From the human T2T-CHM13v2.0 reference genome, Homo sapiens, in NCBI RefSeq assembly GCF_009914755.1, contig NC_060932.1: a DNA stretch of 64,000 nucleotides. One strand, 5' to 3'. Positions 1 through 64,000 of the stretch are shown one piece after another (position 1 is the stretch's first letter; each line of letters opens with the position of its first letter). The notes under the pieces were generated by a model. The model searched no databases. It saw only the letters and a list, made by a program, of their open reading frames with translations, and was not told the origin of the DNA. A program made the translations under genes and the position numbers.

Positions 1-297
1 CAGAAAAAGAAACCATTCTGGAACTAATAAGCAATTATAGGAAGGTAGCAGGATACAAGGCACATATACAAAGTCAACCACTTCCCTATACACCAGCAGT
101 GAATAAGTGGAATTTCCAAATAAAATCAAAATGCTATTTACAATAGCACCCCCCAAAAAAATTAAAAATTTGAGCATAAATCTAACAAAATATGTGCAAT
201 ATTTATTTGAGGAAAACTACAGAACTGTAATAAAATCAAGGAAGTACTATAATACATGAACGGAAAGAGATTTTTGTGTTCAAGTTTAAGAAGACAC

Positions 298-1319
298 CAA
301 AATAGACAAATGGGATCTAATTAAACTAAAGAGCTTCTGCATGGCAAAAGAAACTACCATCAGAGTGAACAAGCAACCTACAGAATGGGAGAAAATGTTT
401 GCAATCTACCCATCTGACAAAGGGCTAATATCCAGAAGCTACAAAGAACTTAAACAAATTTACAAGAAAAAAACAAACAAGCCCATCAAAAAGTGGGCAA
501 AGGATATGAACAGACACTTCTCTAAAGAAGACATTTATGCAGCCAACAGACAGATGAAAAAATGCTCATCATCACTGGTCCTCAGAGAAATGCAAATCAA
601 AAGTACAATGAGATATCATTTCACACCAGTTAGAATGGTGATCATTAAAAAGTCAGGAAACAACAGATGCTGGAGAGGATGTGGAGAAATAGGAATGCTT
701 TTACACTGTTGGTGGGAGTGTAAATTAGTTCAACCATTGTGGAAGACTGTGGCAATTCCTCAAGGATCTAGAACTAGAAATACCATTTGACCCAGCGATC
801 CTGTTACTGGATATATACCCAAAGGATTATAAATCATGCTCCTATAAAGACGCATGCACACATATGTTTATTGCAGCACTATTCACAATAGCAAAGACTT
901 GAAACCAACCCAAATGTTCATCAATGATAGATTGGATTAAGAAAATGTAGCACATACACACCATAGAATACTATGCAGCCATAAAAAAGGATGATTTCAT
1001 GTGCTTTGCAGGGACATGGATGAAGCTGGAAACCATCATTCTCAGCAAACTATTGAAGGACTGAAAACCGAACACCACATGTTCTCACTCAGAGGTGGGA
1101 ATTCAAAAATGAGAACAATTGGACACAAGGTGGGGAACATCACACACCAGGGCCTGTCGCGGGGGTGGGGAGATGGGGGAGGGATAGCATTTGGAGAAAT
1201 GCCTAATGTAAATGATGAGTTGATGGGTGCAGCAAAACAACATGGCACATGTACACCTATGTAACAAACCTGCACGTTGTGCACATGTACCCTAGAACTT
1301 AAAGTACTAAAAAAAGTAT
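298..1319 (+). mobile_element. 5'-truncated L1PA (ORF2 C-terminus plus 3' UTR)
   Basis: ORF 341-790 translates to the L1 ORF2p C-terminus (QPTEWEK...[14 protein letters not shown]); L1PA 3' UTR ending 'gtaccctagaacttaaagta'; target-site duplication AAGAAGACAC at 288-297 and 1320-1329. Confidence 0.93.
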
Positions 1320-1555
1320 AAGAAGACACAATATTGTCACAATGCCAATTCTTTCAAACTGAATCTATAGAGTCAATGCAATTTTAATTAAAGACTTAGC
1401 AAGTTATTTTAAGGATATTAACAAACTAATTGTAAAGCTTATATGGAGAGATAAAAGACCCTGATAAGCCAACACAATACTGAAGAGGAATAAAGTTGGA
1501 GGACTGATTTCAAGGCTTACTATCAAGCTACAGTAATCAAGATAGTGTGGTATTG

Positions 1556-1850
<295 letters not shown>

Positions 1851-2798
1851 GATATAGTATTGGCAAAAGAATACGCAAATAGATCAATGGAACAGAATAA
1901 AGAGCAGATGGAGACTCACATACATATAGTCACCTAATCTTTGACAAAGGAGCAGAGACAATATAGAGGGGAAAAGATAGTCTTTTCTACAAATGGTGCT
2001 GGATCAACTACATATCTACATACCAAAAAAATGAACCTGGGCACATAACTTACACCTTTCACAAAAATTAACTCAGAATGAATTTGTGTTTTACTTAAAT
2101 GTAAAACACAAAAGTATAAAGCTTCTAGAAGATAGCATAGGAAAAAATCTAGGTCACTTTGGGTTTGTCAATAACTTTTTAGGTACAGCATCAAATGCAT
2201 GATCCATGAAAGATGTAATTGATAAACTGGACTTTATGAAAATAATAAAAATTCTGCTCTGTAAAATACACTGACAAAGGAATAAACAGATAACCCACAG
2301 AGTGGGAGAAGATACTTAAAATCCTGTATCTGATAAAGAATTGTTATCCAAAAATACACAAAGAACTTTCAAAACTCAACAATAAGAAAAATACAATTAA
2401 AAAATAGGCCAAAGGTCTGAATGGACACCTCAACACAGTGAATATATACGTGACACATAAATACACAAAAGTATGTTTAACATCAAATGCTATTAGATAA
2501 TTGCAAATTAAGACAAAAAAAAGATAAAGCTGAGCAAGATGGCAGAATAAAAGCCTACACTGTTTGCCCCCACTGTTGGAACACCAAATTTTAACAACTG
2601 ACTGCACACAGAAAAGCATCATGACAAGAACCAAAAATCAAGTGAGCAATCACACTACCAGGTTTTAATTTCATATCACTAGAAGAGGCATTGAGGAAGG
2701 CCGGAGAGACAGTCTTGTATTGCTAACAACAAGTCTGCAAAAACCACAGTGTTATTGGGCTTGAGGCCCAAGTCCCTTCAAATTCTTGGACAGTCCTC

Positions 2799-3186
2799 TG
2801 ATATGGTTTGGCCATGTGTTCCCACTTAAACTTCATTTCAAATTAAATCCCCACGTGTTGGGAGAGGGCCCTCCTGGGAGGTAATTGAATCATGGGGGCA
2901 AACTTCTCCTTGCTGTTCTCATGATAGTGAGTGAGTGTTCACAAGATCTGGGCGTTTGAAAGTGTGTAGCACTCCCCCCTTCACTCTCTCTCTCCCACTC
3001 CACCATGATAAGTCATAGACATGATTGTCTCCCCTTCACCTTCCACTATGATTGTAAGTTTCCTGAGGCCTCCCAGCCATGCTTCCTGTTAAGCCTGTGG
3101 AATTGTGAGTAAATTAAACCTCTTTTCTTCATAAATTATCCAGTCTCAGGTAGTTCTTTATAGCAGTGTGAGAACAAACTAATACA
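2799..3186 (+). mobile_element. MST-family (MaLR) solo LTR
   Basis: tgatatggtttgg ... attaaacctcttttcttcataaatta ... ctaataca termini; near-identical 5-bp flanks tcctc/ccctc. Confidence 0.88.
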
Positions 3187-4533
3187 CCCTCCCAAGGAAA
3201 AAAGATACAAACAAGCTCAGACTATGAAGACTACAATACTACCTAACTCTTCAATGCCCAGACACAGACAACCATCTACAAGTATTAAGACCATCCAGGA
3301 AAACATACTTCAATAAATTAACTAAATAAGGCACCAGGGACCAATCCTGGAAAAACAGAGATATATGACCTTTCAGAAAATTGAAAATGCTGTTTTGAGG
3401 AAACTCAAAGAAATTCTAGATAATACAGAGAAGGAATTCAGAATTCTATCCGATAAATTTAGGAAAGATTGAAATAATTTGAACAAATCAAGTAAAAATT
3501 GTAGAAATTATATAGTTGAAAAATTCAATTGACATGTTGAAGAATTCTTAATAGTGTTGAAGTAGAATTGATCAAGCAGAAGAAAGAATTAGTGAGCTTG
3601 AAAACAGACCAATTGAAAATACACAGTCAGAGAAAACAAAAGAAAAAGAATAGAAAAACAATGAAGCACACCTACAGAATATAGAGAATAAGCCTCAAAA
3701 TGTCAAATCTAAGCATTTTTGACCTTAAAGAGGAGGTAGAGAAGGACATAAGGGAAGAAAGTTTATTCGATGGGATAACATAGAGAACTTCTCAAACCAG
3801 AGAAAAACATCAACACTCAACTACAAGAAGGTTATAGAACACCAACCAGATTTAATCCAAACAAGACTAACTCAAGTCACTTAATAATCAAACCCCTAAA
3901 GATCAAGGATAAAGAAAGAATCCTAAAAGCAACAAAAGAAAAGCAATAAATAACATACTAAGAAGCTCCAATACATCTGGCAGCAGACTTTTCAGTAGAA
4001 ACCATATAGGCAAGGAAAGAGTGGCGTAGTATATTTCAAGTGCTAAAGGAAAAAAAAAAAAACTTTTCCCCTAGAAGAATATATTCATGAAAATATCCTT
4101 CAAATGTGAAAGAAAAAACCTTTCCCAGACAAACAAAAGCTGATAGATTTCATCAACACCAGACCTGTCCTACAAGAAATGCTGATGGGAGTTCTTCAAT
4201 CTGAAAAAAAAGAGGATGTTAGTGAGCAAAAAGAAATTGTATGAAGGTACAAATTCATTGGTAATAGTAAGCACACAGAGAAACATAGAATAGTATAACA
4301 CTATAATGGTGGTGTGCAAACTGCTTAAGTAGAAAGACTAAATGATGAACCACTCAAAAATAACAACCACAACAAGTTTTCAAGACACAGAAAGTACAAT
4401 AAGACATAGAGAAACAACAAAACATAAGAGTTTTTGTTAGTTTTCTCTTCATGTATTTGTATGGTTGTACATGCAATCAGTGTTAAGTTGTCATCAGTTT
4501 AAAATAATAGGTTATAATGCAGTATTTACAAGC

Positions 4534-5663
4534 TATCAGGGGAACTAGCCCCCAATATTTCAGCATAGGTTCTTTCTATTTTCCCTAAGTGTTGGCCAGT
4601 CTGAGAAATAAGAGAAAGAGTACAAAGAGAAATTTTACAGCTGGGCCACTGGAGGTGACATCACATATTGGCAGGTTCCATGATGCCCACCTGAGCCGCA
4701 AAACCAGCAAGTTTTTATTAGCTATTCTAAAAGGGGAAGGAGTGTACGAACAGGGAGTAAGTCACAAAGATCACATGCATCAAAGGGCAATAAAAGATCA
4801 CAAGGCAAGGCAAAATTAGAATTACTGATGAGGGCCTATGTCCTGCTGTGCATGCATTGTCTTGATAAACATCTTAACAGGAAACAGGGTTCCAGAGCAG
4901 ACAACCGGTCTGACTAGAATTTACCAGGCTGGAATTTCCCAATCCTTGTAAGCCTGAGGGTACTGCAGGAGACCAGGGCGTATTTCAGTCCTTATCTCAA
5001 CTGCATAAGACAGACACTCCTAGAGTGGCCGTCTATAGACCTACCCCCAGGAATGCATTCCTTCCCCAGGGCTATCAGTTATTAATATTCCTTGCTGGGA
5101 AAAGAATTCAGTGATATTTCTCCTACTCACACGTCCATCTATAGGCTCTCTGCAAGAAGAAAAATATGGCTCTATTCTGCCCAACCCCACAGGCTCTCTG
5201 CAAGAAGAAAAATATGGCTCTATTCTGCCCAACCCCACAGGCAGTCAGACCTTATGGTTATCTTTCCTTGTTCCCTGAAAATCTCTGTTATTCTGTTCTT
5301 TTTCAGGGTGCACTGATTTCATATTGTTCAAACACACATGTTTTACAAACAATTTGTACAGCTAATGCAATCATCACAGGGTCCTGAGGTGACATACATC
5401 CTCAGCTTATGAAGATGACTGGATTAAGAGATTAAAGTAAAGACAGGATATAAGAAATTATAAGAGTATTGATTGGGGAAGTGATAAATGTCCATGAAAT
5501 CTTCACAATTCATGTTCAGAGACTGCAGTAAAGACAGGCATACAAAATTATAAAAGTATTAATTTTGGAAACTGATAAATGTCCATGAAATCTTCACAAT
5601 TTATGTTCTTCTGCCTCAGCTCCAGCTGGTCCCTCCATTTGGGGTCCCTGACTTCCTGCAACA
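4534..5663 (-). mobile_element. MER11 (HERV-K11/HML-8) solo LTR
   Basis: Reverse complement begins tgttgcaggaagtcagggacccc; internal repeat 'gataaatgtccatgaaatcttcacaatt'; 6-bp TSD ACAAGC at 4528-4533 and 5664-5669. Confidence 0.88.
5143..5242. repeat. 48-bp tandem duplication inside MER11
   Basis: aggctctctgcaagaagaaaaatatggctctattctgcccaaccccac twice (5143-5190, 5191-5238) followed by aggc. Confidence 0.95.
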
Positions 5664-6245
5664 ACAAGCCACATGGTAATCTCAAATCAAAAAACATACA
5701 ATGGATACACAAAAAATAAAAAGCAAGAAATTATAGCATATCACCAGACCAAATCACCTTTACCAAAGAGAAGACAGGGATAAAGGAAAGAAGAAAGAAA
5801 AGATTGCAAAACAACCAGAAAAAAGAAATAACATAATGGCAGGGGTAATTTCCCACTTATCAATAATAATATTAAATGTAAATGGACTAAACTCTCCAAT
5901 CAAAAAATACAGAGTGGCTGAATGGATGAAGAAACAAGACCCAATGATTTGTTGCCTATAGGAAACATAAGTCACCTAAAAAGATACACATAAACTGAAA
6001 ATAAAGGGATGGAAAAAGATATTTTATGCCAATGAAAACCAAAAAAGCATGGGAGTAGCTATTCTTATATCAGACAAAATTGATTTCAAGATGAAAACTG
6101 TTAGAAGAGACAAAGAAGGTAATTATATAAAGGGGTCTGTTCAGCAAGAGGATATTATAATTTTAAATATATATGCACCCAACACTAAAACACTCAGATA
6201 TATAAAGAAAATATTATTAGAGCTAAAGAGAGAGACAGACCCCAA

Positions 6246-7123
6246 GTTTAACTTCAGGGGTACATGTGCAGGTTTGTTACACAGGCCAACTGTGTCACAG
6301 GAATTTGTTGTAGAGACTAGTTCATCCCCAAGATATTAAGCCTAGTACCCATTTATTATTGTTCTTGATTCCCTCCTTCTCCCACCCTCCATCCTCTGAT
6401 AGATTCCAGTGTCTGTTATTCCTCCTGCTATCACCCATGTGTCCATGTGATCTCATCATTTAGGTCCCACTTATAAGTGAGAACATGTGGTATTTGGTTT
6501 TCTGCTCCTATGTTAGTTTGCTAAGAATGATGACTTCCAACTGCATCCATGTTCCTGCAAAAGACATGATCTTGTTCTGTTTTATGGCTGCATATCTATC
6601 TATATATATATATATCACATTTTCTTTATCCAGTCGACCACTGATGGGCATTTAGATTGATTCCATGTCTTTGCTATCATGAATAGTGCTGTGATGAACA
6701 TACACATTCACATGTCTTTTTAACATAAAATTTTATATTCCTTTGGGCATATACCCAGTAATGGAATTGCTGAGTCAAATGATACCACTTTCTTTAGGTC
6801 TTTGAGGAATTGGCACACTATCTTCCACAATGGTTGAACTAATTTACACTCCTGCCAACAGTGTATAAGCATTCCCTTTTCTCTGCAATCTTGCCAGCAC
6901 CTATTATTTTTTAACATTTTAATAATGGCCATTCTGACTGGTGTGAGATGGTATCTCAGTGAGGTTTTGATTTGCATTTCTCTATTAATCAGTGATATTG
7001 AGCTTTTCTTCATATGCTTATTTATTGGCTGCATGTATGACTTGTTTTGAAAGGTGTCTGTTCATGTTCTTTGCCCACTTTTTAATGCAGTTGTTTGCTT
7101 TTACTTGTAAATCTGTTTAAGTT
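6246..7123 (-). mobile_element. Antisense older-L1PA 3' fragment inserted into L1MA ORF2
   Basis: ORF 6720-7034(-) is the ORF2p C-terminus; the host reads 'gacagaccccaa|atagctggagacttcaatacc' across it. Confidence 0.88.
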
Positions 7124-8291
7124 ATAGCTGGAGACTTCAATACCCCACTTTCAGCATTGGACAGATCTCTGAGACAGAAAATCAACAAAGAAATATTAAA
7201 TGTAATCTGCACTATAGAACAAATTGATCTAATAGATATTTACAGAACATTTTATCCAACATCTGTCAAATACACACTCTTCTCAGCATGTGGATCATTC
7301 TCAAAGATAGTCCATATATTAGGTCCTTAAAAAGTCTTAAATTATTCAAAAAATTGAAATAATATCAAGCATCTTATCTGACCACAATGGAGTAAAACTA
7401 GAAGTCAATACCTAAAAGAATGTTAGAATATATACAAAAACATGAATATTAAATGGTATGCTCCTGAATGACTAGTGAGTCAATGAAGAAATTAAGAAGA
7501 ATATTTAAATAATTTTTCAAACATATAATTTTAACACAGCATCCCTAAACCTGTGGGATACAGCAAAAGCAGTACTGAGTAAAGTTTACAGCTGTAAGTG
7601 CCTATATCAAAAAAGATGGAAACATCAAATAAATAAATGAATGAAACAGCATCTTAAAGAACTAGAAAAGCAAGAGGAAACTAAACTCAAAAGTAAGAGA
7701 AGAGATACAAATCAGAGCAGAAATAAATGAATTTGAAATGACAAAAACAATACAAAAGATCAATGAAACAAAAAGTTGGTTTTTTGAAAAAATAAACAAA
7801 ATGGAAAAACTTTTAGTCGGACTAGGAAAAAAAGAGAGAAGACCCAAATAAGTAAAATCAGAAATGAAGAAAAAAAAGACATTACAATTGACAACACAGA
7901 ATTCAAAGGAACATTAGTGGCTACCATGAACAACTATATACCAATAAATTGGGAAATTTAGAAGAAATTGATACATTTCTAGGCACATACAACCTACCAA
8001 GATTGAAGCATGAAGAAATCCAAAACCTGAACAATCCAATAACAAATAACAAGACCGAGGCCCATAGTGAAAAGTTGCCCAGTTTAAACAAAAAAAAAAA
8101 AAAAAAAAGAAGAAAGCTGGGAACTGATGGATTCACTGCTGAATTCTACCAAACATTTATAGAAGAACAAATACTAATCCTACTCAAAGTGTTCTGAAAA
8201 ATGAAGGATGAGTGAATGCTCTCAAACTCATTGTATGAAGCCATTATTATCCTGATACCAAAACCAGACAAAGACACGTTTATAAAAGAGA

Positions 8292-8640
8292 AAATGATTT
8301 AGTTTTCTAAATCATGAGTAAATGATTTAGTTTTCTAAATCATGAGTAAATGATTTAGTTTTCTAAATCATGAGTAAATGATTTAGTTTTCTAAATCATG
8401 AGTAAATGATTTAGTTTTCTAAATCATGAGTAAATGATTTAGTTTTCTAAATCATGAGTAAATGATTTAGTTTTCTAAATCATGAGTAAATGATTTAGTT
8501 TTCTAAATCATGAGTAAATGATTTAGTTTTCTAAATCATGAGTAAATGATTTAGTTTTCTAAATCATGAGTAAATGATTTAGTTTTCTAAATCATGAGTA
8601 AATGATTTAGTTTTCTAAATCATGAGTAAATGATTTAGTT
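8292..8640. repeat. Perfect minisatellite (AAATGATTTAGTTTTCTAAATCATGAGT) x12 plus 13 bp
   Basis: 28-bp period, units start at 8292+28k, no mismatches seen; internal inverted repeat ATGATTTAG-TTTT-CTAAATCAT. Confidence 0.97.
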
Positions 8641-8835
8641 AAAGTTGTTTGGTAGTAGGGTTGGTTGGGTTTGGAACTAGGGTTAGATCAGGTGGTCAAA
8701 TTGAGTTGAAATTTCCCAGGTGTAAACTGGGTGCTTTATGTTAAGCTACACCTTGGTTCGTCCAAGTGCACTTTCCAGTACGCTTACCATGTTACGACTT
8801 ATCTCCTCTATATAAATGCATAGGGGTTTTAGTTA
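8623..8835 (-). pseudogene. NUMT: mitochondrial 12S rRNA 3' end, tRNA-Val and 16S rRNA 5' end
   Basis: Reverse complement reads aactaaaacccctatgcatttatatagaggagataagtcgtaacatggtaagcgtactggaaagtgcacttggacgaac (12S end with the conserved aagtcgtaaca), then a tRNA, then tctaaccctagttccaaaccc... (16S start), in mitochondrial gene order. Confidence 0.93.
8688..8755 (-). pseudogene. Nuclear copy of mitochondrial tRNA-Val (TAC)
   Basis: caaggtgtagcttaacataaagcacccagtttacacctgggaaatttcaactcaatttgaccacctga; anticodon arm cccag-tttacac-ctggg. Confidence 0.88.
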
Positions 8836-10905
8836 GGCAAACATCCCTGATGACTATTGATGCAAAAATCATTGACAAAATACCAGCAAATCAAATTCAA
8901 CAACACATTAAAAAGATCATTCATTATAACCAAGTGGTATATATCCCTAAGATTCAAGAATGATTTATCACATGCTAATCAATCAATGCAACACATCATA
9001 TCAATAGAATGAAGGACAAAAACCATATGATTAATCAATTGAAACTGTAAAAACATTTGATAATGTTCAACATCTCTTCATGATAAAAAAAACCCTGAAA
9101 TATCTAGGCATAGAAGGAACATAAAGGCCATATTTGACAGTCCCATAACTAGTAATATACTGAACAGGGGAAAATGAAAAGCCTTTCTTCTTAAATACTG
9201 AACATGACAAAGACTCCCACTGTTATTCAACATAGCACTGGAACTCCCAGCTAGAGCAATCAGACAAAAGAAAGAAACAAAAAACATCCACATTGGAAAG
9301 AAAGAAGTCACATTATGTTTATATGCAGATGATAGGATCTTATTTTTGGAAACACCAAAACATTCCAACAAAAAAAAAAAAACTATTAGAACTGATAAAT
9401 TCAGTAAAGTTGCAAGACACAAAATCTACATACGAAAATAAGTGGCATTTCTATATGCCAACAGTGAACCATCTGAAAAAGAAATCTCAAAAAGAATCCC
9501 ATTTACACCAGCCACAAATAAAATTAAATACCTAGAAATTAACCAAAGAAGTGATAGATCTCTATAATAAAAACTATGTAACACTGATGAAAGAAATTGA
9601 AGTGGTCACAAAAAATAGAGTGACATTTCATGTTCATGGATTGGAAGAATCAATGTTGTTAAAATGTCCATACTACTCAAAGCAATCTACAGATTCAAAG
9701 CAATCCCTATCAAAATTCCAATGACATTCTTGAAAGAAATTTTTAAAAAATTCCTAAAATTTATATGGAACAACAAAAGACCCAGAATAGCTAAAGCCTG
9801 GGTAAAAAGAATAAAACTGGAGGAATCACAATACCTGATTTTAAATTATACCACAGAGCAATGGTAACCAAAGCAGCATTGTACCGGCATAAAAGCAGAC
9901 ATATAGACCAATGGAAGATAATAGAGGACCCAGAAACAAATCCACTTACCTACAGTAAAGTCATTTTTGATAATTGTACCAAGAACAGCCACTGGGGAAA
10001 AGATAGTATCTTCAATAAATGGTGCTGGGAAAACTGGATATCCAAATGCAGAAAAATGAAACTAGACCTCTATCTCTTGCCATATAAAAAATCAAATCAA
10101 AGTAGGTTAAAGGCTTAAATATAAGACCTCAAACCATGAAAACGCTACAAGAAAAAATTGGACAAACTCTCCAGAACATGACTCTGAGCAAAAATTTCTT
10201 GAGTAATACACCACAAGCACAGGCATCCAAAGCAAAAATGGACAAATAGGATCACATCAAATTAACAAGCATCTGCACAGCAAAGGAAACAATTAACAAA
10301 ATGAGGAGGCAACCCACAGAATGGGAGAAAATATTTTCAACCTGCCCATCTGACAAGGGATTAATAACCAGAATACACAGGAAACTCAAACAATTCTATA
10401 TGGAAAAAAAACCAACTAATAATCTGATCAAAAAATGGGCAAAAGATTTGAATAGACATTTCTCAAAAGAAGACATACAAATGGCAAACAGGCATATGAA
10501 AAGGTGCTTAACATCATGGATCATCAGAGAAAGGCAAACTAAAACTACAATGAATATCAGTTAAAGTGGCTTTTATCCAAGAGTCAGGCAGTAACAAATG
10601 CTGGTGGGGATGTGGAGAAAAGGAAAAACCCTTGTACACTATTTATGAAAATGTAAATTAGTAAAACCGCTATGGAGAACAGTTTGGAGGTTCCTCAAAA
10701 AAGTATAAATAGATCTACCATATGATCCAGTCCCACTTCTGAGTATATACCAAAAAAAAAAAAAAAAAGGAAATCAGTATGTTAAAGAGATATGTATACC
10801 CTCATGTTGTTGTGACACTGTTCACAATAGCCAAGATTTGGAAGCAACCTAAGCGTTCATAAACAAATGAATGGATAAAGAAATGTGATACATATACACA
10901 ATGGA

Positions 10906-12236
10906 TGATATGGTTTATCTTTGGTTTTGTGGCCTGGACCCAGGGTCCCATTGCCCTGTGCAACCTCCGGACACTGCTCCCTGTGTCCCAGCCACTCCAA
11001 TTCCAGCTGTGCCTAAAAGGGCCCCAGATACATCTCACATTGCTGCTCCAGAGGGTGCAGGCCGCAGGTCTTGGCAGCTTCCACATGGTGTTAAGCCTGC
11101 GGGTATGCACAAGGCAAGAGATGAGGCTTGGGATCCTCGCCTAGATTTCAAAGCATATATGGAAATGCCTGGCAGTACAGGCAGAAGTTTGTTTCAGGGG
11201 CCGAACTGTCATAGAGAACCTCTCCTAGGGCAGTGTGGAAGTGAAATGTGGAGTTGGAGCCCCTACACAGAGTCTCCACTAGGGCACGGCCTAGTGGAGC
11301 TGTGAGAAGAGAGCCACTCTGCTCCAAAACCCAGAATGGTAGATCCACCAAAAGCTTGCACTGTGCACTTGGATAAGCCACAGGCACTCAACGCCAGCCC
11401 ATGAAAGTGGCTGCAAGGGCTATACCCTGCAGAGCCACAAGGGTGGAGTTACCCAAGGCCTTGGGAAACCAACCCTTGCATTATTAGTGTGGTCTGGGTG
11501 TGAGATGTGGAATCAAAGGAGATTATTTTGGAGCTTTAAGATTTAATGACTGCCCTGCTGGATTTCAGACTTGCATGGGGCCTGTAGCCCCTTTGTTTTG
11601 GCCAATTTCTCCATTTTGGAATGGAAGCATTTGCCCAATGCCTGTATCCTCTTGTATCTTGGATGTAACTAACTTTCGATTTTACAGGTTCATAGATGGA
11701 AGAGATTTGCCTTGTCTCAGATCAGACTTTGAACTTGGACTTTTGAGTTAGTGCTGGAATGAATTAAAACTCTGAGAGACTGTTGGGAAGGCATGATTGT
11801 GTTTTGAAATGTGAGAAGGATATGAGATTTGGGAGTAGACAGGGCAGAATAATATGGTATAGCTCTGTGTCCCCACCCAAATCTCATATTGAGTTGTAAT
11901 CCTCTATTTTGGAGGAGGAGCTAGGTGGGAGGTGATTGAATCATGGGGATTGGCTTCCTTCTTGCTGTTCTCCTGATAATGAGTGAGTTCTCATGAGATC
12001 TGGTTGTTTAAAAGTGTGTAGCATTTCCCCCTGCACACTCTTCCTCCTGCTCTGGCTGTGTAAGATGTGCTTCCTTCCTCTTCCTTACCTTTCACCATGA
12101 TTGTACATTTCCTGAGGCCTTTCCATTCATGCTTCCTGTACAGACTGCAGAACTGTGAGCAAATTAAACCTCTTTTCTTTATAAATTACCCAGTCTCAGG
12201 TAGTTCTTTATAGCAACATGAGAAAGGATTAATACA
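10906..12236 (+). mobile_element. MST (MaLR) element: 5' LTR stub, partial internal region and 3' LTR (~11850-12236)
   Basis: tgatatggttt stub, MaLR internal sequence, purine tract 'gggagtagacagggcagaa', complete LTR ending aataca; TSD ATGGA at 10901-10905 and 12237-12241. Confidence 0.85.
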
Positions 12237-12757
12237 ATGGAGTACTATTCAGTCATAAAAAATGAGATTCTGTCATTTGCAGCAGCATGGATGGAACTGG
12301 AGGTCCTTCTGTTTAGTAAAATAAGTCAGGCACAGAAAGACAAACATATGTTCTCACTTACTTGTGGGATCTAAAAATTAAAACAATTGAACTCATGGAG
12401 ATAGAGAATAGAAGAATGGTTACCAGAGTCTGGGAAAGGTAGTGGAGGAGTGTAGGCGAGGTGGGGATGGTTAATGGGTACAAAAAAATAGCTAGAAAGA
12501 ATGAATAAGACCTAGTATTTGATAACACAACAGGGGGACTATAGTTTATCATAATTTAATAGTATATTTTAAAATAACTAAAAGAGCATAATTGGATTGT
12601 TTGTAACACAAAGAACAAATGCTTGAGGGGATGGATATCCAATTTTCCATGATGTGATTATTATGCATTGCATGCCTATACCAAAATATCTCATGTACAC
12701 TCTAAATATATACATTTATTATGTACCTACAAAAATTAAAATTTTTAAAAAAGAAGA

Positions 12758-13220
12758 TAGCCCTACATACCTATTTGAATGGCCAAAATCCAGAATACAA
12801 GCAGCATGGATGTAGACTAAAAGAAACTATCATTCACTGTTGGCAGGCATCCAAAATGGTACAGCCACTTTGGAAGACAGTTTGTGTGGCAGTTTCTTAC
12901 AAAACTAAACATACTCTTATTATAAGATCCAGTAATTGTACTTCCTGGTGTTTAACTAAAAGAGTTTAAAACTTATGTTCACACAAAAACATACACACTG
13001 TTTACAGCAGCTTGATTCAAAATTTCCCAAGCTTGGGAGCAACCACCATCCCCTTCCATATTTCAATGGATGAATAAACTGACGTACATCCAAACAACAG
13101 AATATTATTCAGCAGCAAATAGAAATGAACTACAAAGCCATGAAAAGTCAAGGAGAAAACTTAAATGCACATTACTAGGTGAAAAAGCCCATCTGAAATG
13201 TTACATACTGTATGATTCCC
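12758..13220 (+). mobile_element. Continuation of the old host L1M (3' region)
   Basis: 'aaaatggtacagccactttggaagacagttt', 'atggatgaataaact' L1M 3' motifs. Confidence 0.7.
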
Positions 13221-13221
13221 G

Positions 13222-13567
13222 CTACATCATGCATCTTTTAACAATACAGATATCTTCTGAGAAGTGTGCCATTAGGCGATTTTATCATTGTGCAAACATC
13301 ATAGAGTGTGCTTACACAAACAGAGGTGGTACAGCCTACTACACACCTAGACTAGATGATATAGCCTATTGCTCCTAGGCTACAGATCTGTATAACATGT
13401 TACTGTACTGAATACTGTAGGCAGTTTTGATACAACAGAAAATATTTGTGTGTCTAAACATATCTAAACATTTTTAAAGCACAGTAAAAATATGGTATTA
13501 TAGTCTTATGGAACTACTGCCGTATAAGTAGTCAATCATTGACATTGTTATGTCATGCCCAACTGTA
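13222..13567. mobile_element. Tigger3-like DNA transposon fossil
   Basis: 'gtgcaaacatcatagagtgt...cctattgctcctaggctac...catgttactgtactgaatactgtaggca' matches the Tigger3/MER7 pattern from recall; ends ctgta. Confidence 0.75.
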
Positions 13568-13574
13568 CTTTTAA

Positions 13575-13895
<321 letters not shown>

Positions 13896-14649
13896 TTCTC
13901 CATGTCTTTTCTTAGATTCATAGATCACTGGTCCTTTGGTTGGTTCAAAGCATTTTTCTGGTCTACACCTCCACTTTCCAACCATTTTCATAATCATTTT
14001 CCCTATACCTCTCCGGAAATACTTACTCACCTGACATCTAAATTTGACATGAGGTAGTTTGCATCTGGAGAGCTACATTTGTTAAAGGTGAAAATAAATG
14101 AAACATATAATGATAGATATAGTTTGCCTCACACTTTCTTTATATTGGGGAATTGTACTTTTATTACATGTAGTTATATGTCATTTCTACAAAGAACCTC
14201 CACCTTTTTAGGATGCATCAAGTCATAAAAATTTACATTTTTTTGTAAATACCATCCCTTTAGGAAGAATATAATCAGAGAATTTTTCATAATACTTTAT
14301 TTTGTAATCTGCACTTTTATTTAGTCTTCATACTTAAAGATTATCTAAATGTATTCTTAAACAACTTAATTTCATCAATTTTATTAAGAGCTTGAAGCTA
14401 ATCATTCTTATCTATTGAGAATGTTGTTTACTTGGTTTTAGGAAAATGATTATATCTGTCATGAAGACATTATAAACATTTTCCCCATGCTTGATAATGA
14501 TTAAGATTATGAAATTATACACACAAAAAATTATGAAACTGTTCTTTATTAGGTACTTTGGCTGTTAGGGGAAAAAAGAATTTTTTTCAGCCCATGGAAT
14601 GGTAGGTAACCTAAGTCTTTGGAAACAAGGGTACCCACATGGTCTTGCA

Positions 14650-14765
14650 GAGTTGATGATTCATTTCTGTGTAAAATTGAGTTGTAATTAGTTAACTGCA
14701 TGGAAAGCATTTAAGTCAATACCTGATGCACAGTAAGCACTCAGTAAATGCTTAGTATTATTATT
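14650..14765. mobile_element. MIR fragment
   Basis: 'aaagcatttaag...cctgatgcacagtaagcactcagtaaatg...tattattatt' MIR 3' motif. Confidence 0.55.
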
Positions 14766-16779
14766 TTTCTTAGTTATGTAGAAAACCTTTTCTACTCCCC
14801 CATTTCTGTCAAAATATTGTCCTTTTCTTGTCTTACAAACCAACTTAAATACCACGAATATCAGCGAAACTCCCTTTGGGTCAAAGTGATTATAATATTT
14901 GAGAGAACTTTCCTTAAATTTCTCATTGGCTTGTTTCTAGTTCTTCCTTGTATTTTCTTCCTCCTACTAGTCTCAGCTAAACGCTAAGCAAAGCAGGTTC
15001 TCCTACATATTTTTCTATACATCCTCGGTAGCGATGAGCACTAGATCTTGCATCCCACTAGGCTTTTGTGTATACTTGTGAAATTACCCAGTTAGACTCC
15101 AGTACTTACCTGATGAAATACACAGGCAGAAAACAGGTAAATTATATGGATTTTAAGCTCCCCTTTTAAACAGATACAAAACAACTTAATTTGCAAAATA
15201 CTCACTTTTTTGGTTAAGAGAAAAATCTTCATTTTTGAACCATCCTAGGAAGCTGAACTCCCTCAAACTTATATTTTGTAACAACATGGATATCTAACTC
15301 ATTTGAATACTGCATCAAGACCATGTCAAGCTGAATTTAGGTTCCAAATTCTAACTCCAAATTTGTCTCTATCTTGGAAGACTATACATATGTGGAACAG
15401 AGACTATGTTTTTCTGTCAAGAGCACAATAAACAACATTCTATTTTTAGTTAGTTTAAAACTTCAAAACTGAATAAGCCTTTACTAGTGTAAATGACAGA
15501 GTGACTAGTATAGTATAATATGATATATTCATTTTGAAGTCTACACTTTATTTTTATTGTAGTAATACACTTGCTCTTGCTCAAATCTCACGTTATTTTT
15601 CTGTGTTTTTATTTCCAATTTTTTCCCATTGCTTTTTAATTTATTCATTCTTTTAAATCCTTAACAAATTAGTATCATTTCCGAATTACCTCCTCCCATC
15701 TTATTTTTTTTTCATTTTACCATCAAACCTTCAGTCCTTAGTCCATGGCCTACTATTGTATCTTTAGAATGATTTAGGATTTAGATTCAACCTTTTCGTA
15801 TTCAACAAACATTTCTTGAGCATTCTGATGAACAGTCTCTTTGCCCCTCCTGATCCAATTTCTATCCTTTATCTACTCTCTCATTGCTCTAGAAGGCTGG
15901 CTTTTACGGTCTAGAACTCTAGACCAACTGGGCTTTATTTCTTTTTTCTTAATGGATTTGTCTGGTAGTGCTAGATGAAGTAAGAGTTTGCAGTTGTAGC
16001 TAACTCCACTTAAGCCAGAACTACTGTATGGCAGTCCTTTCAAACAGGCAGAACTCTTTCTCTATATTCCAATAACTCTTCGCTTCTCTTGCTCCTTCTG
16101 GCCTAAACATGGTAACAGCTCCTTCTTGTTAGTTTCACTTAACCCTGTCCATATCTTGTAAATAAATTCTTTAATAAATTTCCGTAATTGCCTCATTGAA
16201 TGTGCCATCTATTTCCTATAAATCCAATATTTCACTGTGTACCTGAATTCGTATAGTCTTTTCTATATATTGTTTTATTAAACCTTATGAATAAATTGAT
16301 AATATAACCCATATTTTATAAAGGAACAGAGACACAGAAGATTTAATAGAGTTGCTCAGACACTCAGCTAATATATAATACAGCCAAAAATTAAATCATG
16401 GTCTTCTATTCAAAGTCTAGTACTCCTTTTCCTGTGACTTTACCTTGGTATGATTATTTATTGAGAATATAGAGAACATTGTTATATATTGAAACTGTAT
16501 CCAGATAAACTCACAGGTACATAGGAACAACAGAAGTGAATCTGAATAGGAATTATTTTGGCCAGAACTCTCTGACTGTGACACATTAGTAAGGGGTCAC
16601 ATTTTTCTGTGTTAGTATCAACACTGAATTTAAGGACTGCCTCTAGTTACCCTTCGGAGTCATTTTTATGCAACGTTGGAAGTACTAGAATTCTTTTGCT
16701 TATCCTGGAGAAACATGTTAAAAAACAATTCGAAATGGATGAATAAACAAATGGGTAGATAGAAAAGATCAGATGAGAT

Positions 16780-16933
16780 AAGATAACAGACTATTAATGC
16801 AGAGCTGAAGAATAAGGGCTAGAGACAAGAAAACATGTTAATGATATGACTGACTGAGTAAAATTAACATGAGATAAGATGAAACAAGATAACAGACTAT
16901 TAATGCAGAGCTAAAGAATAAGGGCTAGAGACA
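16780..16933. repeat. 48-bp direct duplication flanking a templated insert
   Basis: aagataacagactattaatgcagagct(g/a)aagaataagggctagagaca at 16780-16827 and 16886-16933. Confidence 0.92.
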
Positions 16934-17845
16934 CTCGACCTAGAACCAGATGCTGACCATGAAGAGAACACCATCTCACCCAAAGCTCACTGAGTCAGTC
17001 AGTTGGCAGAGCCAGCAGGTGGAATCTAATGAGGGGACTGTAGGTTATGGAGTTAATTGAAGCTATGGGGATGATCTGGAGAGTTGCCATATACAGCAAA
17101 ACTAAAGGTGCTAAAAGATATAAGGAGCAAGAGCGCTAGTAAAAAAAAATTAGGTGGTCATTCAAAATAATATGTGCACTTCAGACTTATTCTGGGGAGT
17201 AAATAAAATCATACATGTAAAATATACAATCCAGGAGCCAGCACAAATTATATGTGTAGTATAATGAATGATATAGAGAAAGCTACTGATAATCATGCCA
17301 CTGATGAAATGATAAAAAATATAAAGCAGTGGATAATAGAGATCTTAACTGAGATAAAAAAGAATGTTAAGAATCAAAGCAGGAACTGATACCATGTCTC
17401 AAAAATAAATGCTTGTGCTACAAATACTGGGGCACCATACAAAATTGCAACAGGTAAAAGATGTCTGCCAAGAGCCCTTCCACAGACCTCTCTCCCCAGA
17501 CACTCTGATTCATTCTGAGATGATTCAAAGCCCCAAATGTATGGCTCTGACTAGATCTATTTTTCCTACGACAGACCTGTAACCTAGAATTAACTGCTCC
17601 TTTCTAATCAACACCTTTTTTTTTCAAAATTGAAATTTCAGGTATTAGAAAATCTGATGTCACAATTTGTCATCAGGTGAGCATGAGTTTTAGGTTTAAT
17701 GTCTTCTTCTCAACATGTTTGTTAATCTCAAAGGTAATCTTTAATTGGTTAAAGATTTTATGTTTTGAAGAACTGCTTCCATGAATTGTGGAACATTTGT
17801 TTGTAACCATCAGCAACACACAGAAAGTAAGTTTAGTTATGTTTG

Positions 17846-18354
17846 TGTGATGGTTAATTTTAGGTGTCAACTTGACTGGATTAAGTAATTCCTATAGAGC
17901 TGGTGAAGCATTACTTCTCAGTATGTCTATGAGGGTGTTTCCAGAGAAGATTGGTGTGTATGCTGGTGGAGTGAGTGAAGGCAGATCTCGCCCAAATGTG
18001 GGTGGAGACCATCCAATCAGCTGGGGACCCAGATAGAACAGAAAGTTAGAGAAAAGGTAATTTCCTTACATTCTCTCTCTCCTAGAGCTGGCATGCTTTT
18101 CTTCTGCTGCCCTTAGACATCAGAACTTCAAGATCTCTGGCCTTTGGACTCAGACTTGAACCAGTGGCCCCTGGGTTCTCAGGCCTTGAGCTGAAAATTA
18201 CACCATAGACTTCCCTGGTTCTGAGGCTTTTGGATATAGATTGAGCCACACTTCCAGCTTCCCTGGTTCTCTAGCTTGCAGATGGCCTATTGCTGGACTT
18301 CTCAGCCTCTATACTTCTGGAAGCCAATTCCCCTAATACAGCCCTGAATAATAC
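17846..18354 (+). mobile_element. MLT2 (ERVL) LTR
   Basis: tgtgatggttaattttaggtgtcaacttgactggattaag start; 'gcttgcagatggcctattg...ggacttctcagcctc'. Confidence 0.85.
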
Positions 18355-18639
18355 AGTTTGAAAGGGTTGTTGCTTCCTAGAGCCCTATGGGAGAAAAGGG
18401 AAGATCCAAAAAAGTTTTAGGGGTTATGTTTCCCTTCATGTTTCTGTGGATTTGATCAGCCTCTTTTATTGAAAGAGAAAATTCAGTACTCTTTATCATT
18501 TATGTTCAATTTTTCTAAATTAATTTGCACATTTAATATAATTCTCAATTTTAAATAAACACAACTGAATTTTTTTTCATAGCCTGGCAGAAATTGGCAA
18601 TAAATAATAATTAATCTAGAAAAGCAAGCAGGCAAGGAT

Positions 18640-19560
18640 ATTAAAGTATGTCATGAGTGTGTGTACTAACATAAAATATTGCAATTCATTAAAATTAAAG
18701 CAATGATAACTAAAATAGTGTAGTATTTTAGCCAGATGTACAAACTTCTAGACAGATGTACAAACCAAGAGAATAAGATAATAAATTCAAGAATAACATA
18801 AACATACATATACTATATATGTTAATATGTGTATGTGAATACATATATATATGTATACATGTATATATGATTAAAGGAAGCATCAAACAATATGTAAATA
18901 AATGATGTTGGGACCATTTATTAGCACTTGAAAAACTGTAAGTCAACACTCTATAAGTGCTGATTTAAAGTGTTTGATTAAAACTACAAAAAACTAGCCA
19001 AAACAATTGAAAAACTACCAAAAATGATTTTATAGTTATAGAACCCTGAAGGATTAAACACTTTATACATTTGAAATTATAGGTGTAGCCACAAAGAAAT
19101 ATATTGACAAATTTGGCCATTCTCCTGGTGAAGGAAAATCAATGTAAAATAAAAAGAATGCAGCCAAAGAAGGATATTTGCAGCAAATATTAAGGCTATA
19201 TAAAGAATTCTTACAAAGAGAATAAAATCAGAAATATAGACGAAAGACATTATATATAATTCAGACAAAAGAAAGTATATTTTAGTAATTAGAACTCAAA
19301 CAGAGGAAAAATAATTATTATATCTTCTAGTCAAAGAAATGCAAATTAAAATAACAAGGAGGCAGTATTATTAAATCAGGGAAATTTTTAAAATTCAGAC
19401 TCAATGCTAGTATTACTGGCAGTCTCAGTGCCCATTTGAATTGATAAATAATAATCTAGATTAAAAACTAGAATTATCTTTCAAGACTATAAAAATATTT
19501 ATTTCTTTTGATCCAAAAGCAAATTTCTTGAAACTTTACACGTATAAGTTTTTATTGCAA
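18640..19560 (+). mobile_element. Highly decayed L1ME-like fragments
   Basis: Residual motifs 'aataaatgatgttggga', 'gtcaaagaaatgcaaattaaaataacaagg'. Confidence 0.45.
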
Positions 19561-20012
19561 ACTCATTTTTTTTAAGTAATTCTGTTTTTCTAATTCAAAA
19601 ATAAGACAAGCTCTTTAGAGAAAAATATTAAAAGCCAAGAAGAAAAATAAATTAATAATCACTCAAAATCCCACCATTCGAAATTGACCACAGACAAAAG
19701 TTGGTAAATTAAATTTCCTTAATATTTTCCTAGGTATACAAAATGCTATATCATTGAGCTCATAATATATAAGTTTGTGTAATGCAGTTTTTGCTTTACT
19801 TTTTATTTTTAAGTCATTAGAAAGTTGGCAATAATTATTTTAATGATATATAATTCATCCTTGTATATTTCCATGGTTTATTTTACCATTTCTTTGTAAT
19901 TGGACATTAAATTACAAATTTTCAACATTTAAACAAATGCATTCTATAGTAAAAAAAGTTTCAAAAAAAACCTAAAAGTATAATAATGTAAGTGGTTAAA
20001 ACAGAATAAATC

Positions 20013-20314
20013 GGCCAGGTGCGGGGCCTCACGCCTGTAATCCCAGCACTTTGGGAAGCCAAGGTGGGCGGATCATGAGGTCAGGAGTTCAACCAGCCTG
20101 GCCAACATGGTGAAACCCCATTTTTACTAAAAATACAAAAATTAGGCAGGCATGGTGGCGGGTGCCTGTAATCCCAGCTACTCGGGAGGCTCAGGAGACT
20201 CTTGAACCCAGGAGGCAGAGGTTGCAGTGAGCCTGAGATCGCGCCACTGCACTGGCAATAGAGCAAGACTCTATCTCAAAAATAAAATAATAAAATAAAA
20301 TAAAATAAAATAAA
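20013..20314 (+). mobile_element. AluS-like SINE with (TAAAA)n tail
   Basis: ggccaggtgcgg...gcaagactctatctcaaaa(ataaa)n; aataaatc on both flanks. Confidence 0.92.
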
Positions 20315-22394
20315 TCCATCCATGACCAAATTAATGAAAACTGCAGTGCAGTGGAAATAAGCTTATGATACAATGTCCATCCACCAAATTGCAGCTCAGG
20401 GCTTAATTTTTCTAAGAAACTTTTCCTGGTACATTACATTAAGGAGATGCTCACCTCACTTTCATTTAATATGTAGAACTTCCTGGCTTGTCCATGCTCT
20501 GTAGTTCCAGTTTTACAGTGCCTCTTTTTTAGTTGCCCTGTGGGCACCCCAGGACATGTTAATGATATGACTGACTGAGTAAAACCTGCTAATGAAAAGA
20601 CTAAATAAGAGTAGCAAAGGTTTGCTCATGTTCTTCATCTCTCTTTTTTTTTTTTTTTTTCCAAGTAGTGGTTTTCCTTTCTCTTGTTGGTACCATGTAG
20701 GCATACATTAGTCATGGTTTTCTGAGTTAGGAACAAATGATTTTCAAAAGATTTGGAAAATATACTGCCTTAATTCTATCATGAGGTTCCATGCAGAGAG
20801 CAACAGTTCAGTGTGAAGAGTCAGCACTGTAGATTATTGACTTCCTATTTGCCTTGGCAGACAGAACATCAAAGTCAATCTCAAAAATCAGCGTTTCCAT
20901 CAGAAGACACCTATGATAACAGATCATAGACAGGCCTGCTTTTATCATTAATACCAAATTAGAAGAGGAAATAATGCCTAATATCTCTCTTGAAAGCAAC
21001 ATTTACTACATACAGCTTAGACAGTGAAATTTGGGTTTAACTTCAGCAATAATAATCTAGTAGGAGAATTTTTTTTTGTATCTAGCAGTTAGAAAGTCCT
21101 AAGTAATAATATACAAGGTGAAGTTAGACAAGAAGTCTGAAGCCATTTTTCATCAAGTTCATTTCACTCATGAATTAGTAGGGTAGAAGATTTAGGTGTG
21201 CTCTCTCTCCCTCCTTTTGCCTGTTTCATCGAAGCATCCTGCAGACGGCTGTACTATGCCCTACACAGCGACAATTTGGCTGCCCAAATCATTCGAGACA
21301 TTTTGGCTTATTTTGACTGTGCCACAGTCAATCAAGGCAGCTACACTTTGCTTGTAACTGTCAACAGAAAGGATGCCTTGTGGTCACACACGAGGGCACA
21401 AGTGTCCCAAGTCAACGGACAAGGAAAAGATGGAATATTTGTTATTTTTGTCAGTCATAAAGGGAAAGATTTTTGCCTTTCCTTTTCCTAAAATTATGTA
21501 TGTCATTGCTCGGCAGACTTTGAAAGAAAGTGGAAAACTTAAAAATGAAAGAATGCAGAAAGCATCATAAACATTACTTTTGCTGGATAGATTTTGCTAT
21601 TTACAAACCATTTCACTGTTATCATGACTGTGTTATACAAGCGTGCATGTCAGTTTATGCAGCATGTAATTGTTCCTTTAGGGAAATAGTATCTTCTCTT
21701 AAGGGTGAGAAGAAAAAACACAATTTTTCTTTCTACAAATAGGCAATGATATCTTGCATGAAAGTATACTTTTTTGCTTTGTTTTCACAATTCATGAACA
21801 AATGCATATAGCCATACGTGCATACATACACAACAGGGACAGATGCAGGCTTAAATTGGTTTGATAATGGCATGGTATTCTCAGTAGTCTACAACATAAA
21901 TTATATGCCCAGCTTTATACTCCCAAATTAGTTTCATGGAATTAATTTTTCCCATACTGCTCTTTGTTATAATTTTCATCACTAAATATGCCAGTGGGTT
22001 ATAAATTTCATGAGGATAGAGATGGGATCTCATTCAACATTGTAGCCCACAATGCAAGAAAAAATGTTAATCCCATGGCATTTATAAAAAGAAAATTATA
22101 TTTAATTTTAAATTTTGTGTATAGAGTATTTCTTCTACATATAAAACCAAGCTTTTTAAAATTTAATTTTTATAAACTCAACAAGTTTATGTAATCATAA
22201 TGTTCTAAATTATATCTTTTCTTTAAAAAAAATTTCCCTCAGATTTGAGACTGTTTGATTCTTGGGGGAATTTTCAAAATTATAAGGATTTTATTGAAAA
22301 TATCATTTATTAGTGTAATATGCCAAAAATATAACTTTTCAAATAGCAAACTGATACATACTTAGAGGCATTAAAATCTCCTATAAATTGATGA

Positions 22395-22640
22395 TAATGA
22401 TAGGTAATATTTATTGAGTGCTTATACAGTGCCAGGCCCTGTGCCATTTCACAGGATATTTAACAATCCTCTATTGAGGCATCTATCTCTGTTATTATAA
22501 TACCCATTTTATAGAAAAAGTACACTAGGCTCGAGAAAGTTAATTAATGGTCTAGGATCGCACCACCATATGAACTGGAGCTAGAATTCTCTCTCTCTTT
22601 TCACTGACCCCAATGCTTCCACTCTTATGTACTTTGCTCT
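22395..22640. mobile_element. MIR
   Basis: 'atttattgagtgctta...gtgccagg...cccattttatag...gagaaagttaa' MIR core. Confidence 0.65.
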
Positions 22641-23674
22641 ATAGTTTGCTTAATAATACTTGTTTGCCTTTCTGACATCTCTGTTTCCTCCCTAATACAT
22701 ACTAGCAAACTGCATTTACTATCTTCCTGTTTTTATGGTAACCTAGGGGGAAAAACAAAGTTTTTTTAACATAATAAATCTGAATGATCAATATTAGGAT
22801 CAAAGTTCTATGGACCCTTTAAATCAGATTATTATCAAAGCAGATATTTATGTATTTGGTTAGCATTTATTGAGCACCTACTATATGTGAATCACTCGCT
22901 AACAGAAGTAAATTCCGTAGTTTTAAAAAATGAAGCAAAATGTTCATATTACCTCAACAGAGTATAGACATATAGTGTAATAGGGTCTGGTTCAGTGGTT
23001 GTAACTGATTTTCACATAATCTGCAACTCTGATGAGTAACAAAAAAAGGCAATTTTTAATAAAAGCCTTTTTGAATAAAAGTGAATGCAACAGAAATAAT
23101 AGAAGCGATTATTGATAAAAAGAACAGAAAGTTAGGCACTGAATCCTATCTTGAGGGTAAAAAGCAATAATTTCTCTCAAAGTATCATAAGTTTATAATT
23201 GGTCTTTAACAATGGTGTGTAAATGCAACAACCACAACTAAGGAATATGCTCTTGGAAAGAAGGACATCATCAATAATTCCTATTAATGGTACAGAAACA
23301 CATAAGTCAAAATATCATACTTTCACATGGAATACTTGGATTCCACTAAACTTGAGCATCTTTTACAAACCCATTGGTAAAAATCATGCCACTGAGAATG
23401 GTGAAAGTCTGGACATCATACCACTGAGACAGAGCCTGAAAATTAGATCTGTCACATCCATCATTCTGACATCTAGCCTGGGTTGTCTAACTCTAGATAC
23501 ATCTACTCTTCTTCAGAACCAAATAGTCAAAGTCAGCTGACTTTGGCCAAGGACACTTTCTCCTTATTTCTTAGCTAGGAGAGGTGAATGGAGGACTGTT
23601 TCTCCCCCATTGAGACAGATTATATTTTTACCCCCTTGGATTCAAAGAAAAGAACATTTTTTGCTATGTGACTT

Positions 23675-23910
23675 TTAGGGAAGCAGCATGACAGTGCTCA
23701 TATAGAAGGCTGAATCCCATCTCTAGTACTTATCTGTTCTATAAACTTGTGCAAGCGTCTTAAAACCTGTGACTCAATTTCCTTTTCTGTAAAGCGGGGA
23801 TAATAATAGTACCTACCTCAGTGGGGAGCTATGTGGATAAATGTGGCCATTTTAGTAAAGCACTTATCACCATGCCTGGTACATCGTGAGCACGCAGTGA
23901 ACATTAACTT
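23675..23910. mobile_element. MIR
   Basis: 'ctcaatttccttttctgtaaagcggggataataatagtacctacctca' MIR core. Confidence 0.7.
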
Positions 23911-24114
23911 TGCTTCCCAACAGTCAGCAATGTCTCAAATGGTGGCTAAAAGCATTGGTGGGCTTATTTCCCATAGAATTCAGCAGTCTTGCTCTTTTGA
24001 CTTTCATCTTCCAAACTCTTAGTAAATGAACTGCTTCATTTCATACTGAACATTCCAACTAGGCCCCTTCCCTGTGATCCTCCAAGGAAGGAGAGGATAA
24101 TGTTAGACACAGAA

Positions 24115-24800
24115 AGGTATCCTGGTGAAACTAGAGGATATTATGCTAAGTGAAATAAGCTAGGCACAAAGGGACAAGTACTGCATTTTCCCATTTATAT
24201 AAGATATCTAAAGGAGTCAAACTCCTAGAAGCAGAGGGTAGAATGATGGTTACCAAGGACTAGAGAGAGAGAGAAATAGGGAGTTGGTTTTTAACAGGTG
24301 TACTCAGTTATGAAAGAAGAAAAAGCTCTACAGAACTACTGTATCTCATTATGTTTATAGCTAATACTGTACTCAACAATTAAACACTTGTTAAGAGGTT
24401 GTATTAATCCATTTTCACAGTGCCGATAAAGACTGAGTAATTTATAAAGTAAAAGAGGTTTAATGAACTCACAGCTCCATGTGGATGGGGAGGCCTCAAA
24501 ATGGTGGTGGAAGGCCAAAGGCACTTCTTACCTGACTGGGCGAGACAGAATCAGGGAGCCAAGCAAAAGGGGTTTCCCCTTATAAAATCATCAGATCTCA
24601 TGAGACTGTTCACTACCACCAGAACAGTACGGGAGAAACTGCCCTCATGATTCAATTATCTCCCACTGGGTCCCTCCCACAACACCCGAAAATTATGGGA
24701 GCTACATTTCAAGATGAGATTTGGGTGGGGACACTGCCAAACCATATCAGAGGTTAAATCTCATGTTAGGTGTTCTCTAACCACAGCAAAAGACAAAAAT
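24115..24800 (+). mobile_element. L1M 3' UTR fragment split by a THE1 LTR
   Basis: 'attatgctaagtgaaataagc...gcacaaagggacaa', 'gttaagaggt|taaatctcatgttaggtgttct'. Confidence 0.7.
24400..24749 (-). mobile_element. THE1 (MaLR) solo LTR
   Basis: tgtattaatccattttcac...gggacactgccaaaccatatca; TSD GAGGT at 24395-24399 and 24750-24754. Confidence 0.9.
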
Positions 24801-27800
24801 TGAAATAACGAAAAAAAGGAAGGAAGAAGGAAAAAGGAAATGAAGGAAGAAGGAGCCTGAGCTGGTATCCTTCCAATTCCTGGGCCAATAGTAGAAGTAT
24901 GCACTTCAAATGCTTTCCATTACTAAATCCCTTTAAAAAATGAGAGAGCCAAAAGATACTTTCAAAACTTACATTAGAGTTAAAAGTTATCTGACACTTT
25001 GAGCCAGGTTCTCCCAATCTGTCAGCTGCTGTCTGTTAGAGAAATTTTATGCCCTGAAACAGTTGGGGCACAAAATAATTCATAAATATGACTTCCAGGA
25101 ACACCTAATTTACACAATACCAATATTAAGCATCTAAACTCTTAAGCTTTAAAATACAAGATTAATCAAACCAATAGAATGAGGATTTCAAGGGAGCTGT
25201 GACTCCAGCAATTTCAAAGTTATGTCATCTAATTGTATAACATCTTCACCTTTTCCCAAACATTTATTTCTCAGATTAAATGGAAGTATATAAATTGGTA
25301 TGTGGGATTTGGAAAAACAATTTGTGGTTCACCCAAATATAAATGGTAACACTATAAGCTATTATTAAAAAAATTTAAAGGGGGGAGCAAAGAATATAGT
25401 CACAAGAATTAGAAATGAATAGCAGAATAATTACAAGTTTATGTCATGCATTCTGTCATTTCTGATAATACACGGATAAGACTTCCCATAGGAAAAATTC
25501 TATAAGAACATTTGCTCACAATTTTAGTCCTAAATTTAGTAAGGGAGTGTCTTCGCTGGCCTTATAAAGTAAGAGGGAAACAGCTCTACCCTTCAAATAA
25601 AGATCATGGTGATTAAACACTTAAAAAGCGAAGAAGTTGGGTAGCTTTAGGTTGACCAATTTAGGCAGTCTTTGATGATTTATTTTTTATCCTTGAATAC
25701 GAATACAAATGTTAAAAAAGACAAAAATTTTGAATGTCTTAGTATGCAGATTTACTGTGACGTCTCAAAATTTTTAATACTATTGGACCTTTTTTTGATA
25801 TATTATAAAACATATCTTTTAACATGATATTTATTGCTGGAAATTAAATTTTAAGGCATTCCAGAAATACAAATATATAAGGTAAATTAATTTTAACCTA
25901 AAAATATTAAATAGAATATTTGCAAATATAATATCAGCATAGTTATTATAATATGTTTAGAAATAGACATGTACATTTCTATACCTATCAAATGCTTAAT
26001 AAAAGATGACTCCTCAAGACAATTTGCAAACTGTGGTTTCATCTAGATATATGTTGGTGTAAATCAGGAACTTTCAGTTCACTGTTATTCTAAACAAGCA
26101 AGCCATAATCTTTGCTAGTTCTGTTTCGGTGAGGCCGTCATAAATCTACCACACTGTACTGTCTTCTCAGAATGCAGTCGAAGATTCAAATATTTGAAAG
26201 TATAGAGAACTATACATACAGAAAGTCTATCTTCCAAGTCAGTAATCTCAATCACCTGTGGGGCATATTTCATTTTAACAAAATCTTAATAGAAATGCCC
26301 TCATCATGTGTAAAAGCTAACCCTTTATTGTTATACTTTATTGAAAAAGACCTTTTCTGTTACCCTAGACAAATGAAATAGGAATGGACACTCTTTTCAA
26401 TGTATACACATATGTCGCTTGCATACAATACCTACTAAATTAGCCAGGATGGACTTTAGTGAACTAAATGTAAACCTTGATTCAAATGGCATAAAACATT
26501 TTTCTCGATTTGCCACTGCTGATATTTAATTTGCTTTGATCTAAACCTGCTAACATTATCCAAGTGGATGGAACAACTAAGATTCATTATTACGGGTTTA
26601 CTTTTAATACTGAAGGTGTCTGTTAAAAGGAAAGTAAAATAAATGAATAAAAATACTTAATTTTCAGTCTTCAACCTTAAAATGCTATATTGAAACCAGA
26701 AAAAAAATTAACCTGTTCCTTTCTTGGAATTATACTTTATAGTTTTGTATTTATTGAACGCATTCATAGGCTCCCTTAGGATGTGAAATGTATGGAAATA
26801 TATGTGCATTACTAAAGAAAGAACTAAATTTATTCTTTCCCCACATCATGCTCTTCTTTGCAGTAGAGGTTTTTAATTCAATACAGAGCTAGAATGAGAT
26901 GGAGCCAATTTCCTGGTCTATATGTGTGACAAATGCTGAAAGTGGCACAAGATTAACAAATTAGTTGAAGTATAGATCTTAAAAGATTTTTTTTCTGTGT
27001 CTCTAAATCAAAATTCATACTTTATTTGAAATGAAGCCTTCTTTATAATTCAATAATGAATAAGGATATTTTATTTCTTTGTATTTAAGATGAAAAATGA
27101 AATATATGACAACATCATAGCAATTTTTTAAAGCAAATGTTTTATTTGTAGGAGAGCTTATAAAATTATATATCTGGAATATGAAATTAGTATAATTAGT
27201 ATCTGAGGTTAATAACTGCAACGTATAGTTTGCTAAATCTGTAAATTATTTTCAAAATAGATAGTTATTCTCAAAATAAAAGCAGAAAATGAAAAGCAGA
27301 GGTACCATTTATTTAAATCTGTATATTTATGGTTAAAATATGTTTAAAAGGAAAGGTCCTAGATAAATGTACTTGCTTTTCTAATAACATTTGTTAGCTT
27401 GGTTCCAAGTAAACACTATCAGGCTTGGCTGTTTTACCTAACCTCAGAATCGTGTACTTGATATAATCCAGATATCTAACACCAAACAATAAAAACATCT
27501 GCGACAATAAAAGCATGTAACAGTTGTGGAATTGTTTAATTTGGGAGAAAATGGCTATGTTTAATAATCACATGTACATGAATTGATTTCTCCTCTTTGT
27601 CAAGAAACTTTTACATTTTGCAAATGATTTTTTTAAAGGAATCAACTTATGATGTGAAAAGCTTTATAAAAGATATTCTGAAATACATGTTTTGGAATTG
27701 GCTCACTCATTCCACTTTAGAACCTTCTCATGGTCCACCTGTTTTACTTGGGCTTAAATTATATAAAAATAACAGCATTTTAAAGCAAGCACAATCTTAC

Positions 27801-30800
27801 TTGTTGTACCCAAACATGATAACACGCTTAAAATTCAAGAAGAGCTCTATGCAGGTTGTATTTCTCAGTCGCCCAATCTCCTTTCACATATCTGTTCATG
27901 TTGACAGACTATGTCATAATACATCAACAGAAAGATCAGCACAGAAGAACAAAATTTCATCACCTGACAGCAAGAGGAAAACTGATTTTCAGTATTAAGT
28001 TTGTAAAAATATACCATTAACTCACTTCCAATAAGTCTAGTAGCTTTAAAAAATAGGGCATCTGCTATAATCACAAATATATGCAAAGGCAATTAGGTTT
28101 ATGTCTTTGGTGTCACCCTTTGACTGACAGCCTATTTTCATTTGCACTTTTATATGATTTTTAACTCTATTTTGGAAGCAACTCAGATAATTTTTAAAAA
28201 CTAATTTCTTAATGAGACATGTAGTTCTATGCATGTAAAAATATATCTACCAAATGTTTTAAAGACAGTCTTTCCTTATTAATCATGAGCAGAAAGCTAC
28301 TGACCATTGAAATAGAAATGGGTAAAGCTTCTGATAAAAGTTAGGTATCTTTTATATACAATATCTTGCTCTGTGTATGGCTTTCAGTAGAAATTTAACA
28401 ATACCTGTAATAAGTAATGTCTTTTGCAGCCTAGGACATCATCTGCCACTTAGGCTTTAATTTTGCCCCTGTTTGAACACCCTACAACATATGCACTTCT
28501 CTTTTGTCTATTATCCTAGAGTTGTGCTATTCCCAAATATTGACATCATCTACTTTTATCAGCATTAACTGCTCTGCAGCTTCCCAGGCTCATGCTCAGC
28601 TCTATTTCTTCCTATTGATTATCTTCCTCACTCCAGCAGGTAGCTAGCCAGCGAGGCTGTCCTGAGAAATAGCTTCCAATGACTTTATACGCACAATTTA
28701 CACGGAATTGTTTAAAGAAGATATTAGCCTCAATACAAATCAGTGAACCTCATTTAGTCAATACTGCACAATTCCGCTGTTGGCACCCTGTCACATGTTC
28801 GTCTTCATAGTCAGCTGCCGTACCCAATCTGCACATTAGCCATAGTATTTAGTTTCATATTAAAATGAAGCCAGGTTTTTTCACTTTTGCTTTTCTTTTT
28901 GAAATCTTTTCAGTATACTTTTTACATCACCTCACTGAGCCATGTGATAGTAATATATTTTGAAATATAAAAACCTGAGATTAAATGTTTGATTTTTGAC
29001 AGTGTTCTTAAATATAATAAATTCAAAAGGAAATACTGTTAAGTTAAAATGGAGTGTTTTTCATTAAGTCCAATCAAATGGTAGACAACAAAGGATCTTT
29101 TATTTGAGAATATGAAGTGAAAATGAAAACCAGAAAACCTTTACTAAGAAAAGGTCCAGCTAAATTATGTTGGAAGGAGGTCTCCAGATTGAGCCTGGGT
29201 GTTTCTTTTGCTAAAAGTGAATTAAACTAAGATATGCTCTAAAGAAATATCTTACAAAGAAACAAAACTTATGCTTTTTGGAGATGAAAATAAGGTCTAA
29301 GAACAGTTGACTTTGAAAATAATTCTAAAGAAAGATCACATATGAAAAAAATTGCCACAGTATCAGATCTTTTCTTATAATCATAACAGGGAAATGTTTA
29401 GAGTAAAGTAATGCTAGTCCCTTCTTTCTCTCCTATGGCAATGCTGTAAAATCCTAGAAAGAGTGTTTATATTTCAGAATTGCTCCTCCTTAAACTACTG
29501 GTTTATGATAGTTAATGAAATGATATCCAAATGTTGAAAAAGGAAAAATTCAAATGAAAATCTAAATGTGAACTATGAGGAATAACTAAGCAACATCATG
29601 CTACTCTGAATGTTTGTGCATCTATTGCAAAATGAACTGCAATACATTAAAATTCTTCAGTGGTAGTGTAATATATAAGTGGAGGTTTACATATAAAAGC
29701 TTTAGCTATCAAGAAAAGGATCATTATAAAATATTATCCTAAACGTTTACTTGAAAATATCATTAACATCTTAGAATACATTCTGAAGGTTGTCATTACA
29801 CCTATTTGCATATTTTTGTAAACCGAAATAGGTAAGAATAAAGCACACCAATCAAAATAGTCTATTTGTTATAAAATTCATCCTCTAGCTTTAGTGGCTG
29901 AAAGGCAGAAAGATTTGGGGAACATGAGCAGCAGAAAAAATAATAATTCTAGTTTTAGAGATTTTTAAGGTCTGTATATGTCACATTTTAACTAAAAAGC
30001 AACAATTGAACAAAATGACGATTTTAATAAAAAGTGATAGTAATAGCAGCATTTTGAAAGTTAACATTCAGTAAAAATTATGTAATAAATAATTGTAAAT
30101 ATCTCAAGATTTTCTTTCTTTTACTACAAGATGCTAACAGTGATTTTTGTTTGACCTTTGCTTTATTTTCTTTTCTCTTTAAATAGCTTTAGTTAAGCCC
30201 AGGTAGAAAAGACATGCTAAAAGATAGGCAGACTGTCCTGACCACACATCTTCTCACACATTTATTGCAAACTGACACTCATACAACAGTGCTTTTACTT
30301 TTTTTAATCACAAAGATTCAACAAAGAACAATTCAGTTACCAAGGGAGAAATCACACTCCAGGAAAAAGAGAAATGTTGTAACTGCATATTCAAACTGCA
30401 TAAATGCAGGTATGGCAAAGATAATTGTAATATTTGTGTGATAGCATTCAAAATAAGTCAATGACCTAAATATGAAAGGGTTTAGGTATAGTTATGTATA
30501 TGCATTCATGTATAGAAATATTACATGTAATGCACAAATATAAATTCTAGCCCAAGCTACAATGCACAAACATTATTAGGCTTTTTCAATTTCAAATATA
30601 TTTTGATTAACATGTATTTATATATTAAGTGTATTTCTACCAACTATGCTAGTCCATTTATCATGTAATATTCTTATATTAAATAAAGTTGCTTGCTTTA
30701 TATATTGACAAACATAAGAATGTTCTCAGTAACGAAAATGTAAGCACAAACAATGGACATAAGATAGGTATTTAAAACGACTAACAGCAAAATAGTTAAA

Positions 30801-31379
30801 GATTTCAGAGAAATAAAAATGTTAATATTTTCTCCAAAACAGTTTCCAAATTAACAATAATGCTTTAAGTGTAAGTCAATGTTGGTTTCAATTTTTGTCA
30901 AAACATGAAAATCTCAAATAATAACATTCCATGATAACTTTTAAAAGAAGCTAATTTTCTTTAAATATTTTGTTTTAATTAAATTTCTAAAAGAGAAAAT
31001 TATTTTTATTTTCTCGGTCCATTAAGACCTATCTGTAGAAGAAAACATGATGCTAAACCTAAAATTGTTATAAATTTTATAAATTTTCATATTTATGATG
31101 CATATTAAAGATTAATATTAAAGATCTATAGTGACCACCTGCATAGACTACCAAGATGATGCCAAAAAAAAAAATGTATATCATTTCACTGCATTAGTTT
31201 TACTAGCAAAATATCCTGGACAGATTCCAGAAATTTCAAATAAATATCTTTTTCATAAATATTTTGATGTGTATGATCTAGTCATAAAGAATATTTTACC
31301 GCCAAAAATTTAAAAGCAATATTGAATTCTATGAGATTGTCCTTTCTAGAAGTGTAAACTTAATGTATGCAAAGTAAAT

Positions 31380-31412
<33 letters not shown>
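31380..31412. repeat. (CA)n microsatellite
   Basis: Direct reading. Confidence 0.9.
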
Positions 31413-34400
31413 GAGAGACATTTTGTCAGGAGACATTCTGTTTTTATTGTTAAAGTGAACTGAAAATGAACACATTAAGATGATTATTGCATTGTTATTT
31501 ATGTAATTATGTAGCTTAAAAATACATAAACATTTCAGTTAGCCCTAATTTTACATATTTAATAATATAAGTATTGTTATTATTAATTTTTATAAGGTGA
31601 AAATATTTTAAAATATCAGCTAACATTTCTATTCAAATTCTAAGTGTTATTTAACTAAAAATATACAATGAAACTAGATAGCTAATTGGGTTTATTTCAC
31701 AATATAATTTGATTCTTCTATATACAAAAATATGTATAATAAAGTACAATATTAAAGAAATTAATTTTAGCCTTTTTATAGAGTACTTTTAGACATCTAT
31801 TACCATCTGTAGAAAACACAGATATATCGTACATGCATATATATGTCTATGTGTATATGTATGCTGTTTATGTATTTTGCACAGAAGAGAAAAACATTGT
31901 CATAACCTAGAATAAATAATAAAGATGTGTGTGTATGTCTGTGTGTGCATATGTGTGTGTTTGTGTGTGGGGGGGCGGTTTATAGAGAGATGGAGAAAAA
32001 AATTGGTACCTTACAGAAAAGTTAAAGGTAGGATATTCACATGTCTGAAAGTTAATCTAAGGTTATTATGTTATATAAACATTATTAATGACTTATCTCT
32101 CTTTCTCTTAGTGTTTGGGGGGGTGTGTGTGTGTGCGCACACTAACAAGAAAGTGGATATTTGAGATGAGGGGAAAAGATAACTGTATGGAGACCTAAAA
32201 TAAGGCACTTTGGTTAAAATTACTAAACTAAAACTTAAATCTATTGGGGTTTACTTTCCCAAAATATGAAATAATGAACCTATAAAATGGGCATTAGAAT
32301 TACAATATATTTTGAAGATTTTCTATTGAAAACTTTCCCCATGTAAATGTTCTTATCAATACTGTCATATAGTACTATAAAATATTCTTAAGGCATGTAT
32401 GACAATATCATGAAATAAACCCAAAAGTTTCATCTTGTATCACAAAGATGAAGAGTCTTAGTAAAGACAAAGTTCCTTATCATTTGATTCTGCTATAACT
32501 GTTTCAAACCTCCTACTGTAATGCTTTTTACGTATATCTATTTGTTGGTCTTCCAAATTTGTCCTTTTTTCAATATTCTAGGGCTGAAAAAAATATGACA
32601 CTACATGTCAAGAATTTACACAGCTACCTAAGAGTTAATATTTTGGCCTTCTTTAAGACTATGCATTTAGTTAGAGCCTCAGTAATTCCAGTGTTACAGC
32701 ACTCAAGTGATGGTATTAAATGCTTTCCACAGAAAAAGGACACCTTATTAGTAAGTGGGCATCATTTACTATGACCTGACTACTTAGATTTCTGAAGCGT
32801 GAACACACACGCACATATTTGTATAAAAACCACCTTATTTAAACTATTTACCCCTGTGAGGGTAGCAATATTTCTGGTTGTCATGAAGTTGACAAAAGAC
32901 GGTACACAAAAAGTTGTATGTAATTTTCAAGTAGACATATTCATTTCCTAATTCCCAGACAATTAACAGGGATAAAACTATACCCTAAGACTCCTCCCTT
33001 CTAATGCTAAACTAATGATACAACGGAATCAAAATATATTAGGAGTGGGGGAGGGGAGATTGAGAGCCAAATACCTTTTTCTAGGAACCACAAAGGGTTG
33101 AGGGCCTAATTATTTCTCAGTATAATCCAACCAACCTCTTCTCATGCCTAGCTGCACTGAGTGACACTATTTGTGATGCCCAGTGTGCTGAAGCTGAGCA
33201 GGTTGCTGTCAGTTTAAAAATGACTATAATAAAAGTGACCATGAAGATGGATCTTGTGATTTTGCGTTTCTAATCAGTCATCTGTGAAGAACACTTTTGC
33301 TTTGATTCAGCAGACTGGTGACAGCCATGATTGATAGTGCACGAGGATGAAAAAAGGTTATTAACTGTCTTCCTATTAAGCTCAATGTATTACCCCTCTA
33401 GGTGCATCTCATACTTTAAGTTAAAGTACTTACTCAGGTAAGGTCAAGAATGAACTCTATGGAGATGGTATCCATCCTGTTGAAAATGAGTGAGGCATCC
33501 TTGCATTGATTTTTTTTAATGTAGTATTTAAACTATGTTTAATTCTACTATCTTATTCATCAGCTAAAGGAGAGAAATTTCCTCCTTCTAACAGCATCCA
33601 TATGGAAAGTACTAAAAGTGTAAAAAATAGCTTTAAATGTAAAGATTTGAATGTAAAGCTAACTAGCAACATGTGTGTGGCATATACATGAATCTATATT
33701 TAAACAGATGGTCATATATTATACAACCTATGAAGGTATTTTTAATGGTAGACACTAAAATTGATTTATAATTAAAAAATAAATATTTGTGTTATAAATG
33801 CAAAAAAATTGTTTCAATTTTCAATCACCCATAAATGGCAAGTTCATGATAAAGAAAAACTTAAGAAAAATTCAAAGGATTTCTTAAAATACCTAGGCAT
33901 TTGTTTTGGTTTAAATTCTTTAATATATTAACTTCATCTCATTTTAATTTTTTAAAATTAGAAATATTAACATAGAAATGAACACTTGAGTGACAGTATC
34001 CTTAAATAACATACTATATACACACACGCACACGAATAGTATTATAGATCCCGAAGTACTGAAAGTTTTCCAGTAACTGAGGACATGCCATTAAAAGAAA
34101 TAGTAAAATATTAAATGTCACCATATTTCCTGTGCTCATTTATTATTACAAAAGCCAAAGTATACTGAAATATTTTTGAACATTTTATTAAACTTATCTT
34201 TAAAAATATTTTAAATTTACAAATGTAGTTTCAGGAGATAACAAATTAAATATACGCATTTTAGTTTTAAATTACAGTATTATGTTTCTTCATATGTTTT
34301 CCACTGTAAACGCTCAGCACATGTTAAATGTAATGTGAATTAGCCAAAAATATTTAAGGATATCAATACCTTGGCATTGAGGTAGCCATTTAAGCAATAA

Positions 34401-35531
34401 CCAAATATCAGCTCTGTGTGCTTGGCGGTTCTTCATTAAGCAACTCTGCACAGTAGCGCAGAATAAGAAAATATTACCAGTATGACATTAGAGTTTCAAT
34501 GCAGGAAAAATCATATTATGTCCAAAAGTTTTTTCTAGGATATCATGACCTGTTTCTCTAGTGCCAGTAATTATGCCCATTTTGGTTCTATAATAAATTA
34601 TATTTTGAAAATATACTGTTTTAATATTGGGATCTATCAACAATGAAACACAGAGAAAGTAAGGAAATGAAGTTCAAGATTTCATCGAATTTTTCTTTAT
34701 AGCCTCAAACATTGGCTCTCCATCCTACTCTGCTTAATATTGCAATTGCTGCTTTTAAAAGCCTTTCTAGTTCTCTAACATTTTATGGATGCCAAGTATA
34801 ATTTAAATACTTACACATTGAAAGCCTCTTCATAAAAATGTTAGATCAATATAAAAATTGTTTATTTAGTGAATCGTGTTTATGTGGAGTGGATTTAAGT
34901 GTAGATTTTGTAATTCATACAAGATTTCCTCAATAAGACACATTACCTTTGTTATTAAATAAATTTTCCTTTCTGTCCTATACAACTTCAACAGGCAAAC
35001 TTGCATTCCAAAATTTAGAAATCATGATGAGATAAGTGACCTAGGGGGGACGTTTGGTCAATGATAGCATTCTATATTCTTGTACAAATATTTGTCAAAG
35101 GTTTCACAATGAAATTGTAAGTTAAGAAATATGTTGGGTGTTTCTCAAAAATATTGTTTGCTTTTAAAATAAAAAAGAACAATGCAATTCCAATCTATCT
35201 CATGGTAATTTACACAATGCTCTGAAATGTTAGTGAAATGCCCATCTTCCTTCATCTGCCTAATTCAACATTTCTTAAGGAAAATGAGGAAATACAAAGG
35301 CCAGGTAGGCCTTAGAGGAATACACACATTTCCTGGTGTCCTCTCTTTCTTCCCTTTATGGAATCAAGATCTAGAACACACATTACACGCAACACACCTT
35401 TTATGAAAGAACAAGGCAAAGACGGTTTCAGGTAAAGTTTAGGTCATCTTCAAGGAAGCCAATTACCATTACCATAGCTGAAATTAAAGTTGAGCAGACT
35501 CCAACAGTGGCAGACAAGAAAATTTTAAAAT

Positions 35532-35599
35532 GCAACATCTTCCTTTATCCTTTTGGAACTCCAGAGCAACATCTTCCTTTATCCTTTTGGAGCTCCAGA
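35532..35599. repeat. 34-bp tandem duplication
   Basis: gcaacatcttcctttatccttttgga(a/g)ctccaga twice. Confidence 0.92.
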
Positions 35600-35639
35600 A
35601 CAGAATGTTGCATTAATGTTCAAACAAATAACAGAACTG

Positions 35640-35643
<4 letters not shown>

Positions 35644-35691
<48 letters not shown>
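35644..35691. repeat. (AC)n microsatellite, ~24 units
   Basis: Direct reading. Confidence 0.95.
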
Positions 35692-35693
<2 letters not shown>

Positions 35694-35939
35694 TGTTTGT
35701 GTAAACTCATTCCATTTAGTTTTGAGCCTATTGTGACTTGTTTTCATAGACTGCTGGGGCACAAGACATCTTTAGTTTACAATTCTAAGACTTGGATTCC
35801 TTTTAGTTTAAAACTCTTTTCTGCGGTTCCTGTTCCTCCAAGCCTATATGCTTCTCTCCTCCTCCTCCTCCCCTTTCTCCTCCAGAACCTACTAGGGCAC
35901 ATAAGGTAGGGGTATGGACTGGGTGGTGCACATATGTGT

Positions 35940-37450
35940 AGCCAGAACGTGGAGACCAGCAGCTGCTGTCCACTCCCAGACTGTGTACCTGAGCGCAGTG
36001 GCCACTCTGCTCTTCCGCCCAGCCCACTCCTGCCTGCAGTGTTGCTGCTGTCACGCCAGCCGGTGATTTGATAGGCTTGTCGGGTTGCCATGGTGTTGAC
36101 TTCTTGCCTCTGAGGAGCTGCCCAATGACTGGAGGTCTGGGATTAAAGCGGGAAGAGGCAGCGGCCACAGCGAATTTCAGCGGCAGCTGCAGCAGCTAGA
36201 AACAAGAAGCAAGAGTACGAGGTCTTTAGGCTGCGTCCCCCTCCCGCAGTCAGGGCTGCCAGTGAGGGAAAGAGAAGAAAGGGTGGACGGTTGAAATGGT
36301 GATCACTCGAAGTCAGAAGATACAAGTGAGGGCTTTGAGACCCGCTCAGGAATAACTCATGAGCAATCAGCACGCGCTGAGAGGAAACGTCTTCCAGAAT
36401 TCGTTATTATTCACATTAGACATTACTGGAGTGGGTGGTGGGACTGAGAGTAAAAAGGTGTTAAAAGGGACCTAAATGGTTGATACATTTCCCCCCACAC
36501 CCTACTGTTCATTTGGGCAACGAAATAATTTCACAGATGCAAAGGCGCTGTACGGTGAACTTTATATCGTGGAAACTAACTTAACTCCGAGAAGAGAAAG
36601 TGCAATTAGACGGCAACCGAGTATAAGAAAATAGTTGCCTTGGACGGAGGCTGGCGGGGCGGGGGGAGCGGGGGCGGGGAAGTCAGAGAGTGCATGTGCA
36701 ATGCACAACCCCAGACGGAAATTGTAAACTAGGAAATGAAAGGGAAAGAAACCGCTTCTGTTATAAATTAGTAGGTAGGTGAAGGTTATGCAAAGAAGAA
36801 AAGGGAAAGTAAAGCTGTTAAAAGAATAGAATAAAACCCCTGGGAGTTCAACTCGAAATCCCCCTTTACTCCCCAATCCAAAGGGAGTAGGAGGAGGAGA
36901 AAAAAAAGTGCATTCTGGTGTGATGAGAACTCTCTGGAATGTCTGGAGGAGAGGATAGAAGTGCGAGGGTAAGAAGACCCGGGTGCTAAATAAATGGCAG
37001 GAGAGAGAAATGGGGGAGGGGCAAGGTAGGAAAGAAATAGTCCGCGATTCACCCAAGGGACTGGGAGATTCAGAGAGATTCCAGGAGAAGGAAAGGAACA
37101 TAAGTTCAGGCTCCCAGCGTAAGGAAAGGAGGAAACGACAAGAATCCCTAAGAGAAAAAGAGGAAAAAGCTGTGTGCTGCTGAGGCGGGGCGTGGGAAGA
37201 CAACCACAGTCAATTGGAAGGAGCCCGAGTCAGGGAGCAATTGCTAGGACTTCGGACAGAGAGGGCAGAAGATTGTGTAGACAGGCGGTCAACCAGAGCA
37301 GCGCGGGGCAGGACCCACGAGCGCGAAGCCAGGTGCCGCGCGGTCCGCGCCCCGGCTCCGGGCGACGCAGGGACTTTGCTGGCAATGAGAAGGCTGCTCG
37401 ACCAGCCTGCCGGAGTCACGATTCCCCGCGAGTCCCAAACACACGCTTCA
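35940..37450. promoter_or_regulatory. Upstream CpG-rich block (core island ~37180-37450) with GC-box/G-run tract at 36653-36679
   Basis: Abrupt GC/CpG enrichment; GGGGCGGGG motifs. Confidence 0.7.
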
Positions 37451-40400
37451 CTAACTACTTTACAGCCACTTCCATTGATTTTCTTTAACAAATAAACATA
37501 ATACCCGTTACAGCAACACTTCCTCTTGCCGCCACAGCTAGAATGCCATAAGCTGTAATGGCTGCATTTCTCCGGACAGCAGTTTTCACATCTCCAAATA
37601 AATCGTTTTCCTTCACTTCAGGTTTGGAGAGTCTAGTCCTCGCCCCTCTCTATAATTTGGGAATCACCTTTAAGAATAGGTAGAAGACAAGTCCAGACAC
37701 TAGTTTGTAAATCTGGTAGGGCTCACTCTTGTTTGCATATTAATTTTGCTTATAAGAAGTAACTCAATTTGGAAGGGAACCGCCGGCAAAGAAATCGACT
37801 CCTTTACATCTGCAGGGAAATCAACACTAGTTCGGCAGGCACACCTAAGCAACTGCCCTCGAGTTGTCTCTTAAAATATTCCTTTAAAAATAAAGTATTT
37901 ATTTTAAAATAGCCCCCCTTCAAACACCCGTTTCTGCTGAGGTTCTTCCATACATGTCAAAGGGTTGTTGAATTATTCATTATTGTAATTACTATCATCA
38001 TTGTCATTATCCCTTTCCATGTGGAAATAATTTTATTATCGTAATTTGATATCTGAAGAATTTCCTGTTAGTCGTTTGATAATCATTTTTTTCTGCTGAA
38101 AAGAAAAGTTTTGTTTATAAATGAGATAGAGAAAATGTTTTAAATGCTTTGATGTTTGCTATAGATTTCCGTTTATCTAATCGATCGGAATGCCAATAAA
38201 ATCGATTAAAGGTTTAGTGTTTTACAAACAACCATTTTGTGCTTTTTGATTTTACGTTCAGAATGATTTTAATAAAGCTAATGCTTTCCTTTAACATTCT
38301 CCCCCCCCAAAGAAAACCTAAATCTTCATCGTTTTTCCTTTTATTATTAGAAATTGCCACTTACATTTCTCCTAATAGGAAAATAAACAAAAAATATAAG
38401 CAATGGCTGAAATGGTTTAAATTTCATTCTCTTATTGCTCAAGGTATTTAAATAAAGCCCTTTAAAATCTTGGTGAATTATATGCCATCATTCAGTGATT
38501 GCGGAATATTAAATTAAACTTAGATAAATCCGCATTGAAGGAGGCAGCACCCAATCCTGAATTTATTTCCCATTTTCTCTAACAGCATCACTGCGCTCCT
38601 CTTTGCAATGACAATGTGCCAAATCTGGGCATTTTGAAAACATTTTCCATATGCTTTAACAGGGGACTGATAGACAAAGAAGAAAAGGAGATGATCTTTT
38701 TGCTCTGAGGTATATTTTCTTTAACCTTTTTCTCTTAGACTTTAACTGATAATCATTTTAAAGCAAAAGTTTGAAAATCATTTAATGCATTTTTTTTCTT
38801 TCACCTTCTTTTTCTATCTTGTCATTTATTTCTGAATTGGTGTTTTGGTTATAATTTAATGTAAAGCTACCATTCCTGTATCTTGGCAAACCACATTTTC
38901 TTTCAAAATCTTTGATTCATTTAGTTTCTGCTAGTTGTCTTTTGTAATTAAAGATAGAAACAATTATACATTTTGTAACTTAGATTGGATGGGCTGTTTT
39001 GTTTGCTGTAGGATTTAAGAGTGCTCTTGTGTCTAATATTTAGGGACATTGCATATAGTGGTGGTGGCTTTTCTTCAGCTGTAAATATCTGCACATTTGT
39101 CTTAGAGATGTGGGTGTTTGGATGAATGCAATGTCGTTTTAAAATAATTTTATTTGGTGGCCGGAGTTTAGTATATTGTCTATACAGCATTTCATTGACT
39201 AGATATAGATGCTTTTAGGTCTAAAATATCACTTTATCTTCTGCTCAATGAAATTAGTTATTCTGTCTGTGTGTGTGTGTCTGTCTGTATCTTCTCTCTC
39301 TCTATTTGTCTATCCTTTCCCATTTGGATCATATCTTGGAGCTCTTCCCCAGACAGAATGTAACATTTTCTTTGGATACTCTTGCTGGAAATATCTCCAT
39401 ATATATTTGAGGAGGGTGTGATTGTGATCTTGGTTTTTGGTGGTGTGAACATGTATGTGTGTTGGGGGGAGGAAGGTGATAAGGGGTCCTCATTAATTTG
39501 TACAAGTGCTGTGGAAGTGCTTATGAAGTTAGTGTACTGCTATTGTTTGGGGAGAGTCCTGTCTGATTTGTTTATAAACACTGGGCTGGTTGCCTAGAGG
39601 AAAAAGAGGTCACAGCACTGTCTGAGCTCTGACCTCTGAAAGGCCAGAGGGCATCTGACTTTTCTCTTTCTTCTCCCTTTCCCTCCTCTCCTCCCTTAAT
39701 TCTTCCTTCCTCAAACCCTCTAGCCCCTCCTTCTTTCCCCCTTCCTTTCTTTACCTGTGTCTAACTCTACATAATGACTCCCCTGCCCCCTAAAAGGTCA
39801 GAATCCCCAAGGAAAAAAAGAAAAAAGCTAAAACATTTACTCCAAAGTAGAAGCCAAAAATGGACTTTAGTCCAGGAATAGAGAAATACACATGGATATA
39901 GAGGTGCAGAGACAGAGACCCAGGAACAAAAGGGGGACATTTCTATGCTTTTTAAGAAAAAGAAGAAGACCATAAAGGAGATGCGAGTGTAGCTGGAGGA
40001 GGGGAGGGATTCAGGGAGGAATTTAACTGCCCACAAATACTACACACGTATATACACACTCAAAATGCCTTTCCCTTTTGAATTTTATTTCCTCTAGCTC
40101 ACTCCCTCCATCAAAGAGAGTGTCCATTCTCAATGTTAGGTCATATTTTAAATCCCCCTTTTTTGTTAGTTCTTTAAAAATATATACCTTGTTCTGTATA
40201 GAAATCTTTGGCTCCCTCATCACACACACAGCCACACACACCCCACTATTTCTTGAATTATTTCACTGTAAATATAATGTGTTTATGACACCTTCCCAAA
40301 CAAGCCCTGCACCTTTCCATTCATTGTCAACTTCACATCTCTCCCCTACATAAATACCCCCCCAACCCTGTCACTTACCTCGCCCCCCTACACACACAGT

Positions 40401-41089
40401 GACAAATATTGGTATCAGGCTTAAGTGTGTTTTGGAAAGGGGTTGCTAACTTAAACAAAAATGTTAGTTAACACACTGCCTTTGTTAAATAGCCCCCGGG
40501 TGGAGAAGACCCAACAAAAAGAGAAAAGGAGGAGGGGGGCTGAGGATCTTTAAGTGTCTGTGGTGATATAAAGAGTTCCTAACGCTGACATCTTGTAATA
40601 CCTCGTTTCAAACTGAGCTCATCTATAGACCCCGGAAGCGCGGTCAAAAGACTGGAAACCTTTTTCCCCTTGGGCTGGAGTTGTTCTTGAGCTGGAGGGA
40701 CATTGGGGAGAGGGAGGTGGGGTATTTATTAGTGAATTGGTGAGGACAGGGTGGGAGAAAGAACAAACAGCTGAAAACTCATTAGACCGATTGTGAAGAG
40801 TGTCCTCGGAGTGGATTTGGGAAATAAAATACGCCGAAGAAAAAGTCTAGAAGTGGAAATTACCTTTTGTCTCAATGTTAATTACTCCTTGCCTCCAACA
40901 CTCAACACCTAACCACCTGGTAGTCCTTTTTGGTTCTCCCCTAACTCGGTGCTCAATGTCAGGGTCCGAGTGCTCTGCAGTGGATGTGGCTGGGCTGGGG
41001 TTGCCCTGTAAAGTGTTGAAGAGGATCTAGGGAAAGTTCTCGGAGCGGCAGGGAAACCTCTACTCCTTTCACTTTGAAATAAAAAGTGG

Positions 41090-41455
41090 CCCAACGTTCC
41101 GTGAGGGCGGCGGCGGGTTCGCGCAGAGTTTAGGGACAGTGGAATGGGGGTGGGGCAGGGAGTGGGAGTCAGGGTCAAAGGCGTCCGCGGAGACCCGAGA
41201 GGAGCAGCTGGGTTTCCTGGCGCTGGGAGCCCAGAAGTAGGGCGCAAGCGGCCGCGGCACAGCGGAGCAGCCAGGTCCAGCCGCTCGGATCGCGCTCGCG
41301 CCCCATAGCGGCCCGCGGGCTGGGCTCGGGCTCGCCCGCCTCCCCGCTCCCCTGCCAGCGGCGCCGCGCTCCGCGCCCCGGGGCCCACCCCACGCAGTCC
41401 CGCCGCCGCTTCAGCCCAACAGCCCTCCTCACGCTGGCGCGCTCCGAGGCCAAGC
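41090..41455. promoter_or_regulatory. CpG island
   Basis: Very dense CpG, includes GCGGCCGC. Confidence 0.85.
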
Positions 41456-41719
41456 CCTGGAGGAAACTCTTGACTCTGCGCTAGAACCTCTCTGCCCCTT
41501 CCCTCAGCCCATTAACCCCCGACCCTCACCTCCAGCCTCTCTTCTTAGGGAAAAGGTGAAAGAAAACGAGAAAGAGATGGTAAACAACAACAACAACAAC
41601 AACACACACTCGTTAGGAGAATTCTCGCCAGCAAAAGAGGGGGTTGATAAAGTGGGCACCCCTTACAAATCCTCTTTTGTTTCCTTACTTAGAAATCAAT
41701 AACCGCCCCCCACAACCAG

Positions 41720-41720
41720 A

Positions 41721-41778
<58 letters not shown>
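41720..41778. repeat. (CA)n microsatellite; (AAC)n nearby at ~41582-41603
   Basis: Direct reading. Confidence 0.95.
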
Positions 41779-41780
<2 letters not shown>

Positions 41781-43204
41781 TACACACAGTTGTATTTTCC
41801 AAGAAAAGACGGGGGGAGGTGTAGAGGAGAAATAGCCACCAATTTTTTTTTAATGGTTTTCTTGATTTGACGTTTGCTGTTTTGACATTAATGACATTAA
41901 TGTTATTGATGTTTCAGGGAGGAAAAGGCAAAAGAAATAAAGAACTTGAAAACGAAATGATCATCATTTCCCTATTCTTCCATGCCAGAAATAGACCTCT
42001 TTCTTCACCTGAGCCTGAAACAGACTTATTGTTCTCAGGTGTTTCCTTCATCATATGCATTTACCCGTCTGAAGTCGCAGGAAATGGTTTTTCCATCAGT
42101 GAGCTTGTACATGGAGCCCTCTCCCGCAAAGGGCTTGATCTTTTCTGATTTGAACCTGAAAGTTTCCCTGCCTTCATTTCCCCTCAGTCTTTTTAAAATC
42201 TCCCACTCCCCTTCCCCATGCACACACCTCAAGTACTTTTTTTAAAGCCAGAAATTTTGCTCTCTGGGGTGTTTTTCAGTAAACAGTAACGCTACATAAA
42301 CACCTTTTTCACTTACAAGTTGCAGAGAATTTAAATGTTACCCCTGTGTGCACGTATGTTTCTTAAGGCATATGGATAAGCCCCACTGAGGTGCAATCAG
42401 ATACTGCTAGCAAATTGGTGATACAATTGCTGTGTAAAGGTGGGGCTGTAAACAAAGTAACTTTAAAATGTTAGAAAGCTTTCCACTTTCAACAAATTTC
42501 TTCCCAAAGAAGTTTAAAATCGAATAAAGTCTTTGGAGAGACAGATGATTTTCTTTCTGTTAACATTTAGTAGCCTTGGTTTCTAAAACACTAGTACCTG
42601 CCCTGACTCTGGATCCCTAAGGTGGTGATTTGCTTTTTTCTCTTAATAAAGACCATATCTAGGGTTTTTTTTCTCCACTCCATGCCTCTGGACTTTCATT
42701 GTAACTTTAGCCAGCTGCTGAAGGCAACCAGCTTTCCTGATCTGGGCCTAGGTCTGCTTTTTTGAGGACTGTGCTTTTATCCTCCCAGGTGTTTTGTTTG
42801 GTTTTTAATCCATTTGCATCAGTCCTAGGATTTTCCAAACGTTCCCTGATAATGCAAGGTTTTTGGCCTGGAAAGATGCATTTTTGCAGTCTCTGTTGTT
42901 CCAAATACTTGTGCGATAAATCTTTCTGTTGGTATTTGGTAGATTTGGTGCTTAAGGCCTAAGACAAGGTTTTGAAGCAGATCCTGGCGATCCAGAACTT
43001 CAAAGGCCTGTCAACTCAAAGGCAGCTGACACATCACCTGTCCAGGAAACTGGACATTGCAAGTATTTCCTGTTTTTAGTTCATTTGATTTGTTATTCTT
43101 ACTTTCTCTTTAGAATTCCTATTTTTGAAATATTACATAGATGGTGTCTACCTGTGACCTGTAGTATAGTAGTGCGAAGTGCATCAAGATGCTGAGTAGC
43201 AATG

Positions 43205-43209
<5 letters not shown>

Positions 43210-43234
<25 letters not shown>
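43210..43234. repeat. (TA)n microsatellite
   Basis: Direct reading. Confidence 0.9.
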
Positions 43235-43237
<3 letters not shown>

Positions 43238-44089
43238 TCCATATATATATTCCAAATTCAGTAGGGGGTATTTAAAAGTATGTCTATTCCTAGTTTTAGT
43301 TAATTATCTTTTAATGAAAGTGTCACTCATATTCACATCTGTAATATTGGAAAGAGATAATTAGATTTTCAAATGAGAATCAGCCACCTTAAATTTTGCA
43401 CCAGAAAATACCAAGTATATTTCATTCTAATGAGATCTGTAGTGGGGTTTTAAAATTCATCATAATGTGCTTCAAGAAAGATAACTCAACAGACTCAAAA
43501 GATGAAAGGTTTTTCTTTTCTAAGTCTTCTTAAAGTTATTACATTGAACTTATGCAATTCTGATAAAATATTCAAGAATATTACATAAAGGCTAGAACTG
43601 TACCCCACCCCCCCATCATTCTTGCAACCGTCACTTATTCTCATTTGGAAGTTTTCTTTGACTAACCGCTTCCATCTCCCATACCCTGGGTTTTCTCTCC
43701 TGCGTATACAAGTGAAGGATACGTGTTTAAATAGAGTGCCTAAGGATCCAGAGTGCAATTCCTCCTTTGAAATAGGCTGGGCTGAGCGGTGTTTGCACAC
43801 AGCCAGGCACCCTTTATTTACATATATCTGCATATTTGCTCAGGCCCCCGCATTTCGCCATTAAAGTGCATTCATGTGCACAGCAGAATAAACTAGGCAG
43901 AGAAAAGCTCTTCATTACCCTAACTCATATTTCTGCTTAAAGCTCCCTAGTAAACAAATCTCTGGTCCGATAATAATTACTTTGCCTCATTAAAATAAAA
44001 AAAAAATCTCGAATGGTTAAAGGGCCATGCTTTGGCGGTATCTATGTTTTATTTCTTTCCCCTTCTTGCTCTGTGTGTGTCTGTGTTTG

Positions 44090-44390
44090 TGTGTAAGAGC
44101 GCGTGTGTGTCTAATGAAGTTTGGGAGTCGCGCGCAGGGGCGCGTAGGGTGCGAGCCCCGGAGGTCCCCATCCCCTGTCCTCTCCGCGGTCGCCGCATCC
44201 GGGGCTCCAGCCGCAGCGCTGGGAGCTTTGGAAGCCGTGAGGCTCCGGAGCTGCTCTGAGTCCGGGCTGCGCGTCATTTGCAGTCTGGGGAATGTTGATC
44301 ACCTCACTAATTACACCTCTCTCTCCCCCCTCTCCCTCTCCCTCTCCCTCGCTCTCCTCTCTCATTCCCAGAGTGCATATCGGGAATAGA
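44090..44390 (+). promoter_or_regulatory. CpG-rich, TATA-less promoter with a CT-rich tract just upstream of the putative TSS
   Basis: CpG cluster 44100-44280; polypyrimidine tract 44315-44365; TAATTA at ~44308. Confidence 0.65.
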
Positions 44391-44765
44391 CACACAAAGA
44401 CATGCGCACTCAACTTAATCAGCCATTTTTTTAAACAGGGCTAAAACGATAATAATTAGCAGAATAAAGACATATCGGATTTTCATTTCCTTTCCTCCTT
44501 TTCCCAACCCCTTCACAACCAAACAGCGAGACCGCGGTCGGCACATGCTTTAACTCCTCCCGGACCCCCGAGGACCGCTCCATGCCCCCCACTTTCTGCT
44601 CCAGCGTTTTTATTTTCACCCAATAAAGTTCGAGGATTATTTTTTATTTTTTTTGTTTTTTTAATGAACCCTCTCGTTTTACTTGGATGTGATCAGCTGT
44701 AAGTAAAATAAAAGCAAAACAAAAAAGAGGCGAAGATCGAGTAGGAACTGCAGGGGAAATGGAAA
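44390..44765 (+). other. ZFHX4: Non-coding first exon (5' UTR) of a developmental transcription-factor gene, probably ZFHX4
   Basis: Lies between CpG islands and ends at donor GGAAA|GTAAG (44765/44766). The spacing of islands and the >19-kb intron with no coding exon fit my recollection of ZFHX4. Gene name and exon start are from recall, not verified. Confidence 0.55.
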
Positions 44766-45149
44766 GTAAGTTTTTTCTTTAACTTTTATTGAGTAGTTTC
44801 TGTTAAATTTAGGTCGAGTATCGATTATCTTTCCAGCCTGATCTTGCACAATCTTTGATATTTCGCTCCCTCTCTCTCCCTCTCCGCCTCTCTTCCTCTC
44901 TACCCCTACCTCGCTCGCTCCTGCTCGCTGTCGCACACATCCCCTCATCCCGACCATCTCTTCCGCTCTGCCCCCCTTTTCTATCTCTTTCCCCTTTTTT
45001 TTGGCTCAAGGTTTTGCTCCGCTGAGGGAGGGAGGGGGCACTGAGGGACCTGATTTTCCACTTTCTTTAGGGGGGCTGCGTTTTTCCGGATTTAACTTTT
45101 GGATTAAGTGGCGGAGGATCATCTACGTTTGCTCGGGCAGTTTTCTCTC

Positions 45150-46340
45150 CTTTTCCCTGTCTTTTCGGGTTTTGCCTTCCCCGCGAGCCCCGGGCATTCT
45201 AGTGGCTGGGGGAAGCTGTCAGCTCCGCAACGGCGCGGGCACTGCCAGGGGTCTCCGCTCGCCCCGCGCCCCTGCACCCCGATCGGGATGACTGGTCCTC
45301 CGCACTCATCCTCTGAAAGTTTGGACGTTGGTCGGTGGGGCTGGGAGCCCCTCTCTCCCTGCTCTTTCCCTGCTTTACCCTCCACCCCCCACCCCACCTT
45401 ATTCAGCCTCGTTTTTCTTCCTCCTTTTACCACCCGCCCCTCTTCCCCTTCTCAAGTTCCCCGAAGGTCGCTTAGTGTGCGGGGCTGGCGGAGGCCCGGG
45501 GGTTCGTGAGCTCTGGGGAGGGGATTCCAAGAGGCTGGGGTGAACGCTGGGGCTGGGGCTGCAGGTAGACACCCGCCCACCGGAGCGGGCGCGGCAGGCA
45601 CTACCGAGGGCTGCTCTCGGCGGCGCGGGCGCGGGCGCCGCGGAGGAAAGGCAGGTCCGTTAGGAGGCGGGATCGCCCGGCCTCTGGGCCAGGGACCCGC
45701 GAGGCGGCGGCTGCTTGCTCCGAACGGAACGCCGCCGGGTGTGCGTTAGACCAGCGGATAGACGCCCGCGGCTTGGGGTCAAGAATCTTTTCCTTTTTAG
45801 CAAAGGGCAAGGGGTGTGTGCGTGTGCGTGTGCGTGTGTGTGTGTGTATTGAGTGGCTGTGTTCGGCTGTGAGAACCGATTCATTCTTCGGCCCCCCTAA
45901 AAGGGTTCCATGCCTACAAATGAACTTCACCTCCTTCGTTTCTCCAAGCATCAAGTGCGCCTTCTGGCTGGGAGCAGCTAAGGGAAAAGGGACTGGAATG
46001 CGCCGGGTCTCTCCTTCCTTCTACTTCTATCCACCCCCAACCCCCTTCTCGCTCCTCTTTTCTATCAGAAAAAAATAATAAAATCTCTCATGGAATTGTA
46101 TAAAGTTTCTCTGCCGATGTCCAAGTTACAGAAGGTTCCCTATTCTAATCCCCTTCCCCTAGAAGACAGTGCACTGGTTTCTATTTCTTTTGTTACCTGT
46201 GATCCGGGCGGGGGGCTCCTTTCGGCCGCTCGGGCTGGGGTCCGGCCCAGAGAGGAGGCTTCTGCGGGCGCCTTTGGCCGCGACTTCTCACTTCCGCGCG
46301 GTTCTGGTGAGGTTTTAGCTACCGTTCGGTGAGACACCCT
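45150..46340. promoter_or_regulatory. Intronic CpG island; candidate antisense promoter (ZFHX4-AS1 by recall)
   Basis: Dense CpG at 45170-45780 and 46200-46330; antisense lncRNA identity is recall and its exons cannot be fixed from sequence. Confidence 0.6.
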
Positions 46341-46749
46341 CCTTGTAGGTACCAAAGGTTCAGATCGCAAACACGGACCCCCCCCACCTCGACCCCTACA
46401 CACACAGAGACACACTCACACTCAACACACACTCACAGACACACATTCTCCCTACTCTTCCCCCCACCTCCGGCCCCCACTTTGTCTTTCCCCTCCCCCC
46501 TTCCAAAAAAAGCACACACACACATACACACACACACAACAACATCCCCCCCCACACACACACCAAACAAAAACCCAAAGACAAGTTCACTGGCAGAAGA
46601 TGGTGGATTGACACTGACTCAGACAGAGGCAGGTTCACCAGGAAATCTGGCCGTCCTGATTTCTGACAGTTGCATTTCCTCTCCTTGAGTCTCCCCCCCA
46701 CCCTTTTTATTAACTCTGTTCCATGTTTAATCAAGGATCATGTAGATGG

Positions 46750-46846
46750 CAAAAAGAGAGACAGAGAGGAGAGAGGAAGAGAGAGAGGGGGGGAGAGAGG
46801 GAGAGAGAGAGAGAGAGGGAGAGAAGAGACAAGAGACAGAGGAGGG
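46750..46846. repeat. GA-rich polypurine tract
   Basis: ~95 bp of almost pure A/G. Confidence 0.9.
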
Positions 46847-49800
46847 TTTTTTTTTTTTTATTGTGTTCTCCTGGATTTTCAGTGGCTTGATCCCTATAAA
46901 CGTGGAGTGGTTAAAGCTCATATGTAGTATTATATTTTTAGTTGGGTGGATGGATGGAAGAGTGAGAGAGAGGCTGCGGCTGCCGCTGCCTTTTCGGGTG
47001 TTGCTTAGATTAAGGCTGAGACTTGGCTGCGATTGGGACGCGACAGTGACACGGGCATCGATCGCTTCCATTGAGAGCAATGCAAAAACACAGCCCGGGT
47101 ATGTAACACTCTCGGTGCCATCAACACTTGTTTTACTTTGTATTTACTGGCAAAACTGACAGAGCAAGCTCAGACTTTCTTTCTGTTTTGGTTTTTTTTT
47201 TTCTGTTTCTTTACTAACTGAAGACTAAAAACAATTGTGTATAGAAATTGCTGAAAAGGGTGGTTTAAATAAAACAGAAAGGAGATATTCGGAATTATTT
47301 CACTACCTCTGTGACTGACTGTGTTTTGGAGTTTTCCTTTTCCACTGAAGAGCATATTAAAGAGAATGAAGGTTTTCTTTTTTCCTTCCTCATCTTAAAA
47401 AAAAAAATCCTTAAGGGAATATTTGATAGTTTTCAAGGTTTGTGGTTTCAGTCAGCAGGAAGGCACACAAAAATAAAAGATGGCTAGCCAGCTGTTTTAA
47501 CCTCTTGCACCTGGCTTCAGTGTGGGGATCATAAGGTTTATACAGTTCTTTTTTTGAATGGTTTTAATATTTATGGCATAAACTGGGGAGAGCACCACTG
47601 TGTTTTTATTCAGTTGCTGGTTGATTTTGGATTTTTAAAAAAGTAAACTCATATTTAGGTGTTTTCATGTTTATGGCAATGAAGATAGGGTCAATGAAAT
47701 ATGGGGGAAATATCATAAATCTGAAAAGTGAAATGTACCCAAGGAACAAAGAAAGGTCAGGTAAACCAGCTGTGTAAGTCAAAGCAATAGCACCAACTGT
47801 GGGGTTAGACAGGGATAGTGGACTCTGGTTCTATGAAGTGAAAGTTGCCACTTAAAGTTAAAAATGAGGCAAACATGTTCAGTGCTTTTGTAATCTTTTG
47901 CAGTTTTTAGCAGATGAGCCCAAATCTGTTCATTAATTTTGAGCTAGTTGGATTATTTTAAAAGATTCTTCATGAGCAAAGGAAAACATAAAGGAGGCTG
48001 AGAAAATCACTGTTTAATATTGCAGAATTTACTGCTTCCATTCTGACCATGAGCCTAAATTTACACAATGAAATTTGATTATCTCTAATAACAATATTAG
48101 ATCCTGCACTGGATGGATGAGAATTGAGGTGGTTTTGTTGATTGCAAGGGTTTAATGTTGCATTTCAGAATCTGATGTGGTTTGGCCTCCCCTCCATTAA
48201 CTGGAAAACCCCTGAGGTTTTACAATTATTTCTTAAAGATAATACATTTAAGATTGCATTGGTAGGCTGAAGAAAAGTCATAAAGGCAAGAAGGGAAGCC
48301 CTTAATAACTCTTGAGATTCAGACATGTTCAGCAGTTAGATTGGCTCTGACTTCACCAAGGGTCGACAATGTGTCATTTCCACGAAGCCAAATTGCCCTC
48401 TGCCTATATGATATTAATGTGCAAATCAATATTTCAGGGATTAAATTTCCCTCCTTCATTTTTTATGGTTTCTACCTCAATAAGTCTCAAGTCTATTAGA
48501 AGAGGCTGGATGATTTAAAATCTTTCACTGCAGAATGGCTTGTCGTAGTCTTGTTTCATAGACCGTTTTAGGATTTTCGTTATAAAGACTAAAGACATCC
48601 TAAAGAAGTTGTGAGGCAGTGTAGACCCAGGCTCAATAGTGTAAAGCCCGTGTTCGATTAAGAACTAAAAGATATTGAAAATATAATATATACGTTTATG
48701 TAATATATATGTACATTCTGCTGCTTTAAAAATATTATGTTAATCACCTATTGATTTATTTCAAAATCAATTGAAGCTTCTTTCTTATTAGTGATTTGTT
48801 CAGCTTTCTTGAGGACTGTGTTAATTTTCTTAAAGAGTATGCATGAATTAGCTTGGTGTGAAAGTATTGGGGCAGAGGAGTTTTCAATTAGCAATATTTT
48901 CCTAAGAAATATTTTCAGCAACCATTGTTTAGGAGAGTAATAATCAAGAGGTGTCATTTGCATACATTGTTGTTATAGCTATCATTGCATTTTGTGGCTG
49001 AATGACTTAGCTGATCTATGTTAAATGAGGCCTTCTTCAATTCCTTTTACATTTTGTTTCTAGCACTTAGTAGGTGCAACGTTTCTTTTTATCCTCTTAG
49101 AGAAAGAAAATTATGAAACAAAATATGTGACTTGACTGGAAAGAATACAGAGCAGAAATTTGGAGAGAGGTCAAAATAAAAGATTGTGACTTTATCACAT
49201 AATCTTGGGAAGGCCTACTGTCTATCATTTGGTGGTGTTTTATGGTCTTAAACCCTCTGGACCAAGTTCCGCACAGCTGCACGAATTTCATATGTGATAG
49301 AACATTTTTTCCATTCAGTGTGAAATGTTCCTTCCTAAAAAACGTACACCAGACTCGCTTAATTTAGTCTGTTAAAAGAAATGCACATGAAAAAGGACAA
49401 AAGGCTCTTTAATCTCTGCAAGCTGTTTGTTTTTCTTCAAGATTCCTGTCTATTTGGGTTTGAAAAGTCATGTTTATTGAGGAGATGATTCTGAGGTGTG
49501 ACATTAAAATAATATATGATTTTTGGACTGGTGGCCACGCTTCTGCTTAATTTGCAGAACTACTTTTTATGCCTGTCAAAACACAGCGTTAATCTATCCT
49601 TATTTACAATTAATCTCAATAAAATTAATCTTAACTATGCTTTATTCAGTGGCTTAAAATATCTAATTATATTCAATTAACTGCTGTCATAGTAATTAAT
49701 ATTGCTTAATTGACTCTGCATATATTTATGTAAAGCTCATTAGGTGCTGCTGACTCCTTTTCCCTTTCCTACTTGCTATTTTTGCTGTTGTCAAACCATG

Positions 49801-52800
49801 TTCATCTCCCAAGGTTCGACAATGTCAATGAGAACAAATTCTTTCTTAACATTTTCTTGAAATGAATGTTCCTGCCTTCCTTTGAGAAGATACTCGTTAT
49901 GAGTCTTTAAAGACTAATCCATCTCCCTCTCTTCATTTTCCTTATCCCTGGTCTCTAGCACTCTCACAAAATATGTTCTGTCATTGTTGCTAGAAATATG
50001 AGAAGCCAGGTTAAGCTTTGTGTTTATAAATGAGGAGCCTTTCTGTGACTGCCTAAGGGCTGTACCCACAGGGAGAGGGTTTCCCCCCCTTCTAAGACCA
50101 CTCTAAGGGTTAAAGACTTGGCCAAGGTTCAAACTGAGAAGCGCCCAGGGAAAGTGCATGTGAATATGTACAAGTTTCATGTAATTAGTGCTTAATTATA
50201 TTAACATATGCAAATTGTCAACTTAGGAGCTTGTTGAGCTGGCAAAGATCAGCTAGGCACAATTGCAGTATTGTTCTGAAACAATAATGGATTTCAAGTT
50301 GGATTGTGGAAACACATAACTAGCTATCTAATTTAACTCATACCGTGGTGAAATTTCATTAGTCTCCATGGAGACTGGTTTAATTGTGCTGACTAATGTT
50401 CTGGGCTGCAGAATGTCCTAAAAAGAAAGCGTTGTTTGCCTAATCCACCTTACAATGACACTTGTTTGTACATGTTTCCCTTGTGTGAGAATTTGCATAT
50501 GCAAATAAATAGTTTCTCTGCCCCATTTGTCATGGCTGTTCATTACCCATGAAGAGGACATTGTTACTAGGCTGTTACTGAGTCTCCCAAGACGGGATAG
50601 TGTCAACCAGTCCAGCTACATTCTTTCATAATTTGTTTCTGATTAATAGACCAGAGTGAGTCTCATTCTTTTTGGGCATCTGTAAAAGGAAGGTCACTTC
50701 TGTCACAGAAAAGAGTTTCTGCAGTAACTGAAGGACTTTTTCTTCTTCTTATTCTCCCTTTTCCACCCATTGGTTAACATAATCATATTTAAAATAATGG
50801 ATTCTTGTTCTAAGAATGCCTCTACTAATAATCTCTGGTTTCCTAAAGCAAAAAGATAGGAAAAGAAAAGAGATTCTGTTATTGGAATATTAATCCTGTT
50901 TTTGACAGAAAGGTAAACTGATATAATTGCTTTTCAGTTGAAGGAATGGGGGTTTATACAAGTGTGAAAGCATCGGAAAAGGATTAGCATTTTTTTGCAT
51001 AATGAAAAGCTCTGTTGAATAGGGTCCTGAATGGCTGACTGAATGACTAAGATGAAAGGAAGATGAAAATGCAGGCTTCTCTTTCTTTATGTCTATGCTC
51101 CGCTCTCTCTAAAGTTATGTTTGTCCAAGACTTGAGAAAACAAGCAGGGGCTCAGATTTCAGCAACTTTATAAGATGCTGTGTTTTCATCATCATTGGGA
51201 CGTAATGTGTATGACAATAGTGCAGCTAGAAGATGATCAACAGAGGTTTGTATATAGAAGAGTTTCAGAAACATGCCAGGCTAGCCAAATATTGACTATT
51301 GGGTATCAGGAATTCCCAGCACTTTGCTGGCAAAAACAATTATTTTAGAAGAGCCAATAGTATGGTGTGGATATTTAATTCAGTTAATGATGGAATATAA
51401 GGTGCCTGTTTTTTTCCCCATAGGCTATAAATAACTATCTCGATTGGTGAAACACTTCACTTGGGAAAGAGTTGTGTAATCTGACTTTTGGCAATGTTAA
51501 GTGTTTTAAGTGGTCTATCAGCTTTTGTGGCTGGGAAGGGAGAGAAGAGGGTACTGATGTATTTTCTTAAGATTTAATTCATAAAGTTCTGAATGCAGTC
51601 TTCATGTTGCTTTGTAGGTGTATTGTGTATTTTATTTAGAGATAAGTCTTTTTAAAAGTGTCTAGGTATTATAAGTTCACTCTTGGAGACATTTGTAGTA
51701 GGGTCCCCTGTCACTAGTTAGGGATGTAACTGGTTATCAGTTGACAATGTGATCAACACTCTTAATGATGTTTCTTCAGCCAGCATTAGGACAGTTAAAA
51801 TACCATAAGTGTGAAGACTCTTTCAAAGATCGGAATTGGTTCTTTTGTACCTATGTAAATCAAATGCAGTGCAGATAATTATTTATATGTATACATTTTA
51901 AACAAGCTCTTTCTGGTTTGAGGTCACCACAAATGATCCACCGATGGCTGTCTCAGAACAAGGTTAGAAGATCTCATCAGATATTAACCCAACTTGTTTG
52001 TTGCTAGATTTTAGAACTTCCATTTGCCTCATCACTTTAGCAGTTTTGTTGTTGAGGTACTATTAAGATGGTTAGATGGAAACTTGGGAAATCACAAGTA
52101 TTTTTACATAAATTAATGTGTAAGGGTTGACTCTTGAGTACAGCATATTGTAAAGGAAAACTGTTTGATCTATGTTATATAGTCCCCCAAATTTTTTACT
52201 GGAGTCCTTTTTAAAATTTGTCAAGAAATTCTGGATTGTTTCAGAAACTTTTATGGTTAACTTTATGATATGCTTGAAAAAAGTCTTAAAAGAACAAAAA
52301 AATCCACATGGAGGCTATTCTTTTACATGCAGAAGGGCTTATTAAGGTATTTCCATAAGAAAATGTGTTAATTTAAAAAATAAATTCATTTATATTTTAA
52401 GACATTGTTAACCAGGCACCATGTGTTGTAACTGGCAGTTTTCCAGCCACCATGGAAGTGGATCACACATGGGTTAATAGTAGCTTATGTGATGTCTGCA
52501 TTCTTAGGAAATGGGCAAAAGCCCAGGGTATTCTGATATCAAGATTTTAGAAATCAGACAGAAAGCAGAATATGTGTTTATATGTGAACAGATGGACACA
52601 TGTGAGAACTAAAAGTGCACAATTTCTCTTGGCACTTGTTTTAGTTATCCCTGATGATATAACCAAGATCTTAGTGCACTCACAGTCTTTGATGGCTAAA
52701 GACGAAATGGGCTTTTAATGAGGGCTCGATGGCATTATATTCTTGCATAAGGATTGTGCCCCTTGTGATCTTGCTGGACTTGATGTTCTGTTAATTCCCT

Positions 52801-54799
52801 AGTTTCAGAGGTTCACAAGTTGCCTTGAAAGTTTGATATGGTTTCATATTTGACATACAATCCTCAGTCCAAGAATGGCTGCTCTCTAGTCTCCCTTTCT
52901 TTTAAAGGTTTGTGAATAGAATCAAATATTTGCCACTTTAAGGCATATTTGAGTTTATGCACTGGACTTAAAAATGGCTTTGGCACTAAAGTCATATTTA
53001 GTAAGCAGCTTATCTCTAATATAATTAACCACTTTAACATTCTAGAGACTGGATAAAATAAACAAATACGATTTAAGAATTTGGGCAGACTGACTTAGTT
53101 AATACATCATAATGTCCTGATGGTCCAAGAAAAGTTGTGAGGACGTGTTTTGGTCACTCAGGTTAGCGGTTCACACACCAGCATCATCATTCAGATAATA
53201 GATCATTTCTAATGTTTGTCTGACTTGAGGACACAACAGTGCTCAGATGATAATTACTGAATGGTATGCACTGTAGGACATACCTCTAAAGACAACATTT
53301 ATAGGTTTCATTGTGTTCTAGCTATAAAAAAGAAATCACTCTGCAAATATTTACTCAGGTCTAAATCATTTTAACCAGGGAAAATTGACTTTCAGGTTAA
53401 AATATGCATTTTATAACTGCCCATAAAATTCTTTTCCTTCACTGTAAAGAAGAAAGGAAATCCATAGTTCTAACAATGTTAAAATACAAAAACATATGAG
53501 CTGGTGTATGCCACCTGGTTATATTGTTAAAAACAAAATGAAACATAACTTCTTAAGAGGGAAGTTTTTGAGGAATCTTAAAGTTTGTCTGCTTGGAAGA
53601 ATAGGTTGAAAAAGACCAATCATTTTTACATTTCCCATGGTATTTTCATTAAACCTGAAATACTTTGCTAATGTGGATTTTCAAAAATATAGTGCTTAGT
53701 AGTTTTTAAAATACCATAAATTTTGGAATAATGCAATTAATACTTAAGATTTCCTGAGCCCATTAATTGAAAATTAGAATTAATCATCTCTTTTGGTTTA
53801 GTGGATACAACTGTGTTTCATCATCCCTAACACTCCTACATTCCTATTCAGTAGAGTATATACAGACAGACACACACACACACATACACACACGTCTACC
53901 CTCTTTCCATGTTAGGCCTCTCTTTCCTCTTTAGATGCATTCCTAGTGGTAGCTTGTGAAGTTTTCCCTTCATAGGCTAAACTTCTTTCATCTTCTAAGA
54001 ATTGGCCAATATAATCTCAACAGAAAAGAGCAACTAGGATGGTAAGGCAACTAGAAATTACCAAAATGCCAGAGCCTGGGAAGTGGCCTTACGATCATTC
54101 AGTTCAATTAACTCATTTTAAAATATGGGCTATTGAATTAAAGAGAGTTATCTTTGATTACCCAGCAAGGCAGGAAAATGTTGAGACAAGAATTCACATA
54201 TTCTAACTCTAGGACCAGTGGTCACTCAACTGTATTGGCTATTTGAAAAAGGCTTGTTGAATGAATGAATATGAAGGTTGTGGAGATGGTGAAGAGTTGG
54301 AAGGAAAAATGTGCATGATAACCTGTCTTCTCTGAGAGAGTGAGCTCTCTGTTATCGACAGGAGACAAGTAGAATCTGGATGGCCTCTTGTTATTGTGAC
54401 TGTTAAACATATTTTTGTGTTAAGTAGGAGGTAGATTAGGTGCTCCAAATGGACAAGAAGAGCCTATGATTCATAAAAATACTGATGATTTCAGTGACTT
54501 AAAGTGTATTTATCATAATCATAAACATGGTGTGAACAAGAACAACACTTCAATTCCGTGTAAGGAAAGGATATGAAGTCAAGGCTGTGATGTTTTGGAG
54601 GCAGCATAATGTACAGAAAGAATAACACCTAGTTAAGACCAGACATTTTTTGATTCTGCGTACTTTGGTTTCTTTTTTCTTTTTAAATGATATTATTTAA
54701 ACGACATTATTTAAGCTTACATTTTAGGTATTTTAACACCTACTACATTTGTTGGCAACCCAATGCTTAATAGGAATCTTATTCAACCTATAAGATACC

Positions 54800-54925
54800 T
54801 GGATTACATTTCTGTTATGGGTGCCCTTGTCCAAGTTACTTAATCTTCCTGAGCCTCAGTTTTCTCATCTGTATATCAGGGTTGCTGCAGAGATTACATA
54901 AGATAAAGTGTTGTGAACATTAAAA
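54800..54925. mobile_element. MIR fragment
   Basis: 'caagttacttaatcttcctgagcctcagttttctcatctgta' MIR core. Confidence 0.7.
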
Positions 54926-56199
54926 TAAGTGATTGTGGGCAGGACCTGATAACTGATCCGTATGTTCCTTTTTTGTTTTTTCCCAATGGTTGTTTCAAAG
55001 TCATGATCAACTAAAGAGCATTTGGTAAAGCAAGTCTACACAGATATTTTGAGTAGAGTTTCCCCTCTCTCCTACAAGAAAAAGATATGAATTTGGCAAT
55101 GGATATGTCTAAGAGGTGGGGGAAAGGAGTAGTATCCTTCTTTTGATATTTTCTTACTGACAGGTACCTAAATGGCATCTAGGTTGACAGGTGGATGCTC
55201 CTCCACATCTTTATCTGCCACTCCATCACTACAAGCTGGTTTGGTCCTAAGGGGCTTCTGGGTATTTAATGCATTTCTGAATCTTCATTTTTTTTTAAGA
55301 AGCAAATTAGGACAGAAACAGTTTTTCAATAATTCAGACCTTAGTCTATCCACATGAACTCAAGATTCCAGACACTCCATTAAATACAATAATAGAAATG
55401 ACCATAATGCTTATTTCAGTCTTGAAGTTGAAAGCCTCTGTTTGAAAGTCGCTGAATTAGAGGATTTTCCAAAACTGGATTATGTACTTGCTATTAATGA
55501 TATTATATACTTGATATTAGTGACATTTTCATATGCCAAGAAAGGAGAATGGATACTGTTACGTGGTATCCTGTTGACCAAAATTTATACCAACCTAGAG
55601 AAGAGATCCAGTTATTAATAATTCAATAACATTATGAAACCTTAAATTTTCTTAGGTTATTTTACAGCCAACTTATGGGTCTCCACCTGGTTTATCTCTT
55701 AGGGAATCACAGTCCTTTATTGTTCTATAATAATGCATTATTCTGGAGGACTACCCAAGTTCAAAGATGGTAAATTCATGATGAGTTAATGTATATAAAT
55801 ACAATTTTTTGAACCACCTGGAAATGAAAGTTCTGTTTTTTTAATCTGTTTATTTTTAATACATTTTTCATTGCGATACATGTAAGATACACATTTAAAA
55901 TTATTGTTTATAATTTTATGGGAAATCTAAGTGCATTTGGATTATAATTTTCCAATTTTGTGTTTGATTATTGTTTAATATTTATATATGTTTGGTTCAT
56001 AACACTTGTTAAAGTACTTCTTAAAAATAAAAGTGTGTGCATGGCCTATGTTCTGGTCATTTATAAAAGGCCCTGGACTTGACATTTCATTTGAAGCACA
56101 TTTATTTAAGACAAAGCATTTTTTAATATTAATCAATATAAGGATATAATTCATGTAGAGAAAGCAATTAGCATCTTAACATTTTTCATGATGCTTGTT

Positions 56200-56350
56200 T
56201 AAGTGTCTCCTCAAATAAAACTGCAGCCTCCATGAGGGTAGCACCCACTTCTGTTTAAACACTATATCCACAGTGATGGACATACTATTGGCAAATCTTT
56301 GGTGCTTAATAAATACCTGTTGAATGAGTGAATGGATAAATGAATGATAA
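56200..56350 (+). mobile_element. L2 3' end
   Basis: 'ctccatgaggg...gtgcttaataaatacctgttgaatgagtgaatgg...tgaatga'. Confidence 0.65.
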
Positions 56351-57791
56351 TTAAAAACATAAATAGAAAACTTCAGTTTACTGTACTACTGGAATCTGCC
56401 TTTCCTCTTGAAATCTAGGTACTGAAAAAAAAATCACCTTAAAAACAGCTGGACTTGTCTTGGGAAATTCCACAGGGAACACTATCTTACAGAGAAATCT
56501 AAATGGCTTTTTATATTAGAACCATAGATTGTTGCAGTCAGAAGGGATATAGCACAATCCCCTTGTTTAACCAATACGGAAACCAAAGCTCATGGAAATT
56601 CCTGGGAAACATCACATAACTACAGAGTGCAGCTGAAGAAATTGAGTGTGTATGTGTGCGTGTGTGTGTATGTGTGTGTGCCCTCTTCAGTTTAGTTGGC
56701 TTAGCTTCTCCCTATCCAAAAATTCTATAATATTAATATGAGAATAATTTGTTATGCTTACGCTGGAGATTATTTTTATTTGTGAGCAAAGAAAGGTTTT
56801 AGTTGTTACAATTCCTGTGCTGACTGCTCTGGGATTGTAAAGGTAAACTGTTAGAGATAGGACCACAATTGCCTGAAAGGTGAAAGCTTGCAGGAAAAAT
56901 AGGGTGGGTCATTTAGTTCTTGAAATGAAGGAGGGTGCAGATTAGGAATCATTATGGCTTGCCAGAAGTTGCTGGTCATAGAAGTCTGTTTAAGTGCTCA
57001 CTGTCAACAAGGAAATCATGGGCAGCACTTGAAGTGGCTCACCTCTGATTTATTCATAAACCTTACACGAGCACTTGGCTTTGTTCTTACTCTAGTAAGG
57101 CGGTCTGATGCCAATAAGAACAGGAATAAAGAGCTCCTTGCATGGTCCAAGACTGAATAGCACTTTACCTCAAAGCCTGACCTCTTTTCTAGAAGTCTGT
57201 TATGCTAGAGTTGACTCTGATTGGCTGTGGCTCCTCAGATGAATTGAGAGAAGAGGTTATAACAAGTATCTACTCTGTAAACTCTATCGTGTACATAACA
57301 AGAACGATGTGACTGGAACTTGGGTTCTAACATAACCTAAAGGTTGCCATGTTTATGCTAAATGTTAAGGCTCTCCTTTTGAGAGAGCTTAAAAGTTTCA
57401 CATTTAATCATAGTTTGGAAGGAAACTATTGCCTCTTTCTAATTGAAGAATACAATGATCTCAAAGTGGAATTGTTTTTGATAATCCCTTCCCCGACTAA
57501 AGTGAATGTAAAGAGATTTAGTAACATAGGAAATGAAGGGTTTGAGAATAAAATAGGTGCTACCCTGTGATAAAGACAAGCAAATCGGTTGGCCTGCCAA
57601 TTGGTAAGCCATATTTTCTGAGAAGCTTCATTTGTGCCACTTCACAAATTATGCTCTGCTGCAGATGCCCATGTTGAACGGAAGGGACCTTTAAGAGACA
57701 GTCAGCCGGCTGGTTTGCACTGGGGCAGAGGTTGAGTAGAGTTACTTAAATCCCCAGAGCATCATTTAGTTAATGTTAGTCTTTTTTTTTT

Positions 57792-57866
57792 CCCTCCTCC
57801 TGCACCCGCCCCCCACCCTCCGCCCCCTGCTCCCGCCCCCGCCTCTGCCCCCGCCCCCGCCCCACC
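57792..57866. repeat. C-rich low-complexity tract, (CCCCG)n-like
   Basis: Direct reading. Confidence 0.85.
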
Positions 57867-60800
57867 ATCCTGTCCACTCAGGCTTCCCTTTTCTTCTTTT
57901 GATGAAGTTGATCTCTTATTACTTACAGTGCATATATTCACAAAAATTTTTCCTCAGATTTTCGCAACACATTACATGAACCCAGAAGAGCCATATTAGG
58001 AGATGGCGATGAGAGTTAATGATATATTTTTAGATAAAGCCATCCTCCCGTGCAATCACATCAGAGTCATCAGCTCATTTGTCATGGCTGAAGTGAAAAT
58101 GTCAGGACCAATGAGTGTATGAGTGCTGAAGGGGGCGAAAGGGCTTTTGGAGAGAGACATTTTTGTGCTGGGAGTCGGTCATGGCTTAGATTTAGCTCCA
58201 GGGAAATATTGGGATTAGCCAACACTGTGTACAAATCCTTAGCACAACAGAATTAGTTGGGAAAATGGGGAGGTGGGGGTCATGAGGATAGGCACATTTC
58301 TGGAGACATTCTCCAGGCTACAGGCCAGAAACTATGGAAAAGAATGAGGTCATTTATAAAATTATTTTAAGGGATATGTTGTATGCAGGTTCATCAATTT
58401 CAAAACTGAAGTCATAGGTTTGAATGGTGTCAAGGAAGACCTGCATGATGTACCACTAAATACGCATATATGGCCTCTGTTTTAAATTTAGCTGCATGAA
58501 AAGAATTTCAATCTTAACATCCATTTGAAAAGTTTTCAGAAAGATAATATTGGAGTACACAAAGATAACATCCAGGCATAAAGTACTTTTGACATTATGG
58601 TAGAATGGAAGTTAACACTTAATTTAAATAACAGTAATTATGACGAAATACTTGTTGCATTGTTGAATTTACACAAAACCAAGAAGCTAAACTTTCTTTA
58701 CAGAGACTTCATTCTGAAACTTTAATTGAAAAGCAAGTTATTTTCTTTAGCTGCAGAAGTTCTTATCTTTGATAGACCAATACTAGCAGATTTATTTCAT
58801 TTTAGGTCCAGTTAACTGTTCTCTTTCAGATAATGTACCCATACAATCTTTTCTTGTTTAATTCTATTGATTTACAGTGTTAAAGTGAAATAATCTGATA
58901 CCTGTTTCCTGCCCTTTGAGTATTTGTCGTCAAAGAGGCTGATTAGTTTTTTCCCCCAGCTCTTTAACTGTTTTAAATGTATAATTATCATTGCATGTCA
59001 TTTGATAGCTGCACTAATTGCTGCCAACTATTGTCTGTTTGCACTTAATGCTGAAACCTGATCAACATCCTGCTTTGGTTGATGTTTGGTGGTAAACTTT
59101 AATTAACTCTTATTGCATTGAAGAAGAGTTCAAGCTTGGTGCTAACTAATCATTTACCTTCATTATGTCCTGACAGCTCCACTTGTTCTTGGTCCTAATA
59201 GATACACCAGTCAGTAAATAAACCTGCAAACCTCATGACTTGTAGTTTCTCCACACTGATATTTTGCTACTTAAAGTATAAGATAATTGGGCCCAGATAA
59301 TTATTTAGTTAGTTTAGTATCTCTAGTTCTGTAGACACTAATCTTAAATTGCTTATTTCATGCTGGACAATTTCATTTTAATAGAAACTGTAGATTTGAG
59401 ATAACATTATTTCTTCAACATGGTTCCTCTGAACATGCATCTTTTGAATCAATACAATTAAGCTTGTCTCCTGTTGGAATTCTTGTAATTATTTTTCCTG
59501 AGATACTTTTCCTGTAATGATATTGAAGTTAAAGTAATCAGGTTACCAGCAGATCATGTAAAATTCAACTCAGAATTGCTGGCTGCTTGATTTTAATTAG
59601 TCTGACATCAAGTTTGTTTGAAAAGGGATAATATGTGGGTAAACCAAGGAGCTTATAATTATGGTTGACGGTTGTTTATAATGAAATCTAATTAAAGTTC
59701 ATATATTTAAAACACAAAAGCTAATTACTGAATTGCTCACTTCACTGATGGGCAGCAGTCAAATTTACTTTCAGGCCAAAAAAAAAAAAAAAACTCAAAT
59801 AAAAATCCCCAAACAAAAGGCTCTTCATAATAGCAATAAAATAACAACTAATCTCAGAAATCAAACATAAGTTTGCCAATATTTCATCTAGAAGAAAACT
59901 TGTCATTCTACTTATGTTCTCTATTATGCTAGTCCTAATGTGGTTTTTAATATAAAGTTATTTAAAATATTTACATGGAATGTAAAAAGACACTTGTATT
60001 TGGTAGAGTCTAAGAGTATTATATAGTAAGATGCACTTGGTAGTGATTTAAAGAATTTATGCATATAACTTTCTTGAGTGAAACTATTTGAAATCATATA
60101 AAATTATTGAAATCATTGCTCAAGAAATAGGAATGTTTGCTGGTGTACTTGACTTGTGATTGATTTTATGTAGATAATTATGGTAGGTTTAGCCTGCAAG
60201 AAATGATTTTTTAAAAATATGTACCTACGCTATTATACTTAGTTATAGTGGTTATGAGATCATATTGGTAGCAATTGTGAAATAGAAATAATTATACAAT
60301 TGTTTTTTCTTTGAAATATTTGGTTGTCAGTAGTTCAATAATCAATTTCATATATGAATAGACAAAGGAGAAAAAATATAGACGCATGTTAAAATATACC
60401 GTCTTTACATTGTCTTTCATATGTCTTTACATATGAAATAAATTGTATGTGCACTGGTTTTTACTAGTTCGGTATATCTATTTTTGAAGCCAAATATTCT
60501 ACAGTTATATATAACTTAATAAAACCAATTAAGATTAATTTTTTAAATGTTCTTATGTGATAACTTAAAAGGTTATCAACTACGCACTCTTAGATATGCA
60601 TATGCCAGAGAGATTAGTCAGTTACATCTTAAAGACTAGCAATATAACATATGAAAAACATGGTAACTATGATTTATAAATTCCAAAAATGATCGATGCG
60701 GTTCATGTTTTTCCAAGGAAAACTACAGTGTTCTGTGTTAAAGCTTCATGTTTAGCAGTGTAATTTACTTGAACTTTCAGATATGGTAGAAATTGAGGGA

Positions 60801-63800
60801 GGGGGTCTGTGAAAGAAAAATAATTCTGTCCATTATTGAGATGCCTGTAAATGTAAGTGTAATTTACACAACCTTTCCATAACTTCAGGGTATATTTATA
60901 TGCATTTTATCATAGTACCTGATTGATTTATGGATTAATATTTTTTTAGGGAAGAAAAATTAAAAGGATCATATAGTCATTTAACTCTAATCCTACTTTG
61001 CATAGATGAGCCAAAGAGGAGATGATTAATGCTGAAGTATGGCTGGGTCACTGGCATTTGGAAGTACCTTTTTCCTCAATAAAGACAGGAAAAAAAAGTC
61101 AGTATATTCTCAGTATTGGCAAACAACAGCTTTCTAGTAATACTTTAGCTGATTAGGAAATCCTTAACCTTTAATGAAGCAATCACTACAAAGCCTTAAT
61201 GTCAGCTGGAATACTAGCAAAACAGTATCAAAGAAAGACTCAGAAAGAGGCACTGAACATAATTACAGTTCATGTCCTTGTCTCACACCAATGCAAACTA
61301 TTCATTTTCAATTAGAATGAATAAGAAAATTAGAAATCAACTAGATTGGTTGCAAGTACCAAAGTTTGTTTATAGAGGGTAGCTAAATTATTGGGTCCAT
61401 CTTGCACACTGATTATAAAATTTTCCTGAAGCAAACAAATAAAATGAGTCATATAATAGTGTAATTTTGTTAAGGAGAGATTATTGATTCCTCTCTAAGG
61501 AAAGTAGCTGGAGTTTGATTAAAGTTTTGAAGAAAACTGAGTAAAATTCCTATTTCCCACAACTATTCAAATTTAGAACTATTGGACTCATTGGTAAAGT
61601 GCACCTTTTCTCCTTAGCTCTTCATCACATATGTTTAATGCTATGTAATAGTTATATACAGTCTATGCAGATTTAGTGATGTGAGAGAGAATGAGGGAAA
61701 TGAGGGTGGGAAGAGAGGAAGAGAAAGAAAAGAATGAGAGAGGGAGAAGAAGACTATCAATCACAGGGTCCCATTTACAGAGAAGAAAACAAATCTTCTT
61801 TGACTAGCTAACAGATTTTAATGAGAAAAATGAGAGGAAAACAGAGAAAAACGACTTAGTTGGCTCACATACTCATACTTGTCTTTGTAAATTTTCTCTA
61901 CTTAAAAAATGTGCCTGTTTTAAATGCTGAATATATTTGGTTACATCCTTCTATTCAAACTTAATTACCTTCTCCCCTTTGTCGTGACATGGGTGGAAAG
62001 TTTTTGCCGTGTCAGGAGAGGTCGTCACACATTCTTTTGCAGTTCTCTTCATTAATTCCTTCTTGCAGAAGCATTTTCTCTCGTGCTGGGAAGGTAGGAG
62101 GGTGTAACAGAAGAGCCCTGAAACATCAGCAGGAAGCTCTAAGCTGGTTAATGCAGTATAATTGTCTGGACATAGACTGGTCTTTGTTTGTGTGGTTCAC
62201 TCCGAATCAGCTGTAATTAACTCCAGAGTGTTTCCAGATTGCCAGCAAAGAAAAATTACAGCTTTTCTGTTTTAAATTGTAAAGCTCACAAACATTAACT
62301 ACGCAGATTGCATTTACTTTGATATATTTCTATCTTACAAGTAAAAAAGCTTGTTTGGCTACCCAACCCCCACCTCTAAAAATGTGCTTTTGTTAAGTTA
62401 TTTGATTTAGTGTCTATTGGAACATAATGACTCCTTAATAGTTGGATTTGAAACCTTTTCACTTAATATTTTCTATCCCTTTACATCCTTGCATTTGCTG
62501 TCCTTCTTGCTAATGTTTTTAATACTGCAGTGGGGAAAAAGTTACACAATCTTTCATGAAATACTCCACATACACCAAAATAAGCAAATAGCAGAGTAAG
62601 GTGAATTAAAGAGAAACACTAGCACCAACTTAAGACTGAGATCAAAGATGTATCTGACGTAACTGGTACTTCCACACAGGTATTTACCTGCGTTATGATA
62701 TATCAAAAGAGAGACTGAGAAACAGGCAATTCCCCTACCCTCTTCTCTTGGTTAGCACACCACACCCTTTTAAAAGCTTCTGTACAGTAGTTTATAATTA
62801 TGAATTCCAACTTGGGTAAAAGTGAGGTAGCGATAGTGGTGTGAACTAATACAGCCTTGTACACAAAAGATTTGTCAGCAACTGATGCAAAAAAAAAAAA
62901 AAAAAGTCCAGCCAAAATTCTTTTTTTTTCTTTCTTCTGAATTTAACAATAAGGAATTTAAGCCTCAATGTGGCTTTAGCAACCAAAGAAAAGAAGCTCT
63001 TGGTGTCTGCATAATACCACTTTGATGGATTTTTTTCATCAGTTCTCTGTACGTGGCAACAAATAAACAAGTATAATTATACTTGTGAAGGTCTATTCAT
63101 TGCTTTGTCAGGATTAGATATATGTGCCGTTTTCACACTGCGCCTCTCTTTTGTCTTTGCCTAACTCACTATGACATATTGATAGAGGATTTGGAATGGG
63201 GAAAAGGCCACAGCAGAGACAGTGATGACCTTTTGGAAACTTGATATAATTCAAGGATTTTTATTTATTTTCTATTTTTTTTAAATTCGTAACTAGTTAC
63301 CAAATTATCATGTAAGTGGACAACTTTTAACCCATGTAAAATGGAGTAAATAAAGACTCAAAGTGTTATGAGATGGCTAAAGGGCAGATGAGAATAAAAA
63401 CAATAGGCTAAGGAGCCCACTGGTCTTCTTTCCCAGCACTTAGCAGAGTGGCTAACCTAGCATTCCTTTCCCATTATTCTTTCCTCTTGATCAGATCACG
63501 TTCTTTTTAATCATTTCACAAACACTGTCTCACTGGACCGTAGAAGAGGGCTGGGACAATCTCAATTAAAAAACAGAGGTAAAACTGGCCTCTCTGATTT
63601 TGGGTTCTAATGGGAACTCTGCTTTCTGAATGCAAAGGAATTCTTCTATTGTTCAGAAAGCACCCCCTTTCATTAGTCAGGCTCCTTGTAGGTGGGTTTG
63701 GTCATTTAGCAGAGCAGAGTTTAGGCATCAGTGACTTCAGACGAAAGCAAAGCAGAATGAGTAATAAAAGTTCTTTTCTGCATATTGTCCATTAGTTCTG

Positions 63801-64000
63801 AAAAAGAGATTTGACATGATCAAAGTCACTGATCTTGTGAATTACTGAGAATACCAAAAAATGTGTATGTGCACATATTCTAAGCAGACCAGCAGGTATG
63901 TATTGCTCTGAATTTAGCATTAAAACTATGTTAGGTTTTCTCTTCGGGATTTCTTGAGGACTTTGGTGATTTTACAAACAGAATGTCTGGCAGTAGGGAA

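What the first reader, a model, noticed from the sequence alone, without database searches (positions are those of the whole stretch)
8292..8835. Palindromic 28-bp minisatellite born at the end of a mitochondrial insertion
Seen: 12 identical 28-bp units plus 13 bp abut a NUMT. On the minus strand the NUMT's 16S end (...caactttAACTAAATCATTTACTCA) runs straight into the array, so 18 of the 28 bases of each unit are the NUMT terminus. The remainder (TGATTTAG) is an inverted copy of that terminus. Each unit therefore holds a perfect 9-bp stem (ATGATTTAG-TTTT-CTAAATCAT), and a second 9-bp stem with a 6-nt loop spans each unit junction, giving a continuous array of alternating inverted repeats. The unit also contains TAGTTTTCT, the reverse complement of AGAAAACTA, which as I recall is the L1 consensus at this insertion point. 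Inference: snap-back or template-switch synthesis during break repair made the seed, which was later amplified by hairpin-driven slippage. The NUMT is visibly diverged from the human mtDNA I recall while the units are flawless, implying recent expansion or homogenisation and probably a polymorphic, cruciform-forming VNTR.
Basis: partly seen in the sequence, partly recalled or inferred. Interest (0 to 1): 0.8.

Follow-up and report, generated by a model that had tools for sequence, protein, structure and literature searches.

The report
Hairpin minisatellite grown from a NUMT end
A 28-base repeat that can fold into hairpins sits at one end of an old mitochondrial DNA insertion in human chromosome 8 and was built from that end; both pieces are real and already listed in public catalogues, so the only new part is how the repeat probably arose.

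Summary
Window 8288-8640 is a 28-bp tandem array: 12.6 copies, with 12 flawless units at 8294-8629. It abuts a 213-bp NUMT on the minus strand (8623-8835: 12S 3' end, tRNA-Val, 16S start), inserted in an old L1 ORF2 fragment with about 4 bp of L1 lost.

Eighteen bases of each unit are the NUMT terminus. The other 10 are an inverted copy of it plus TT, so each unit holds two 9-bp inverted repeats. The 22-bp palindrome occurs nowhere else in CHM13.

Both parts are already catalogued:
- NUMT: HSA_NumtS_316 / numt_814, chrM 1520-1735, 86.45% identity to mtDNA, fixed.
- Array: VNTRseek TR 183213826, 18.6 copies in GRCh38 against 12.6 here, a difference of exactly six units. It is therefore length-polymorphic.

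Best reading: mtDNA was captured by end joining. A direct-inverted-direct templated insertion at the 16S-side junction gave a 28-bp seed, which later grew and is kept uniform by slippage or unequal exchange helped by hairpins.

Not shown: whether the seed dates from the repair, whether the L1 9-mer match matters, and cruciform extrusion. The locus is an ordinary VNTR with a neat origin story; interest is modest.

The parts
8094..8294 (+). Left flank: old L1 ORF2 fragment, ending GAGAAAA at the insertion site
   Evidence: BLAST to L1 relatives, 72-86% identity. Alignment A2 shows relatives reading ...GAAAA|CTACAGGCC across the site.
8288..8640 (.). 28-bp minisatellite, 12.6 copies, 79% A+T. The first 6 bases (GAGAAA) are the L1 end, one mismatch from the unit's GAGTAA.
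   Evidence: TRF; register print
8294..8629 (.). 12 identical units of ATGATTTAG-TTTT-CTAAATCAT-GAGTAA, with alternating 9-bp inverted repeats
8295..8314 (+). First copy of the 20-nt filler between the L1 end and the NUMT end: a direct copy of the NUMT end, then TT, then an inverted copy
   Evidence: 18 of 20 nt templated; 4 of 20,000 shuffles reach this
8623..8835 (-). NUMT, chrM about 1520-1735 (catalogued as HSA_NumtS_316 / numt_814). Its end may reach 8837.
   Evidence: catalogue rows
8623..8687 (-). 16S rRNA 5' start of the NUMT. Bases 8623-8640 are shared with the array.
   Evidence: Position next to the tRNA-Val; alignment A1
8688..8755 (-). Mitochondrial tRNA-Val pseudogene (anticodon UAC)
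   Evidence: Rfam RF00005, 32.3 bits, E 8.7e-05. ARAGORN in bacterial mode found none.
8756..8835 (-). 12S rRNA 3' end of the NUMT
   Evidence: Weak Rfam hit to the SSU 3' end, 16.9 bits; alignment to other NUMTs
8836..9235 (+). Right flank: continuation of the same L1 ORF2 fragment (AGGCAAACATCCCTGATG...)
   Evidence: Genome search, 39 matches elsewhere at 74-78% identity; BLAST and alignment

Best explanation
1. A roughly 213-bp piece of mitochondrial DNA (12S 3' end, tRNA-Val, 16S start) was captured into a double-strand break inside an old L1 ORF2 fragment by end joining. About 4 bp of L1 (CTAC) were lost, with 1-3 nt of microhomology at the 12S-side junction.

2. At the 16S-side junction a 20-nt filler sits between the L1 end (GAGAAAA) and the NUMT end (TGAGTAAATGATTTAGTT). 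It consists of a direct copy of the NUMT end that starts at an AAA microhomology (GAGAAAA against GAGTAAA, 6 of 7 matching), then TT, then a 9-nt inverted copy.

3. This direct-inverted-direct layout is what two template switches give, as in snap-back or synthesis-dependent microhomology-mediated end joining of the polymerase-theta type, or a later switch at a replication fork. It left two direct copies of a 17-nt stretch 28 bp apart.

4. That was the seed. Replication slippage or unequal sister exchange then multiplied the 28-bp unit. Each unit folds into a 9-bp hairpin in single-stranded DNA, which should stabilise slipped intermediates.

5. The array still changes length in humans, and turnover keeps the units identical.

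Shown: the anatomy, the templated make-up of the filler, uniqueness in the genome, and the length difference between assemblies. Inferred: the enzymes involved, when the seed formed, and the role of hairpins in expansion.
For: - Array and perfect units.
- NUMT identity and limits. Catalogue rows: numt_814, chrM:1520-1735, chr8:77074623-77074837 in T2T coordinates, fixed; HSA_NumtS_316, 86.45% identity.
- The six other NUMT copies aligned continue leftwards with different sequence (CCTATAC, then TTTATT or TTTTGTT), so the mitochondrial homology stops at 8623.
- L1 relatives read ...GAAAA|CTACAGGCC across the site.
- Filler: 18 of 20 nt are covered by a 13-nt direct copy and a 9-nt inverted copy of the NUMT end; 4 of 20,000 shuffles reach this.
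- Palindrome: 12 exact copies in CHM13, all here. The 14 hits with 2 mismatches are scattered single sites.
- DNA fold: 12 hairpins, -79.3 kcal/mol, z = -14.7. Single hairpins are -6.0 (TTTT loop) and -4.9 kcal/mol (GAGTAA loop).
- Length polymorphism: VNTRseek supplement, TRid 183213826, GRCh38 chr8:76644954-76645474, period 28, 521 bp, 18.607 copies, in the list of private VNTRs with count 3 (definitions). The array here is 353 bp, so the difference is 168 bp, exactly six units.
- Precedents for short templated direct and inverted insertions at breaks: PMC11724301 (abstract and passages); PMC2943611, PMC5728401, PMC4912351 and PMC7165422 (search listing only).
Against: - No orthologous sequence from another primate could be read, so the order of events (NUMT, then seed, then expansion) is inferred from one genome.
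- The fold-back step has at most 1 nt of pairing to start from, and 2 of the 20 filler bases (TT) have no template of 8 nt or more.
- A replication-fork template switch long after the insertion gives the same product.
- The link between the GRCh38 catalogue row and this array rests on chromosome, period and intron status, plus a build offset that I recalled rather than looked up.
- Hairpin-driven slippage is a model. Unequal exchange alone would also give steps of whole units.
Confidence: 0.6

Rival explanations
1. The NUMT first joined the L1 with a plain junction. The inverted copy and the second direct copy arose later at a replication fork through two short template switches (a miniature inverted triplication or template-switch mutation), followed by expansion.
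For: The direct-inverted-direct layout is also the layout of small inverted triplications tied to replication errors, although those are about 150 bp in scale (PMC13334657, abstract). The units are flawless and the array is still changing, so replication-linked processes do act here.
Against: The first direct copy starts exactly at the L1 end, within a 6-of-7 match (GAGAAAA against GAGTAAA). That is easiest to explain if the L1 3' end was the primer, that is, at the time of joining. Nothing excludes the later route.
Confidence: 0.25
2. The captured mitochondrial fragment was already rearranged in the organelle (a short U-turn inversion at its end). The inverted copy came in with it and only the expansion is nuclear.
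For: U-turn-like inversions are reported in organelle DNA (PMC4417113, search listing only).
Against: A U-turn would continue the inverted copy past the 9 nt into the neighbouring 16S bases. Here the inverted tract stops after CTAAATCAT and is followed by a second direct copy. The six other NUMT copies aligned show the normal 16S continuation.
Confidence: 0.05
3. The array is unrelated to the NUMT: either a pre-existing L1 or satellite repeat that the NUMT landed beside, or an assembly artefact.
For: None found.
Against: Eighteen of the 28 unit bases continue the mitochondrial homology in register. L1 relatives have no such repeat at the site. The palindrome occurs only here in CHM13. An independent assembly (GRCh38) carries a 28-bp array of 18.6 copies at the matching place, and short reads detected other alleles.
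Confidence: 0.02

Closest known systems
HSA_NumtS_316 (Calabrese et al. 2012, PMC3314570) = numt_814.chrM:1520-1735 (PMC13179385)
   Same: It is this NUMT: chr8, minus strand, mt 1520/1522-1735. The T2T coordinates 77074623-77074837 equal window 8623-8837.
   Different: The catalogue rows say nothing about the adjoining array or the junction.
VNTRseek reference tandem repeat 183213826 (Eslami Rasekh et al. 2021, PMC8096271)
   Same: Period 28, intronic, chr8:76644954-76645474 in GRCh38, listed as a VNTR. Its end lies 17 bp inside the NUMT start, as in this window, if my recalled build offset is right.
   Different: 18.6 copies there against 12.6 here. The catalogue gives no origin or structure.
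Templated insertions at end-joining junctions (SD-MMEJ, polymerase-theta end joining, fold-back inversions)
   Same: Short direct and inverted copies of sequence within a few tens of bases of the break, with 1-3 nt microhomologies at the switch points (PMC11724301 passages).
   Different: Those are single scars. This one was later amplified into a tandem array, and the enzymes cannot be known.
AT-rich hairpin-forming minisatellites of the rare fragile sites FRA16B and FRA10B
   Same: An A+T-rich unit of a few tens of bases, predicted to fold into hairpins and unstable in length (PMC2875025, search listing; unit sizes recalled).
   Different: Those expand to kilobases and cause visible fragility. 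This array is 0.35-0.52 kb and no fragility is known.
Tandemly amplified NUMT of the domestic cat (recalled, no call)
   Same: Mitochondrial DNA in the nucleus that became a tandem array.
   Different: There the whole multi-kilobase insert is the unit. Here only the last 18 nt of the NUMT plus a repair filler form the unit.

Membership tests
NUMT | Collinear homology to mitochondrial genes | tested here: met
   tRNA-Val above the Rfam gathering score, flanked by the SSU 3' end. 30 matches elsewhere in the genome; the six aligned continue as 12S and 16S sequence like NUMT copies. Catalogue rows.
NUMT | Embedded in nuclear sequence with end-joining type junctions | tested here: met
   The L1 ORF2 fragment is interrupted, with about 4 bp lost and 1-3 nt of microhomology on the 12S side.
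Minisatellite / VNTR | Head-to-tail units of about 10-100 bp | tested here: met
   28 bp x 12.6 copies
Minisatellite / VNTR | Copy number differs between individuals | tested here: met
   18.607 copies in GRCh38, with non-reference alleles in 3 of 2,504 genomes, against 12.6 here. The mapping between builds is partly from recall.
Templated-insertion repair junction (SD-MMEJ / TMEJ) | Filler is a copy, direct or inverted, of sequence close to the junction | tested here: met
   18 of 20 nt; 4 of 20,000 shuffles reach this
Templated-insertion repair junction (SD-MMEJ / TMEJ) | Microhomology at each switch point | tested here: inconclusive
   AAA at the first switch and T at the last. The switch into the inverted copy has none, and 2 nt are untemplated.
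Templated-insertion repair junction (SD-MMEJ / TMEJ) | Made during repair of the break; dependent on polymerase theta | not testable with these tools
   Needs orthologous loci or experiments.
Rare-fragile-site AT-rich minisatellites (FRA16B type) | A+T-rich unit with predicted hairpins | tested here: met
   79% A+T, counted by hand from the unit; hairpins of -6.0 and -4.9 kcal/mol
Rare-fragile-site AT-rich minisatellites (FRA16B type) | Expansion to kilobases with cytogenetic fragility | tested here: not met
   353 bp here and 521 bp in GRCh38. It is not a member; it only works in a similar way.
Palindromic AT-rich repeat (PATRR) | One long near-perfect palindrome of hundreds of bases | tested here: not met
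   Arms are 9 bp. The lowest-energy fold is 12 separate small hairpins.
Cruciform-forming inverted repeat | Extrusion from duplex DNA under supercoiling | not testable with these tools
   Only single-strand folds were computed.

The most novel reading that the evidence does not exclude
The locus is a preserved example of a general route to new minisatellites. A direct-inverted-direct templated insertion, made while foreign DNA (here mtDNA) was joined into a break, creates both the flanking direct repeat that slippage needs and a hairpin that favours it. Repair scars of this type would then be a source of hairpin-forming, still-variable VNTRs.
Probability: 0.4. Interest if true: 0.45.

Novelty: new member of a known kind. 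Interest (0 to 1): 0.3.

Why it matters
Minisatellite origins are rarely traceable because the seed is usually lost. Here the mitochondrial homology fixes which bases are original and which were added, so the seed can be read base by base. If ape and monkey orthologues show the intermediate stages, the locus would be a clean teaching case linking break-repair scars to the birth of a VNTR. It has no known bearing on ZFHX4 or ZFHX4-AS1 function.

Tried and rejected
- ARAGORN in bacterial mode found no tRNA; Rfam did.
- The Rfam hits of the array to a nematode snoRNA (18 bits against a threshold of 60) are just the hairpins.
- Catalogue look-ups with no hit:
  - T2T NUMT paper PMC10671835, supplement as held.
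  - Human-specific VNTR list PMC8327921 (one file could not be searched).
  - VNTR motif study PMC11701250.
- The rhesus NUMT list (PMC3314570, file 3, part 4; all chr8 rows, Rhm_235-275) has no short entry spanning the 12S/16S boundary. This is only a weak hint that the NUMT is younger than the split from Old World monkeys. It could have been missed, and no orthology table was available.
- Dating from other NUMTs gave only relative distances: 0.108-0.131 to the chr5, chr11 and chr3 copies, 0.110 to chr17, and 0.18 to chr9 and chr7.
- A longer NUMT with an internal deletion, in which the mitochondrial TTTCTA upstream would explain the unit's TTTCTAA, was considered and dropped. That stretch matches only 5 of 9 bases (my count from the alignment), while the rest of the NUMT is 75-89% identical to the six aligned copies.
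- A fold-back primed from the ATTT/AAAT pair in the 16S continuation shown by the aligned NUMT copies predicts a 13-bp stem, which is not what is seen.
- The palindrome string occurs in 0 papers. Searches for a NUMT-born minisatellite found nothing that describes one.
- A search meant to confirm GRCh38 gene coordinates gave nothing useful.

Full report
**What is there**

The stretch 8288-8640 is a single tandem array of period 28: 12.6 copies, 99% matches, no indels. Printed in the register ATGATTTAG-TTTT-CTAAATCAT-GAGTAA, it has 12 identical units at 8294-8629. Eleven more bases then still match before the sequence turns into something else. The six bases before the first unit (GAGAAA, 8288-8293) differ from the unit's GAGTAA at one position.

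The unit is 79% A+T. It holds two perfect 9-bp inverted repeats, one with a TTTT loop and one, across the unit boundary, with a GAGTAA loop.

- As single-stranded DNA the array folds into 12 separate hairpins: -79.3 kcal/mol, against -26.1 ± 3.6 for shuffles, z = -14.7.
- Single hairpins are worth -6.0 kcal/mol (TTTT loop) and -4.9 kcal/mol (GAGTAA loop).
- A composition-matched shuffled 28-mer holds an inverted repeat of 9 bp or more in 741 of 200,000 trials. The palindromic build is therefore not a by-product of A+T richness.

**The neighbour is a NUMT**

- Rfam finds a tRNA with anticodon UAC (Val) at 8688-8755 on the minus strand, 32.3 bits against a gathering score of 29. A weak match to the 3' end of small-subunit rRNA starts at 8755; at 16.9 bits it is below that family's gathering score of 50. 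ARAGORN in bacterial mode saw nothing.
- A search of the window's own genome with 8641-8846 gave 31 matches, 30 of them elsewhere, the best at 89%, 88% and 87% identity.
- BLAST and a MAFFT alignment against six of these copies place the mitochondrial homology at 8623-8835.
- To the left of 8623 the other copies go on with their own 16S sequence, which the array does not resemble.

**The host is an old L1**

The right flank 8836-9235 has 39 matches elsewhere among the 40 scored, at 74-78% identity, out of 6,209 candidates. Both flanks align to the same L1 copies. In the alignment of eight relatives, the consensus across the site reads ...AAAAAAGAAAA|CTACAGGCCAATATCC. Four of the eight (L011, L012, L016, L020) carry AGAAAACTA. 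The window keeps GAGAAAA on the left and AGGCAAAC on the right. About 4 bp (CTAC) were therefore lost, and 1-3 nt are shared at the 12S-side junction. This matches what is described for NUMT capture by end joining (PMC2567098, abstract and passages).

**How the unit is built**

Between the L1 end (GAGAAAA) and the first full NUMT end lie 20 bases. A script asked how many of them fall in matches of 8 nt or more, direct or inverted, to about 60-80 bases of each flank. The answer was 18 of 20.

- One 13-nt direct copy of the NUMT end (AAATGATTTAGTT). Its first three bases overlap the L1 end.
- One 9-nt inverted copy (CTAAATCAT). Its last base overlaps the NUMT start.
- Only 4 of 20,000 shuffled fillers reach this coverage.
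- Two bases (TT) have no template.

The result is a direct-inverted-direct arrangement. It places two copies of a 17-nt stretch 28 bp apart, which is the flanking direct repeat that slippage needs to start an array.

Short templated direct and inverted insertions of this size are known products of break repair. My sources are PMC11724301 (abstract and passages) and PMC2943611, PMC5728401, PMC4912351 and PMC7165422 (search listings only). The same layout on a larger scale is reported from replication errors (PMC13334657, abstract).

**The L1 9-mer**

TAGTTTTCT in the unit is indeed the reverse complement of the L1 string at the site. But TAGTT is already NUMT sequence and CT is already the start of the inverted copy. 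The match therefore rests on the two loop T's. By my estimate that carries a chance of about 0.06-0.15. It may explain the two untemplated bases, or it may be coincidence.

**What was already known**

- The NUMT is in print as HSA_NumtS_316: chr8, minus strand, mt 1522-1735, hg19 77557692-77557904, 86.45% identity (PMC3314570, supplement file 1).
- It is also listed as numt_814.chrM:1520-1735: chr8:77074623-77074837 in T2T coordinates, fixed, present in GRCh38 (PMC13179385, Supplementary Data 3). These coordinates equal window 8623-8837.
- The array is reference tandem repeat 183213826 of VNTRseek: GRCh38 chr8:76644954-76645474, period 28, 521 bp, 18.607 copies, intronic. It is in the list of "private" VNTRs with count 3 (PMC8096271 supplement).
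- The paper defines "private" as non-reference alleles seen in fewer than 1% of 2,504 genomes. It also says a locus can be genotyped only if the array plus 10-bp flanks fits in a read (passages). With 150-bp reads, only very short alleles could have been seen.

GRCh38 is 168 bp longer than CHM13, which is exactly six units. I link the GRCh38 row to this array by chromosome, period, intron status and a build offset that I recalled rather than looked up. With that offset, the array end falls 17 bp inside the NUMT start, as it does here.

The 22-bp palindrome has 12 exact copies in CHM13, all at this locus. The 14 sites with two mismatches are scattered singles. It appears in no searched paper.

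**Age**

- The 13.5% divergence from modern mtDNA mostly reflects later change in the mitochondrial lineage, so it says little about decay of the nuclear copy.
- Distances to other NUMTs put this one between a younger group (chr5, chr11, chr3: 0.108-0.131) and an older one (chr9, chr7: 0.18).
- The rhesus list has no matching chr8 entry. That is weak evidence for an insertion after the split from Old World monkeys.
- With a recalled rate of about 0.5e-9 substitutions per site per year, 336 bp should collect one substitution in roughly 6 million years. Twelve flawless units therefore point to expansion or homogenisation much later than the insertion. This is an inference.

**Verdict**

Three things remain open: whether the seed dates from the repair or from a later replication error, whether hairpins rather than plain unequal exchange drive the length changes, and whether the duplex ever extrudes cruciforms. 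Nine-base arms are short for extrusion, a point I make from general knowledge.

Supplements that I could not search may hold allele counts or primate comparisons for this locus. They are one file of PMC8327921, files cut when stored, and the bioRxiv supplements.

Noticed in passing
window 8634-8641 and 8828-8835: The same 8-mer (TTTAGTTA) lies at the 12S-side end of the NUMT and, near the other end, at the exact point where the array unit and the NUMT diverge. Both copies are mitochondrial sequence according to the alignment. It is probably chance in A+T-rich sequence.
   Followed up: partly
window 5143-5242: A perfect 48-bp tandem duplication (2.1 copies, 100% matches) just after the RefSeq enhancer at 4587-5088.
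   Followed up: no
window 5436-5608: A 91-bp repeat, 1.9 copies, 86% matches.
   Followed up: no
window 35532-35691: A 34-bp duplication (2.0 copies, 97% matches) followed by a perfect (AC)24 microsatellite, about 300 bp before the ZFHX4-AS1 exon at 35989.
   Followed up: no
window 41720-41788 and 46755-46841: An (AC)34 microsatellite and an imperfect (AG)45 microsatellite near the ZFHX4 / ZFHX4-AS1 promoter region.
   Followed up: no
window 8089-8108: A run of about 20 A's inside the L1 ORF2 fragment, upstream of the insertion site. Several L1 relatives have expanded A/G-rich tracts at the insertion site itself.
   Followed up: no
PMC3314570 supplement file 3, row Rhm_Numts_254: The rhesus list has a young NUMT (97.86% identity, mt 1617-2129, minus strand) at rheMac2 chr8:77,497,390. 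The coordinate is numerically close to the human hg19 position, but it is a different and much younger insertion. Orthology was not checked.
   Followed up: no
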